Of a DNA stretch of 64,000 nucleotides, positions 1-64,000 are shown in pieces; the first letter of the stretch is position 1, and each line of letters begins with the position of its first letter. Under the pieces are notes generated by a model that made no database searches, was not told the origin of the DNA, and saw only the letters and a program-made list of their open reading frames with translations. The translations under genes were made by a program, and so were the position numbers. Source of the DNA: Macrostomum hystrix (lineage: Eukaryota > Animalia > Platyhelminthes); assembly GCA_950097015.1 (NCBI GenBank), contig CATNEN010000011.1:372001-436000 (forward strand). Reading direction: 5' to 3'.

Positions 1-640
1 GTCCAGTTAATGATGAGAGCAGTTTGGGATGGGATCAGTGTCCAGTTAATGATGAGAGCAGTTCGGGATGGGATCAGTGTCCAGTTAATGATGAGAGCAG
101 TTTGGGATGGGATCAGTGTCCAGTTAATGATGAGAGCAGTTTGGTATGGATCAGTGTCCAGTTTATGATGGGATTCGTTTAGGATGGATCAGTGTCCAGT
201 TTAGGATGGGATCAGTTTAGGATGGGATCAGTGTCCAGTTTAGGATGGGGTCAGTGTCCAGTTTATGATGAGATCAGTTTAGGATGGGATCAGTTTAGGA
301 TGGGATCCGTGTACAGTTTATGATGGGATCAGTTTAGGATGGGATCAGTTTAGGATGGGATCAGTTTAGGATGGGATCAGTTTAGGATGGGATCAGTGTC
401 CAGTTTAGGATGGGGTCAGTGTCCAGTTTATGATGAGATCAGTTTAGGATGGGATCAGTTTAGGATGGGATCCGTGTACAGTTTATGATGGGATCAGTTT
501 AGGATGGGATCAGTGTCCAGTTTAGGATGGAATCAGTGTCCAGCTTATGATGGGATCAATCTAGGATCGGATCAGTGTCGAGTTTATGATGAGATCAGTT
601 TAGGATAAGATCAGTATCCAGTTAAGCATGGGATCAGAGT
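1..640. repeat. Minisatellite array, 39-bp unit built from 16-bp and 23-bp subunits (agtttaggatgggatc / agtgtccagtttaggatgggatc), truncated by the window start
   Basis: Direct tandem periodicity; degenerates toward about 640. Confidence 0.9.
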
Positions 641-757
641 GGGATCAATCTCAGATTCAAATTCAAGACCTGGATGGAATGGGACAGTCGCAGGAAATTG
701 ATCGGAAGTATGTACCAGCTGTGATCGCATATCAGAAGTAGCGCTAAAGCACACAAT

Positions 758-3700
758 TCAAGCAAACTTCTCCATAGCTGACTGCAGTTTCACTGGCATG
801 AGGACCAGCATTTCCTTCAGCAAGCCCAGCTCAGGCGACATGACCGCGGCCGCGTCGGGAACCCGATCGCAGTAGTCGCTCACCTGGCGATAATTGGACT
901 CCGCTCGGCGCAGGTTGGCAAGCCGGCGATCCTTCGAAGCTTCGGGTAGGCGAGCGGCTACTCGGCCAGCGTGGAACAGGGCCAGCAGCACCGGCCTGGT
1001 GTCCACCGCCTCAAGTCGGTCAGGCAGGCAGGACTGCGGTGCTGGCAGGCGGAAACTGTCGACGAACGCGTCGAACTGGTTGATCGCGTCGCGGCCAATG
1101 GCGTTGGCTTTGGCCACGGCTGCCGGCGATGGAGTCTGGCCCGCGGCGGCGCAGGACTCGAGCGCTGACAGCTTGATGTCCAGCAAGTCCACCTGGTGCG
1201 AGAGGGAGAGAAGAACGGAGGCCGGGATTTGCAGATTCATGCAGCTTGGATGGGGGAGGACTGTAGATTGTAGAGGACTGTAGACTGTAGAGGACTGTAC
1301 ACTTGGCGGGGAACTACAGGAGGCTGACATTGTAGAAGTGGAGACTGAAAGATACGTCGAATGAAAGGATGGTGGGAGGGAGCGGGACTGATGGATGGCA
1401 GGGAGCGGGACTGATGGATGGCAGGGAGCGGGACTGATGGATGGCAGGGAGCGGGACTGAATGATGAGGGAGCGGGACTGAATGATGGGAGGGAGCGGGA
1501 CTGAATGATGGGAGGGAGCGGGACTGATGGATGACAGGGAGCGGGACTGAATGATGGGAGGGAGCGGGACTGATGGATGGGAGGGAGTGGGACTGATTGA
1601 TGGCAGGGAGTGTGACTGATGGATGACAGGGAGCGGGACTGAATGATGGGAGGGAGCGGGACTGATGGATGACAGGGAGCGGGACTGATGGATGGGAGGG
1701 AGCGGGACTGATGGATGGGAGGGAGTGGGACTGATTGATGGCAGGGAGTGTGACTGATGGATGAGAGGGAGTGGGACTGATGTATGGCAGGGAGCGGGAC
1801 TGATGGATGGATGGAGCGGGACTGATGGATGGATGGAGCGGGACTGAATGATGGGAGGGAGCGGGACTGAATGATGGGAGGGAGCGTTACTGAATGATAG
1901 GAGGGAGCGGGACTGATGAATGGCAGGGAGCGGGACTGAATGATGGAAGGGAGCGGGACTGATGGATGTAAAGGATGAACGAGACGTAAGGTTTAATGAA
2001 GAATGGATAAAACAAAATATTGAATTTTACCAGCGTTTCTCCCAGCTCGAATCTAAGCTGCCGACATAGCAGCAGGTAGAACTGCTGACTAAGCTGGCCA
2101 ATTAGGTCTCTAAGCATGTCGGCCCGTCGCTTGTGCATTCGGGCCCTGCGATCCGGGTCCAACTCGAACTGAATCAGGTGCAAGAAGGCGCGAGAATGGT
2201 CGCGAACTAGCTCGGCGTAGTCGGTGCAGTGCTCGTCAAGGCGGAAGAACTCTTTGGCCGAGGTGAGGTGGCGTTGAGCAAATAAGAATATCAAGCGAGC
2301 CTGGAGAGTTTTATAGAAAAGGAATAATAAGAAAAAATTAAATTTTGCGAATTTGGTGACTAGTAATAGCTAGTTTTCCCTTTCATTTTAGTTCTCAATT
2401 CACTAAATTTTACCAATCAGCAAATAGCCACCGATACCTTATAACCAACAAGCTTAGATCAACGTTCTGCATCTACAGTATACAGATCACATATATTTTT
2501 TGCCAATCACTTATCTATCTTTTTTTCCAGCCAATCATGTCGTTCGGCTCTCACCTGTTCAAAATTGACTGCCGGCAGGTAGGCAACCCTATCAGCGTGC
2601 TGTCCAGCCTCAACACTGGGAAATAAATCCTCGTACTCCAGCGAGCTGTGATTCAGTCCTGTTGATTCCTCTAACAGCTGCTGCTGAGCAACATCACGAG
2701 AGTACTCCAATAGGGCCAGGGCGTACTTCACCCAGCAGCGAGAGATGCTGGCCCGGTTGAACTGCAACTCGCTGTCCGGATTGTGCGATTCCTGCAATTT
2801 GAGAACAAATTATTTATCGATACATATTTGTCTTAAACTTCGAGTAAAGAAGATCCTAAAATATACCCTATCCACTATGATCGATTTTAAGGGGTGAGTG
2901 GCAGAGCGGTCTAACACGTTTGCCTCGCACCAAGATCCATAAGCTCGATTCCGCGGTCAGGCCACATTCATTTGGGACGCTGCCGCGGAGAGAAGGCGTG
3001 GGGGCTTGTCGTGCAATTTACACCCTTTTGGGCCTCCAAGGCATAGTGAAAGTGTACACTGCCCGACGATAATAAAGTCAGGAATCAGTGGAATGCAGTC
3101 AGTGCTCAGGAGTCAGCGGAATAACTACCGACCCCAGTGGAAATACCTCAGACAGGTATAAGCTAAGTAAAGCCAGTTATGCTCGGCTTACAAACGTCTC
3201 TGGATTTGCGGCTTCGGCTTCGGCGAAAACAGCCGCCGCCGTGCACAGGCACCGATGCGCCCTGGCGAAATCGCGCACTCCCAGGTAGTACTGGCTGAGC
3301 GCGGCGCAGTTCAGCGCCCACTCGCTGGCTGAATAGTCCGCCAGAGCAAGCTGCCTGTTCAGCGTCATCTGGCAGTAGCGGGCCGAGTCTGCCGGCCGGT
3401 CCGCTTTGCCAAAAGCCTGGGCCAGGTAGAACAGAGTCTTTGTGTGCAGAGTTTCGACCGAGCACGGATCTGTGGAGTCAGCTGGCACTGCCGCTGGGAA
3501 CAGATCAGCCAGAGCCCAGGCCTGGATTATAAATGTGTAGGCAGTTAATCATATTGATTACACCTGCCCCAATCTGGCCACATGTGCAGCCAACAGCACA
3601 GTCGCAGCTATTGCGCGGCGCATCTGAAGGCTGTACAGTCCATGGACTGGGGACATCACACCCAACCTCAAATACCCCAGCTACTGCTTGTACCCGTCTA

Positions 3701-5289
3701 TCGCCGTAAGTGTCTTGCTAAAGAACACAGATTGATCCAGTGGAGTTAGGAATCTAACCCACGACCTTCAAGTGGTGAGTCCGATGCTCTAACCACAAGG
3801 CTACAACCCCTCTTGCCAGAAGTTCTGCTGTATCGCAAACCGAATGCAGTCTTACCTTAGGAACTTTTGGTGCATACAATTTCCAAATTTAGGCTTGTAG
3901 ACTAGTGGCTAAAGCTAAAGGAAGCTTTGGATTCCTTACCGAGAGATCCCGAGTTCGAGTCTGAAGGGTAACTATTTGTGTCATTAAGCAAGGAATTTAA
4001 CTAACTCCCCTATTGCTTCAGTATCATAACCTGTGAAATGAGATCCAGCATCAGCAGTATAGGCAGCCTTACAATACTCACGCAATAGCTGCGGCTGTCC
4101 CATACGATGCATGTGGCCCTACTTGACTGTAACATTAAGCTTAGGACGTGAAAAGTTCTCAACCGGGGCATTCTTCCCGGTATTATAAATTCAGCCACAG
4201 CTCAAACGTATCAAATAAAGGTACCGAAGACAGAAAGATAAATAACATTATCTCACATGGGCCCCCTCATCTGCGGCCAGTATTCGCTTGCAGCGCAGGA
4301 AGAGAGCCTCGGCCCTGTGCAGCTGTTCGATGGCCTCGCCGTGTCGACCCAAATGACAGCTGGCGCAGCCAAGCCAGTTGAACAGCTGCACTTTTACAGA
4401 GGCCTCGCGCAATAGCCGGCCAGCATCCTCATTATTGTCTTCCTCCACTTCGTCAGCCAGCTGGCTGCTATTGCTGCCCTTTTCTTCTGTCTGTTCTTCA
4501 AGTAGACGCGTCAGCAGGCGGTGTCCCTCCGAGGCCTCCTCCGTCTCCAGGTAGTTGGCGGCCAAGCGAATTCGCAGCCATTTAAAACGAAGGCGTCGCT
4601 GATCACTGCTAGCTGGACAACATGGGACCAAAAGTACAATTATATAAGTTGCTTTCTTAAGAACTCTAATCTAATCTAGATCACATGCACACGCTAGAGC
4701 ACGTAATACAGGCTAGGTTACATATAACACACGCTAGGTCACATATGACACGCTAGATCACATATAACACACGCTAGATTACGCATGACATACGCTAGAT
4801 CACATATAACACACTCTAGATTACATATGACACACGCTAGATCACATATAACACACTCTAGATTACATATGACACACGCTAGATCACATATAACACACGC
4901 TAGATTACGCATGACACACGCTAGATCACATATAACACGCTAGATTACATATGACACACGCTAGATCACATATAAAACTGGCAAAGTCACATATGACACA
5001 CGACAAAACGAAGTTCATTTTAATTGGATAGAACTAAGAGACATCCAAGTTGTCATACAGTTGCTAGCATCCGCCAGATACTCCGACTCGATGGCTTTGA
5101 TAGCTTCCGTCAGCAGACGTCGAGCTTCGTAGCGCGATTTGTACGGCTCTTCTTCGGGGTCGTCAGCCGAGGCCTCCTCCAGGCGTAACGCTTGCGACAC
5201 TAAATCGCCGAGTTCGGCTTCTGTCGTAGGCGGCTAGAAATTGACCATGAATGAGTCGCTTTTACTGAGCCGCTTTGAAAGCGCAGCAT
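758..5289 (-). CDS. KIFBP: KIF-binding protein (KIF1BP/KIAA1279 homolog), about 608 aa
   Basis: Exons (minus): 5289-5266 (tentative), 5233-5059, 4612-4257, 3521-3192, 2791-2555, 2300-2031, 1192-758. All GT-AG, phases consistent, total 1827 nt. Recognised KBP motifs: EPYKSRYEAR, TLFYLAQ, EWALNCAALSQYY, AKEFFRLDEHCTD, RMHKRRADML, YLLLCRQLRFE, ELGLLKEMLVLMP. The 5'-most exon is less certain. Confidence 0.92.
1378..1968. repeat. 23-bp G-rich minisatellite (gggagcgggactgatggatggca and variants) in the last KIFBP intron
   Basis: About 25 tandem units, strongly strand-biased. Confidence 0.92.
2891..3125 (+). mobile_element. tRNA-derived SINE, family A, copy 1 (3' truncated)
   Basis: A box-like GTGGCAGAGCGG and B box-like GCTCGATTCC. 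The body (gccgcggagagaagg...gtgaaagtgtacact) is shared with four other copies in the window. Confidence 0.75.
3630..3805 (-). mobile_element. tRNA-derived SINE, family B (single copy seen)
   Basis: The minus strand reads GTAGCCTTGTGGTTAGAGCATCGGACTCACCACTTGAAGGTCGTGGGTTAGATTCC (tRNA-like head with a degenerate B box), followed by a non-tRNA body containing agcaagacactt. Confidence 0.5.
4680..5000. repeat. About 21-bp minisatellite (cacacgctagatcacatataa) in a KIFBP intron
   Basis: Tandem periodicity. Confidence 0.88.
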
Positions 5290-5367
5290 AACGAACGCTA
5301 ATACTGAACACGTAGCTTGCAAAATCAAACCAGGAATCTAGACCTGGGTGTCTGAGAGTACTGTGAG

Positions 5368-5478
5368 AATGGGGATCTAGAACTGGATGGAGAGCATGGG
5401 GATCTAGAACTGGATGGAGAGCATGGGGATCTAGAACTGGATGGAGAGCATGGGGATCTAGAACTGGATGGAGAGCCA
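5368..5478. repeat. 27-bp tandem repeat (atggggatctagaactggatggagagc), about 4 units
   Basis: Tandem periodicity; it explains the SSSRSPCSP repeat in ORF 5325..5603. Confidence 0.85.
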
Positions 5479-6001
5479 GGGTAACTCAATAAAAAACAGC
5501 CAATTAAAATAAGTTGAAATTCGACACAACGGATTGCAATTGATGGATTGCAAAATAGTAAGTAAGTATGCAAGCATTTTATCATTTCATAAACCAGGCA
5601 CACTCAGAAAGCGCAATAAATCAGTATATTTTGAGTTGATTCTATTTTTAGCAAGCAATAACAGCATTAGCAGGTCTTGAAGATCATTGTGCAGTGCGGT
5701 CAGACAGTGCGGAGTGATAATAATCAGTACATGATAAGATAAAAAAACCTGAAATAAGTGCAACTTTCATAACGATGCAACAAAAACACGACGCAAGCGA
5801 ATGAGAAATTTGAAAGGATAGAAGGCTTTATTAATGCACTTTTAAACAAAAATTTTATCATTTTACCCTTGAGACAAGGTAGCAATATGAATGAAGTAAA
5901 ACAAAAAAGCTGCAAATATAGACAGACAGTTCTGCTACTTAAAGGAGCCTTACACAATATTTTTACCAGCGCGTACATGTATTTGGCCCAACAGCGAGGT
6001 G

Positions 6002-9000
6002 TCACATAGCAATGGCCTGCAGCAGGGCAAATACGTCGGCGAACTCCGGGTCGAACAGCAGCGACATGCGCAGCTTGGCATCGCCGGATAGCGGCAGGCG
6101 AAGCTGCAGCCAGTCGGCCGCCGTGCGCAGCGGCTGCGGGGGGATCAGGACGCGGCGCGCCGCTGTACGCGCCAAATGGCGCAGAGAGAATGGCGAAGAC
6201 CACACGGCGTCAAGGCGCTCCGCTACCGAGTCCTGCGGTGGGTGAAAGCGATTCTTTTCACTTATAAAATTAAATGAGTATTAATAAAAATGCATAACTA
6301 ATTAATCGGCATAATTTGGGCCTAATTTATCCCAAAATTACAATTCCTACACTGTACGCTTTTTGTTGTCCTAATTAGTAAAACTAATTTTGAATAATTG
6401 AATCCTTTTACTTCCAATTACTGCCACTAGCAGTAGTTTTGTTAGGATGCGTGCACCATTCTAAAATACTGTCAGATTGCTCATAAAAAATAATTGCTCA
6501 CATCGAAAAAATTACTGCCACTTAAGTAGCGTATATAGGACAAGTATCACCAAAACATAATTATTATATGTTGAACAAGTATTTCCCCTGCCACTATTAG
6601 AAGAGTAGGTAGGGCATGTAAATACCCAACAAATTAACTATATTATCCATCGGATCATTATTTCCCTTTTCCTAAATATAAATACACCCAGGCAGACAAT
6701 CAGCCTTTACACATTTTACTGGGATTCATCAAATCCATATAGACCAAATCGTTATTTCGTTATTTCACATTTATCCAGAAATTACCGATCGTGCAAATGT
6801 TAAGCAACCACGGACCATATGTATAATGAAAGAAACTAACGGCTTCAATTATTTTTAAACTGACAAAGAAAGTCTGTTAATTGCATAATATCTTAGTAGA
6901 GATTATTAGATCTAGTAAAAACATAGCTTCTAATAAAATACAGACGAAATGTCTTCACTGATTACTTTATCATTTTTATGTTCAGTTTTGTACAATTATG
7001 TACCATTATTTATCCTTCCAAACTTGCATTTTTAATAGGAAAGTCGAATTCCATAAGCAGCTAAACTCACCTTAGCCCGCCTGGCCTCAACAACAGCTGC
7101 CGGCCACTGCTGCAGCTGCTGGCAGCGCCACAGATAGGCCGGCGAGCCACCAGCCAACAGCAGCAGCAGGGCAGATTCAAGGTCCTCAGTTAGCAAGCAG
7201 AAGGCCAGGGGATCCAGGCGACAGCCGGGCAGCGGCAGGTGCAGCGGACAGCACACGGCTAGCAGGCTGGGCAGTAGCTGTGGTCGCTCCTGCAGTGCTG
7301 CCTCCAGAACCGCAGGATGTCGCAGGGCGGCCACGGCCAGTCTGGGCGGACAGTCCTGCAGGAGGGCCTCGGCTGGACGGCCCGGCTGTCGCAACAGGTA
7401 GGCGCGGACCAGATCCGCATAACAACCGGCTGATGATAGCAGTTCATTCCAATGGTTAGAGTGCAATCATAGAAATAATCAACATATACAAGCTAGCATA
7501 TAGTGAAATAAAAATAATAACTGCAGGAGGGCTGCGGGCAATGGCACATCATTTGTTGACCCGCAGCCAGCGAGGAATACTGTCCATTTCGCTCACTCCT
7601 GAGCACACACACACATAGATACTGTACGCAGGCACACACTCACACAGGTGCGTACATCTGCCCTGACTTTATCATCGTCAGATAGTGTACACTTCACTGT
7701 GCCTTGAAGGTTGGCCCCCAAGGGCGTAAATTGCACGACAAGCCCCCAAGCCTTCTCTCCGCAGCTGCGCCCAAAATTAATGTGGGCTCGCCGCGAAATC
7801 GAGCTCAGGGACCTTGGTGCGTGAGGCAAACGCGTAAACCGCACTGCCACCGACCCCCTCATATCGTGAACAATCCCTAAATATATTAATGAAAGTGCGA
7901 AAGAAAGCCATAAATTGCTCACAGGTCAGCTGGGGATCCTCCGCGGGCAAAAAAGGCGAGCCGTGCATGAGAAGTTTATAACAGGCCACAAGCATTGGCA
8001 GCGGCCATCGATCTGAAGCGGCCAGCTCAGCGGCCACCTCAGGCCTGGTCAGGGCAGCCGCAAGATCCGGTCTGGATTCGGAGGCAAGCCGAGCCAGATG
8101 ATCAACGGCTCCCTCAACTTGGCCAGCCAGCAGCAGCAGAGCGGGCGGGCGGCAGCGCTGATTTGGAGCGGCGGCTGCGGCGGCGGACTCATAGAGCGGC
8201 TCAGACGGGAGGACCTCGGCAGGGCGAAGCTCCAAGAGTGCGCAGGCGCATGCCAGGGCCTCGACACTGGGCGCGGCTTGGCACGCCACGGAGAGGCTGG
8301 ACTGGCAGCGGTACAGCCCACCTGAGGTTAGAACGAAGGGTGCGGGCTACATGCACCAAGTTCTACTCTGACCACAGTGGTTATTATTTGGATCCATGAT
8401 TTCAACAGAGTTAATTCTTTCGGCTAGACATCTCTTGTCTGCGCCTTGCTTACCATTCAGTCCAGTCGGAGCCGCAGCCTCCGAGGTCGTCACCGGAGCT
8501 CCCAGCTCCAGAAGTCGACGACAAGCGGCCGGTCGGCCCATTCGACAGGCCGCCTCCAGGGCCGGACGACAAGTGGCAACCGGGGCACCGCTTCGCACCA
8601 GGGCGTCGATGAGCTCGGCGGAGTCGGCCAGAGCCGCAAGAACCAGACAGGCTTCGGTTGGCCGGGCGCCTCGCTCCAGCAGTATCCGGGCCAGTTCCAG
8701 GCTGCGATTCCGGCATGCGTGAGCTAGAGGGCTGGAACTGGCCGGATCAGCTGCCACCGCCGCCGCCAACGTCGTTTGAACCGATGCTGGCGACGACTTC
8801 GGACCCAACGCGACGGCGGCAATGGGTCCCGCTCCAGGCGCTCCAGTTGATGAGCTCGTTGATGACGCCTGGGCGTTAACATCGACTTGGCTGTGCTCGA
8901 GAAGCTGAGCTACGATGGCTCGATGGTTGTGCTGGCATGCGACCTAATTTTATGGGTTCGAGAGCACAGGCCCATGTACTCTGTAATAACTTAAGACTGA

Positions 9001-12000
9001 AGGCTGGCCAAGAATTGATTCACAAGATCGTAGCGAGCCAGTTGGAAGTTGCGGCTCCTTATATTATCGCTCTGTTCTATTTGACCCTAGGGCTTAGGGC
9101 ACGGCTGGGCCCCGCGGGCCAGCCACCTCAACCAGCACGCAAGCCACGCGTGACACTGATAAACAACTCAGCTTGCACTAAGAACCGACAGACATAAACA
9201 ATCGATGGTAGCAAAGCCATAATACAAAGTGGTGCAGAGTGAACGCATTGAATAACATTCAAGAGTCTATTGAATAACATCACATCTCCCCTCTGAGTCA
9301 GTTTTCTCCCATCACAGCTGCAGTCTCTCAGGTGGGCCACGAGCTCTCAGAGGGTACCGCCGGGGATTCGTGGCATCCCGACGCGCGTTGCTCTCCGGTC
9401 CGTCGGCGGGTTCAGGTGCCGCCTCACCGCTGGTGGCGCCGCTGGCGACAGTATCAGGAGTGGCGCGCGCACCGCCAGTTCCCAGGGTCGCGTCACCGCC
9501 GCCATCAGTTAGCGGCTGGCCGGCATCAGCGATGTCGAGGTCGAAGCCGTCAGCGCGGGCCGCAACCAGCTGATCCGCATGCCGCATGTGCTGACCGCGC
9601 TGCGAGTCGACGATGCAGTTGCGGCTGCCAGCGCCCTTGATGACGCCCTCCGCCCAGCGCGGCGTGTCGCCGGCTCTCGCACCGGCGCTGAAGTCGCGGA
9701 AGAGCACACGATCACCGGTTTGGAACTCACGCGCCGCCTTCCTGCTCGGTAGCAGCTGCTCCTGTCGCTGTCGCACGTCGTCGGCCAGTGACGGTGCCAG
9801 TAGATCCAGGCGGCATCGGAGCCGCCGGCCGATGAGTAGTTGGCTGGGAGCGACGCCACTGACGCTGTGCGGCGTGTTGCGGTAGCCGAGCAGCAGTCGC
9901 TGGAGCTCGGCATCAGAATGACCGCTCTTGAGCAGATGCCGCTTTAGAACTTGGACGAAGCGCTCGGCTTGGCCATTCGTGGCAGGATGGAAAGGTGCCG
10001 AGAACACATGACGAATGCCATTGGCTCGGGTGAATTCGGCGAACTCGGCGGAGGCGAACTGCGGCCCGTTGTCGGACACCAGCGTGCGCGGGATGCCTTG
10101 GCGGGCGAAGATCTCCGGCAGACTCACGATTGTGGCTGCCGCTGTGGTGCAGCGCATCCGCACGACCTCCGGCCACTTGCTGTGGGCGTCCACCACCACC
10201 AGGTACACATGACCGTCGACAGGCCCGGCGAAGTCGACATGCAGGCGCTCCCACGGCTCCGACGGGAACGGCCACGGCTGCACGGGCGCCTTTGGCGGGT
10301 CGGGCTGGTTGAGCTGACAGGTCCTGCAGGTCTTAGTAGCAGCCTCCAAATCGCCGTCGATTCCTGGCCACCAGACGTAGCTGCGAGCTAGGGCGCGCAT
10401 TCTGCTGGTGCCTGGATGCGCCTGGTGGAGCTCTTGGATCACGTGATCGCGCAGCGCCGCTGGTACTACGACTCTGGCGCCCCACAACACGCAGCCTTGG
10501 TCAACCGACAGCTCCGTCTGCCGCCGGGCGTAGTCGCTCAGCTCGGCGCCGATGGGCGCCCCAGTCTGCAGGCAGCGTAGCACGCGGCCCAGCGATGCGT
10601 CTGTCCGCGTGTGTCGCGCCACCGTCTGCGCCGTGACGGCCGATCCGGCCCCCTCGTCGAGTAGCAGCGAGTTGACGGCCGCCTCCTCCTCGAACAGCTG
10701 CGGCAGCGGCAGTCGCGAGAGCGAGTCGCAGTTAGCGTGCTTCTCCGTCGGCCGGAACTCGAGCGCATAGTCGTAGCTCGCCAGGCGGATGGCCCAGCGC
10801 TGCATGCGGGCGGCCGCATGCGCCGGGATGCCCTTGCGCTCGCCTAGCAGCCCCAGCAGCGGCAGATGGTCAGTGACGATGGTGAAGCGGCGGCCATAGA
10901 GGAACTGGTGGAAGCGGTCCAGGCCGAACATGATGGCCAGCGCCTCCTTGTCCAGTTGCGAGTAGCCGCGCTGTGCCGTGGTCAGGCTCCGGCTAGCGAA
11001 GGCGACCGCGCAGTCCTTGTCGCCGATGCGGTGCGTCAGCACTACGCCAAGGCCGTAGGGAGAGGCGTCGCACTCCAATCGCAGCGGCAGGTCCGGGCTG
11101 TAGTGCACGAGCACCGGGGACCGAAGCAGCAGCCGCTTTGCCTCGGCGAACGCTTGCTGCTGCGGCCGTTCCCAGGACCAGCGCGTGTTCTTGACCAGGA
11201 GCTGATGCAGCGGCGCCAGCACGGTGGATAGATTCGGCAGGAATTTGCCGTACTGCGCCAGCATTCCAAGAAACGAGCGCAGCTGGCTGACGTCCGTCGG
11301 GGCAGGTGCGTCCTGGACTGCGGCGACTCGGTCAGGCAGCGGGCTGAGGCCGTTTGCGTCGATGCGATGCCCAAGATACTCGACCGAGTCCTTGAAGAAC
11401 TGGCACTTGCTCTTGTTCAGGCGAAGGCCGGCGCCCTGCAGGCGTTGCAGAGCCAGCGCGAGATTCTTCTTGTGCTGCTGCAGAGTGCGGCCTGTGACCA
11501 GTATGTCGTCGACGAACACTTGGACGGCGTCCAGGTCTCCCAGCAGGGTGTCCAGCGTCCGCTGGAAGATTGCGCTGGCGCTCGAGATACCGAAAGGCAG
11601 GCGGTTGACTTGGAAAAGACCTCGCGGCGTGTTGATGGTGAGGAACGCCTTGCTGTCTTCGGCCAGCGGAAGCTGCAAGAAGGCGTTGGACAGGTCCAGC
11701 TTGGACCATTTGCAGCCGCCGCCGAGCTTCGCAAAGAGATCCTCGATCCGCGGCAGTGGATAGTGCTCCGGCCGGCTCGCCTGGTTGTAGGTCAGCTTGT
11801 AGTCGCCGCAGATCCGGACGCTGCCATCCTTCTTAACAACCGGTACGATCGGCGCTGCCCAGTAGCTGTGCTTGACGGCCGTGATGATCCCGCTGGCCTC
11901 CATGCGCTGAAGCTCGGCGTCAACACGCTCCCGAAGAGCGTAGGGGACCGGGCGGGCCTTGAAGAACTTCGGCTGCGCGTCATCGGAGACTTGCAACCGC

Positions 12001-15000
12001 ACCTGACCGTGCCGAAACTCACCGAGGCCGTCTTCAAAGACTGGCGCGAACTCCTTGATGAGGTCACCGATGCTCTCGTCCGCGGAGACGGCGTGGACCT
12101 GCGCCATGATGCTCGGCCAGTCCAGCCGCAGCTTAGCCAGCCAGTCCCGTCCGAGCAGCGCCGATTCGCCCTGCGTGACGACAAGCAGCGGGAGCTGCAG
12201 CTGCTGGCTATTGTGGTTGACGGTGACCACCGCCTGGCCGATGGGGCGAAATCGTTCGTCGGTGAAGGTGCGCAGGACGGCGGTTGATGGCTTCAGTGGG
12301 AGCTGCGGCAGAAGCCTCCGCTGCAAATTCTGCGGCAATAGAGTGACAGCGGAGCCGGTGTCGATGATGAACTGGCACTGGCGCCCGTTCACTTGTAGCT
12401 GCACCGTCGGTCCTAAGCTGCCACAGGGCGGCTGGACGGTGAAAATCGGCATCTGCGACGAGGCATCCGGTGACGAAGGCGAGGTTTCCTGAAGAAGCTG
12501 CAGCTTGGGCGAGCGGCAGACCTTGCGGATGTGGCCCGTCTTGCCGCATGAATGGCATTTGGCGTCTCGCAGCTTGCAGAGTTGACGGCTGTGGGCGCCA
12601 CCACAGCTTGCGCAGGTTCCACCATTTCGGCCGTTGTCTCCGCCTTTGCCGGAGTTGCCGCTATTTCCGCCCTTGACGCTTCGTTGATGTGGAGAGTCGC
12701 CGCCGAGTGCAGCTGGAGTGGCACCTCGGCGCTGGCTCCGCTTGCCTCCATGCGTGCGCAACTGGGCGACGGCCGCCGTCGGCTTACTTGCCATCTCCTG
12801 CGAGGATCGCTCGGTTGACTCAAGGAGGAGCATTTTTTCCTGCAGCGATTTGAATGTGGGATTCACCTCCTCCAGGAGCTTCGCACGGAAGGCGTCGCTG
12901 TACAGTCCGAAGACAAGCTGGTCGCGCAGCCGCTCCTCCAATGAGTTCTGGAAGGCGCAATGAGCGGACAAGGCCTTCAAGCCAGCGACAAAGTCCGTGA
13001 AACTCTCGCCGGGTTGCTGCACGCGCCGCTGGAAACGAAATCGAGCTGCCAGCACTGAAGGCTTCGGTGCATAGTGGTCGCGCAGAATCTCAGACAGCTG
13101 GTCCAGCGTCTTGTCCGCTACCTTGTCAGGCTGGCACAGATTGCGTAGCACCGTGTAGGCCTCCGCGCCGATTGCCGTAACAAGTGTGGCCACCTTCGCC
13201 TCCTCTTTCACATCTTTGCATGTGAAGTAGTGATCTAGTCTCTCCAGATATACATCGATATCTGTGTTAGCGGAGAGCACGGGGATTCCACCTAGCGCGG
13301 AACTCGTCGCCATTTGTAATAACTTAAGACTGAAGGCTGGCCAAGAATTGATTCACAAGATCGTAGCGAGCCAGTTGGAAGTTGCGGCTCCTTATATTAT
13401 CGCTCTGTTCTATTTGACCCTAGGGCTTAGGGCACGGCTGGGCCCCGCGGGCCAGCCACCTCAACCAGCACGCAAGCCACGCGTGACACTGATAAACAAC
13501 TCAGCTTGCACTAAGAACCGACAGACATAAACAATCGATGGTAGCAAAGCCATAATACAAAGTGGTGCAGAGTGAACGCATTGAGTAACATTCAAGAGTC
13601 TATTGAATAACATCACATACTCTTACTGGGTTTAGCACGACACTTTTTTGAGCCCATGTCCTCCACTATACTAAAAATGAAATGGTTGGTTGGTTGTAAT
13701 TGATTTTCTCCCGAACGGCTCAACCGATTTTCACCATTTCTTCACCAAAAGATGCCAAATATGGGGACAATTATACACGTATTTTTATTAAGCTTAACTT
13801 TATTGCTAAAGGGATTAAATATTCGAAAAACATGATTTTTAAAAGGTCAAACCATCTTGGCCTATTGAGAATTTTACTCACTGCCACTGAATTAGAATTG
13901 CATCGTCAAATTGCGCAACAACCCCTAGCTGATTGAATTTGAAGCCTGCACTCTGGAGACAAATTGGAAATAAATGTACACAACCAACCGCAAGACTGAG
14001 TGTACTCTATTTTCTTACTTCATTGTACAAAGCCAGAACTTTGAGAATTCATTTTATAAGGCTGATTTTTGCACCCACTAACCAACAGTCGGAATAGCCG
14101 ATGTGTAGGCACCAGGAATAGGTTAGGCTAGGCTAGGGTTCGATTCTGCACTGCATCAAATCATTTAGACTAATTTTCAGCCAGTAGTGATTGAAGACTA
14201 TTTTATATCATTTTTTTCATTTCGTAAATAAAATATCATAAATCATAGCACACCGGCTAAAACAGAGTTTGAATCATGGCTAAACCAGAGTCTGAATCAT
14301 GGCTAAACCAGAGTCTGAATCATGGCTAAACCAGAGTCTGAATCATGGCTAAACCAGAGTCTGGATCATGGCTACACCAGAGTCTGAATCATGGCTAAAC
14401 CAGAGTCTGAATCATGGCTAAACCAGAGTCTGAATCAAGGCTAAACCAGAGTCTGAATCATGGCTAAACCAGAGTCTGAATCATGGCTAAACCAGAGTCT
14501 GAATCATGGCTAAACCAGAGTCTGAATCATGGCTAAACCAGAGTCTGAATCATGGCTAAACCAGAGTCTGAATCATGGCTAAACCAGAGTCTGAATCATG
14601 GCTACACCAGAGTCTGAATCATGGCTAAACCAGAGTCTGAATCATGGCTAAACCAGAGTCTGAATCATGGCTAAACCAGAGTCTGAATCATGGCTAAACC
14701 AGAGTCTGAATCATGGCTACACCAGAGTCTGAATCATGGCTAAACCAGAGTCTGAATCATGGCTAAACCAGAGTCTGAATCATGGCTACACCAGAGTCTG
14801 AATCATGGCTAAACCAGAGTCTGAATCATGGCTAAACCAGAGTCTGAATCATGGCTACACCAGAGTCTGAATCATGGCTCATAGCTAAACCAGAGTCTGA
14901 ATCATGGCTAAACCAGAGTCTGAATCATGGCTAAACCAGAGTCTGAATCATGGCTACACCAGAGTCTGAATCATGGCTAAACCAGAGTTTGAATCATAGC

Positions 15001-18000
15001 TAAACCAGCGTCTGAATCATGGCTAAACTAGATTCTGAATCATGGCTACACCAGAGTCTGAATCATGGCTAAACCAGAGTTTGAATCATAGCTAAACCAG
15101 AGTCTGAATCATGGCTACACCAGAGTTTAAATCATAGCTAAACCAGAGTCTGAATCATGGCTACACCAGAGTTTAAATCATAGCTAAACCAGAGTTTGAA
15201 TCATGGCTAAACCAGAGTCTGATTCATGGCTACACCAGAGTCTGAATCATGGCTCATAGCTAAACCAGAGTTTGAATCATAGCTAAACAAGCGTCTGAAT
15301 CATGGCAAAACCAGAGTTTGAATCATAGCTAAAACAGAGTTTGAATCATGGCTAAACCAGAGTCTGAATCATGGCTACACCAGAGTCTGAATCATGGCTA
15401 AACCAGAGTCTGAATCATGGCTAAACCAGAGTCTGAATCATGGCTAAACCAGAGTCTGAATCATGGCTAAACCAGAGTCTGAATCATGGCTAAACCAGAG
15501 TCTGAATCATGGCTAAACCAGAGTCTGAATCATGGCTACACCAGAGTCTGAATCATGGCTACACCAGAGTCTGAATCATGGCTAAACCAGAGTCTGAATC
15601 ATGGCTAAATCAGAGTCTGGATCATGGCTAAACCAGAGTCTGAATCATGGCTAAACCAGAGTCTGAATCATGGCTAAACCAGAGTCTGAATCATGGCTAA
15701 ACCAGAGTCTGAATCATGGCTACACCAGAGTCTAAATCATGGCTAAACCAGAGTCTGAATCAAGGCTAAACCAGAGTCTGGATCATGGCTAAACCAGAGT
15801 CTGAATCATGGCTAAACCAGAGTCTGAATCATGGCTAAACCAGAGTTTGAATCATGGCTAAACCAGAGTCTGAATCATGGCTAAACCAGAGTCTGAATCA
15901 TGGCTAAACCAGAGTTTGAATCATAGCTAAACCAGAGTCTGAATCATGGCTAAACCAGAGTCTGAATCATGGCTACACCAGAGTCTGAATCATGGCTAAA
16001 CCAGAGTCTGAATCATGGCTACACCAGAGTCTGAATCATAGCTAAACCAGAGTCTGAATCATGGCTAAACCAGAGTCAGAATCATGGCTAAACCAGAGTC
16101 TGAATCATGGCTAAACCAGAGTTTGAATCATAGCTAAACCAGAGTCTGAATCATGGCTACACCAGAGTTTAAATCATAGCTAAACCAGAGTTTGAATCAT
16201 GGCTAAACCAGAGTCTGAATCATGGCTCATAGCTAAACCAGAGTTTGAATCATAGCTAAACAAGCGTCTGAATCATGGCAAAACCAGAGTTTGAATCATA
16301 GCTAAAACAGAGTTTGAATCATGGCTAAACCAGAGTCTGAATCATGGCTACACCAGAGTCTGAATCATGGCTACACCAGAGTCTGAATCATGGCTCATAG
16401 CTAAACCAGAGTCTGAATCATGGCTAAACCAGAGTCTGAATCATGGCTAAACCAGAGTCTGAATCATGGCTACACCAGAGTCTGAATCATGGCTAAACCA
16501 GAGTTTAAATCATAGCTAAACCTGCGTCTGAATCATGGCTAAACCAGAGTTTGAATCATAGCTAAACCAGCGTCTGAATCATGGCTAAACTAGATTCTGA
16601 ATCATGGCTAAACCAGAGTTTGAATCATGGCTAAACCAGAGTTTGAATCATGGCAAAACCAGAGTTTGAATCATGGCTAACCCAGCGTTTGAATCATTGC
16701 TAAACCAGAACTGGTGGATAATCGTCAACTGGGGGATCATGGTAAACTGGGGGATAATTGTCAACTGGGGGATCATTGTCAACTGGAGGATCATTGGCAA
16801 CTGGGGGATAATTGTCAACTGGGGGATAATTGTCACGGGGAAACATCACCAAATGCGGAATCATAATCAACTAGGGGATCATTGTCAACTAGGGGATCAT
16901 GTTCAACTGCGGGAACATTGTCAACTGGGATCACCATCAATGGGGGATCATAGTCAACTGAGAGATAATTGTCAACTGGAGGATCATTGTCAACGGGGGG
17001 ATAGTTGTCAACTGGGGGATAATTGTCAACTGGGGAGTCATCATCGAATGCGGGATCATGGTTAACTGGGGGATAATTGTCAACTGGGGGATCATTGTCA
17101 ACTGGGAGATCATTGTCAATGTCAACTGGGGGATCATTGTCAACTGGGGATCATTGTCAACTGGGGGTTTATCATCACCCGGAGGATCATTGTGAACTGG
17201 GGGGATCATTGTCAACTTGTTGATCATCATCAACTGGGGGATCATTGTCAACTGTGGGAACATTGTCAACTGGGGGAACGTTGTCAACTGGAGATTATCA
17301 TCAATGGGGAGTCATCATTAACTGGGGGATCATTGTCAACTGCGTGATCATCATCAATTGGGGGATTATTGTCAACTCGGGGATCATTGTCAGCTGTGGG
17401 AACATTGTCAACTGGGGATCATCATCAATGGGGAGTCATCATTAACTGGGGGATCATTGTCAACTGCGTGATCATCATCAATTGAGGGATTATTGTCAAC
17501 TGGGGGATCATAATCAACTGCGTGATCATCATCAATTGGGGGATTATTGTCAACGGGGGGATCATTGTCAACTGGGGGATCATTGTCAACTGGGGGATTA
17601 TTGTCAACTGGGGGATCTTTATCAACTGGGGGATCATTGTCAACTGATCATTGTAGCGTAAAAAGGCTGAAAATGCAGCTGCTAAAAAGTGTATACTGGA
17701 CGAAATCAAAATATTTCTGCTCCCCGAAGGGGGGCAAAACTTGCTAGTTTGTTACTGAAAACGAAACTAAAGTGCTGGGCATCGAAGCGTATTACAGGCG
17801 TAAAATTTGATTTGTCTAGTGGTTTCGAAGCGTTTCGGTGTTCAAATTAGCGAAATTTTCAAAGTCGCTTTGCAGAGTGTCGCTTGTCGCTTGTAATGTG
17901 CACATTTTTCCCGACACAAGTTGCCACTTTATACTTTTTATCCTGTCTCTCCTCAAGCAAGCCATTCTTTCGTTCATCTTTCTAATTTATCCTTTCCTTT

Positions 18001-19561
18001 GGAGTTTCAGTCCGAAATTCCTTTATGTCTCTCTATGACTACCAGTTGGTTGTAACAACGCCAGCTTGACCTAGAAACAATTTTATAAACCAAAACAACA
18101 CAACCAAGCTGTCTCTGGGACATTTATACAGTTCACGGCTGTATATCCGATACTTTTCTTTCGCGAGACAGTCCGATAAACCACAGAACTTTAGTAGGTG
18201 CCGTTTTTAATCAAGGCTACCGTACGAATTTACATCTTGCAAATAGCGCGCTAAAAAGATGACCGGCGATACTGGACGAAAGTCAAGCCTAGTTAACATT
18301 CGCACTTCCTATTAGTCCACCCTGGCTTATATAGCGTCTTAGCAACAGCCACTGATCGCTTTCCTCACCATCAGCGGCGTCTGTCCGAACTGGTCCGGCA
18401 GGTCCGGGTGCCGCACAAACGGCAGCAGCCTGGGCACCACATTGTGATAGCCGAATCGGCAGGCCAGTCCCAGAGGAGTCTCCCTGTACCGATTCGGTCT
18501 GTGCGTATCAGCTCCAGCCTTCACCAGCAGGTGCACCAGGTTGGGCCGATTCAGCTGCACTGCGTACATTAGGGCGGTGCAGCCACACCTGCGGTAACGG
18601 TGAGGTGACGGATTTCAGGTGATGGGTGCTGAGGTGATGGATTTCAGGTGATGGGTGCTGAGGTGATGGGTTCTGAGGTGATGGGTTCTGAGGTGATGGG
18701 TTCTGAGGTGATGGGTGCTGAGGTGATGGGTGCTGAGGTGATGGGTGCTGAGGTGATGAGTGCTGAGGTGATGGTTGCTGAGGTGATGGGTGCTGAGGTG
18801 ATGGGTGCTGAGGTGATGGTTGCTGAGGTGATGGGTGCTGAGGTGATGGGTGCTGAGGTGATGGTTGCTGAGGTGATGGGTGCTGAGGTGATGGGTGCTG
18901 AGGTGATGGTTGCTGAGGTGATGGGTGCTGAGGTGATGGGTGCTGAGGTGATGGTTGCTGAGGTGATGGATTTCATGTAACGGGAGCTGAGTTGATAGGT
19001 GATGACGTGATGGTAAACCATGCTAAACTGCGTGTTAAAAATGCAAATATTGAAGCAATGCTAGCTAGGTCATCTACCTGTCCACCTCGTTCATAGCCAC
19101 TCCGTGATCCAGCAGCAATCGGACATTGTTAACCTTGCCTTCGATGGTGGCCCAATGCAAGGCGTTGCGGCCAGACATGTCGGCCAGTTGAGCGTCGGCG
19201 TCCCTGGCCAGCAGCAGGCGCAGCAGCTCGCAGTTGTCCTGCCTGGCGGCCAGCATCAACCCGGTCATGCCGTCTGGTGTTCTCGCATTCTGAGCCACGT
19301 GGTCCTTCAGCGCCTCGGCTGCTTTAGTGCGGCCCAGGCGGCAGGCCAGGAGGAAGGCGGCATTCAGGGCCTCGGCTGGCAGGCTCTGTTGCGCTAGCTT
19401 CCCGCTGAGCAACTCCTCAATCTTGGCCACAGCGCCGATGCTAACATAGCCAAGCAGCTCGGCGCGGAGAGCGTGCGAGTTCATCAGTTTATCTTGGCCT
19501 GGATTGAGCTCTGTGCCGCTGGGATCTTCGCAACGCCTCTTCTTTGAGGCCTCCAGTCTAG
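6002..19561 (-). CDS. Ankyrin-repeat and SOCS-box (ASB-like) protein, at least about 700 aa; 5' end unresolved
   Basis: Exons (minus): 19561-19078, 18588-18369, 8943-8454, 8321-7923, 7429-7071, 6232-6002. All phases match. Ankyrin motifs: GMTGLMLAA, GRNALHWA, TALMYAVQ, ETPLGLAC, and GQTPLM|VACQHN joined across a 9.4-kb intron. C-terminal SOCS-box-like PFSLRHLARTAARRVL...LRLPL. AATAAA on minus at 5827-5832. First in-frame ATG at 19484. Confidence 0.8.
7521..7858 (-). mobile_element. tRNA-derived SINE, family A, copy 2 (near full length)
   Basis: Reverse-complement match to copy 1; it shares the 3' end (gcccgcagccctcctg) with the copy at 34477. Confidence 0.78.
8982..13617 (-). mobile_element. 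Full-length Ty3/gypsy LTR retrotransposon, Mag-like clade
   Basis: 303-bp LTRs at 8982-9284 and 13315-13617 (TG...CA), differing at one base. 5-bp TSD TACTC at 8977-8981 and 13618-13622. PBS TGGCGACGAG next to the 5' LTR; polypurine tract AGAGGGGAGA next to the 3' LTR. Confidence 0.97.
9312..13313 (-). CDS. Single-frame Gag-Pol polyprotein (1333 aa)
   Basis: Two Zn knuckles (CASCGGAHSRQLC, CHSCGKTGHIRKVC), protease IDTGS, RT (ICGDYK, FVDD), RNase H (CDAS, TDH), integrase (H-H-C-C, VDFAG, SDNG, AERF). No stops or frameshifts. Confidence 0.97.
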   Translation of the reverse strand: MATSSALGGIPVLSANTDIDVYLERLDHYFTCKDVKEEAKVATLVTAIGAEAYTVLRNLCQPDKVADKTLDQLSEILRDHYAPKPSVLAARFRFQRRVQQPGESFTDFVAGLKALSAHCAFQNSLEERLRDQLVFGLYSDAFRAKLLEEVNPTFKSLQEKMLLLESTERSSQEMASKPTAAVAQLRTHGGKRSQRRGATPAALGGDSPHQRSVKGGNSGNSGKGGDNGRNGGTCASCGGAHSRQLCKLRDAKCHSCGKTGHIRKVCRSPKLQLLQETSPSSPDASSQMPIFTVQPPCGSLGPTVQLQVNGRQCQFIIDTGSAVTLLPQNLQRRLLPQLPLKPSTAVLRTFTDERFRPIGQAVVTVNHNSQQLQLPLLVVTQGESALLGRDWLAKLRLDWPSIMAQVHAVSADESIGDLIKEFAPVFEDGLGEFRHGQVRLQVSDDAQPKFFKARPVPYALRERVDAELQRMEASGIITAVKHSYWAAPIVPVVKKDGSVRICGDYKLTYNQASRPEHYPLPRIEDLFAKLGGGCKWSKLDLSNAFLQLPLAEDSKAFLTINTPRGLFQVNRLPFGISSASAIFQRTLDTLLGDLDAVQVFVDDILVTGRTLQQHKKNLALALQRLQGAGLRLNKSKCQFFKDSVEYLGHRIDANGLSPLPDRVAAVQDAPAPTDVSQLRSFLGMLAQYGKFLPNLSTVLAPLHQLLVKNTRWSWERPQQQAFAEAKRLLLRSPVLVHYSPDLPLRLECDASPYGLGVVLTHRIGDKDCAVAFASRSLTTAQRGYSQLDKEALAIMFGLDRFHQFLYGRRFTIVTDHLPLLGLLGERKGIPAHAAARMQRWAIRLASYDYALEFRPTEKHANCDSLSRLPLPQLFEEEAAVNSLLLDEGAGSAVTAQTVARHTRTDASLGRVLRCLQTGAPIGAELSDYARRQTELSVDQGCVLWGARVVVPAALRDHVIQELHQAHPGTSRMRALARSYVWWPGIDGDLEAATKTCRTCQLNQPDPPKAPVQPWPFPSEPWERLHVDFAGPVDGHVYLVVVDAHSKWPEVVRMRCTTAAATIVSLPEIFARQGIPRTLVSDNGPQFASAEFAEFTRANGIRHVFSAPFHPATNGQAERFVQVLKRHLLKSGHSDAELQRLLLGYRNTPHSVSGVAPSQLLIGRRLRCRLDLLAPSLADDVRQRQEQLLPSRKAAREFQTGDRVLFRDFSAGARAGDTPRWAEGVIKGAGSRNCIVDSQRGQHMRHADQLVAARADGFDLDIADAGQPLTDGGGDATLGTGGARATPDTVASGATSGEAAPEPADGPESNARRDATNPRRYPLRARGPPERLQL
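13660..13960 (+). mobile_element. Possible degenerate non-autonomous Helitron-derived fragment
   Basis: ctatactaaaa...ggttggttggttg...aacggctcaaccgattttcacca resembles the 5' region of the Helitron at 44998 (aaaccgctcaaccaaatcgcacca). The ends are not defined. Confidence 0.3.
14262..16710. repeat. 23-bp satellite (gctaaaccagagtctgaatcatg), about 105 units, in the long ASB-like intron
   Basis: Homogeneous tandem array with diagnostic variants (ctacacc, gagtttg, 7-bp catagct insertion). Confidence 0.97.
16712..17646. repeat. 18-bp minisatellite (gtcaactgggggatcatt), irregular
   Basis: Tandem periodicity; directly abuts the 23-bp array. Confidence 0.93.
18601..18975. repeat. 15-bp minisatellite (gaggtgatgggtgct), about 25 units, filling most of an ASB-like intron
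   Basis: Tandem periodicity inside intron 18589-19077. Confidence 0.95.
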
Positions 19562-20279
19562 CTGGAAAAAAAATATGAAAATCCTAAATGTGGCGCCGTC
19601 TAAACTATGCTCATGATCATTAACCATATCTGCGGTACTGTACGTGTGCTAAACTAATGTACTTGTTGTTTGTAGTGTCCACGTGCGGCACGTGACTCTG
19701 ATTTATTGCTCTATATGTACATCATGTTGTGGGTGGCACGTTGCCGTCAGGCATGTCCAAAAATAATATAAAGGGCAGAGTGGCCATCAGCTAGGTTTGA
19801 GCTTCTCGGCTGAGCCATATCCTAAAACAAGAGTTCTCTTCGTTACTAATGGCGCAACACTAAAAAATAACATACCACGAAAAATGAAAAAGAAAAATAC
19901 CACTTGTAGATTTTAAGACCCCTGTCTTTGCCTATAGCATAAGCCTGAATTGATGACTATAAGCCTGAATTGATGACTTTAAGCCTGAATTGATTGACTT
20001 TAGGCCTGAAATGATTTAAAAAGAGACAAGCCAATCCTGGCTAAGTTATTACTGGAGCTACAAAAGTTTATTTGCAGAATTTTGCTTTGTGATTGGATAT
20101 ACTAAAAATACTATAATCATTGTTTTGCATTGGCTTTTTGGTTTTTATTTTTAACCTTAACTTACAAAATATTTATTACAAGTTTGCTGCCATCTGTCAT
20201 CATTGTCATGGTATCTTATTCAGATACATTTGGATACCAACAAAAGGCTTTTAGGCCCTTACTATAATAAATATGAGTA

Positions 20280-20946
20280 GGGTAATGTATCATCAACCAA
20301 ACAAGAATGTGTATTTTTTTAACTTCAAACCTAAGCTACAGATTTTCTATTTAAGATATGATGATAAATCAAAAGCCAAGTTATAGAAAACAGTTACATC
20401 TTTCTAAAAAGTATCTGCTTTTGCTATTTTATCAAATAGAAAAAAGTTATTCCTGCTTTTTATCTAAAACCGAAAAATGATTTTCATGTATCTTAAAACC
20501 AAACAGAGAATTTGATGTTTGGATTTACAATTTGAGTGAGTGGTTTAATCTTATTTTAAGGAGTGAACTATCATGAATTATGTAATTTGAAAGCATTTTT
20601 CATGCTCTATAAATAAAATAACTATATTTATGGTCATTTAATTGGCAAGCAACCACATACAATATTCGTCTAAAGTATATACTGAAAAAATGTTGTTAAA
20701 AAGTATGCTTTTACAATAAAAATTTCTACTGAAACATCAATATCTTTCTTTCCTCTTAATGCTTCATTGCACATCATGCCTCAGCTTGTAGATAATTTCT
20801 TCAACTTTCAAATTAGTTGTTCTGTGAAACACAATAGCTTGTTTCTGTCTTGCACGAGACCAAGGTGAAAGGAAGGAAGGTAAGGAAGGAGTCAAAATTC
20901 TTGTTCGGTTTTGAAGATACACTGTTTGGTTGATGATACACGACCC
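20280..20946. mobile_element. MITE family 1, copy 1 (TA|GGG...CCC|TA)
   Basis: About 24-bp TIR GGGTAATGTATCATCAACCAAACA, TA on both sides, non-coding. Homologous to 48445-49087 and 53619-54272. Confidence 0.9.
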
Positions 20947-23735
20947 TAATCTTCAAGTAGGTCCCCTTGACTTTATTAAAGTTTCGTCCTATGCACTAGC
21001 AAATCTATTTAACTATTTCCCACAAATATAACAACCAACAAAACATTTTCTTCTAAAATTCCTTATTCTCTATCACACTAAATGTGGTTATCCTATGGGC
21101 TGTGACAGAGAGCTATTCTATAGAAAGTGGCTATAGCTGAAACAAAAACTTTTTTCTTTTTTGAAATAAGAACCCTTAAAATTAAAAACCTTTATAGAGA
21201 CCTTTATAGATTCATGAACCTACCAAAATGGATACTATTTTATTGGATAAAAGTTCAGGAAGCCCAGCAATCATATAGGCCTGGAAAATTTAAGCAATTG
21301 CATTTGACATTTCAAATACATTTTTCTTTTGTTTGTTATTTCTTTTATATGCATGGAAATCGTATTAGTGTAGCTCGTGTAGCATAGTATAGATTTTTGT
21401 TTTTCCAACATTGGTGCTTTGTTGTAGCAATAGCTAGCTTATCAGCATACTTGCATAATGGTGAAATGTACCACAATGTATGCCTACTGGGCTTTTGGCC
21501 ATGATGGTATTTACAAGTTATGGTACATGGATTTTCCTTGTCTATTTTAATGTTGACAAGTGATCCACCAAGCTGGGTTAAAAAGTAATTAGAGTTGGAA
21601 ATGGAATGGGAAATGGAATAGAAACATTACTGACATAGATAATAGCCTATTTGAGCTATTATTAGGCTACATGCTAGAATTACTCATGTAGTAGTGCAGT
21701 TGCGTTGCTGCTTTTGTAAAAATTTAACTTGTGGGTCCATAGCTTTTATTTATTTGTTCCACTACAAATAGGTGTAAGTGAAACTATAACAATACGCATT
21801 GAAGTTTAATTATAACAATTAACATTAGGCCTAGTAACTGTCTTAGTTACAACAAGGCTAGGCCTTTAGACTAGGCCTATCTTGCTAGTAAAGATAAAAA
21901 TTAACTTGACTACAATATTTAAATAGACGGAACTAGCTAGAGAACTTATGACTATCATTTCCAGCTCCGAGGACAAATTTTTATGCTTGCGTCTTTAAAT
22001 ATACATTTTAATTCTTCAATGCACCTGGCCATGCAGCTGCAGTGAAACAGAGATTCAACCAATACAATAATATAATTTTTTTAAGGGATGCTTGCCTTGG
22101 AAAGCAACAAAGTTAAAAAGAAGTATTTTTAAAAGAAGTATATTACGACGATAGTTACTGTCTAAGCTACACTCACTCCACTCACTTTCACTTAGTACAA
22201 TCATGTTCATAATTGAAATTTAGATCATTTAATTATTGAATATCTCTTATCACAATAAAATGTTTACGACGTTTATATTTCTCTAGGCTCTATTAGAAAT
22301 ATTAAATATTTTTTCAAATAAATTTTATGATAAAGTTTTTTATTATCAGTTGACACTCATTCCAGAGCTTATATTAGTTTATCCAGCTCCTCTTAAATTT
22401 TCAAACAGTCTAAATAATTATCGTGCGATAGTTCATACTTGAAGATCGGTTGCTTGGTCTTAATGGCTGACAATTTATTCCATCTAAAAAACTATGCTTA
22501 CCTTCAAGCATTATAAATTACGGTAGCTTTGCCTTAGATAATTTGATAAAATTTTATTTTTATAGGTGTACTAAATATTTTTATCAGCAATGATGGCGTG
22601 TACATGAACTGCATCATCAATCACCTGCAAATGTTTTGCTTTGGGTCGAAGAATGCACGGTTTCTCTTTCTAAATGTCATTTTTTATTGTCACAACAGTT
22701 TTATCGTATTCATGCCATGCATAGGTAAGGCAAGAAGAATAATTTGAAACTGTGTAATTATTTTTACGGTCGAGTTTATACAACAACACTGTATTATGGT
22801 ATTGTATTGCACTGTATTGTACCGAGCAGGCATGCAATACAGAACAGTACTGTACATACTTATATTACATATATATACAGTATAGGGAATAACGCTTAGC
22901 AACTTCTGTTCTCGATTTACATGATAAATTAGTAAATTGTGCACATATGATTAACAAATGGAGAGTGAAAAGCATGAACTCAAGTGTAATAGCAATGGAT
23001 GGCTTTTTGATTATCAGATATTTATATTGATGATAAAAACAAGTTCTATAGTTTGAATAATCAAATCTTTATTAGTATATGCATTAATAAAGAGCGCTAC
23101 AAATTAAATTAAGCTAGTATATATGTCCGGACTAGTAAGATATAATACACGAGTATGCTGTGGAAACGAACCCAGATGTTGATTCTCCAACAAAAAACTG
23201 GGTGGTTTATCACACTCTTTAAAGATAATGCAAAACCGATTAGCAAACATAATTCACTGCTTATGTGCAGCCATTATCATGTTGCCTACGTAAGTTTGGC
23301 ACCAGAGTGGCTTTTCTCATCGCCTGGCAAGCAAAATTTCGAATATCTGGCCAACTTTTATCGACCTTCTGTACAGTCAATTACTGCAGGACATGCGAGC
23401 TAGCTTATGCCTGCTTGCTGTACACCAATCAAATGGAAGTGGTAAATTCATTATTTTTAGAAATATCTAGCTAGCTGAGCGCAAAAGCTACAGTGTATAT
23501 ATTGTGCCGCAATAAAAAGGAGGAACCGATTCCTACCAGTCGAGACTCTTCAGAAAAATCCTAAGTCCAGAGTGACATATTTGCGTAAGTGGACAAATAT
23601 TTGCTATCACTTTCTTGCATAATGTACGCTATGAAACAAAAACGTGCCTAACATTAGCTATAACGAGCCTTAGTGCTTCTAGTAAGGTAAGGTATAGGTA
23701 CTAAACGAACTTACGAGTATATTACCAGCAGATCA

Positions 23736-24038
23736 GGGGAGGTGAGTGACAGAGCAGTTAACACGTTAGCCCCTCGCACCAAGGTCCCTGAGCTCAATTC
23801 CGCGGCGAGGCCACATTTAGCTCGTATTTGGGGCGCAGCCGCGGAGAGAAGTCACGTTGGCTTGTCATGCAATTTAGGCCCTTGAGGGCCAACCTCCAAG
23901 GCACAGTGAAAGTGTACACTGTCTGAGAAAGTCAGGGCAGATGTGCACACCTGTGTGAGCGAGTGCCTGCGCAGCATCTGAGTGTGTGCTCAGGAGTCAG
24001 TAAAATTGGCGGAATCGCCTCCTTACTGGCAGCGAGTC
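23736..24038 (+). mobile_element. tRNA-derived SINE, family A, copy 3
   Basis: Same head (ggtgagtgacagagcag...gctcaattcc) and body as the other copies. Confidence 0.78.
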
Positions 24039-24452
24039 TAGTTTCATCCAATCATGTGCCATTGCCTAGAATTCACTTCGTGGCAATGGTCTTCAGACAA
24101 TGGCCAGCTATTACATGGAATTAATTGCCCCGTTGCAATAGGGTTGATGGAAATTTTAAGCAATGAACAATTAACTGCCCGCAGCCATCCTGAAATTATT
24201 GTTATTAATATTAGTACCATCAGATCTCTGTCATTTACTATTTTAGCAGGCTTGAGATGAACAGAAAAATTGAGAAACTGAGAACTGAGGAGGATGAGAA
24301 ATGAATTTAGACCACTGCTGCGAGAATCAGATGCGCTTTTGCTTAAAAAATACGTTCATATTACGTTAACAAATACTCTATTAAATTGTTGCAATTTAAA
24401 ATAACTTTGACCGATTTGACCTATTCACCAGGACCAAGCAACCGCCAAAAGA

Positions 24453-24740
24453 ATGCTGTTCCTGACTGTCCTGCTGCTGGCTCTGGCCTGCACGTCAGTG
24501 AATGCGAATCCCATTGAGAACAGTGACCACATCTTTACCCAGATTGACCAGGCTGCTGACTTTGAATTCAACTGCCTGACGGTGAGCTCTGACAGGAAGA
24601 TGTGCCTCACAAGGCTGTTGATCGAGGGCCGCTGCGAGGCGGCCACTTTGGGCACTCCGGCAAAGGTAGCCGCCTGCCTAATGGCCGCCTGCGGTGGTTC
24701 CGCTGCTGAGTACGAGAGGTGCATCAAGGCTGCCGCTTGA
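24453..24740 (+). CDS. Small putative secreted protein, 95 aa, six-cysteine mature domain, family unknown
   Basis: Hydrophobic signal peptide (MLFLTVLLLALACTSVNA). GC-rich ORF in AT-rich flanks. Splice acceptor AG at 24430-24431 upstream of the ATG. AATAAA at 24871-24876. Confidence 0.7.
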   Translation: MLFLTVLLLALACTSVNANPIENSDHIFTQIDQAADFEFNCLTVSSDRKMCLTRLLIEGRCEAATLGTPAKVAACLMAACGGSAAEYERCIKAAA

Positions 24741-25666
24741 GAAGGGAAAACTAAGCGCTCTGTCGACACAGCTTTAATTACACGCACTGTAATTTAGGTC
24801 AATCTGGACTTGTGCTAGAGATGTGCTCTCTATGACTCTGTACACAAAGTTTGTAGACAACAGCTAATTCAATAAAAAGTTAACTGTGTCTCGGATAAAG
24901 TAGGCTTACTTTGTGCTCAATAACTTCTTGCTTATGTTCGTGCAGATAATTAAATGTAACCTGGAGAAAGCATCACTTTCGAAACGTCTAAACACTATTT
25001 AGATAGTGTTCAACTGAAATGAAGAACCGAAAAGTAACGACATTCTTTCGCGTTTCAGCTTTGCATTTGTCAAACATCTGACATGAATACAAAGCCTGTG
25101 AAAGTCTAATCGTAACTAAATTTTCATTAAATATGCAAAATTACGATTTGAAGCAATCGTTATTATGTACACTTTTAACAGAACAGTTTAGAGTAAGTTG
25201 TTATTAATTCTCATTTGAGAAGTCTTGCAATAAGAACGTTGATTGAAGACTATCTACAGAAATATGAAAAATACGAAAACTTAAAAGTTTGGATTAAGAA
25301 ATTTAAAAAAGCAAAAAACCTACTAAAACAAGCTTTATAAAGATAGGCCAGGAAACTAAAAAGCAAATCCATGTCGAAAATCAATGCCACAGAAACAACA
25401 AAAACAAAGGTTCAAGAAAAGTCGTAATTTTGTAAATCAAAGTTTATGTTTAAATATTGTCACTAGCTGCTGAGATCCAGTTTTCTTCTTAAATTTGAAG
25501 AACAGTTTGAAGAATCTTATGGCTCAAAGTTCGGTCTTTTCTGCCCAAAATACAGGCCACATATTGCGCAATATGTTTAAGACATACTACTTTAAGTAAG
25601 TAAGGTATATTCACTGTTGCTACTGTTCATATGATTGTTATTGTGGGCTCGAAAGATAAAAGGAAG

Positions 25667-28600
25667 TTAACTTTGCCGAACCCCAGGAGAAGCCACATTC
25701 TTTCTTGCTGCAACAGGAGTCGATCTGCAGCTGGATGGCTGCGACTGTTGCCGTCGCCGTTGCTGTTGCTGCTGCTTCTGCTGCTGTTTCTGCTGCTGCT
25801 GTGTTTGCTGCTTTTCAACTGTCGATTTGGTAGCCTTTGATGCTGAGAAAGACGAAGATGTCAGGCGATCGAAAACCGAAGCCGATCGGGACGACGTCAT
25901 CTTTGTCGGTCTTGGAGTCATAGGCGGCGTCGGCGGAGTAGAAATTTGGCGTTTGCCAGCTGCCGTTGAATCAGCTGAACATCCTTTTTGTCCAGCTCTG
26001 ATTTGCTCAGTCTTTTTCAGCTCACTCCCGTCCTGTGCATTTCCGTTTCTAGATTCACTTCCAGTTACGTGAGCAGGTCCATTGCGCCGTTGGAACAGCG
26101 AATGTACGGCCGTCTGCTGGATGCATCGCAAACTACCACTATCTGGCTTGGATGATTTTCTAGAGGCCAAAGGTGACATAGTGGCACAGGTTGTTGTTGA
26201 TCCGGTGGGAACGCGGCTAACAACTAGACGACCGCCAGCGCCGATGGAGGCGCGTAGCAACGTCGGCGCCGGAGAGATAAGCGGCACTGGCAGTCGTGAC
26301 TGAGGCAGCGGTCGTGAACTTAACTGGTAGAGACCAAGTGAGTCGTTGAACTTCAAACTGTCAATGCACGGGTCTTCGTTAAGAACATCGACTGGGCGCA
26401 TGGGAAAATGTGCTGCCGGGCCAATGGCACGGTAGAAGCCGCAAGGTCCTGGTGGCGCAGTGATTGGTGAGCATACGCGCAACTCTGGTCGACGACGAAT
26501 AACAACCGAGGTTGCAGGTTCTGAGGATGCCGGCACCACTTGGTCGGTGGCCCGGTCCAGGATTGGAGGTTCTGGAAGTGGAGGCAACGGCTGGGTGGTT
26601 TCCACCTGAATTCTAAGGCCCAGAATTCGAGCATAGAGCAGCTCGTGAGTAGGTGACGAGGCAGCAGCAGCAAGAGCCGCTGCAGCTGCTGCTACCGCGT
26701 AGCCGCATCGATGAGTCGAGGGTGGCGTTGGAGGCGGTTTCTGAGAGTCGATTTCGCCGAAGGCAGTTCGTCGACGACGTCGCGCTGAGCGACCGCCGGC
26801 AATCGTCGAAACGGCAAAGTGACGCAGAGCAGCCTCGAGCTCGCAGGACGACGTTGACGATGCAGATGATGAATTTGAAGAGCTAGAAAGTGATGAGTGC
26901 TCAGTGAAAATGCCGCTGTCGACAGAAACTAGCGAAGCAGCATCATCAGCTGCTACAGATGCTGAAGTCGTTTCAAAGTACATAGAGACACTCTGAACAT
27001 CTGGGAAAGCTGCTGGGACGGCTGAGTTGTGACGAGCGCTGCTCACTTTGCTTCCTGGAAGAGAAGTTATGATGTGGAAGCTTTTTAATGAAGAGAGCTG
27101 ATGAGCAAGTGTGGGAGATTGTTTAGGTTTGAAAGTAATTGAAAATATTTAAAAACTAAAAATCAAATGAGGCCAAAACTTACGCTGCCTCTGCAGCCGG
27201 AGCATGTTAGTGTGATAGCTGGCCTCCTCCTGATCCAGGTTGGCCAGAAAGGTGGCCAGAACACTGAAGCAGTCCCCTAGTTGGAAGGTGGCCCGCTCTT
27301 CGCAGAAGTATTCCGCCAGGTTTGTCCTCTCTTCATGAAGAGTCTCCAAGCGCTCCTGAGCGAGCTTCAGTTCGTGCCTCGCTTTCTGTGAATCAACGGG
27401 CACGGAGTTCCTTTGGCTGCAGTCGCGATGTTCGCGAAATTTCGGGAGAACTATTCTAGACGAAAAGCTAATCCTAAATTTCCGTACAGCCTCGTGCTGC
27501 TTTCGACATCGCTTCCTATACTTTTGTGTTCTCCCGAAAAGATACGCCTCTGCCTTTGCGTTGACTCCAAGGAGTACGAGCTACATGGCTTAACAACTAC
27601 GAGCTAGAACAAAAAGCAAACCATAATACAAACCTGCAGAAAGGTTGCCATGCCTCTGCGAAAATCATCATTCACCAGCTTCATCTGACTTTGCATCTGT
27701 CCGATACGATCAGTAAAACTGGACACATCGCTGGCAATTCCATCAACGTTTACTCTGAGAAAATAAAGAATTTGAGTTTTGAGTTGAGAGATGGCCAAAC
27801 TTGTTGGGGAAACTTTCTCCGATGGACTGTAACTACAGTACCGAAATGTGTAAAAATTGACTGTGCGTCGGGATACTTACTTGGCAGCAGACGCCAAATT
27901 TGGCATAGAGGATTTCAGCTCGAGCAGGAATTCATGATTCTGCCTTGCAATGGCCTGAAGTTGGTTTCAGCATGGATTTTTGTAACATTTAAGCATTGAA
28001 GCTATGTGCTTTACATTCTGGTGTGTGAGCAAATAAACTTGCAAAGAAAACAACTAATATTTGCATGCATCAAAATACGGGGTCTCTTAACACTATGTGC
28101 GAATATTTATGCTTTTGCCCTTAATACAAACAGAAAAAAAGCTGACAGAACGACTTGTTAACTGGCCAACCAGCTTATTTCTGTTGTAAATAACCTGGCT
28201 GTCAAGCAAATCAAATGAAAATACTGCGAACATATCACGGCTACTTTGCACCTGCAAACATGCGCATTCTTTGGTCAGTTCTCGATAGACAAAAGTGAAA
28301 CCGAGAGAGTGCAGTGCACTGGCTGAATGGCTGGCCAACCATCAGGCGGAAGATTTTCTTGCAAACGACAGCCCTCGCACACAAACTGCGATCACCTCGA
28401 AGCGTGATATTTTACACCGAACGTGCCAACAGATTTGCGCAGAAATAGTGAGGTCCACTCTGGCACTTTAAATAAGGGACAGAAGAAACGCGAGCCAAGT
28501 GCAATTTCGCAAATTACCTCGTAGAGAAAGGTGAGAAGGCTCAGTCGGCTGTTGGCAGCGGCTTTGATGTCGCCCAGTTTGGTCAGGCTGTGCAGCCGAA

Positions 28601-31600
28601 ATCCGGAGGCGTTGCCGAGCTGCGCCGCGCCCTGGGAGGCAAGAGGGACATTTTTAAATTATCAAGCTTCAGCCTTTGACATGCACCTGATTATAAACCC
28701 CTGAAAGCATATTGTTCTAATAGTTGAAAGAACATGCCATCAAACAATCCTATTAAGCCACATCTGATGTAAGAATAATATAATAATTTTTACCGAGTTC
28801 AAATAGTTTCCGATCTTCAATATCAGATGCAGAACGTCGCGAAGACTTTGGGAGTGCAGAATGTCTGGCAAAAAAAGTGAATTTTAATTAAAGTTTGGTC
28901 GTCGAAACTTAATTGGGATAGGAATTTTATTAACGCTAGGAATTTTAGAGTAAACTCACCTCGACAGGTTTCAATTACAGTGCAAATGCTTGCTGAGGTG
29001 TCCTCCATCTGTGCTAGGTATTCCGCGCGAGTTAGCTGCATCTCCAGGTGGCAGCCAAAACTAAAAAAGACTTTCGTATATCAGTACCAAAGATAAGGAC
29101 TTATCAATAGTGCTTTTGATTAGCTTAAATTCAAGCGTGGTAGAAACCAACAGTGAGGAAGTGTAGATAGAGATGAGTGAAAGAGAGTCAAGCCAAAGCT
29201 TAGGGGTTCTGAAAGCCACCGGCCATATCAATATGAAGCCGTTAGCTCTCGATGGTATTTCGCTAACGGCTTGATGCAGTTTCCGTTTTAAATGCCAAGT
29301 CACCAAAGTTATGATAACAGGGAACTGCGTGCAAAGCCACGCAACTAGCATTCAGGTACTGCTGCCCGGCTAGCAAATATTTATGGCTCCCAATTTGGTG
29401 GCTTGGGAACAAATCAAGCCAGGAGGCAAGGTGAATACAGCTGATGGGTGCGTGTTCTGCAAGTCATTCAGCAGCTTACGAGCCGTAACTTCATTCAACA
29501 GAATCGGAGAACAAAAGTGCACGGCTCTTGGGATGGGTGAGGGTGCAATCTAGAGGGCAGTGAAGGTGTACGTTTCATCCCGCGCTGAAGATGTTTGCTT
29601 GGTTGGGCCCACTGGTCGTATGGAGCTCTGAACTTGACATTTACACCGCCGGCGAGACATTTGCTGCAGTGCTGAAGATTGAGGGCCAGACAAACTAGAA
29701 CCGAACGGCGAAACTTTTGCAGGTAAACTATTAGCTGTTTTAGTTTTAAAGTATTCCGTTCGTCAGGTTAAAAAATATGAGATTTTGGAGGGGCCGTTGA
29801 TTTTGTTAAAACTGTTTAAAGTAATAGTTCATTTTCATGTAATAGAGTCAGGAAAATGTGTTTTTTCATCACTACCGTGAAATAACTAACCTAGTAAATT
29901 ACAAATAAAGCATTCACTTACTGTTGATTTCGAGAAAGCAGAAACACAAATTTTGTCGCCGTATCTAACCGCTCCGGATCGCCCTGGTAACTGGTCACGC
30001 GGCTCAACTCGGTACTGTCCGGCAGATTCTTCAGCAATTCCTTCAGCTGATTGGCTGTCAAGCTTTCATTGGATGTGGCTCCGTTCTGGTGTTCGCCTAG
30101 CAGCCACTGAACCGTGCTTTCCACTGGTTGACGAAACTGGCGCAGCAGGATGCTTAGGCTAAGCGACTTTCTCTGGTCTAGGAGAGAGATCTGCCAAATG
30201 GAACAATTTGGGTTTGATTCCTCACAAATAAACTAATACACTTCATTTTAGACAATAGGGAATGAAATACGCATGTAATGAAAAATCCTTAACGAGAAAG
30301 CAGTTCAAACTGTCTATCACAGATGGGAAGTTTTTACCGGACTCGAGCTCTATTTCGCGGCGAGGCCACATTTAGTTGGGTCACAGCCGCGGAGAGAAGG
30401 CTTGGGGACTTGTTAGGCTCGTCCTTAAGAGGCCAACCTCCAAGGCACAATGAAAGGCTGTAAATCATGAAGAACTGTAACACAACTGTAAAAGCTTAAC
30501 TAACTGTAAAATGAGTCACTACCAACGCTAGCTATTTTCAAATGGTTGGGTTGGGACCGATTCCAGCCCCCAATTCATGGACTGAAGAGCTGTACGCAGC
30601 CTGCGGATGGTCTGGGTTGTGTCACTGGCTGTACATCTGGCACAACTGGGTTCGGTGCGATTTCTTTGTGTCTCTTAATAGTACGTAGCAGAAGTACCTG
30701 TACAAAACAATAGCAGATGTGTCCACTTCACGCTCTATGCGCAAACTATTGAAGTAATTTTCTATGTACATGTATGAAAACCATGGAAAGTCTTCGTACC
30801 AACCGAATTAGGCCCGTCGAGACAAACCATCAGAGCCTGTCCTTTTTATGGCATCCCCGAGCATACAAAGGAGTTGGATCAGAGGATCAGTGGGTGTGAA
30901 AAAAATACTGCACAAAAATGAGCGTCCCAGCGGAAACTAGTTGCCGCTCGATGATTCAGCGCACCTGGAATCGCATCGCTCGCTTAGACCTTTCTTTTGG
31001 CTATACTAGAGACGTGTTTCGTTTTCTTAAGTCTAATCCCTAGTAAACCCCAGTAGTTGTGGCAGTTTAGCCGCATCTGCGCAACTAGCAGAATTCGGTT
31101 TCGTTGCCGGTGTACAGAAACGAAGATAAGCGGTGACATTTTTGCCTGCTACAAGAAGGATGCATTGGATCACACCAAGGTGTTGTATTCTTTGGTAGGA
31201 CGTTAGATCAGTCAGGGCTGGTGGGTCTAGTTCTTTGGCTGTTTAAAAGTAAAATATATGATGTCTCTCAACATCCTTCTTTGTAAATTAAAGCGTACTA
31301 GAAAGTTGAAATTGCGAAACGCAAGAAACACCTCTTAGAGCTCAGAAAATTATTAAATGCTTTCTAAAAGTCCTCCTAAGTCCTCCTTAGTCCTCCTAAA
31401 ACAGAGGACTTTCCATTGTCCTGGAGTTTCATTAAAATGATATTGAAATTCATTAGAAAGCTCGCAAAAGCAAAATCTGTTATTAAAGCACGAGCTTACG
31501 TAAGCACACCATTAAGTACTCCAATAAAGGTAATTGAGTACCCCACTTCAAAACTTTAAATCCACCAAAGAGCCGGAATAGACTGAAAATTTTCTTACCT

Positions 31601-32045
31601 CCTGAGTCCTGTCTGAGCTCATTCGTCTGCTGAAGTCACTGCCGCAGCCATGGCCCATTCCAACGCCGTCTTGTCGATCCTCTCTCACGCTGAAGAGCTC
31701 CTCAAGCTGTTGGAAGTCAACTTCCAGCTGCTCGCCTAGCAGAGACGGCTGATACTGCTGGTGCAGCGGCTGAAAATGTTGCTGCTGCTGATGATGTAAG
31801 TGCGAGTAAGGATGCAAAGAATGACTCCAAACTGTCTGCTTGCCGCGCAGCCTGCTGTGAGGCACGGCGGACCAGGCTAGCTTCTTGAGCTTGACGCGAG
31901 TGGTGGTAGAGCAAGCTGACACTTCGTTCGGAGGAGCCAGAGGCGGCGGGGGCGGCGGGGGAGGAGGAGGAGGCGGCGGCGGTGGTGGCGGAGGCGGCAG
32001 TGATGGCGGCTCGCCGGTATTGCTTGCCATCTGTTCTGCTGGCAT
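25667..32045 (-). CDS. FHDC1: Formin of the FHDC1/INF1 (inverted formin) architecture, about 928 aa
   Basis: Exons (minus): 32045-31599, 30190-29922, 29060-28960, 28864-28794, 28631-28518, 27954-27881, 27754-27634, 27385-27184, 27054-25667; total 2787 nt in frame. N-terminal polyproline FH1; FH2 motifs LKKLAW, SLLDQRKSLSLSILLRQF, KIGNYLN, GFRLHSLTKLGDIK, LAEYFCEE; long basic Ser/Pro-rich tail. Subfamily assignment and the start codon are inferred. Confidence 0.85.
30340..30455 (+). mobile_element. tRNA-derived SINE, family A, internal fragment
   Basis: gcggcgaggccacatttag...gccgcggagagaagg...aacctccaaggcaca matches the other copies. Confidence 0.65.
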
Positions 32046-34476
32046 TGTGGCAGCCGCTGCTGCTGCTGAAGGCCGTTCTAAAATCGAATCACTCCTCTGT
32101 TACTCATGGACAGAGATCAGGAAAAAAGAAGACTGGCAGTCCTGCTGAAATGAAGCAGCTTGTTGGGTGGGGGCTATTTGTGCGATGCGAGGGCGGAGAG
32201 TGGGAGGAAGTGGGCCAGAGAAGTTGGCCACACTGTTCTAACCAAAGCCGTTGGCCCAATGCGAGCGAGGCAGCGAATGCCACACGCTATTGTATAATGG
32301 ACAGCGTTGCGAAGCGAATACAGTAGTAATCTGAATCTACAAAAACTAACGTCTGTGAAAATCCTGCACCTGTTCTAGGCTTCATACTAGGCACCCGTTA
32401 CACTAGCCGAAGTAAAAATGATTTAGAAATTTGTATTTGCTGCTGCAGGTTGTTTTAAACATATTCTGTGAACGACCTCATCTTATTGAAGCCACTAAAC
32501 CGCCAGTTCGGTTCCGAAATTGAATTGGTATTGCGTGCACCAGGGTTTAGGATCTTTGGTACAGTTTACCCTAGTATTCTGCAGATTCTATCATTTTTTG
32601 AGGCGCATGTTTTTTCGATGCAGTATATCCGTTTTTCTCCTAAAACCTAGATTTTCTAGTTATTCTGAAGTCGTTATTTCGTTCTACTTCGATCGTTTTT
32701 TAATTCTGCGAAACTCATTATTAAGCCACTTTCTTAGAGTTTGATAAAAGCATTGCAACTACTAAAAAGTTTTGATAAAATCACACACCCTGTAGCACTA
32801 TAAAAGTGGAAACTTTCAGCTCTGAAAAAAATGGTAGCCTGAAATACTCATACTGTTGTCGGCAAAACGTTTGCGCATGAGGCTTGCGTTCAATCAGGAG
32901 AAAAATAAAAAACTAGCCAAATTCCTTATTCTTTCACACACAATGCTAATGACGAGAGATCAAAAGCAGCGCCTACCGATCTACCGCAAGGAACGGTGAT
33001 TGGCGGGAAGCAGGCAGGCTGTAAATGCATCATATTCAGCTCACAAGCTTGACAGTCTGGTACCGCCAGTCTACAGAGCCCCAATATGTGCCTGAGAAAC
33101 TGCTTTCGTGGCAGCACTCGGTCGGTCACACTGCAGCCGAACTACAAGAACGAATGCAGCGCTAAAAGTCCGCAGGCTAGGCTGGCTTTGCAAAACATTT
33201 AGTTACCAATACAGCCCAGTTTGCAGTCACGCCCGTCAGTTGCCGGGACTTATGGCAGCAGAAAAAAGGCCAATAAGCGTGTGACTCAATAGAGCGCAAC
33301 AATTCATCATAATTTAAACCATTTTCTACTAGAGCCGTCACGAGTTGCTTCACTAAATCTTGGCCGTTGAGTTTGCGCCGCGCTGAAAAATTAGCATAAA
33401 ATAGTAGTTCTCATAGCTCTGTTTGCGTACTTGCATACCCCTTGCTTTTTGTGTCGTGTCAAGGCGCTTTTGGAGTACGCACAGTAATTTATGATTTTCA
33501 TTTCTGGTGTCACTTTATTCAAGCGAGTGTGAAGATTGCATTATTATTTCACCGGTCTAGCAACAGCCTTAATTATTGTTGATAGTTTCTGGCAAAGTAA
33601 ATCTACATTGGATAGCTAATCACTGAGCTATTGAAACTGCTGGTTTCTTCTTGAATTCCCAAGAGAATTGCTAAAGACAGAAAAATAAGTTTGCCTCTTC
33701 GGGACAAATTAGCGAATTGGAGGGGTTGAATTTTGCTAGGAGAAGGAAGACAGTGACCTCACTTGACCCCTCGTGGGGGGTCGCGGTCTGGGCACCTTCT
33801 GTCTCGTGGTCTTATTGCACAATTGTATTGCTGGATGCTAGGAATTCTATAAAGTTTAGTTTTAGAGCAGAGAGCATTCATAGACGAAGCGTTCCCTCCT
33901 CGCGGGCACAGCTGGACGTTTGTTTATTTTCTTTGAAGAGCTTCAGCGCCTCCATGATTCTATGCCGAACCGCGAAACCATTCGTAGTAAAATTTGGGTA
34001 GGCAAATAGGAATTCGAGTATATGCCATTTTGCACTCGTAGCTTACGTGCAGAGCTTACGAAGAGCGACTTCGGCGATAGAGCGACTGGGTGAAACCTGA
34101 AACCTGAAGCTTTAATTTTTATTCACACTAAATTTGCAGAAGATGGCATACCTTCTCTCATTTGTGCTGGTGCGAGTTCTCAAACAGTCACATATTGTTT
34201 ATTTGCGAGACACTTAATCCCATCATGGCTTTACTCCCCACATGCATTAGCTCTATAGTGGAAATTCCCCAGTCTATGGAATAAGCAGCCCTTTGTTCGC
34301 GAATTACACTGATTGCTCCTTTGGCCCGAAAGGGCTTAATTACATTTTTATGTAGGCGATAAAATTTAAGACTTTACATGCCTGTTTTGTCCCTTCTAGT
34401 ACACACCTGAAACACGGATAACATGCCCTGATGGGACAGATATAACATGTTAAGCGTGGTTTAATAAAAATAATTA

Positions 34477-34793
34477 CAGGAGGGCTGCGGGCAATCACAT
34501 CGTTTGGTGACAGCAGACGCGCAGCCAGCGAGAAGGCAATTCGGCGAATTTCGCTTACTCGTGAGCACACATACAGATAATGTACGCAGACACAAGTGTG
34601 TACATCTGCCCTGACTTTCTCAGGCAGTGTACACTATCACTGTGCCTAGGGGCTTGGCCAAGTTGCTCGACGAGTCCCCAAGCCTTCTCTCCGCGGCTGC
34701 GCCCCTAATGAATATGGCCTCGCCACGGAATCGAGCACAGGGACCTTGGTGCGAGAGGCAAACGCGCTAGACAGCTCTGCCACTTACCCCCCC
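34477..34793 (-). mobile_element. tRNA-derived SINE, family A, copy 5 (near full length)
   Basis: Collinear with the copy at 7521-7858 over its full length. Confidence 0.78.
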
Positions 34794-36604
34794 TTTAACT
34801 GTGGTTTTCTTGATTGCCTTTCAGTGTAGTTAAGTGAAGATCAACAATACCCCAGCTGTCACTGAGGAAATGATAACAAAATGCAATAGTTTCACACGTA
34901 AATTCTATTTTTAATTGATCTGAAAAAATGTCGCATTTGAACTCACGGAAACAGTACGAACCTATACAAACTACAGACTTTACCTGAGCAGAAGGAGCTA
35001 TAGCTGACAGTAACCCGTTGGTTCTCATTTCTGGAGGCAACATGCTAATAACATGCCAATTCTTTTAGTTTTCAATCTTTAAGTTCCTAGTTTTTTGTCA
35101 CGCCATTTGGCGCGCATACAATGTATAGTAGTTTGGAAACTGTATGCGAAATATTGCACGCCTCAAGAAACGCTTAGTCACGTGAAAGTTTCTGGTGAGT
35201 GTTCCTCCGCTCACCTTGTTCAACCGACTGAAATAATGGAAAAGTTTAGTAAACGCAAGCACGAGTTGCCATTGCATACAGACAGATGCCACTCAAGATT
35301 CTAGACTGATGGACTGAGAATTCGAGCCTGGGAGGGTTGGCCCAGCTATTACGCAACCGGGGGCGCTCGAGTACCAATTGTGTCGAAATCTGCAGTTTTC
35401 GGTATGGAAGCAAATAGAAGCTTATTGAACATATTTGCTTATTGATTCGAATTGGCATCAATTTCGTCCAGAATTTTTTTTACATGAAATCTTGAGTTCT
35501 ACTAATGCCAGAGTTTACAGGTAAAAGAAGATACATGTAGTGTGCTGGAAAAAAACGTATAATGACTGGAACATCTTCACAACCGCTGTGAGATCGTGAC
35601 TCTGCAAATATTGAAAGCATAATGTTCCTATAGGTACAATAAACAACTTTCCAGTTTCATTGACACGACTTTACACATTGAGTTGAGGCTTTGATTCAGA
35701 AAAATATTCGTAACCGTTTACAATTACGGATCTTAAGCTAAGAAGGAGCCAAACGATTAGCTTAGAATTTTTAACTGTTTCGGTAGTTATCTAGGTTTGA
35801 AAATATTTTTGTTTAGTCCGGTGATTTTTTATCGACTACTACTACTAGTATAGAGTTGTGATATCATACCTTATAAGGACGCGCTAGCCTGCATAGCGCG
35901 AGGACACGGGCTAAAAATTAGATTTATTGCACACGCTGTACACACAATAAAGGACTGTAATGGCAGCGTTTGAGATGTATAGCTGTGAGTGCCCAGTAAC
36001 TTGGCAGCAATGTAATTGATTCGAATTGATAGCTCATAATTGATTGAGCTATGCTCAATGCACTAGCTCAACTGAAGAATACTAACTTGAGGCTTGGCCA
36101 TTATGCAAGTGCAGTTTAAAAGGCGCTGCATATTGTATCGATCAATAAAGGATTTGGCACTATGCCAGTCGCCAGAACTGCTGTGATATACCATTGCATA
36201 GCAGTGCCCAGGTCACAATTTTTGCTTCACAAGACTATCACTATCAACGGGGGTTCCTCAGAGAAAGTGCATCTTGCTCAGCAGTCTCCCAGTCGCGAGC
36301 AGCAAATTGGCTCACGAACCCATAGGGCTGTGTGGACCATAGCTACGAGGTACATGTATATTCCCACTGTATAATTTATAACACAGCAGGAAAGGCCAGC
36401 GAAATCCATATTGAATTTTCGTTGATACTCGAACACGCGTACATCAACTGTCCCACTTGAAGAGCAAATGCCAGCAAGCTGTAAGGATGCAGATTAAATA
36501 AGAACAGGAGCAAATAGAGAAATAGGATAAATTTCTTCATTCACACGGTATACAAGTGCAGGCTATTATGATAAACTATATTAGCCCTTATTATTCTCGC
36601 TTAA

Positions 36605-37141
36605 AAGTAGGAAGACCTCGCTGTTCCCCCTGGGAATAGCTCGATAGCTCCCAAACCGAGTGACGGATTGTGTGAAAGCGTGAAAGTACATATGAATCAA
36701 CATTTTCCGCCCCTGTATGAGAAAACTTTCAAATCCGTCCAAGTCAGCATCGTCGAGATATTCAAGGATTCTGTTCAAAGACCCTGGTGACAAGAACAGC
36801 TAACATTGCTCTGTATAAACTTCTATGGCGATACCATATTGGTTTAGGAATGACAAAATTAGTAATTTAATCAATCCAAAATAGGTAGATATGATAGCCG
36901 ACATCCGACGAGAAGCGTTTAATATCTGGACGATGCCGATGCTTTGCGATTCTGAAAGTTGTTTTATCGCATAGAGCACAGATTACTATAATAACCGTTT
37001 ATTATAGTATCTATGAATAGAGGGGAAATTTTATTCCGTGTTCAGGACTTTCATGGCGATTGGTGTATTGGTGTATTGGTTGATTAAGGAGAAGCAAAAA
37101 AAGGTGGGCATTTAAAATGCCACCCCGTTGTCTGTCTACTG
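36605..37141. mobile_element. Foldback MITE family 2, copy 1 (diverged)
   Basis: Homologous along its length to 58128-58657. Preceded by TTAA (36601-36604), followed by TTAC. The two halves are imperfect inverted repeats. Confidence 0.6.
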
Positions 37142-38378
37142 TTACCGCAACTCGCTTTTGCGATAAATGCTCATGCTTAAATGGAGCAACCGAACAAAAA
37201 CACTCACTGGGTTTTTCTCTCACACTGTCTGTCAGCTGACTTGTAGCGGAATAAATATTTTAGTTTTCCTTACTTATTTTAGTTTATTTCAAATTGAAAA
37301 AAGCAAACTTAATTTCACAAAGCTCGCTCGCACGGTAATTGATAACAACAAAAAAGTCGCGCCTAACAACGCTAATTTGTAAGTATTGTGCACTCAGTAG
37401 GAGAGGACATTGGATAGATAACAACAGAATGAGTAAAGTTAGTTAAAACAGGGCTGGAGTAACACAAATAAACATACAAATATTGTCGTGCACTAAAACA
37501 AACTGAATAAGCGCTAATTCGGTAAGAACTTGAAAGCAGAAAGTGATATGAAAATAAAAAACTGAAGAGTGGCCGATTTGGGCTCCTTGGGTTGAAAGCT
37601 GCGCCCATAGCTTAGACATCTTAACTGAAGACTAAGTCGCAGGATTTCAACTGGTATCCATAGCGACTAAGCTTTCAATCCAACAGAGCATCATTTACAT
37701 AAAGCGGTATGGACCAATAGGCAAAGCAAAACTGGCATAAGTTTGTGAAGCCTTCATAAAAACGGAGCCAAACAAATCATAAAAACTGGCTTTATTTTAG
37801 CGAGACGATTCCTGAAAAGCAAATAATAAATATAAATAGATCTCTATTAAAAACAAGTTTCGATTGGTTAACAGAAAGAGCACAGACAATAATCAGTAAA
37901 GTAAAACTGCAGATTAAACATATTAAATGAGCATGGGCAGTAGACTAACACCTACTCATCTAATTAGTTGGGTAAGAATCTAGTGCTCAAGTTAGCAGTA
38001 TGGCAGGTGAAACAAAGAAAACGCGCACGCAAATAACATAAAACAACGCAAGCGTGATGCTAAGCGCAGTGCTAAATATGAGATATAAAAAACTGAAGGT
38101 GAGAAGAATTTCACAAGGCCATGTTATCAATTAGAAAATAAATGAGAGAAAAGTAGGGAATCGGCTCAAGTCGGTGGTACGTGGATCGATTTCCAGACAG
38201 ACACAGACAACACCCAGATAGTGTATTATAGTTACTGTTTCAATTTATTCTGTGCGAGCTCTTACTTGAATCGTTAGTTCACAGATTTAGCTTCACTGTC
38301 AGGCGCAGTCGCAGTGAGAGGTCCTAGAAACAGACCTAGAACATTTAGTGACTCAGTGCGTGGCAGTGAAACCTTCAT

Positions 38379-41300
38379 TCACTTAGCAACGGCGCCGTCT
38401 TCGTCGGATTCTTCCTCGGCCTGTTCTAGCCAGTTCAGGAATTTGTTTAACTGCAATGCGTTACGAGTGATGATTTTTTAGCTTTAGTTAGACTACGATT
38501 TCTGAAGCCATTTAGTGACAACTGGCAAAACTAGGTATATAGTTCCTCTAAATTCAATCTAATGGTTCTGCTCAGATGCCAGCTAATGGTTCTGCTCAAT
38601 TTCAAGCTAATGGTTCTGCTCAGATGCCAGCTAATGGTTCTGCTCAATTTCAAGCTAATGGTTCTGCTCAGATTTCAGCTAATGGTTCTGCTCAGATGCC
38701 AGCTGATGGTTCTGCTCAGATTTCAAGCTGATGGTTCTGCTCAGATGCCAGCTGATGGTTTTGCTCAGATGCCAGCTGATGGTTCTGCTCAGATGCCAGC
38801 TGATGGTTCTGCTCCAGCTAACCAGCTAACGGTTCAATGGTTCTCCAATAACGAGCCAATGGTTTTTTGCACAAGCCGACTTTAAATCAGATACCTTAAA
38901 GAAAGCTCTCCAGCCCTGCTCACCTGGAACAGCGCCTTGCCCTTGTCGGGATAGGCGTGGTTGACCTCCTCCTTCCAGCGCACAATGGTCTCCTCGTCGC
39001 AGACCTCCAAGTCATAGACTGTCATGAAGGCGCGCAGCAGGGCCGCCGGCGGATTGCCAGCCCGAACCCAGTGCACCAGCAGGCCGTTCAGCAGTTCTAG
39101 GCCATCAAGATTGGCCAGCAGTTGGGCGTAAGGGCCAAGTCGAGTCTGCAAGAAGCAAACGGGAGAAATTATGGAGTTTTTTAAACAGTCTTTGACTTTC
39201 TCTAAACAGCTGTTTTTGCAGTTGCACCTCTGATTCTGCAATGCTAATCTCACAGTCCTCAGTGAGAGTATTCAATTTATCTAATTTCTAATTAAAACTA
39301 CGAGCATCTAACAATAGGCTGCATATTGTGCTGACCTTCTCCAGCTGCAGCTTCTCCTTGTCGGTGTGTTCGGCACTGCCCGGATCGGTTTCGACCGCGC
39401 TATAGACGTGGTGCACCAGGGCGTGAACGAACTCCGGCTTGCGCAGCAGCTCCTCGTCTGCGTTGGCTAGAAATGCGGCCACCTGGTCTGGAGCGGAGCC
39501 GACACGACCGCGTCGGAGATCCTCCAACAATTTGAGCTTCGGCACTAGGCCGGTGAGGCCGCGCTCCTCAACAGCTGCTAGGAGGTCGGCGCCTTCTGGC
39601 AGCAGTTCGGTCATTTGCAGTCCGGCCTCGGACAGGCGAGCCCTGATCCAGTCAGCAGAGCGCTGAGCAATGAGCTGCTGCAGAAGTAGCAAGCCAAGCG
39701 GGTGGTGACGCCCGCCGCGAAGGACGGAGAAACAGTCGGCAAGTGAGACCTGGGAGCAGTTTGGAAGAGGCAGCGTGAGGTAAGCGAGTTCTGATACCAA
39801 GATATACTGACGAAAGGGAAAAAATCAATCAAACCTGATTCTGCAGCACTAGCTGAGCAACTATTTTAGCGCTGCGCGATCGAACGAGAGGCACACCGGT
39901 AGACTCAAGCGAGGCCATCGAATGGTCGCAATACTGGCGGAGTCCGCTCAGCACCGAGCCGGCAGGACAGAGAGCCCTTGCCTGCTGGTGCTGCTTAACG
40001 TCAGCGATGTGAGGTGTTTCGCCCAGGTACTCCAGCAGGCTGACAACACTAGAGGGTTCAGCCTCAATGCCAGCCACAAGTAGTCGGTGAACCAGTAGTT
40101 CGGGTCGTTCAGTTGGCCAGGTCAGGCGATTGAGTTGGTCGCGAACCCAGGCATGATCTCCAGACCAAAGGCGGGTGCCAAGCGATTCTATATCGCGAGC
40201 GGCGATCACCTGGGCGAGGCGGTATGTCGATAAGATAGATCTATTGATAATTGTTCGGAGTCAGGGAGGCTGTTGCGCGGTATTTAGAGTTTCTTACTCC
40301 TAGCTAAGAGGTGTGGAGTTCGAATCCTAGCCTTTTAAAACAATTCGTATAGATAAGCGTGATATTTAGTTCCAGATTAAATCTTCGAGCATCTAACAAG
40401 CGAGAAATTTTCGTTACAGGATCTGTTCTCTGAAGCAACAGCAAGCCACGGGCTACCAAGCAAGCCATCTACCCCACATGCACAGGTACATTTAACCTAT
40501 TCTTATTAGTCTTTACTGAAAGCTGATCGCATATTAATTGCTAATAGTCATGGCATAGCTAACCTGCGGCGACTCCGGCTCCTCTTTCTTAGCTGTCGAC
40601 TGATGCTGCTGGCCCCTTCCGTAATTATGTCCCTTTGCTGTTACCTGACGGAAATAGGCAGGCTCAAACGTGAATGTCGCCTGCTTTGGCTTGGCTAACA
40701 GCGGCATGTCGTTGCGGCGCTGCTGCTGCAGCTGCGGGGGTGGCCCAGTCGGCTGCTGCCAACGGTGATGTCCTTGAGGAGCCAAAATCGTACCCCCACC
40801 CTGATGCTGCTGGTGCTGTAGTTGTTGCTTGTGCTGCTGTTGCTGCTGCTGCTGCTGCTGAGACCTAGCAGACATCTGGGGCAGCTGCTGCAATCGACCA
40901 AGCGATTGAAGCTTAGGTCCGAAAGGGGCCGCATTGCCGTTACCATTAGTCGCCGAAGCAGACGGAGGCACTTTTGGCTCCGCGCCACCGCTAGAGGATG
41001 GCATGGCGACATCCGATGAAGCGGCCGCAGCTGCTATCAGTGCCGGCTGATGCGGTCGTCGCCAGGCAGATGGCTCATCTTTCATGAGGGGTGGTGGATG
41101 CTGCGGCGGCGGTGGCTGCTGCATCAGGTGTCGCTCTTTAGACGCGTTAGACGCTGTCAAAAGCAGCGGCGCACTACTATGACCACCGTTGGAATTAGCG
41201 CCTCCGCCATTAACGGCGATGCCGCCGCCACTGCCGACTCCAGTTATTCCGCCAGCTCCATCGCGCCATTCGTCCATCATGCGCGGCCTATCGGCGTCGA

Positions 41301-42784
41301 CCTGCTGACCCAGCCGACGCGGCACCCAGGCGTTGCGCCGCAGCTCCAGCAGGTCGTCGAGCATGAAGCGCACGCGCAAGGGCAGACCGCCGCCGCCGGC
41401 CGCAGCTGCGGCAGTAGCCGATGCCGTTGTCGACATAATTTTGCCCACCCTAGCAAAGTACTGGTCGAACAGGTTGACGGCCGGCCCGGTGTCAAAGCGC
41501 CTGCCCGTGATAAGCAGCAGGGTGCACAGGCACTCCATATCCATAGGCAGGTTTGGGCCGCTCTTGCTGGCGAGCAGTTTTCTAATGCACCTGTGCAGCA
41601 CGGGCTCCGGGACGAGGCCGCGCAGGCTGAGCTCGCCAATGAAGCGGAACAGGCCAACCAGAGCGCTGAGTCGCCTGCTAGTGGCCTCTTCAAGCTGTTG
41701 ACGCCGCTGTTCATCGATATCGCCACCGGCAGCAGCGTCGCCGACGCTCCCATTGCCGGCATTGTTGACAACCAGTGGCGCTAGACCGGCTAAGACGTTG
41801 TGCCTACCTTCAAATCTGTTCTCGCAGTAGGCCAGCAAGAGCAGGCCGAAACTGCTGGCAGCCGCGGCGCCGATGGAGCCGGCCGCCGGCTGCTGCTGAC
41901 GAGACGCCGGCCTACCGCTATTGACGCTGGCAGCCGCTGAGCTCAATGGTGGCGATTCGAAATCCGGAGCGTCGCAACACAGGCGCAAGCAGAGATCGGC
42001 GTATAAACCGCTAAATTTTACCTCATTGCAAGCCTTCTCCAGTACTAGGTGGGCGATGTCCTTTAAAATCTGCTTGGACTCTATGCCAACATTGAGGATG
42101 TCGATTGATAGCTTGTCGAACTTTTCCGGTGTTATTTTGTTGAGAATGCTAAAAGATGCAATTAAAGCAAACTGAGCAAAATAACAAATTAGGTCCAAAG
42201 CATTAACCTGCTTCGTTATTAAAATAACTATCTAGATAAGCTAGGATTTACTGCTTACGCGGCTGATTAATGGGCAAAATGGACAATATCAGGATCAAGA
42301 ATATCAATTCGGGAATAGGTAATATATGAAAACCAGGCCAGGGTAATAAAGCCTCTTGGGTAAGGACTAGTGGTAGTATTGGCTAGCTGGAAGGTGGGTA
42401 GAATTGAACTAAGACTATGCCCCAAAGCTTTGAATAATAAGGAATAGAAACAAAATATGTAATAGAATAGAAACGAGCTTACCCCTTGACTTTTTTAACA
42501 ATGACCTGACGCCGCTCCTCCTGATCTAGACCAGCTTTGTTCACCTGAACAGGCGGAACCCATTTAGTTTGAGAGGGTAGAAACCGAAGATTGCTGGCGT
42601 TGTTGGTAGACGCTGCAGTTTGGTTTGTGGCGCAGTTGTTAATCTGCTGCACTAGACTGAAGCACGCTGCATTCGGCTGAGCCTGCTGCTGCTGCTGATG
42701 GCCAAAGTGAAGCTGATCATTAAAGCCGGCGGTTTTATAACTCTGCGGGGATAATCTGCGATCCCCAAGTGAAATTGTCTCCAG
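38379..42784 (-). CDS. EIF4G2: eIF4G2 / DAP5 / NAT1 (p97), about 989 aa, probable non-AUG start
   Basis: Exons (minus): 42784-42483, 42148-40564, 40209-39835, 39749-39336, 39145-38924, 38450-38379; total 2970 nt in frame. MIF4G (KVKG|ILNKITPEKFDKL...NVGIESKQILK), MA3-like region, W2 with KGKALFQ and acidic NWLEQAEEESDE tail. No eIF4E-binding YxxxxL-phi motif in the N-terminus. Confidence 0.93.
38560..38830. repeat. 24-bp minisatellite (agctaatggttctgctcagatgcc) in the last EIF4G2 intron
   Basis: Tandem periodicity. Confidence 0.9.
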
Positions 42785-43608
42785 AATTTTGATAAAGAGA
42801 GGTTTAGGGAAAAATAAAACAATTAAGGACCAGGGACCTCACTATAAGAAATGGACAATGCTATTTAAAACAAGTTTTCACCACAGATAGGCGACTCAGG
42901 TGTTGCAGCACGTCTGAAATGAAGGAGGAGAGAACGGTTTTATAAACAGTAAGGTATAAGCTATTAGCAATATAAAACAAATTACTAGCTTTAAATGAGA
43001 AACACTTCATGTTGACATGTAATTTTGCATACATAAACCAAAGTTTAACTAAATGAAGGACAGAAATAAAATTCAAATTTATTAAACATATTGAAATCCC
43101 ACATTCAGTCCATCACTAGATACTTGAATAAAAATCTTAAAGGTTGTCAATTGCCTTAGCACATACCCAGCCTTTTTTCTTTTTGCTTCTTTAAATGGAT
43201 CATTGAACTGTTGTTTATTTCCTGGTTAAAATAGATTAGCCACTTTCACTATAATGCTCTTTTGTTCATGTATCTTTTTTGACACTAGATAACAGTTTTT
43301 TGTTTTATGTGTTTAAAATAAAATACACTATAGAAAATGTAAAAGTATAATATTGCATGTAGATAATTTCTCACCATTAAATAGCAAACACCATTACTGC
43401 ATTATAAGCCTAAATTATATTTTGGCATATGCAACAAAAATCTAATACCAGAAACTTCCAGCATGCAACCCCACCTTCCACAATATGGTATGGTATACAT
43501 GTGATGTAATGCAGTTGTAGGCCCAACATATATTTAGCTGCCATTGACTGCTACAAACTTGATTTGTCACCCTTTATATTTGTTCTCATTTTTATCTGTA
43601 ACTGCCTA

Positions 43609-44538
43609 GGCAGAGCTTATTCCCACTGTCCTGTGCCGATAATTTCAATTTTATCCACACGGATCCGTGCCGATAATTTTCTGCTTATCCACACGGCAGC
43701 TTGTATGAATAGGTCTACAACTCTTTATATAAATATGCAGTGCCATTAATTTCAATTTTATCAACACGGTTCTGTTTTTTGAAATGAGATTCTTTTGGGT
43801 TTGAACGTTTTGTTGAATGCTTAAGACAATAGATTGACAAAGTTGCCAGTGTGTTACGACTGTTTTTTACATTTCGACCTACACTATACATTCATTAACT
43901 GACATTAATGTCATCCTTTTTAATTATTATAATAACAACTTACCTAATCTTTTCTCATCGTTTAGTGTTTTCATTTGAATTGTATAGACTTAAAAAGTAA
44001 GAAGTCTATCAAAGAAAATCATATGAGTCAACCAGCAGAATTCTAGTCAGCACCAAACTCGTCACACATATTATCACTCATCATTGTTATTATTTTATTT
44101 TACACTATGCATTGATAGTGTACACTATACACTATACTCTGAAGCAAAAGCCTTATGCTCAGAGAAGAATAGGTAGGGACTTGAAAGTAGACCTATTCAT
44201 ACAAGCTGCCATGTGGATAAGCAGAAAATTATCGGCAGGGATCCACATACATGTGCAACACCCGGCCGACCTGGCCAAAGCGGCTAGGTGAAACGAGGGC
44301 CAAGCAAGTAAGTCGCAAAAACCAATCAACCAAGTGCAAAAAAATCCAAGGGGGGACCAAGGGACAAAAAAGGAAGGCGTGAAGAAAAGGAAAAAGGGGA
44401 GAGAAAAAGAGAGCAAATGCGAGCAAACTAAGTCGCACGGCCAGCTAAGATTTAGGAGGTTGTGCATGTATGTGGATTGATGTGGATAATATTGAAATTA
44501 TTGGCACGGGACCATGGGAATAAGCACTTCCAACTGCC
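43609..44538. mobile_element. Putative MITE family 3 (TA|GGCAG...CTGCC|TA) with about 110-bp imperfect inverted arms
   Basis: 43609-43720 is the reverse complement of 44187-44242 plus 44476-44538. The arms carry a reiterated gccgataatt...ttatccacac motif. TA on both sides. Confidence 0.55.
44245..44473. mobile_element. Small MITE family 4, copy 1, nested in the right arm of family 3
   Basis: TIR ACATACATG. It interrupts an arm that is continuous in the left-hand copy. Homologous to 55742-55984. Confidence 0.65.
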
Positions 44539-44997
44539 TATGGCATAGCATGGGTCATTTCATTTGAAACTGGATGTTATAAGACAAAAAAGGCTTATCA
44601 ATCATGTAAAAGAGACTAGGGCTTTAATAAGGTGTAGGCCTAAGAGGGCTCAGGCCATAGTCCGGATCATGTTGACTGCATACCAGAAGAAAAATTGTGA
44701 ATAAATAGTTTGCAAGCCAAGGATGCAGAGTTTTTTAAATTGCACAGTAGTGCACACTAAGGTGTTACATCATATAATTTGTATAAAAAGAAGTAACACA
44801 TTTTTTGCTTTAAAGAGACAAACTGGCATCCATTTTTGTATTCAACAAAGAGCAAGATTAAACAGAACAATTTATTTATTTATAGTATTTATAGTACAAT
44901 TTACAAAACTTAAAAATGTTTTTACAAATAACAGAAAATGTTGTTTTAGTCCTGCAAAGTCTGTTAAATAATTGGTTGATATATGTAATTGTACATA

Positions 44998-47414
44998 TCT
45001 ATATATATAAAAGTGAAAACTCTGTCTGTCTGTCTGTCTGTCTGTGTGCAACCTTTTGTCTTTATAGACGCCGAAACCGCTCAACCAAATCGCACCAAAC
45101 TTTGCACATACCTAAAACCACCTACGCTGAGTGCAATAGGCTACTCAAATTCCCGAAAAATCATTTCCTTCCTGCTCAAAAGTGCAAAAAACTGCTCAAA
45201 AATCGTCAAAAAATCACTCAATTCGACATATCGTCGCCCCACTTTGTCAGATTTTCTCCAAATTTGATCCACTTACACTTTACATGTTTTCCAACAATGC
45301 TGTCAATTTTGAACATCTCTACTCAATCCAGAGCAAAGCTGCATCATCTCAAAGTGAGTCACTTTTTGTTTTCCGAGGACAGCCACCCCAACTCCCCTCC
45401 GCCACTCTGCGGGCCAAATTTTAATACAGCCACCCCCTCCCTTCCCCGGGCGCCGAAGCCCCAGACTGTACATTGCATTTCAAGCCGTGAATGTACACAG
45501 CCCAAACCCCTAGACTGTCTACTGGCCCCCAAGCAGCACTGAGACTGAGTGCGGTGAGTGCGGTGGCGTCCCAGTGCGCAGGGCTCTCCGGTCAATATTT
45601 CTCCAGCCAGCCTGGGATAGAAGAAAGAGAGAGGCTGGCGTACAGTGCTTTGCTAAAATACAAGACGGTTATCCGCTGTATCGACGGAGATCACGTGAGG
45701 ATGGCGGCTTTACCACTCGCATTATTCTATGCAGCCATGGGAATGAAGAGATCGATCTGGACAACAGATGGGTCGTTCCCTACTGCCCGCTACTGTCCAA
45801 GGTGTTCAATCCACACATCAACGTTGAGTACAGCAACTCTGTTAAATCAATCAAGTACATTTGCAAGTACGTGAACAAGGGTAGCGACCAAGCAGTGTTC
45901 AACATTGAGGGACCTGGAGGCATAGTAAACGAATTTGACGAAGTCAATCGCTTCAAGAGCGGAAGGTATCAGCTCTAACGAGGCAATGTGGCGAATCTTC
46001 GGATTCTCTATTCATGAACGCCACCCAACTGTCATGCACCTCAGTGTGCACCTGGAAAACGGTCAGAGAGTATACTTTACGGAGGAGAACATCCAGCAGC
46101 GTGCTCAAAGGCCACAGGACACTACTCTTACTGCTTTCTTCAAGTTGTGCGCTGAAGACCCCTTTGCCAGGACTTTGCTGTACCACCAGGTGCCTGCCTA
46201 TTACACATGGAACGCCTCTTCGAAAGGATGGAAGCGGCGGGTTCAAGGCGCTGCAGTTCCAGGCCATCCTGAAATACGACAGACTGATGCATTAGCTAGA
46301 GTACACGGTGCACCCAAACCACAGTGAATGCTACTACCTGCTACACACCGTGATTGGTCCGACGTCATTTAGACACATTAGAACGGTGGAAGGCCATACC
46401 TGCCAAACTTTTCATGAAGCATGTCAGCGACTGGGACTGCTGGAAGAGCTGGATGACCAGGAGCAGCTGGGACAGTTCATAGAGGAGAATGAGCCCCGAC
46501 TCATGCCTGAGCAGCTAGAGGCGTACCGCGAGCTATTGCGCAGAGTCAACAACAACGTTGGTGGCATGGTTTTTCTTGATGCTCCAGGTGGCACAGGAAA
46601 AAAATTTCTAATCAACCTCCTTCTGGCAAAGGTCAGGCAACGAGGCGACGTTGCCATTGCTGTAGCTTCCTCTGGAATTACAGCCACCTTGCTGCCAGGC
46701 GGTCGCACTGCCCACTCAGCACTGAAGTTGCCGCTTGATCTGTCTTGAGCGGAGAATCCGCTGTGCAACATCAAGAAAAACACAGGCACTGCCAGAGTGC
46801 TTCAGGCTTGCAAGCTTATCGTCTGGGATGAGTGTACCATGTCCCACAAACTGGCATTTGAAGCACTCAACTTAACTTTGAAAGACCTGCGCAATAGCAA
46901 TCAACTGATGGGTGGTGTCACTCTGCTGCTGTCTGGAGACTTTAGACAGACGCTGCCTGTGATTCCGCGAGGCACTCCTGCTGATGAGATTAATGCTTTC
47001 CTAAAATCATCTCACCTGTGGCCATCGGTTGTGAAGTTGCACCTACGAACAAACATGAGAGCTACAATTCAAGGAGACGAAACAGCTCATGAGTTCTCTG
47101 CCAATCTATTGCGAATCGGCAATGGTCTGCTGGAGATTAGCACAGAGAATGGGCAGTCATCGATCGCTACAATCGGAACCATTGTGCAGTCAGTGCAGGA
47201 GCTCAAGGCAAAAGTTTACCCGAACCTGATGGTTCGATATGCTGACGTTGACTGGCTGTCAGAGCCAGTACGCCCTTAAACAAACTCTTCACTTTTCATT
47301 CATGCAGTAAATAAATAAATGGTGACCTTCACTATAAAGTTAATACAGAGACGTGAATTGCTTACTGCTTTGCTTTAAATTTCTGCCCCAAAAACAACGG
47401 GCAAAAAAAGCTAG
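44998..47414 (+). mobile_element. Internally deleted Helitron with pseudogenised RepHel fragments
   Basis: 5' end A|TCTATATATATAAAAG followed by (ctgt)n; 3' hairpin TGCCC...GGGCA then CTAG|T. Rep motif SIKYICKYVNKG and PIF1 helicase motifs (LDAPGGTGK, GRTAHS, VWDE, GDFRQTLPV), broken by frameshifts and stops. Confidence 0.9.
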
Positions 47415-47727
47415 TAGATACATAAAACACATATTTGATCCCTTTTTAAGCGTATATAACTTTGACCTATCGGTTTTTACCGACGTTAAAATGTACATAC
47501 ACTGGAATGGGGTGGCTGCTATCGGAACAAGATTTTAATTGGGTGTGTGACAGGGAATTCCCTAACCCACCCCAAGTGGACAATTAGTCATGCTGATGAT
47601 TCATCTCTCAAAAAACCCCAACATTTAGGCTTCATATGAAATACATTGCCGACGTAAACTTTTCCCGACGCTAACTAAAAATATATATGCATTGATGCAT
47701 ATAATTGTTAGCGTTAGACATATCGTT

Positions 47728-49089
47728 AGACATACATAGATGTTTTCTACAATATTGGGTTGCACTTGCCTCACACTGAATTCTTAGCATACATGCACAT
47801 GCAGCGTGCCCAATATGGGAATGTATAATGCATACATTACCAGACAAAAACTAACAAGAAAGTAAGGTTTGTGACAAGTGAAAATTGACTAGGCCTATGT
47901 TTTAATGCCCAATGGCTACAGGCTAAGAGGGTTTCCAGTTTCATCATCTGCCACCATATTGTCACTATTCACTTTTCCTTTGTAGAAAGTCTTTCGTAAG
48001 CAAAGCAAAGCAAAAATGTCTGCAACCTTGCTATGGCTTTTATGGTCACAAAATAAAAGATCACATTCATTGTTTAAATAGGACTTTGAGTATGCCAGGA
48101 AGCTTGTGACAATTTGGTTTGTGGGAAGGTCTTGCTTTTTGCTATTACAAGTACTCAGCCCACTGGCACTGTTTAGTTTACATATGTAGTATAGCCAATA
48201 ACTATAGGCCCCTACAACTTAACAAGGATCTACCATCATAGTGGCATTGCATGAAAGTGCATATAAGATATCAGTATTTTAAGTGTTATATGTTCAACTC
48301 TGTTCAAATTAGTCAAAAAACTATTTGCATACTAGTGAATATTTTGACATTTCAGTTATAGCCAACTTGTCTACTCATGAATTTTACTTGCCTACAAATA
48401 AGTAAACTTTTCTGTGACTATGACTGTTGGCAGACAAGATGATAGGGTAATCTATCATCAACCAAACAAGAATGTGTATTTTTTTTACTTCAAACCTAAG
48501 CTACAGATTTTCTATTTAAGATATGATGATAAACCAAAAGCCAAGTTATAGAAAACAGTTACATCTTTCTAAAAAGTATCTGCATTTGCTATTTTATCAA
48601 ATAGAAAAAAAGTTATTTCTGCTTTTTATCTAAAACCGAACAATGATTTTCATGTATCTTCAAACCAAACAGAGAATTTGATGTTTGGTTTTACAATTTG
48701 AGTGAGTGGTTTAATCTTATTTTAAGGAGTGAACTATCATAAATTATGTAATTTGATTGCATTTTTCATGCTCTATAAATAACTACATTTATGGTCATTT
48801 AATTGGCAAGCAACCACATACAATCTTTGTCTAAAGTACATACTGAAAAAATGTAGTTAAAAAGTATGCTTTTGCAATAAAAAATTCTACTGAAACATCA
48901 ATATCTTTCTTTCCTCTTAATGCTTCATTGCACATCATGCCTCAGCTTGTAGATAATTTCTTCAACTTTCAAATTAGTTGTTCTGTGAAACACAATAGCT
49001 TGTTTCTGTCTTGCACAAGACCAAGGAAGAATTCAAAATTCTTGTTCGGTTTTGAAGATACACTGTTTGGTTGATGATACATTACCCTA
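47728..49089. repeat. Left arm of a 1.36-kb near-perfect inverted duplication (about 717 bp of flank plus MITE family 1 copy 2 at 48445-49087)
   Basis: Reverse complement of 53617-54993, apart from a few SNPs and 4-bp and 11-bp indels. Confidence 0.93.
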
Positions 49090-50099
49090 AATGAAGTTCT
49101 ATTCTACGAAGTTTTATAACCCATCACCCTTTCAAACCACTGCAGACACAGATTTTATAAACTATTTTTAATTTGGACTAGGCCTATTTTATAGCATTAA
49201 AGGCCTAGTTTAAGAACCCTTTTTCCCTAAATTATTGAGACTATTCAAATAGCGAAATTTATGTTGTGCTATAACAAGCGTAGACATTTTTTCGTGGCAG
49301 TCAAATATAAAAAAGACACAGATTACTTACTTATAAGCAAATAAAGCAAACAACAAAACTATTTACTGTAAAGGACAAAATTTGTCCTCAGATAATCGCG
49401 TAATTGCAAAAAATAATTTTGATTTCAAAATTGTTTGTCAACAAGTCACGAATTAAAAAAGTGATAAGTCGATGCACGTTTTAAACAAAGCACAACCATT
49501 AACATAAATAAAAAAGCTTTGTAAATATTTTTCCTCTAACTTTTTTACTTAGTAAGAAAAAATTATTGTATAATTTTATTTACATTATGTTGAAAAACTT
49601 CAGTGCGTCTTTGCGATATTGACGAAATAAAATATTGTACTTAACTACACACTGATACAATTTCTCTTAGGTCTTTCTAACCGATATTTTATAAATTAGC
49701 TAAATAATATAACTGCACAGATACATTATGCTTTTTCTATACGCACCTATAATAATGGATTGCTCGTTGCTGCGGTGAACGAAGGGAAAGTAGTTCTCAG
49801 CAATTTTAACATAGCTTTAACCGCGGTTGTCATGCACAAATAATTGCAAAGTGTAATGTTAAAGCTTTCCGAATGGTACAAAGCTGTACTTAAAAATGCG
49901 AGGTGTCGAAAGGTCTATAATGAAAATGAAAATATTCACTCTGAAATATGAGACATAAAATTTGTACTAATGTTGTATTTTTCTGATTAAATAGATACTT
50001 GAATTGAATTTATTTAGAATTCACAAAATATATTTTTATACCTAACTAGACTTTCACACCAGGGACAAGATAGTAACTTGTCGTCCCTACAGCAGAACT

Positions 50100-52400
50100 C
50101 CAACGAAAATGGAGGGCGCAAACTTTAAATGGCTCAGTAGATTACACTCACAATTGCAACTTAGGGAATGTATCATAATGACCTCCAATTAAGACCTCGA
50201 TAGCCGTCCGGACAAAGCGGGTGGCAAGACAGCGTTCTATGAGCATTGGCAAGACAGCTTCCTGGTAGTCTTGGCCGCTTTAGTTCCTTTGGACTGTCGC
50301 ACTCTGAGTCTCTAGCACCGATCTTGAGCCGGGCAGCTGGCCAGGATTGTGTGACGTCCGCACACATTCGCTTTCCTGAGTAGAGCACAGAAGCAGCATG
50401 AGAGCACGGCAGCCCTGAAAGTGGCGTCCACAGAAGCCGCGCCGCTGCATTGAGCGGACTACAGATTTGGACAGCCTATGGAAGTAGTACACCAAAGCTG
50501 CGGCGCCAAAGCTCAGCCTAGTGTCGATCATGTAGGTAAGTTCGCTGTCACCACTAAACTGCCACTGCGCACCAAGAGGACGAATGGATGCCAACCGAGA
50601 GGTACGCCTCCTTGAGGTCGATCTTGGCTATAATTAAAGTCACCGGGCTTAAGCCGTGTGCAAAAGCCGCTTGTGGTCGGCGACGAGGTGATCGTGATTG
50701 ACAGCATAGCCCTCGGGGCGACTGCAATCATGGATCATGCGGACTCCATCGGCTTCTTTTGGGATGGCGCAGAGGGCAGAAATTTGGCGGCGACAGACTT
50801 TCACATACCGGCCACAAGCGATCTCACGCTGCAGCTACTTTTCGACCAAAGTATTGTTATACCCTGCAGCAGCGGAGGAAACGTTCTCAACCTCTGAAGG
50901 TTAAAAGTCGATGTTGGTAGAAGCACGAAGTCGTTGCGGACTCCGTCGATTAAAAATGCGGCATCGGGGTCGCCGTCTAGCTCCTTGACCCAGGCGTTAG
51001 GGTCTCCAGGGAGCCGCTCGGGTTGTTGCTGATGTCGCGAGTGGAGTAAAAGCTTAGAGTTAAAACTTGCGGCTACATACGAGCCTGAGTCACCGCCGTC
51101 GGCTCCACGCAATTAGTTTTTTGTCGCGTGCTGTGTCTCGCCGTGGTCTGAGCGCAGGTAGACCCGGAATGCGTGGCTGTACTTGCAGTTCTGGAACTTA
51201 CATCCGTCACGCGTGTTGAACTTGAGGCAGACGGCGCTCCCTGAACCACCGGAATCGTCCTGTCCGAGCGGGTGAGGGATCTGCTGCGGAGCGATGAGAT
51301 GGGAGCGATCGGAAGCTCGGACATTTCCAGTTTTGCAAGCATCCCTTCTAAATGCATCGTCAAAATGCATGATCCTTTTTTTGGTGTCGTAGCCTGGCTC
51401 AACGAGCTCACCAATCTGCACGTTGTACTGCAGGTTCTGCCGGACACCTTCGAGGTCGAGCTGTTCCTACGGTAGGCCGACACCATCCTTGGGTCACCAC
51501 CGCAGAAATCCGCGACGACGAGTGGCGTGACTCTGGGCTCTAGACTTCCGTAGGTTCTAGCCTGTTCCCCAGCCTAGCTAGCACCTCTATAGCTCAGCGT
51601 ACTTCGGATGTTTGTTTTGCTACTGCATTCAGAATGCTCATTAACAAACAGATTGAGGCCCATCTCTCCTGGTCGATTTTGGCTTTCCAGCTCTTGACGC
51701 ATTGAGGCCGCCTCCAGTTCCAGGTTCTCCAACTTTCGCCGAACCTCAGCCAGGTCCGGAGTCTCCCCTGCCTCCGGTTGCGTGTGCGTGGTAACCCTTA
51801 AAGGTGGGCCCAGGCCAGTCCCGGCACCAGGGAAGAGCGCTTCAATGAACAGGATGACGTCGATTGGACGGGCCTAGGGGTCGCGGATGGTGTATAGGAC
51901 GTCGGCCTCGTCGAGCAGTCGAAGCGGTGTACAGATCGACTCGTCCGCCTTACTATACAGGCAGAGCACAAGGCAGGAGCGTTTGGGTCGAGCTTGTGCC
52001 GGTAGCTCGCGAGGAGACTGCAGTGGCTTGACCGGAGTTGAGCGGGGTGCCGACGGTGGATGGCAGGCGGCGCACTGCCGAGGACAGGATTGGGTGGAGT
52101 GAGGGCGAGGTGACGACGGACGCAAGCACAATAAATTAAATGTCTGTGAGGTGCTGGCGCAGGTCATCAGGCACAAGGCTGATAGGGCCGGAGTCTATGC
52201 GCCGAGACAGATCAGGAACCGGGGAGCGCAGCTAGATGCACTTTCATGCTCTTCATATAGAGAAAAAAAAGACTTCAAAGTCTACTTGTGGACTTGTGCA
52301 GGTCTCAGCTGCAGCTCGCAAAGCATTCCTCCTGACAGTTAGTATTTGCAGAGCTTAATGTATCTCATTAGCACGGATGCTCCGTGCGGACCAGGGCATT
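50100..52400 (-). mobile_element. Decayed DIRS-order (Ngaro-like) retrotransposon relic
   Basis: Gag-like end CLKFNTRDGCKFQNCKYSH; WVKELDGDPDAAFLIDGVRN; RT motifs AKIDLKEAY and IDTRLSFG...FHRLS...MQRRGF. Many stops and frameshifts; no YxDD or tyrosine recombinase visible. Boundaries approximate. Confidence 0.7.
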
Positions 52401-53616
52401 GGAGGCATAATTATATTATAATACAATACATAATATAATAATATAATACATATATAATTGATTGGAAATCACATGTGCATATCTATAACATCAGAGATAA
52501 TTTAGATATGTCAGATTCCTGCATCGGCAGCTCGTAGTGCCTTCTGCCCTCAGAAATGTGCATTAGAGCTGAGTTTATCATCTCCTCCTACACAAAGACA
52601 TAGCTCATATAATAATGATAAAATAATTAAATCTTTATTCCGGTGCTGCTTTGCGTTGGTGCAAGATTTTTTTCATTATATATTTTTTTCATTGACTGCA
52701 CTGCATAAAACCAAAAGAAGGTTAAATTGGAAAAAGAAGTAGTCAAGAAACTAAAAGAGTCTAAAAATGAGCTTGATTTTACGCGGTCAACATGTAAAAC
52801 AGCGTTGTTGTTTTATGCTAAAAATCTTAAGTTTTAATTGTGAAAAGCCGGAAGAAAACCACGCGCAATTCGAAAACGCTTAAATCAAAGAAATACTTTA
52901 ATAATGTTGAGTCTGTTTTTGAGTAACTTACTAAGACTAAGTTCTTAAGTTTAACTTAAGTTCAAGAAGGTAGAAACTCATTTTTCATATTTTAAATGAG
53001 AAACTTATAAAATTCTTACAAAACAAACAGAATTTACATACTTAGAGGTTGTTCATTTTGTTGATGTTTTGTTCTTGTCAGTGTCAACTGTCAACTAGAA
53101 AATGAAGTTCAATCCAATAACTCCAATAAAAATATTCATTGCAGAATTTTTGCAGTGGGTGTTCGTTGGCAGTTGCCTGATGCGCACCGTATTTTGCAGG
53201 CAACACCAAGATATATGTATATCGAAACATCTAGAAAGCTTTTGCCTTGTCTAAGCTCTAAGCACTAAGCTCCAAGCTTAGTACATAGGCCTAGGCTAGT
53301 CCAATTCAATTGAAGGAGCATGCCAGCATGGTTGATGCTAAAATAGTTACTAGAAGTAATGGATTGCATTGTAAATCCCATAGGCCTAGTATAGTTGAGA
53401 TTGTGGCTTGGTAGAAACAATTTTAAAAGCTAAATCACATGCTGAAAAATGTTTCTGCACACTTTAAAGTTAAGAATAAAAGGGTTGGCCTTTTGCACAT
53501 AAGAAATTTTGTCTAACATAAAATCACTAAATATATGAGTAACTTTTTTTAAAGGAATAGCTATAGGCCTACTCCTATAGCATGGCCCTTAGCTAGGTTC
53601 CAGTCTTTTCATCTGC

Positions 53617-54993
53617 TAGGGTAATGTATCATCAACCAAACAGTGTATCTTCAAAACCGAACAAGAATTTTGAATTCTTCCTTGGTCTCGTGCAAGACAG
53701 AAACAAGCTATTGTGTTTCACAGAACAACTAATTTGAAAGTTTAAGAAATTATCTACAAGCTGAGGCATGATGTGCAATGAAGCATTAAGAGGAAAGAAA
53801 GATAGCCTAGGCCTATTGATGTTTCAGTAGAAATTTTTATTGCAAAAGCATACTTTTTAACTACATTTTTTCAGTATGTACTTTAGACAAAGATTGTATG
53901 TGGTTGCTTGCCAATTAAATGACCATAAATGTAGTTATTTATAGAGCATGAAAAATGCAATCAAATTACATAATTTATGATAGTTCACTCCTTAAAATAA
54001 GATTAAACCACTCACTCAAATTGTAAAACCAAACATCAAATTCTCTGTTTGGTTTGAAGATACATGAAAATCATTGTTCGGTTTTAGATAAAAAGCAGAA
54101 ATAACTTTTTTTCTATTTGATAAAATAGCAAATGCAGATACTTTTTAGAAAGATGTAACTGTTTTCTATAACTTGGCTTTTGGTTTATCATCATATCTTA
54201 AATAGAAAATCTGTAGCTTAGGTTTGAAGTAAAAAAAATACACATTCTTGTTTGGTTGATGATAGATTACCCTATCATCTTGTCTGCCAACAGTCATAGT
54301 CACAGAAAAGTTTACTTATTTGTAGGCAAGTAAAATTCATGAGTAGACAAGTTGGCTATAACTGAAATGTCAAAATATTCACTAGTATGCAAATAGTTTT
54401 TTGACTAATTTGAACAGAGTTGAACATATAACACTTAAAATACTGATATCTTATATGCACTTTCATGCAATGCCACTATGATGGTAGATCCTTGTTAAGT
54501 TGTAGGGGCCTATAGTTATTGGCTATACTACATATGTAAACTAAACAGTGCCAGTGGGCTGAGTACTTGTAATAGCAAAAAGCAAGACCTTCCCACAAAC
54601 CAAATTGTCACAAGCTTCCTGGCATACTCAAAGTCCTATTTAAACAATGAATGTGATCTTTTATTTTGTGACCATAAAAGCCATAGCAAGGTTGCAGACA
54701 TTTTTGCTTTGCTTTGCTTACGAAAGACTTTCTTTCTACAAAGGAAAAGTGAATAGTGACAATATGGTGGCAGATGATGAAACTGGAAACCCTCTTAGCC
54801 TGTAGCCATTGGGCATTAAAACATAGGCCTAGTCAATTTTCACTTGTCACAAACCTTACTTTCTTGTTAGTTTTTGTCTGGTAATGTATGCATTATACAT
54901 TCCCATATTGGGCACGCTGCATGTGCATGTATGCTAAGAATTCAGTGTGAGGCAAGTGCAACCCAATATTGTAGAAAACATCTATGTATGTCT
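53617..54993. repeat. Right arm of the inverted duplication (MITE family 1 copy 3 at 53619-54272 plus flank)
   Basis: Reverse complement of 47728-49089; the 15-bp length difference is fully explained by the 11-bp and 4-bp insertions. Confidence 0.93.
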
Positions 54994-55741
54994 GAATTTT
55001 AGGGCATGTACTAAATGACCTGGACTATGCTAGCTATAGATAGACGACTATATAGGCCTAGTCTTAACTAATTAATTATTTACCTTATTCACTTACCTCA
55101 ATAATTCAAGATCTTATGACTATAACACTTTTTTGTTTAGTTTATCAGGCATCATAGAATTGCTTATGATAATAATCATATATCAGTGTAAATATTGTAG
55201 GCCTAACTTCTTAATAAGTTCCTAATCCTAGTAATGTGTCGTAAGGCTTCTTATATATTTATCTTGCCCTACAGTGGTTAGATTCTTAATAATTTTAGAA
55301 TTATTTATTCTTATAAATTATTCTTATAAATGAGCTTTTAACTCTTAATGGTAGCATATTGAGTTTGAATTTGGTAGCGTTTTTATGTAATGACAGAGTT
55401 TTTAGTTACTTAGTTATTTCATATAATTCATAGGATTATATATTTATCGTTTAGCTGGTTAGGCTAATCTGGTTTGTAATATTCAGTCCACTTTTAAGGC
55501 GTTACCAATGATCTAAGGATTACAGTTTTTCTTCTATATCTTTCTTCATATGAAGTGAATAACTTCTAGGAAACTCCTTTTGAATATTTAGTTTTGAACA
55601 CACTTATTTGAACCTTAGGTATTTTACAATATTTTCACATTTGACTAGATTTTTCTTCCTGTGTATTTATAGGCTAACTGCTACCCTGCTATTATAACAA
55701 ACGAATTTTTTATTTTGGTGTCTTAAAACAAACATTTGGAT

Positions 55742-55984
55742 ACATACATGCGCAACCTCCCAAATCTTAGCCGGCCATGCGACTTAGTTTTTGCTCTCAT
55801 TTGCGACTTAGTTCGTTTCATTGCTCTATTTACAACTTAGTTTGCTCTTATTTGCTCTCTTTTTTCTCTCCCTTTTTTCCTTTTCTTCACGCCTTCCTTT
55901 TTTGTCCCTTGGTCCCCCCTTTGATTTTTTGCGCTTGGTCTATTGGTTTTTGCGACTTACCTTGCTTGGCCCTCGCATGTATGT
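55742..55984. mobile_element. Small MITE family 4, copy 2
   Basis: TIR ACATACATGCG...CGCATGTATGT; inverted homolog of 44245-44473. Confidence 0.65.
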
Positions 55985-57424
55985 TTGGGTGCATTAAAAC
56001 AAATTTAGTTACTAGGAAAATGCTTAAATTTTAAACGCAAGATACAATAGCTAATTTCATACTTATTTTCGGCCTATAACAAATGCCACCAAAGTTGCCA
56101 TAGTGCTGTATAAACTTATTAAATCCTAGTGTTGTTATTAAATTTGTTACAGGCTATACTTATTCAAATATTGTCTTATATCAAACTTAGTGTCTTAAGT
56201 TATTCACTTTAGGTACTTCTTATTTCAATTCAAGTTGGTAGCAATATGTATTTAATCTGGTAGTGTAATATGTACAATATGGCCGATATTTATCCTCTCT
56301 ACTTACTGTCACTTATAACTTTGCTGTATTATTTCTGTAAGTATAAAATTTTTATTGGAATTAAAGAAATAGCAAATTACAAATAAGTGAAAATGTGATA
56401 TTTATTATCTGATTGTAAGATTTGTTACTTTTGATTCTCTTTTCCTAAATCAGTTCTGCTTTTTTGCCTTTAGTATCAAATTAGTAATTTTTAAATCAAG
56501 TGTAATTTTTAGGTGGTTTTCTTAGAAAACAGTCTTCATTCCTTTTAAATTTGTAACCATTTTTTTCTTTTTGTAATTCTATACATTGTACTAGTACATT
56601 CTAGCAGTATTTAGTTCAGTAATTGTTATTTTTTAACTTGTGATTGAAGCAGGCCACACTACTATTTAGCAAAATGCAATATCTTAAGTGCATTTTCGAA
56701 AAATGGCATAATCACACTTTTAATTTACTTCTGCCAGACTTTTTATTCTAACTTTTTGGCATACACATTTTTATGACTTAAATTCTAAATTATTAAGTTG
56801 CTAAAAATTCTTTGTATTTGTTCTTCCAGTATTTTATCTTTGCTCAAGCTTAAAGTTGACTGCTTTGTGAGGCTCACTTAAATGGCTAGAACTCAGTTCA
56901 AAGGTTCCTAGGGACTGCTGGTTTAGAACATTGCCTGCACAAAGTATGCATTTTTGAAACGACACTTTACAAGGAAATCTTTCTTTCTAACTTTCTGTAT
57001 GAAAATCTTTTCTGATCGTTTTCTTTAGGAATCCTTTATGAATCTTTATGATCCTTTCTTTAGTTTCATCAGGGCATAATTTAAGAGTATCAGTTAGTGT
57101 TCTATGATCTTAATACATTTTTTGTTTCTTACATGTGCCTCTAGAGACTTCAATTACAAGATGAATTCGATTTTTTAAAGTATTTATTTATTTTTTTATA
57201 ATGCACAAACTTACCAGTTTACCAATTAAACCTGTCAGTCTATTTATATCTACACATCTCAAGCCCGAGAGGAATATAGAAAACAGCCGAAACTAGTGCA
57301 CAAAAAATGTTTCACCACCTTTCAGGCTGTATAACTGCATTAGATAATCTAAAGCAGTACTAGCAGTCCATCTGATTTAGAATCCAAGATATCAATAAGC
57401 CATACTAGCTAATAAATAATAGTT

Positions 57425-60400
57425 ATGGCTGAACGAATGAGCAAACTATGGCGCACACTAAGCTTTCGCAAGAAGCGCTCTTCATCACGCGGTCACGATG
57501 GTGCTGGCGGGGGTGGAGGCGGCGCATCTTCCAGCGGTGGCAAACCCCAGCACTGGCAGGACGATGAGCGGAAAGTCCGTGAAGGGTCTTGCAGCTTTCA
57601 GGTTAAGGTGGGCCAGTAGATCATTTTAGAAATTTGGCTCTCATACCATGCATTACATTGATACATCTAACAATTATTTCAGTACCTGGGCTGCATGGAA
57701 GTGTTTGAATCGCGTGGCATGCAAGTCTGCGAAGAGGCTATTAAGAATCTTATTAAGGTGAGCTGATCTTTTTTCTGTTTTTTTTCCCGCAGCTTGTTAT
57801 AAATCATTAACTGCTTGACATAATAAATTCCATTACGTATCCATACGCAGGTCAAGAATAAGCATCACAAACGAGCGGTCCTGTATGTTAATGGCGAGGC
57901 TCTACGCGTGGTTGATGAAATAACAAAGGTAGTTTTTGCGAACTTTTTTGTTCTGCTTTTTTCTCACATATTTCTACTAACAGTAGCGTAGTGGTGAGTG
58001 AAGTGGCTAAAATTATTGTGCATCGGACCCTCACATCAATCATAGTGAGTTTGGATCCACAGAGAGCCATATTAATTTGATGTGCCGTCGTGGATAGTTG
58101 GCTTGTGGCCTTTATCGCAGGACTTAACAGTAGAAGGATCAGCTATTTTCCCCTTGGGGAAAGACCACGGGGATAGTTCAAATACCCACTGCCAATAAAT
58201 TTTCTGGCCTTTACGATGAAATAACTATCAAAGCCGTCCGAGTCAGCATCTTCGAGATGTTCAGCGATTCCTGTACTGGTGGCAAGGGCAACTAACATTG
58301 CTCTGCATAAACCTCTTTGATGAATCCTTATTAGTTCAAAAACTAAGAACTTAACAATTTAATTAATTCTTAGTAGTCAACATTGATAGTCGACATGGTT
58401 TCATGATAAATTTTTCGTGAAAATACTTTTTTGTCTAAATGTGTTATTTTTGCCACCAGACACGCCGACGAGAATCGTTGAATGTCTCGACGATGCCGAT
58501 ATTTTGTGATTCTGAAGGTTGTCTGATCGGATGGAGCGGAAAATTCTAGCCCGTGTTCTGAATTTTCATGGCGACTAGTTGAATATTTTAGGAGATACAG
58601 AAAAAGAAAAAATGTGGGTATTTGAAATACCCCCGTGAATCCGTGATCTTTCTACTGTTAACTGAGTCATTTTTGTTGTTGTGTTTTCTGTGTCAGTGGA
58701 TTGGATTCTCGGATCCAGTTCGTCTGTGGCTGCAGGTCCTGAAAGTTATTATTGTTTTTTTCTATACTCTTTTAGTTTTTCGCCTCTTTCCTTGTTTTTA
58801 TTGAGGGCTTGAAATCGGTCATTAAATATGCAAAATTGTAACCAGCAGACAGTGAAGCAGAAGATGGCGCTTTACGAAGTCAAAAGCGACTCAAAGGCGA
58901 CTCAAATGTTGGCCAAGATGAGTTATTGGTCGATGTCTATAGTGATGTAAAATATTCATTAGTTTCATTATGGCACTTGCAATAAATGGTTTCGGAAAAT
59001 ATAATAGCTACTGTAGTTTTTTACTGAGGCCACTGAGCAAATACTGTGTTTATAGGCTTAAATTTCAACTTGGTTCGCCCTTGCTCGTGTCCATATAATT
59101 TTCTTCCGTTGCCTCGTTTCTTCTCGTGTGGAATTCTGCCGCTAATTTGCTTGCTCCTAGCGGATCACAATCTTGTACTTTTCTTTTAAAGAGCTTGCGG
59201 CAGCTTCGACTTTGAAGTTTTTGTTCGCATCGAGTCAACTTTCCGAGCTCGCAGATTTTTTCCCAGGTCCTGTTCTTTCTCAGCTGCTCCTCTGCCTGCA
59301 CGCTAGATTGAGCTGAAACTGCACTCGGCACCTTGATGCTCCTTGATCTCTTTATATTTTCAAAGCCCTGGTTGCTAGGCTAGAGCTGTTAGATTCCGTG
59401 TCTCTGATTACAGAGCTAGGGCAGGTAAAGCAGTTCTTAAGTCAGTTTTTTGTAAAAAAAAATGCATCCAGCACAGTTAGTTGTCTCAGAAATCTACCGA
59501 CTGCTCTCAAAAACTGTTAATCACAATTGCTATTTGACGAACCTTTCACCGGAGCTGTCATTTTATAACACACATATTGCGTTCTCCTTTAATCTTGATA
59601 CCCGCCTCGTTTCTTTTTATTCTGTATTGACATTGATTTGATTTATTTAGCGAGCGGACCCTTTTGCATGATGCAGTACGAGGGTTGTTCGTTGTTCGTA
59701 TGTTCGTATAAACATTATATTTATAATAATTTTGCGACATTCAAAGTTTATTTTATATTATTCGGTTTCGTTACTGAATATTCAAATTTCACTAATATGT
59801 TTTGACCTGAACAAAATGCGTGCGTTAACATTATTGACTAATTCACTTCTTTTTTATTTTAGATGTGCAATATACAAAATTGAGTTGAATGCTAGCGAAT
59901 TGGTTCCCTGATAACGTGTTACAATCGGGTTAAGCTTGAGATTCCTTTTAGTGATCAGAGAGAGTTGAGTCTCGGATTCTCTCATGATGAGTGAGAGTTG
60001 TGTCTCAGATTCTCTCATAATGAGTGAGAGTTGAGTCTCAGATTCTCTCATGATGAGTGAGAGTTGAGTCTCAGATTCTCTCATGATGAGTGAGAGTTGA
60101 GTCTCGGATTCTCTCATGATTAGTGAGAGTTGAGTCTCAGATTCTCTCATGATTAGTGAGAGTTGAGTCTCAGATTCTCTCATGATGAGTGAGAGTTGAG
60201 TCTCAGATTCTCTCATGATGAGTGAGAGTTGAGTCTCAGATTCTCTCATGATGAGTGAGAGTTGAGTCTCGGATTCTCTCATGATTAGTGAGAGTTGAGT
60301 CTCAGATTCTCTCATAATGAGTGAGAGTTGAGTCTCGGATTCTCTCGTGATGAGTGAGAGTTGAGTCTCAGATTCTCTCATGATTAGTGAGAGTTGAGTC

Positions 60401-63359
60401 TCAGATTCTCTCATGATGAGTGAGAGTTGAGTCTCAGATTCTCTCATGATGAGTGAGAGTTGAGTCTCGGATTCTCTCATGATTAGTGAGAGTTGAGTCT
60501 CAGATTCTCTCATAATGAGTGAGAGTTGAGTCTCGGATTCTCTCATGATGAGTGAGAGTTGAGTCTCGGATTCTCTCGTGATGAGTGAGAGTTGAGTCTC
60601 AGATTCTCTCATGATGAGTGAGAGTTGAGTCTCGGATTCTCTCATGATGAGTGAGAGTTGAGTCTCAGATTCTCTCATGATGAGTGAGAGTTGAGTCTCG
60701 GATTCTCTCATGATGAGTGAGAGTTGAGTCTCAGATTCCTCATGATGAGGGAGGGTTAAGGAGAAGTTAAGCACCCTTTACTTTAAAACGCTTGTTAATA
60801 ATTCTTCAAGTTCTGACGCCAGTCACTTTTCCTGTGCATTAACCAGGGCCTGATAGTCGACCAGACAATCGAGAAGGTGTCCTTCTGCGCCCCGGACCGC
60901 AATCACGACAAAGGCTTTGCCTATATTTGTCGGGACGGCACGACCCGTAGGTGGATGTGTCACGGCTTCCTGGCGGTCAAGGAGTCAGTAAGTGTCGGTA
61001 TCGTTTCCATCGCTGATTATTGATTGATGCAGCTTTTTTTATTAGTAACCGTATCTCTTATGATAAAATATGATTTTTAATTAACAACTGCACAACGATA
61101 ATCGGATCGGTGAGCTTGATTACATGTTCTTGATTTTCAGAAAACTCAAATTTTCGCTTCTGTGATTTTTCGCTTCTTAAATGAACAACGAAACCACGCA
61201 ACCTAGTTGTATTCGTTCTAGAAACTGATCTCTAGACCTCTAACACTCTCCTCTCTCCTCTCTCCTGTCCTATCCTACTATCTCCTCTCTCCTGTCCTAT
61301 CCTACTATCTCCTCTCTCCTGTCCTATCCTACTATCTCCTCTCTCCTGTCCTATCCTACTATCTCCTCTCTCCTGTCCTATCCTACTCTCTCCTCTCTCC
61401 TATTTTACTATCTCCTCTCTCCTCTCTCCTATTTTACTCTCTCCTCTCTCCTCTCTCCTCTCTCCCCTCTCCTATCCTATTATACTATCTCCTCTCTCCT
61501 GTCCTATTCTATCTCCTCTCTCCTCTCTCCTGTCCTGTCCCATCTCTCTTCGCTTTCCTGTCCTATCGACTTTGTCATATCTAACCCGTGCCCAACGTCT
61601 CCAACTAACAGGGTGAGCGGCTGTCGCACGCGGTGGGCTGCGCTTTCGCCATCTGCCTTGAGCGCAAGCAGCAGACTGAGCGCGAGAAAGAGTCCGCAGC
61701 CCAGGTGCAAGTTCAATACAACGACAAGGGCACCGTGTTCGAGAGGACCGGTTCCTTCCGTCAGACCACCCTAACGGAGCGCAAGCTGGATCCGCAGAGC
61801 GCCATCATCTCCGAGCCGGTTCCCGTTACTCAGCGGCCGGAGGCTAAGCTGGATTCACGCGTGTCAGTCCCCAGACCGCAGGCCAATCCGGACCTCATGT
61901 ACCAGAGGCAGGCCTCTTTAAGACTATTTCCCAAGCTGGAGTCGACTGGGGCGGCCGCTTTTAAAGATAGGGCCTATTCTTCTATGCGCATGACGCCAGC
62001 TGAGGCGCAGCAAGCCAGGATTGGCTTGGCCTCCAGAACTGGCGCTGCTGGCATCGGTGAGTTCAGGGTTTTATCAGATTTTTTAAACTGATTTGTGAAT
62101 ATTGATTCTCTCTTTTGGGATAATCATCCCGATTTCTTTTTTGTTCCTACAAATGTTTCTTATTCAGATAAATCGATTCCACATTCATGAGTGTGTTGAT
62201 TTGTCCTATGATATGTGATATGGGATATCCAATATCGATCGTAGAATATTCCTTTGATATCGATTCTTGGATATTGATAACTGGGATATCTGAATATTCT
62301 TGGGATATCGATCCTGAGTTATTCCTTGGATATCGATTCTAGGATTTTCCTGGGATATCACTACTGGAATATTAATCCTGGGATATCGATCCTGGAATAT
62401 TGATCCTGTGATCCTGGGATCGATCTTGGGATATCTATCCTGGGATATCTATCCTGGAATTTCGATCCTGGGATATCGTTCTTGGGATATCGATCCTGGG
62501 ATATCGTTCTTGGGATATCGATCCTGGGATATCGTTCTTGGGATATCGATCCTGGGATATCGTTCTTGGGATATCGATCCTGGGATATCGTTCTTGGGAT
62601 ATCGATCCTGGGATATCGTTCTTGGGATATCGATCCTGGGATATCGTTCTTGGGATATCGATCCTGGGATTCGATCCTGGAATGTTGAATCTAAGCATCA
62701 AGCCTAAAAAGGCCTCCTCCTCACTGCTTTCGCTTCTTCTGATCCTCTCCAAGCAGGCTCGGCCATACCCGAGGCATCCGCCTCCACGGAGCTGTTGGAC
62801 TCGGTGCCTCCGCTGCCGCAGCCGCCCGCCAACATGCATGCGACTCCGATTAACACAAGCAGCTTTGGCGGCGGTCGGCAGTTAGGCGCCCTTAGCGAAG
62901 CCGAAGAGAATTTCAGTGGAACAGCTGCTCGGCAGCAGCAGCAGCAGAACGCGTGGCTGCAGTCCACCAATGGAAATGCGTCGAATAACTCCTATAATCG
63001 TAAGTTATTGCCCATTTTGGTTGAGTTGTGGAGCTGTTACTCATTTGCAACCATAAATCATTACAACCATCATTTTAGCATTCCTGTCTGTTCAGCCGCA
63101 GCATCAGGAGCAGCAGGCTGCGTTTAATTCGGTGAACTGGTCGAGCTCAAGCCAGTCTCAACACCGCCCACAGCAGCAGCAGCCGAATTGGCGCCCATTC
63201 GATTACCAGCAGTCTCCCGTAGATCCATTCGATGTAGCCTGGGCAGACAGAGCGGCTAGTGCTAATCAACCCAGTCGCACTAATCCATTTCTGCAGCAAC
63301 AGCAGCAGCAGCCACCGCAACGAGTAACTGGTGGCAAAGCTTTTGAAGTGCACATGTGA
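57425..63359 (+). CDS. NUMB: Numb (PTB-domain endocytic adaptor), about 481 aa
   Basis: Exons: 57425-57607, 57683-57757, 57851-57928, 60847-60987, 61612-62056, 62757-62999 (alternative acceptor 62712), 63079-63359; total 1446 nt in frame. Motifs [11 protein letters not shown]|[61 protein letters not shown], NumbF-like RQASLR, C-terminal DPF and NPF. Confidence 0.96.
58128..58657. mobile_element. Foldback MITE family 2, copy 2 (TTAA|CAGTAGAA...TTCTACTG|TTAA)
   Basis: TTAA on both sides (58124-58127, 58658-58661), matching termini, long imperfect inverted arms; lies in a Numb intron. Confidence 0.72.
59950..60745. repeat. 33-bp minisatellite (gagagttgagtctcagattctctcatgatgagt), about 24 units, in a Numb intron
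   Basis: Tandem periodicity; it explains the [11 protein letters not shown] repeat ORF. Confidence 0.95.
61243..61535. repeat. CT-rich about 27-bp tandem repeat in a Numb intron
   Basis: Units of ctcctctctcctgtcctatcctactat. Confidence 0.88.
62200..62690. repeat. 14/28-bp minisatellite (gggatatcgatcct gggatatcgttctt) in a Numb intron
   Basis: Degenerate at the 5' side, homogeneous at 62470-62670. Confidence 0.9.
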
Positions 63360-64000
63360 TGGCGTTCTGAAACGCATCTGCCTGCGACGAGTTTTATTTT
63401 TGCGATTGCATAGGTTCTATAGGACCCAGGAGTGTTCGTATCAATTGAGACCTTGTTCCAATAAGTGGCAGATTTGAAGATCATTGTTAAATGATGAAAT
63501 TGTAAGATTAGCTGCTTTAAAATATATATGCCTTAAAATGCTGTTGATTTAAATTTAGCATGCATGTTATTAAGTGCTATTTTCGGTGCTGTGTTTCATG
63601 GGAACAGTGTTTTTATCATGAAAAGTTGTGTGCTTACATTTTATTATTGTGCTATCATTACCAACTCCATTGTTTGAGTCAATGTTGCCATTTTGCATTG
63701 GCTCACTTATCCTGATTTTTATTCTCAATCTTTTACATAGCCTTTTAATAAGATGGTGTTTCCTGCTCACTTAATTTGCTAGTGAAATCGCGTTCTCTAT
63801 TTCTCTTTAAACTAATATCAAAATTGCATAGAATGAATCTATTTCCTTGCCCTTTTCCTCCATGGCCCTCTGTGATTCCTTTGATTCGCTGGCTAATTCA
63901 ATGCCTCAATGTTTAGCTCTGTTTGGTGTGATAGCCTTAGTTGTCATCGTTACTAATCGAGTGCTGTCTGTCTACCTCATTGAAGGAACAGTTCAAAGCA

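What the first reader, a model, noticed from the sequence alone, without database searches (positions are those of the whole stretch)
42740..42845. eIF4G2/DAP5/NAT1 apparently initiates at a CUG codon
Seen: the frame containing PQSYKTAG, KWVPP and the MIF4G domain is closed upstream by an in-frame TGA (42841-42839), just after a strong acceptor (cttatag, 42843-42842). No in-frame ATG occurs until PMDMECL, deep inside MIF4G. CTG at 42784-42782 sits in a strong context (AAAATT CTG G; A at -3, G at +4) and gives (M)ETISLGDRR, comparable to vertebrate (M)ESAIAEGGASR. Established: vertebrate EIF4G2 starts at GUG and Drosophila NAT1 at CUG. Inference: non-AUG initiation is conserved in this lineage, and standard annotation would truncate the protein or invent an exon. 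An out-of-frame ATG follows at about 42720.
Basis: partly seen in the sequence, partly recalled or inferred. Interest (0 to 1): 0.7.

Follow-up and report, generated by a model that had tools for sequence, protein, structure and literature searches.

The report
Flatworm DAP5 starts at CUG
In the flatworm Macrostomum hystrix the mRNA for the translation factor eIF4G2/DAP5 has a trans-spliced leader and no usable AUG, so the protein most likely starts at a conserved CUG; this extends a known vertebrate, fly and ascidian peculiarity to flatworms and explains a truncated gene model in a sister species.

Summary
The sequence observation holds: TGA at 42841-42839, CTG at 42784-42782 with A at -3 and G at +4, no in-frame ATG for about 300 codons, and an out-of-frame ATG at 42720.

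The proposed exon boundary is wrong. RNA contigs from three runs read straight through the 'acceptor' at 42842 and the internal one at 42743. The real acceptor is tttcag|ACG at 42915-14|42913. There the mRNA receives the 35-nt Macrostomum spliced leader. In one further run it instead receives a cis exon ending at 49331.

The genome is the M. hystrix assembly. The leader's terminal AUG falls in the main frame but is closed by four stops. The cis exon ends in an in-frame TAA. Neither mRNA form seen therefore offers an AUG for this ORF.

In M. lignano the acceptor and AAAATTCTGG are identical, and a 49-nt invariant block spans the CTG. Upstream of it, indels break the frame. Downstream, indels are multiples of three and changes favour third codon positions.

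The M. lignano annotated protein starts at an internal ATG inside MIF4G, so it is truncated.

Non-AUG initiation is well supported. The CUG itself is inferred, not shown. This is a new member of a known kind, of moderate interest. The scan had not noted it on other DNA.

The parts
49331..49391 (-). Alternative cis-spliced 5' exon ('exon 0'). At least 61 nt are seen; the 5' end is unknown. It ends in TAA (49333-49331), which is in frame with the main ORF. Donor GTAAGT lies at 49330-49325.
   Evidence: The X1 contig carries 61 loose letters at 42913. They match the window exactly at 49331-49360. The donor was read.
42914..42930 (-). Polypyrimidine tract and AG (42915-42914). This is the acceptor used both for SL trans-splicing and for cis-splicing of exon 0.
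   Evidence: Contigs of X5, X6, X7 and X1 all end their genomic match at 42914/42913. The sequence ctcctccttcatttcag|acg was read. It is conserved in M. lignano.
42483..42913 (-). Exon 1 (431 nt): a 129-nt non-coding leader followed by 302 nt of coding sequence.
   Evidence: RNA contigs cover it without gaps or differences in X5, X6 and X7. The joint 42148->42483 removes a GT..AG intron.
42785..42913 (-). Genome-encoded 5' leader. It has no ATG. In-frame stops lie at TGA 42898-96, TGA 42880-78, TAG 42844-42 and TGA 42841-39. Together with the SL's AUG it forms a 6-codon uORF (MTCCNT*).
   Evidence: Against M. lignano it is 65% identical, has frame-breaking indels (2, 6, 2, 1) and shows no codon-position bias.
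42782..42784 (-). CTG, the proposed initiation codon (A at -3, G at +4).
   Evidence: The ten bases AAAATTCTGG are identical in M. lignano.
42747..42795 (-). A 49-nt block identical between M. hystrix and M. lignano, from -11 to +38 of the CTG. It is the longest identical block in the aligned 520 nt.
42747..42766 (-). Candidate hairpin GGGGAU / 8-nt loop / AUCCCC at +19 to +38. It is only a weak candidate enhancer of CUG recognition.
   Evidence: It is -9.5 kcal/mol alone, with pair probability about 0.68 in a 120-nt context. 1.5% of shuffles hold a comparable hairpin at that distance. The z-score of a 66-nt fold is only -1.24.
42652..42720 (-). First AUG after the leader, in frame +1 and in weak context (U at -3, A at +4). 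It opens a 22-codon overlapping ORF. It probably captures ribosomes that scanned past the CUG.
   Evidence: The ATG is conserved in M. lignano, where it opens a 13-codon ORF.
42149..42482 (-). Intron 1 (334 nt, GT..AG).
   Evidence: The joint is present in X5, X6 and X7.
40564..42148 (-). Exon 2. It holds the MIF4G domain and a Q/A/G-rich linker, in frame from 42147 (ILNKITPEKFDKL...). The 3' end at 40564 is inferred from the donor CAG|GTTAGC and the M. lignano protein.
   Evidence: Pfam MIF4G scores 1e-30. The best solved relative is human eIF4G2 MIF4G, 4IUL, at 5.7e-42. RNA contigs cover 41800-42148.
38380..40209 (-). Remaining coding exons: roughly 40209-39813, 39812-39336, 39148-38915 and 38456-38380. 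They include the W2 domain and an acidic tail. Boundaries are not RNA-verified.
   Evidence: tblastn of the M. lignano protein P0001. Pfam W2 scores 3e-8. Sequences were read.

Best explanation
This is the 5' end of the single-copy eIF4G2/DAP5/NAT1 gene of Macrostomum hystrix, on the minus strand.

Shown:
- The pre-mRNA is processed at the acceptor 42915-14|42913.
- In three runs the 35-nt Macrostomum spliced leader is trans-spliced there. In a fourth run a cis exon ending at 49331 is joined there instead.
- The mature leader is the SL plus 129 nt.
- The SL's own 3'-terminal AUG, in weak context, opens a 6-codon uORF. That uORF happens to lie in the main frame and is closed by four stops.
- No other AUG precedes the CUG.

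Inferred:
- Scanning 43S complexes that skip the SL AUG, or resume scanning after the uORF, initiate with Met-tRNAi at CUG 42784-42782. It lies in A(-3)/G(+4) context and gives (M)ETISLGDRRLSPQSYKTAG... followed by MIF4G.
- Ribosomes that miss the CUG mostly start at the +1-frame AUG at 42720 and terminate after 22 codons. Few therefore reach the in-frame AUG about 300 codons downstream.
- As in mammals, a near-cognate start would make DAP5 output sensitive to start-codon stringency factors (eIF1, eIF5, 5MP).
For: RNA evidence:
- Contigs of 1745-1772 nt in X5, X6 and X7 cover 41800-42148 and 42483-42914 with zero differences.
- They carry a GT..AG joint. Two of them also carry 24-25 extra letters equal to the 3' part of the SL.
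- About 30 nt is the most a k=31 assembly can carry into a sequence shared by thousands of mRNAs.

Spliced leader:
- It matches the published 35-nt SL (PMC8629364).
- It has 28 exact copies in this genome, none near the window. They sit in tandem arrays and are followed by GTAAG.
- The SL RNA folds into three hairpins (z = -3.35).

Genome identity: 220,453,370 bases in 42 contigs equals M. hystrix in Table 1 of PMC10468722.

Cis exon 0.

ATGs, stops and near-cognates.

M. lignano comparison:
- The acceptor is identical, and so is AAAATTCTGG.
- A 49-nt invariant block spans -11 to +38.
- The leader is 65% identical, with indels of 2, 6, 2 and 1 and substitutions of 16/14/14 by pseudo-codon position.
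- Downstream is 83% identical, with indels of 27 and 12 only and substitutions of 12/9/25.
- Four of the five changed codons in the first 27 are synonymous.
- M. lignano also has no in-frame ATG.

Identity as eIF4G2.

Literature:
- Non-AUG starts of eIF4G2 are known in vertebrates, Drosophila and Halocynthia.
- (A/G)xxNUGG is the minimum context for CUG/GUG starts (PMC5714202).
Against: - There is no direct evidence of initiation: no ribosome profiling, no N-terminal peptide and no mutagenesis.
- Only one other species could be compared. It is identical around the CTG, so the comparison cannot separate CUG from AUU 42787 or AUC 42793, which lie in the same invariant block.
- The runs were available only as assembled contigs. 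These hide rare isoforms and give no usage ratios. X1's label as RNA is a guess, although its 6.4-kb GT..AG joint argues for RNA.
- The AU-rich upstream context lacks the GCCGCC 'NAT1 motif' that makes the mammalian site efficient.
- The downstream hairpin is weak.
Confidence: 0.74

Rival explanations
1. Initiation is non-AUG but at a neighbouring near-cognate, or at several of them. The candidates are AUU 42787-85, AUC 42793-91 and AUU 42775-73. They would give a protein one or three residues longer, or three residues shorter.
For: All three lie inside the 49-nt block that is invariant in M. lignano and in the same frame. The last frame-breaking indel lies upstream of them, near 42810.
Against: AUU and AUC are generally much weaker than CUG. 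None has G at +4 together with a purine at -3: AUU 42787 has A/C, AUC 42793 has U/A, and AUU 42775 has A/U. The three codons just upstream of AUC differ non-synonymously between the species.
Confidence: 0.1
2. A minor or tissue-specific mRNA isoform brings an AUG-bearing exon in frame, for example into the internal AG at 42743. That isoform would make the real protein, and the SL form would be poorly translated.
For: Contigs drop rare variants (tool caveat). Two different 5' ends are already seen at one acceptor.
Against: No such joint appears in four runs, and the contigs run through 42743 and 42842 unbroken. Both observed 5' pieces are closed in frame. Residues encoded upstream of 42743 (ETISLGDRRLSPQ) are perfectly conserved in M. 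lignano. M. lignano likewise has no ATG.
Confidence: 0.05
3. Translation starts further downstream. One option is GUG 42652-50 (SLVQQ). The other is the first in-frame AUG (PMDMECL), as gene callers assume. Either gives a shorter protein, and the upstream 'coding' look would be RNA-level conservation.
For: The GUG is conserved in M. lignano. ORF callers pick these starts.
Against: The GUG context is poor: A at -3 with C at +4 in M. hystrix, and U at -3 with C at +4 in M. lignano. Between the CTG and the GUG, indels are a multiple of three and changes are mainly synonymous. An AUG start at codon ~303 would delete two thirds of MIF4G, which is conserved with human eIF4G2 from its first helix. 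The internal ATG used in the M. lignano annotation is a Thr codon in M. hystrix.
Confidence: 0.06
4. The SL's terminal AUG is the initiator, as shown for some flatworm mRNAs. It would reach the main ORF by stop-codon readthrough or by an unseen alternative acceptor.
For: Flatworm SLs end in AUG, and that AUG can serve as an initiator (Cheng et al. 2006, cited in PMC12582326). In M. hystrix the SL AUG is in frame 0.
Against: Four in-frame stops intervene. In M. lignano the same acceptor puts the SL AUG in frame +1, so the frame match is not conserved. The leader shows no coding constraint.
Confidence: 0.02

Closest known systems
Vertebrate EIF4G2/NAT1/DAP5 GUG initiation, and the non-AUG starts of the Drosophila and Halocynthia orthologues (Takahashi et al. 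2005, as summarised in PMC9945437 and PMC9977666)
   Same: It is the orthologous gene. Translation begins at a near-cognate codon with a purine at -3 and G at +4, a short distance upstream of the P-Q-x-Y...TAG / KW[IV]PP / KV[KR]G-ILNK motifs. The surroundings of the start are strongly conserved. The leader contains an AUG uORF. There is no in-frame AUG for a long way downstream.
   Different: The codon is CUG, not GUG. The upstream context is AU-rich and lacks the GCCGCC 'NAT1 motif' described for mammals (PMC5714202, PMC13754004). The 5' end is made by SL trans-splicing, so the uORF AUG comes from the leader itself. The lineage is Platyhelminthes (Spiralia), for which I found no report.
Flatworm SL trans-spliced mRNAs whose SL 3'-terminal AUG can act as initiator (Cheng et al. 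2006; PMC12582326)
   Same: The mRNA carries the SL ending in AUG, joined at a canonical AG acceptor. The SL is the 35-nt Macrostomum SL (PMC8629364).
   Different: Here the SL AUG cannot start the protein. It only makes a 6-codon uORF, and the main ORF needs a non-AUG start. The same acceptor is also used for cis-splicing of an upstream exon.
Structure-assisted (START) initiation at CUG codons (Kozak 1990; PMC11165317)
   Same: A hairpin starts at +19, inside the +17 to +32 range in which downstream structure helped CUG initiation in reporters.
   Different: Its predicted stability is -9.5 kcal/mol, below the roughly -15 kcal/mol threshold found in reticulocyte lysate. No covariation is available. 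It is treated only as a lead.

Membership tests
eIF4G2/DAP5/NAT1 orthologue | The MIF4G domain is closest to eIF4G2 rather than eIF4G1/3. | tested here: met
   Pfam MIF4G scores 9.9e-31. The best PDB sequence hit is human eIF4G2 MIF4G, 4IUL, at 5.7e-42. eIF4G1 and eIF4GII score about 1e-22.
eIF4G2/DAP5/NAT1 orthologue | A C-terminal W2 domain. | tested here: met
   Pfam W2 scores 3.4e-8 in the ORF at 38882-39253.
eIF4G2/DAP5/NAT1 orthologue | A central MA3 domain. | tested here: inconclusive
   Pfam finds no MA3 at E <= 0.01 in the two middle ORF pieces. The precomputed Pfam list of the M. lignano protein also lacks it. The domain may be divergent. The spliced whole protein was not searched.
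eIF4G2/DAP5/NAT1 orthologue | No N-terminal PABP- or eIF4E-binding region; MIF4G lies close to the N-terminus. | tested here: met
   The mRNA 5' end is fixed by the SL at 42913. Only about 100 codons lie between the upstream stop and MIF4G.
Non-AUG-initiated eIF4G2 mRNA | The mature mRNA has no open in-frame AUG upstream of the conserved N-terminal coding region. | tested here: met
   This holds for both the SL form and the exon-0 form. It also holds for M. lignano.
Non-AUG-initiated eIF4G2 mRNA | A near-cognate codon in (A/G)xxNUGG context. | tested here: met
   AUU CUG G. The criterion comes from PMC5714202.
Non-AUG-initiated eIF4G2 mRNA | The start codon and its surroundings are conserved in related species, and coding constraint begins there. 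| tested here: met
   Only one other species, M. lignano, was available. It shows the 49-nt identical block and the switch in indel and codon-position pattern at the CTG.
Non-AUG-initiated eIF4G2 mRNA | Initiation at that codon is shown experimentally. | not testable with these tools
   This needs initiation-site ribosome profiling, N-terminal proteomics or a reporter mutation.
Mammalian 'NAT1 motif' context | A GCCGCC extension immediately upstream of the start. | tested here: not met
   The upstream sequence is UUAUCAAAAUU. The site may work like NAT1 but does not carry this motif.
SL trans-spliced flatworm mRNA | The 5' end of the RNA carries an SL that is not encoded next to the gene, joined at an AG. 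| tested here: met
   24-25 SL letters sit at 42914 in X5 and X6. The SL lies only at other loci. The acceptor was read.
SL trans-spliced flatworm mRNA | SL RNA genes have a GT donor, an Sm-like site and a three-hairpin fold. | tested here: met
   At L006:1501-1535 (minus) the SL is followed by GTAAG. The fold has three hairpins with AUAUUUUUAG between hairpins 2 and 3, z = -3.35.
START (structure-assisted CUG initiation) | A downstream structure stable enough, about -15 kcal/mol or better, at +17 to +32. | tested here: not met
   The position (+19) fits, but the stability is only -9.5 kcal/mol. The threshold comes from PMC11165317.

The most novel reading that the evidence does not exclude
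The non-AUG start of eIF4G2 would be ancestral to Bilateria and actively maintained even in a lineage that remodels mRNA 5' ends by trans-splicing. The 49-nt invariant block, comprising the AU-rich context, the CUG and the +19 hairpin, would be a dedicated element. It would let ribosomes on an SL-capped mRNA pass the leader's own AUG and start at the CUG. DAP5 output would then act as a read-out of start-codon stringency in flatworm stem cells.
Probability: 0.25. Interest if true: 0.55.

Novelty: new member of a known kind. Interest (0 to 1): 0.36.

Why it matters
- **Phylogenetic reach.** It extends one of the best-known obligatory non-AUG starts, that of eIF4G2/NAT1, to Platyhelminthes. This supports an old, bilaterian-wide origin rather than a deuterostome and fly peculiarity.
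- **Trans-splicing.** The feature survives SL trans-splicing, in which the leader itself supplies an AUG that has to be bypassed.
- **Annotation.** AUG-only gene callers truncate this protein. The M. lignano GenBank entry lacks about 245 N-terminal residues, including the first half of MIF4G. Knock-down, antibody and phylogenetic work on flatworm DAP5 should use the corrected model.
- **Testability.** Macrostomum has transgenesis, so the CUG can be tested directly.

Tried and rejected
42842 and 42743 are rejected as the main acceptors, because the contigs read through both.
- **Word-based protein search.** Two searches with exon 2, whole and then residues 1-290, returned only the M. lignano protein, two metagenomic fragments and a few distant eIF4G-type proteins.
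  - P0002 is cut at LNK.
  - P0003's 'M' follows an intron acceptor and says nothing about the start.
  - No further flatworm 5' ends could be obtained.
- **Metagenome scan.** An exact-pattern scan of metagenome contigs with 24 nt around the CTG found nothing.
- **Own genome.** It holds one copy of exon 1, so there are no paralogues to compare.
- **Takahashi et al. 2005.** The paper is not held, so I relied on two reviews.
- **Earlier-findings look-ups.** They gave nothing relevant.
- **Hairpin as an enhancer.** This was kept only as a lead. The z-score is -1.24, stability is -9.5 kcal/mol, 1.5% of shuffles match it, and it falls below the published threshold.
Only the leader (SL plus exon 1) was read in frame inside a script.
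  - The large representative-protein search was not used, because the claim does not rest on absence of relatives.

Full report
**1. The observation**

On the minus strand the frame that encodes PQSYKTAG, KWVPP and the start of MIF4G is closed by TAG-TGA at 42844-42839. A CTG sits 19 codons later at 42784-42782 in AAAATT CTG G.
- It is the only in-frame near-cognate in this interval with both a purine at -3 and G at +4.
- The next AUG, at 42720, is in frame +1 and opens a 22-codon ORF.
- The first in-frame AUG is PMDMECL, about 303 codons further on.

**2. What the gene and the genome are**
- The large downstream ORF has a MIF4G domain (Pfam 1e-30) and the last exons a W2 domain.
- The closest solved sequence is the MIF4G domain of human eIF4G2 (4IUL, 5.7e-42). 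eIF4G1 and eIF4GII score about 1e-22.
- The window's assembly has 220,453,370 bases in 42 contigs. This is exactly the published Macrostomum hystrix assembly (PMC10468722).
- Exon 1 is single-copy in that genome.

**3. The mRNA 5' end**

Four public runs were laid on window:41800-47799.

In X5, X6 and X7, contigs of 1745-1772 nt:
- cover 41800-42148 and 42483-42914 with no differences;
- remove a 334-nt GT..AG intron, so they are cDNA;
- stop matching the genome at 42914/42913, directly after tttcag.

In X5 and X6 the contigs continue for 24-25 letters that are not in the window. These letters are the 3' part of the 35-nt Macrostomum spliced leader (PMC8629364).
- The leader occurs 28 times exactly in this genome, mostly in tandem arrays of about 11.6 kb on other contigs.
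- There it is followed by GTAAG.
- It lies in an RNA that folds into the canonical three hairpins with an Sm-like site.

The dominant form in these runs is therefore SL trans-spliced at 42914|42913.

In X1 a contig joins the same acceptor to 61 nt that match the window at 49391-49331. These are followed by GTAAGT. This is a cis-spliced alternative 5' exon, 6.4 kb upstream.

**4. No AUG is available**

SL form:
- The leader's terminal AUG falls in frame 0.
- It is followed by TGA 42898, TGA 42880, TAG 42844 and TGA 42841, so it only makes the uORF MTCCNT*.
- The 129 genome-encoded leader bases contain no ATG.

Exon-0 form:
- The exon ends in an in-frame TAA.
- The 61 nt seen hold no ATG.

**5. 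Comparison with M. lignano**

The only close relative reachable was the M. lignano genomic contig that encodes P0001. Exon 1 aligns at L008:7849-8269.

| Region | Identity | Indels | Substitutions by codon position |
|---|---|---|---|
| Leader (42913-42785) | 65% | 2, 6, 2, 1 (frame-breaking) | 16/14/14 |
| CTG to exon end | 83% | 27 and 12 (in frame) | 12/9/25 |

- The acceptor is identical, and so is AAAATTCTGG.
- The longest identical block of the whole alignment is 49 nt (42795-42747) and runs from -11 to +38 of the CTG.
- Four of the five changed codons among the first 27 are synonymous.
- The last frame-breaking indel is near 42810.
- M. lignano also lacks an in-frame ATG. There the SL AUG would be in frame +1, so the frame match in M. 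hystrix is chance.

Coding constraint therefore begins between about 42810 and about 42749. The CUG is the only strong candidate in that interval.

**6. Annotation consequence**

The M. lignano GenBank protein (733 aa) begins MASRRL... at an ATG inside exon 2. About 145 open codons of MIF4G lie upstream of it, plus the whole of exon 1. That codon is Thr in M. hystrix.

**7. Mechanism**

Shown:
- the mRNA structure;
- the absence of an AUG;
- the conserved CUG context;
- the onset of coding constraint.

Inferred:
- scanning past the weak-context SL AUG, or resuming after it;
- Met-tRNAi initiation at the CUG;
- capture of leaky ribosomes by the conserved +1 AUG at 42720;
- sensitivity to eIF1, eIF5 and 5MP, as in mammals (PMC5714202).

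A hairpin GGGGAU/AUCCCC starts at +19. It is -9.5 kcal/mol with pair probability about 0.68, and 1.5% of shuffles hold a comparable one.
- It lies in the distance range where structures help CUG starts.
- It is weaker than the roughly -15 kcal/mol threshold reported (PMC11165317).
- The local fold is not unusual (z = -1.24).

I keep it only as a lead.

**8. What is known**
- eIF4G2 uses GUG in human, mouse, Xenopus and zebrafish.
- The Drosophila orthologue is non-AUG but its start is not precisely determined (PMC9945437).
- Halocynthia is also non-AUG (PMC9977666).
- I found no report for flatworms.
- Flatworm SLs characteristically end in AUG, and that AUG can be an initiator (PMC12582326). 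Here it cannot.

This is a new member of a known kind. It has two local features: the CUG lies in an AU-rich context without the mammalian GCCGCC motif, and the 5' end is trans-spliced.

**9. Limits**
- The runs were available only as assembled contigs. Rare isoforms and usage ratios are invisible, and X1's label as RNA is a guess, although its spliced joint argues for RNA.
- Only one other species was compared. It is identical around the start, so CUG cannot be separated from the adjacent AUU and AUC by conservation.

**Verdict**
- Confidence is about 0.9 for a non-AUG start and about 0.74 for this CUG.
- Interest is moderate.

Noticed in passing
L006:1420-2000 (minus); arrays at G000:C15, C17 and C42: The SL RNA genes of M. 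hystrix sit in tandem units of about 11.6 kb. A U1 snRNA gene (Rfam U1, 151.7 bits) lies about 300 nt upstream of the SL gene on the same strand. The genome holds 28 exact and 15 one-mismatch copies of the SL 3' part.
   Followed up: partly
window 42913 / 49331: One acceptor serves both SL trans-splicing (X5, X6) and cis-splicing of an exon 6.4 kb upstream (X1). This may reflect two promoters: one upstream of exon 0, and one inside the 6.4-kb interval that yields an outron. Relative usage is unknown.
   Followed up: partly
window 46308-47279 (+), also 45491-46327: Broken PIF1-like helicase ORFs (Pfam PIF1 4e-21 and 9.5e-29), presumably a decayed Helitron, lie inside the 6.4-kb intron/outron of the DAP5 gene. 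RNA contigs cover them at appreciable depth, with variants and a 1259-nt skip, so related copies are transcribed.
   Followed up: partly
window 44200-44600 and 43600-43800: Contig depths of several hundred in all three RNA runs, with many variant letters, point to short multi-copy repeats that are transcribed from many loci.
   Followed up: no
window 42780-42781: In run X1 the two contigs over exon 1 break right after the CTG, at 42779 and 42782. At depth 3-7 this may be coverage noise, or it may be a variant next to the start codon.
   Followed up: no
L008:17857-34519: Downstream of the M. lignano DAP5 gene, a 29-nt piece of the last coding exon recurs about every 0.8-1.2 kb for about 17 kb. 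The annotated gene span of 26 kb runs across this tandem array, which looks like another annotation problem.
   Followed up: no
L009:560-800: A metagenomic animal contig (ENA) encodes a DAP5-like protein. Its called 'M' follows an intron acceptor, and a Q-rich exon lies upstream, so its true start is also unresolved.
   Followed up: partly
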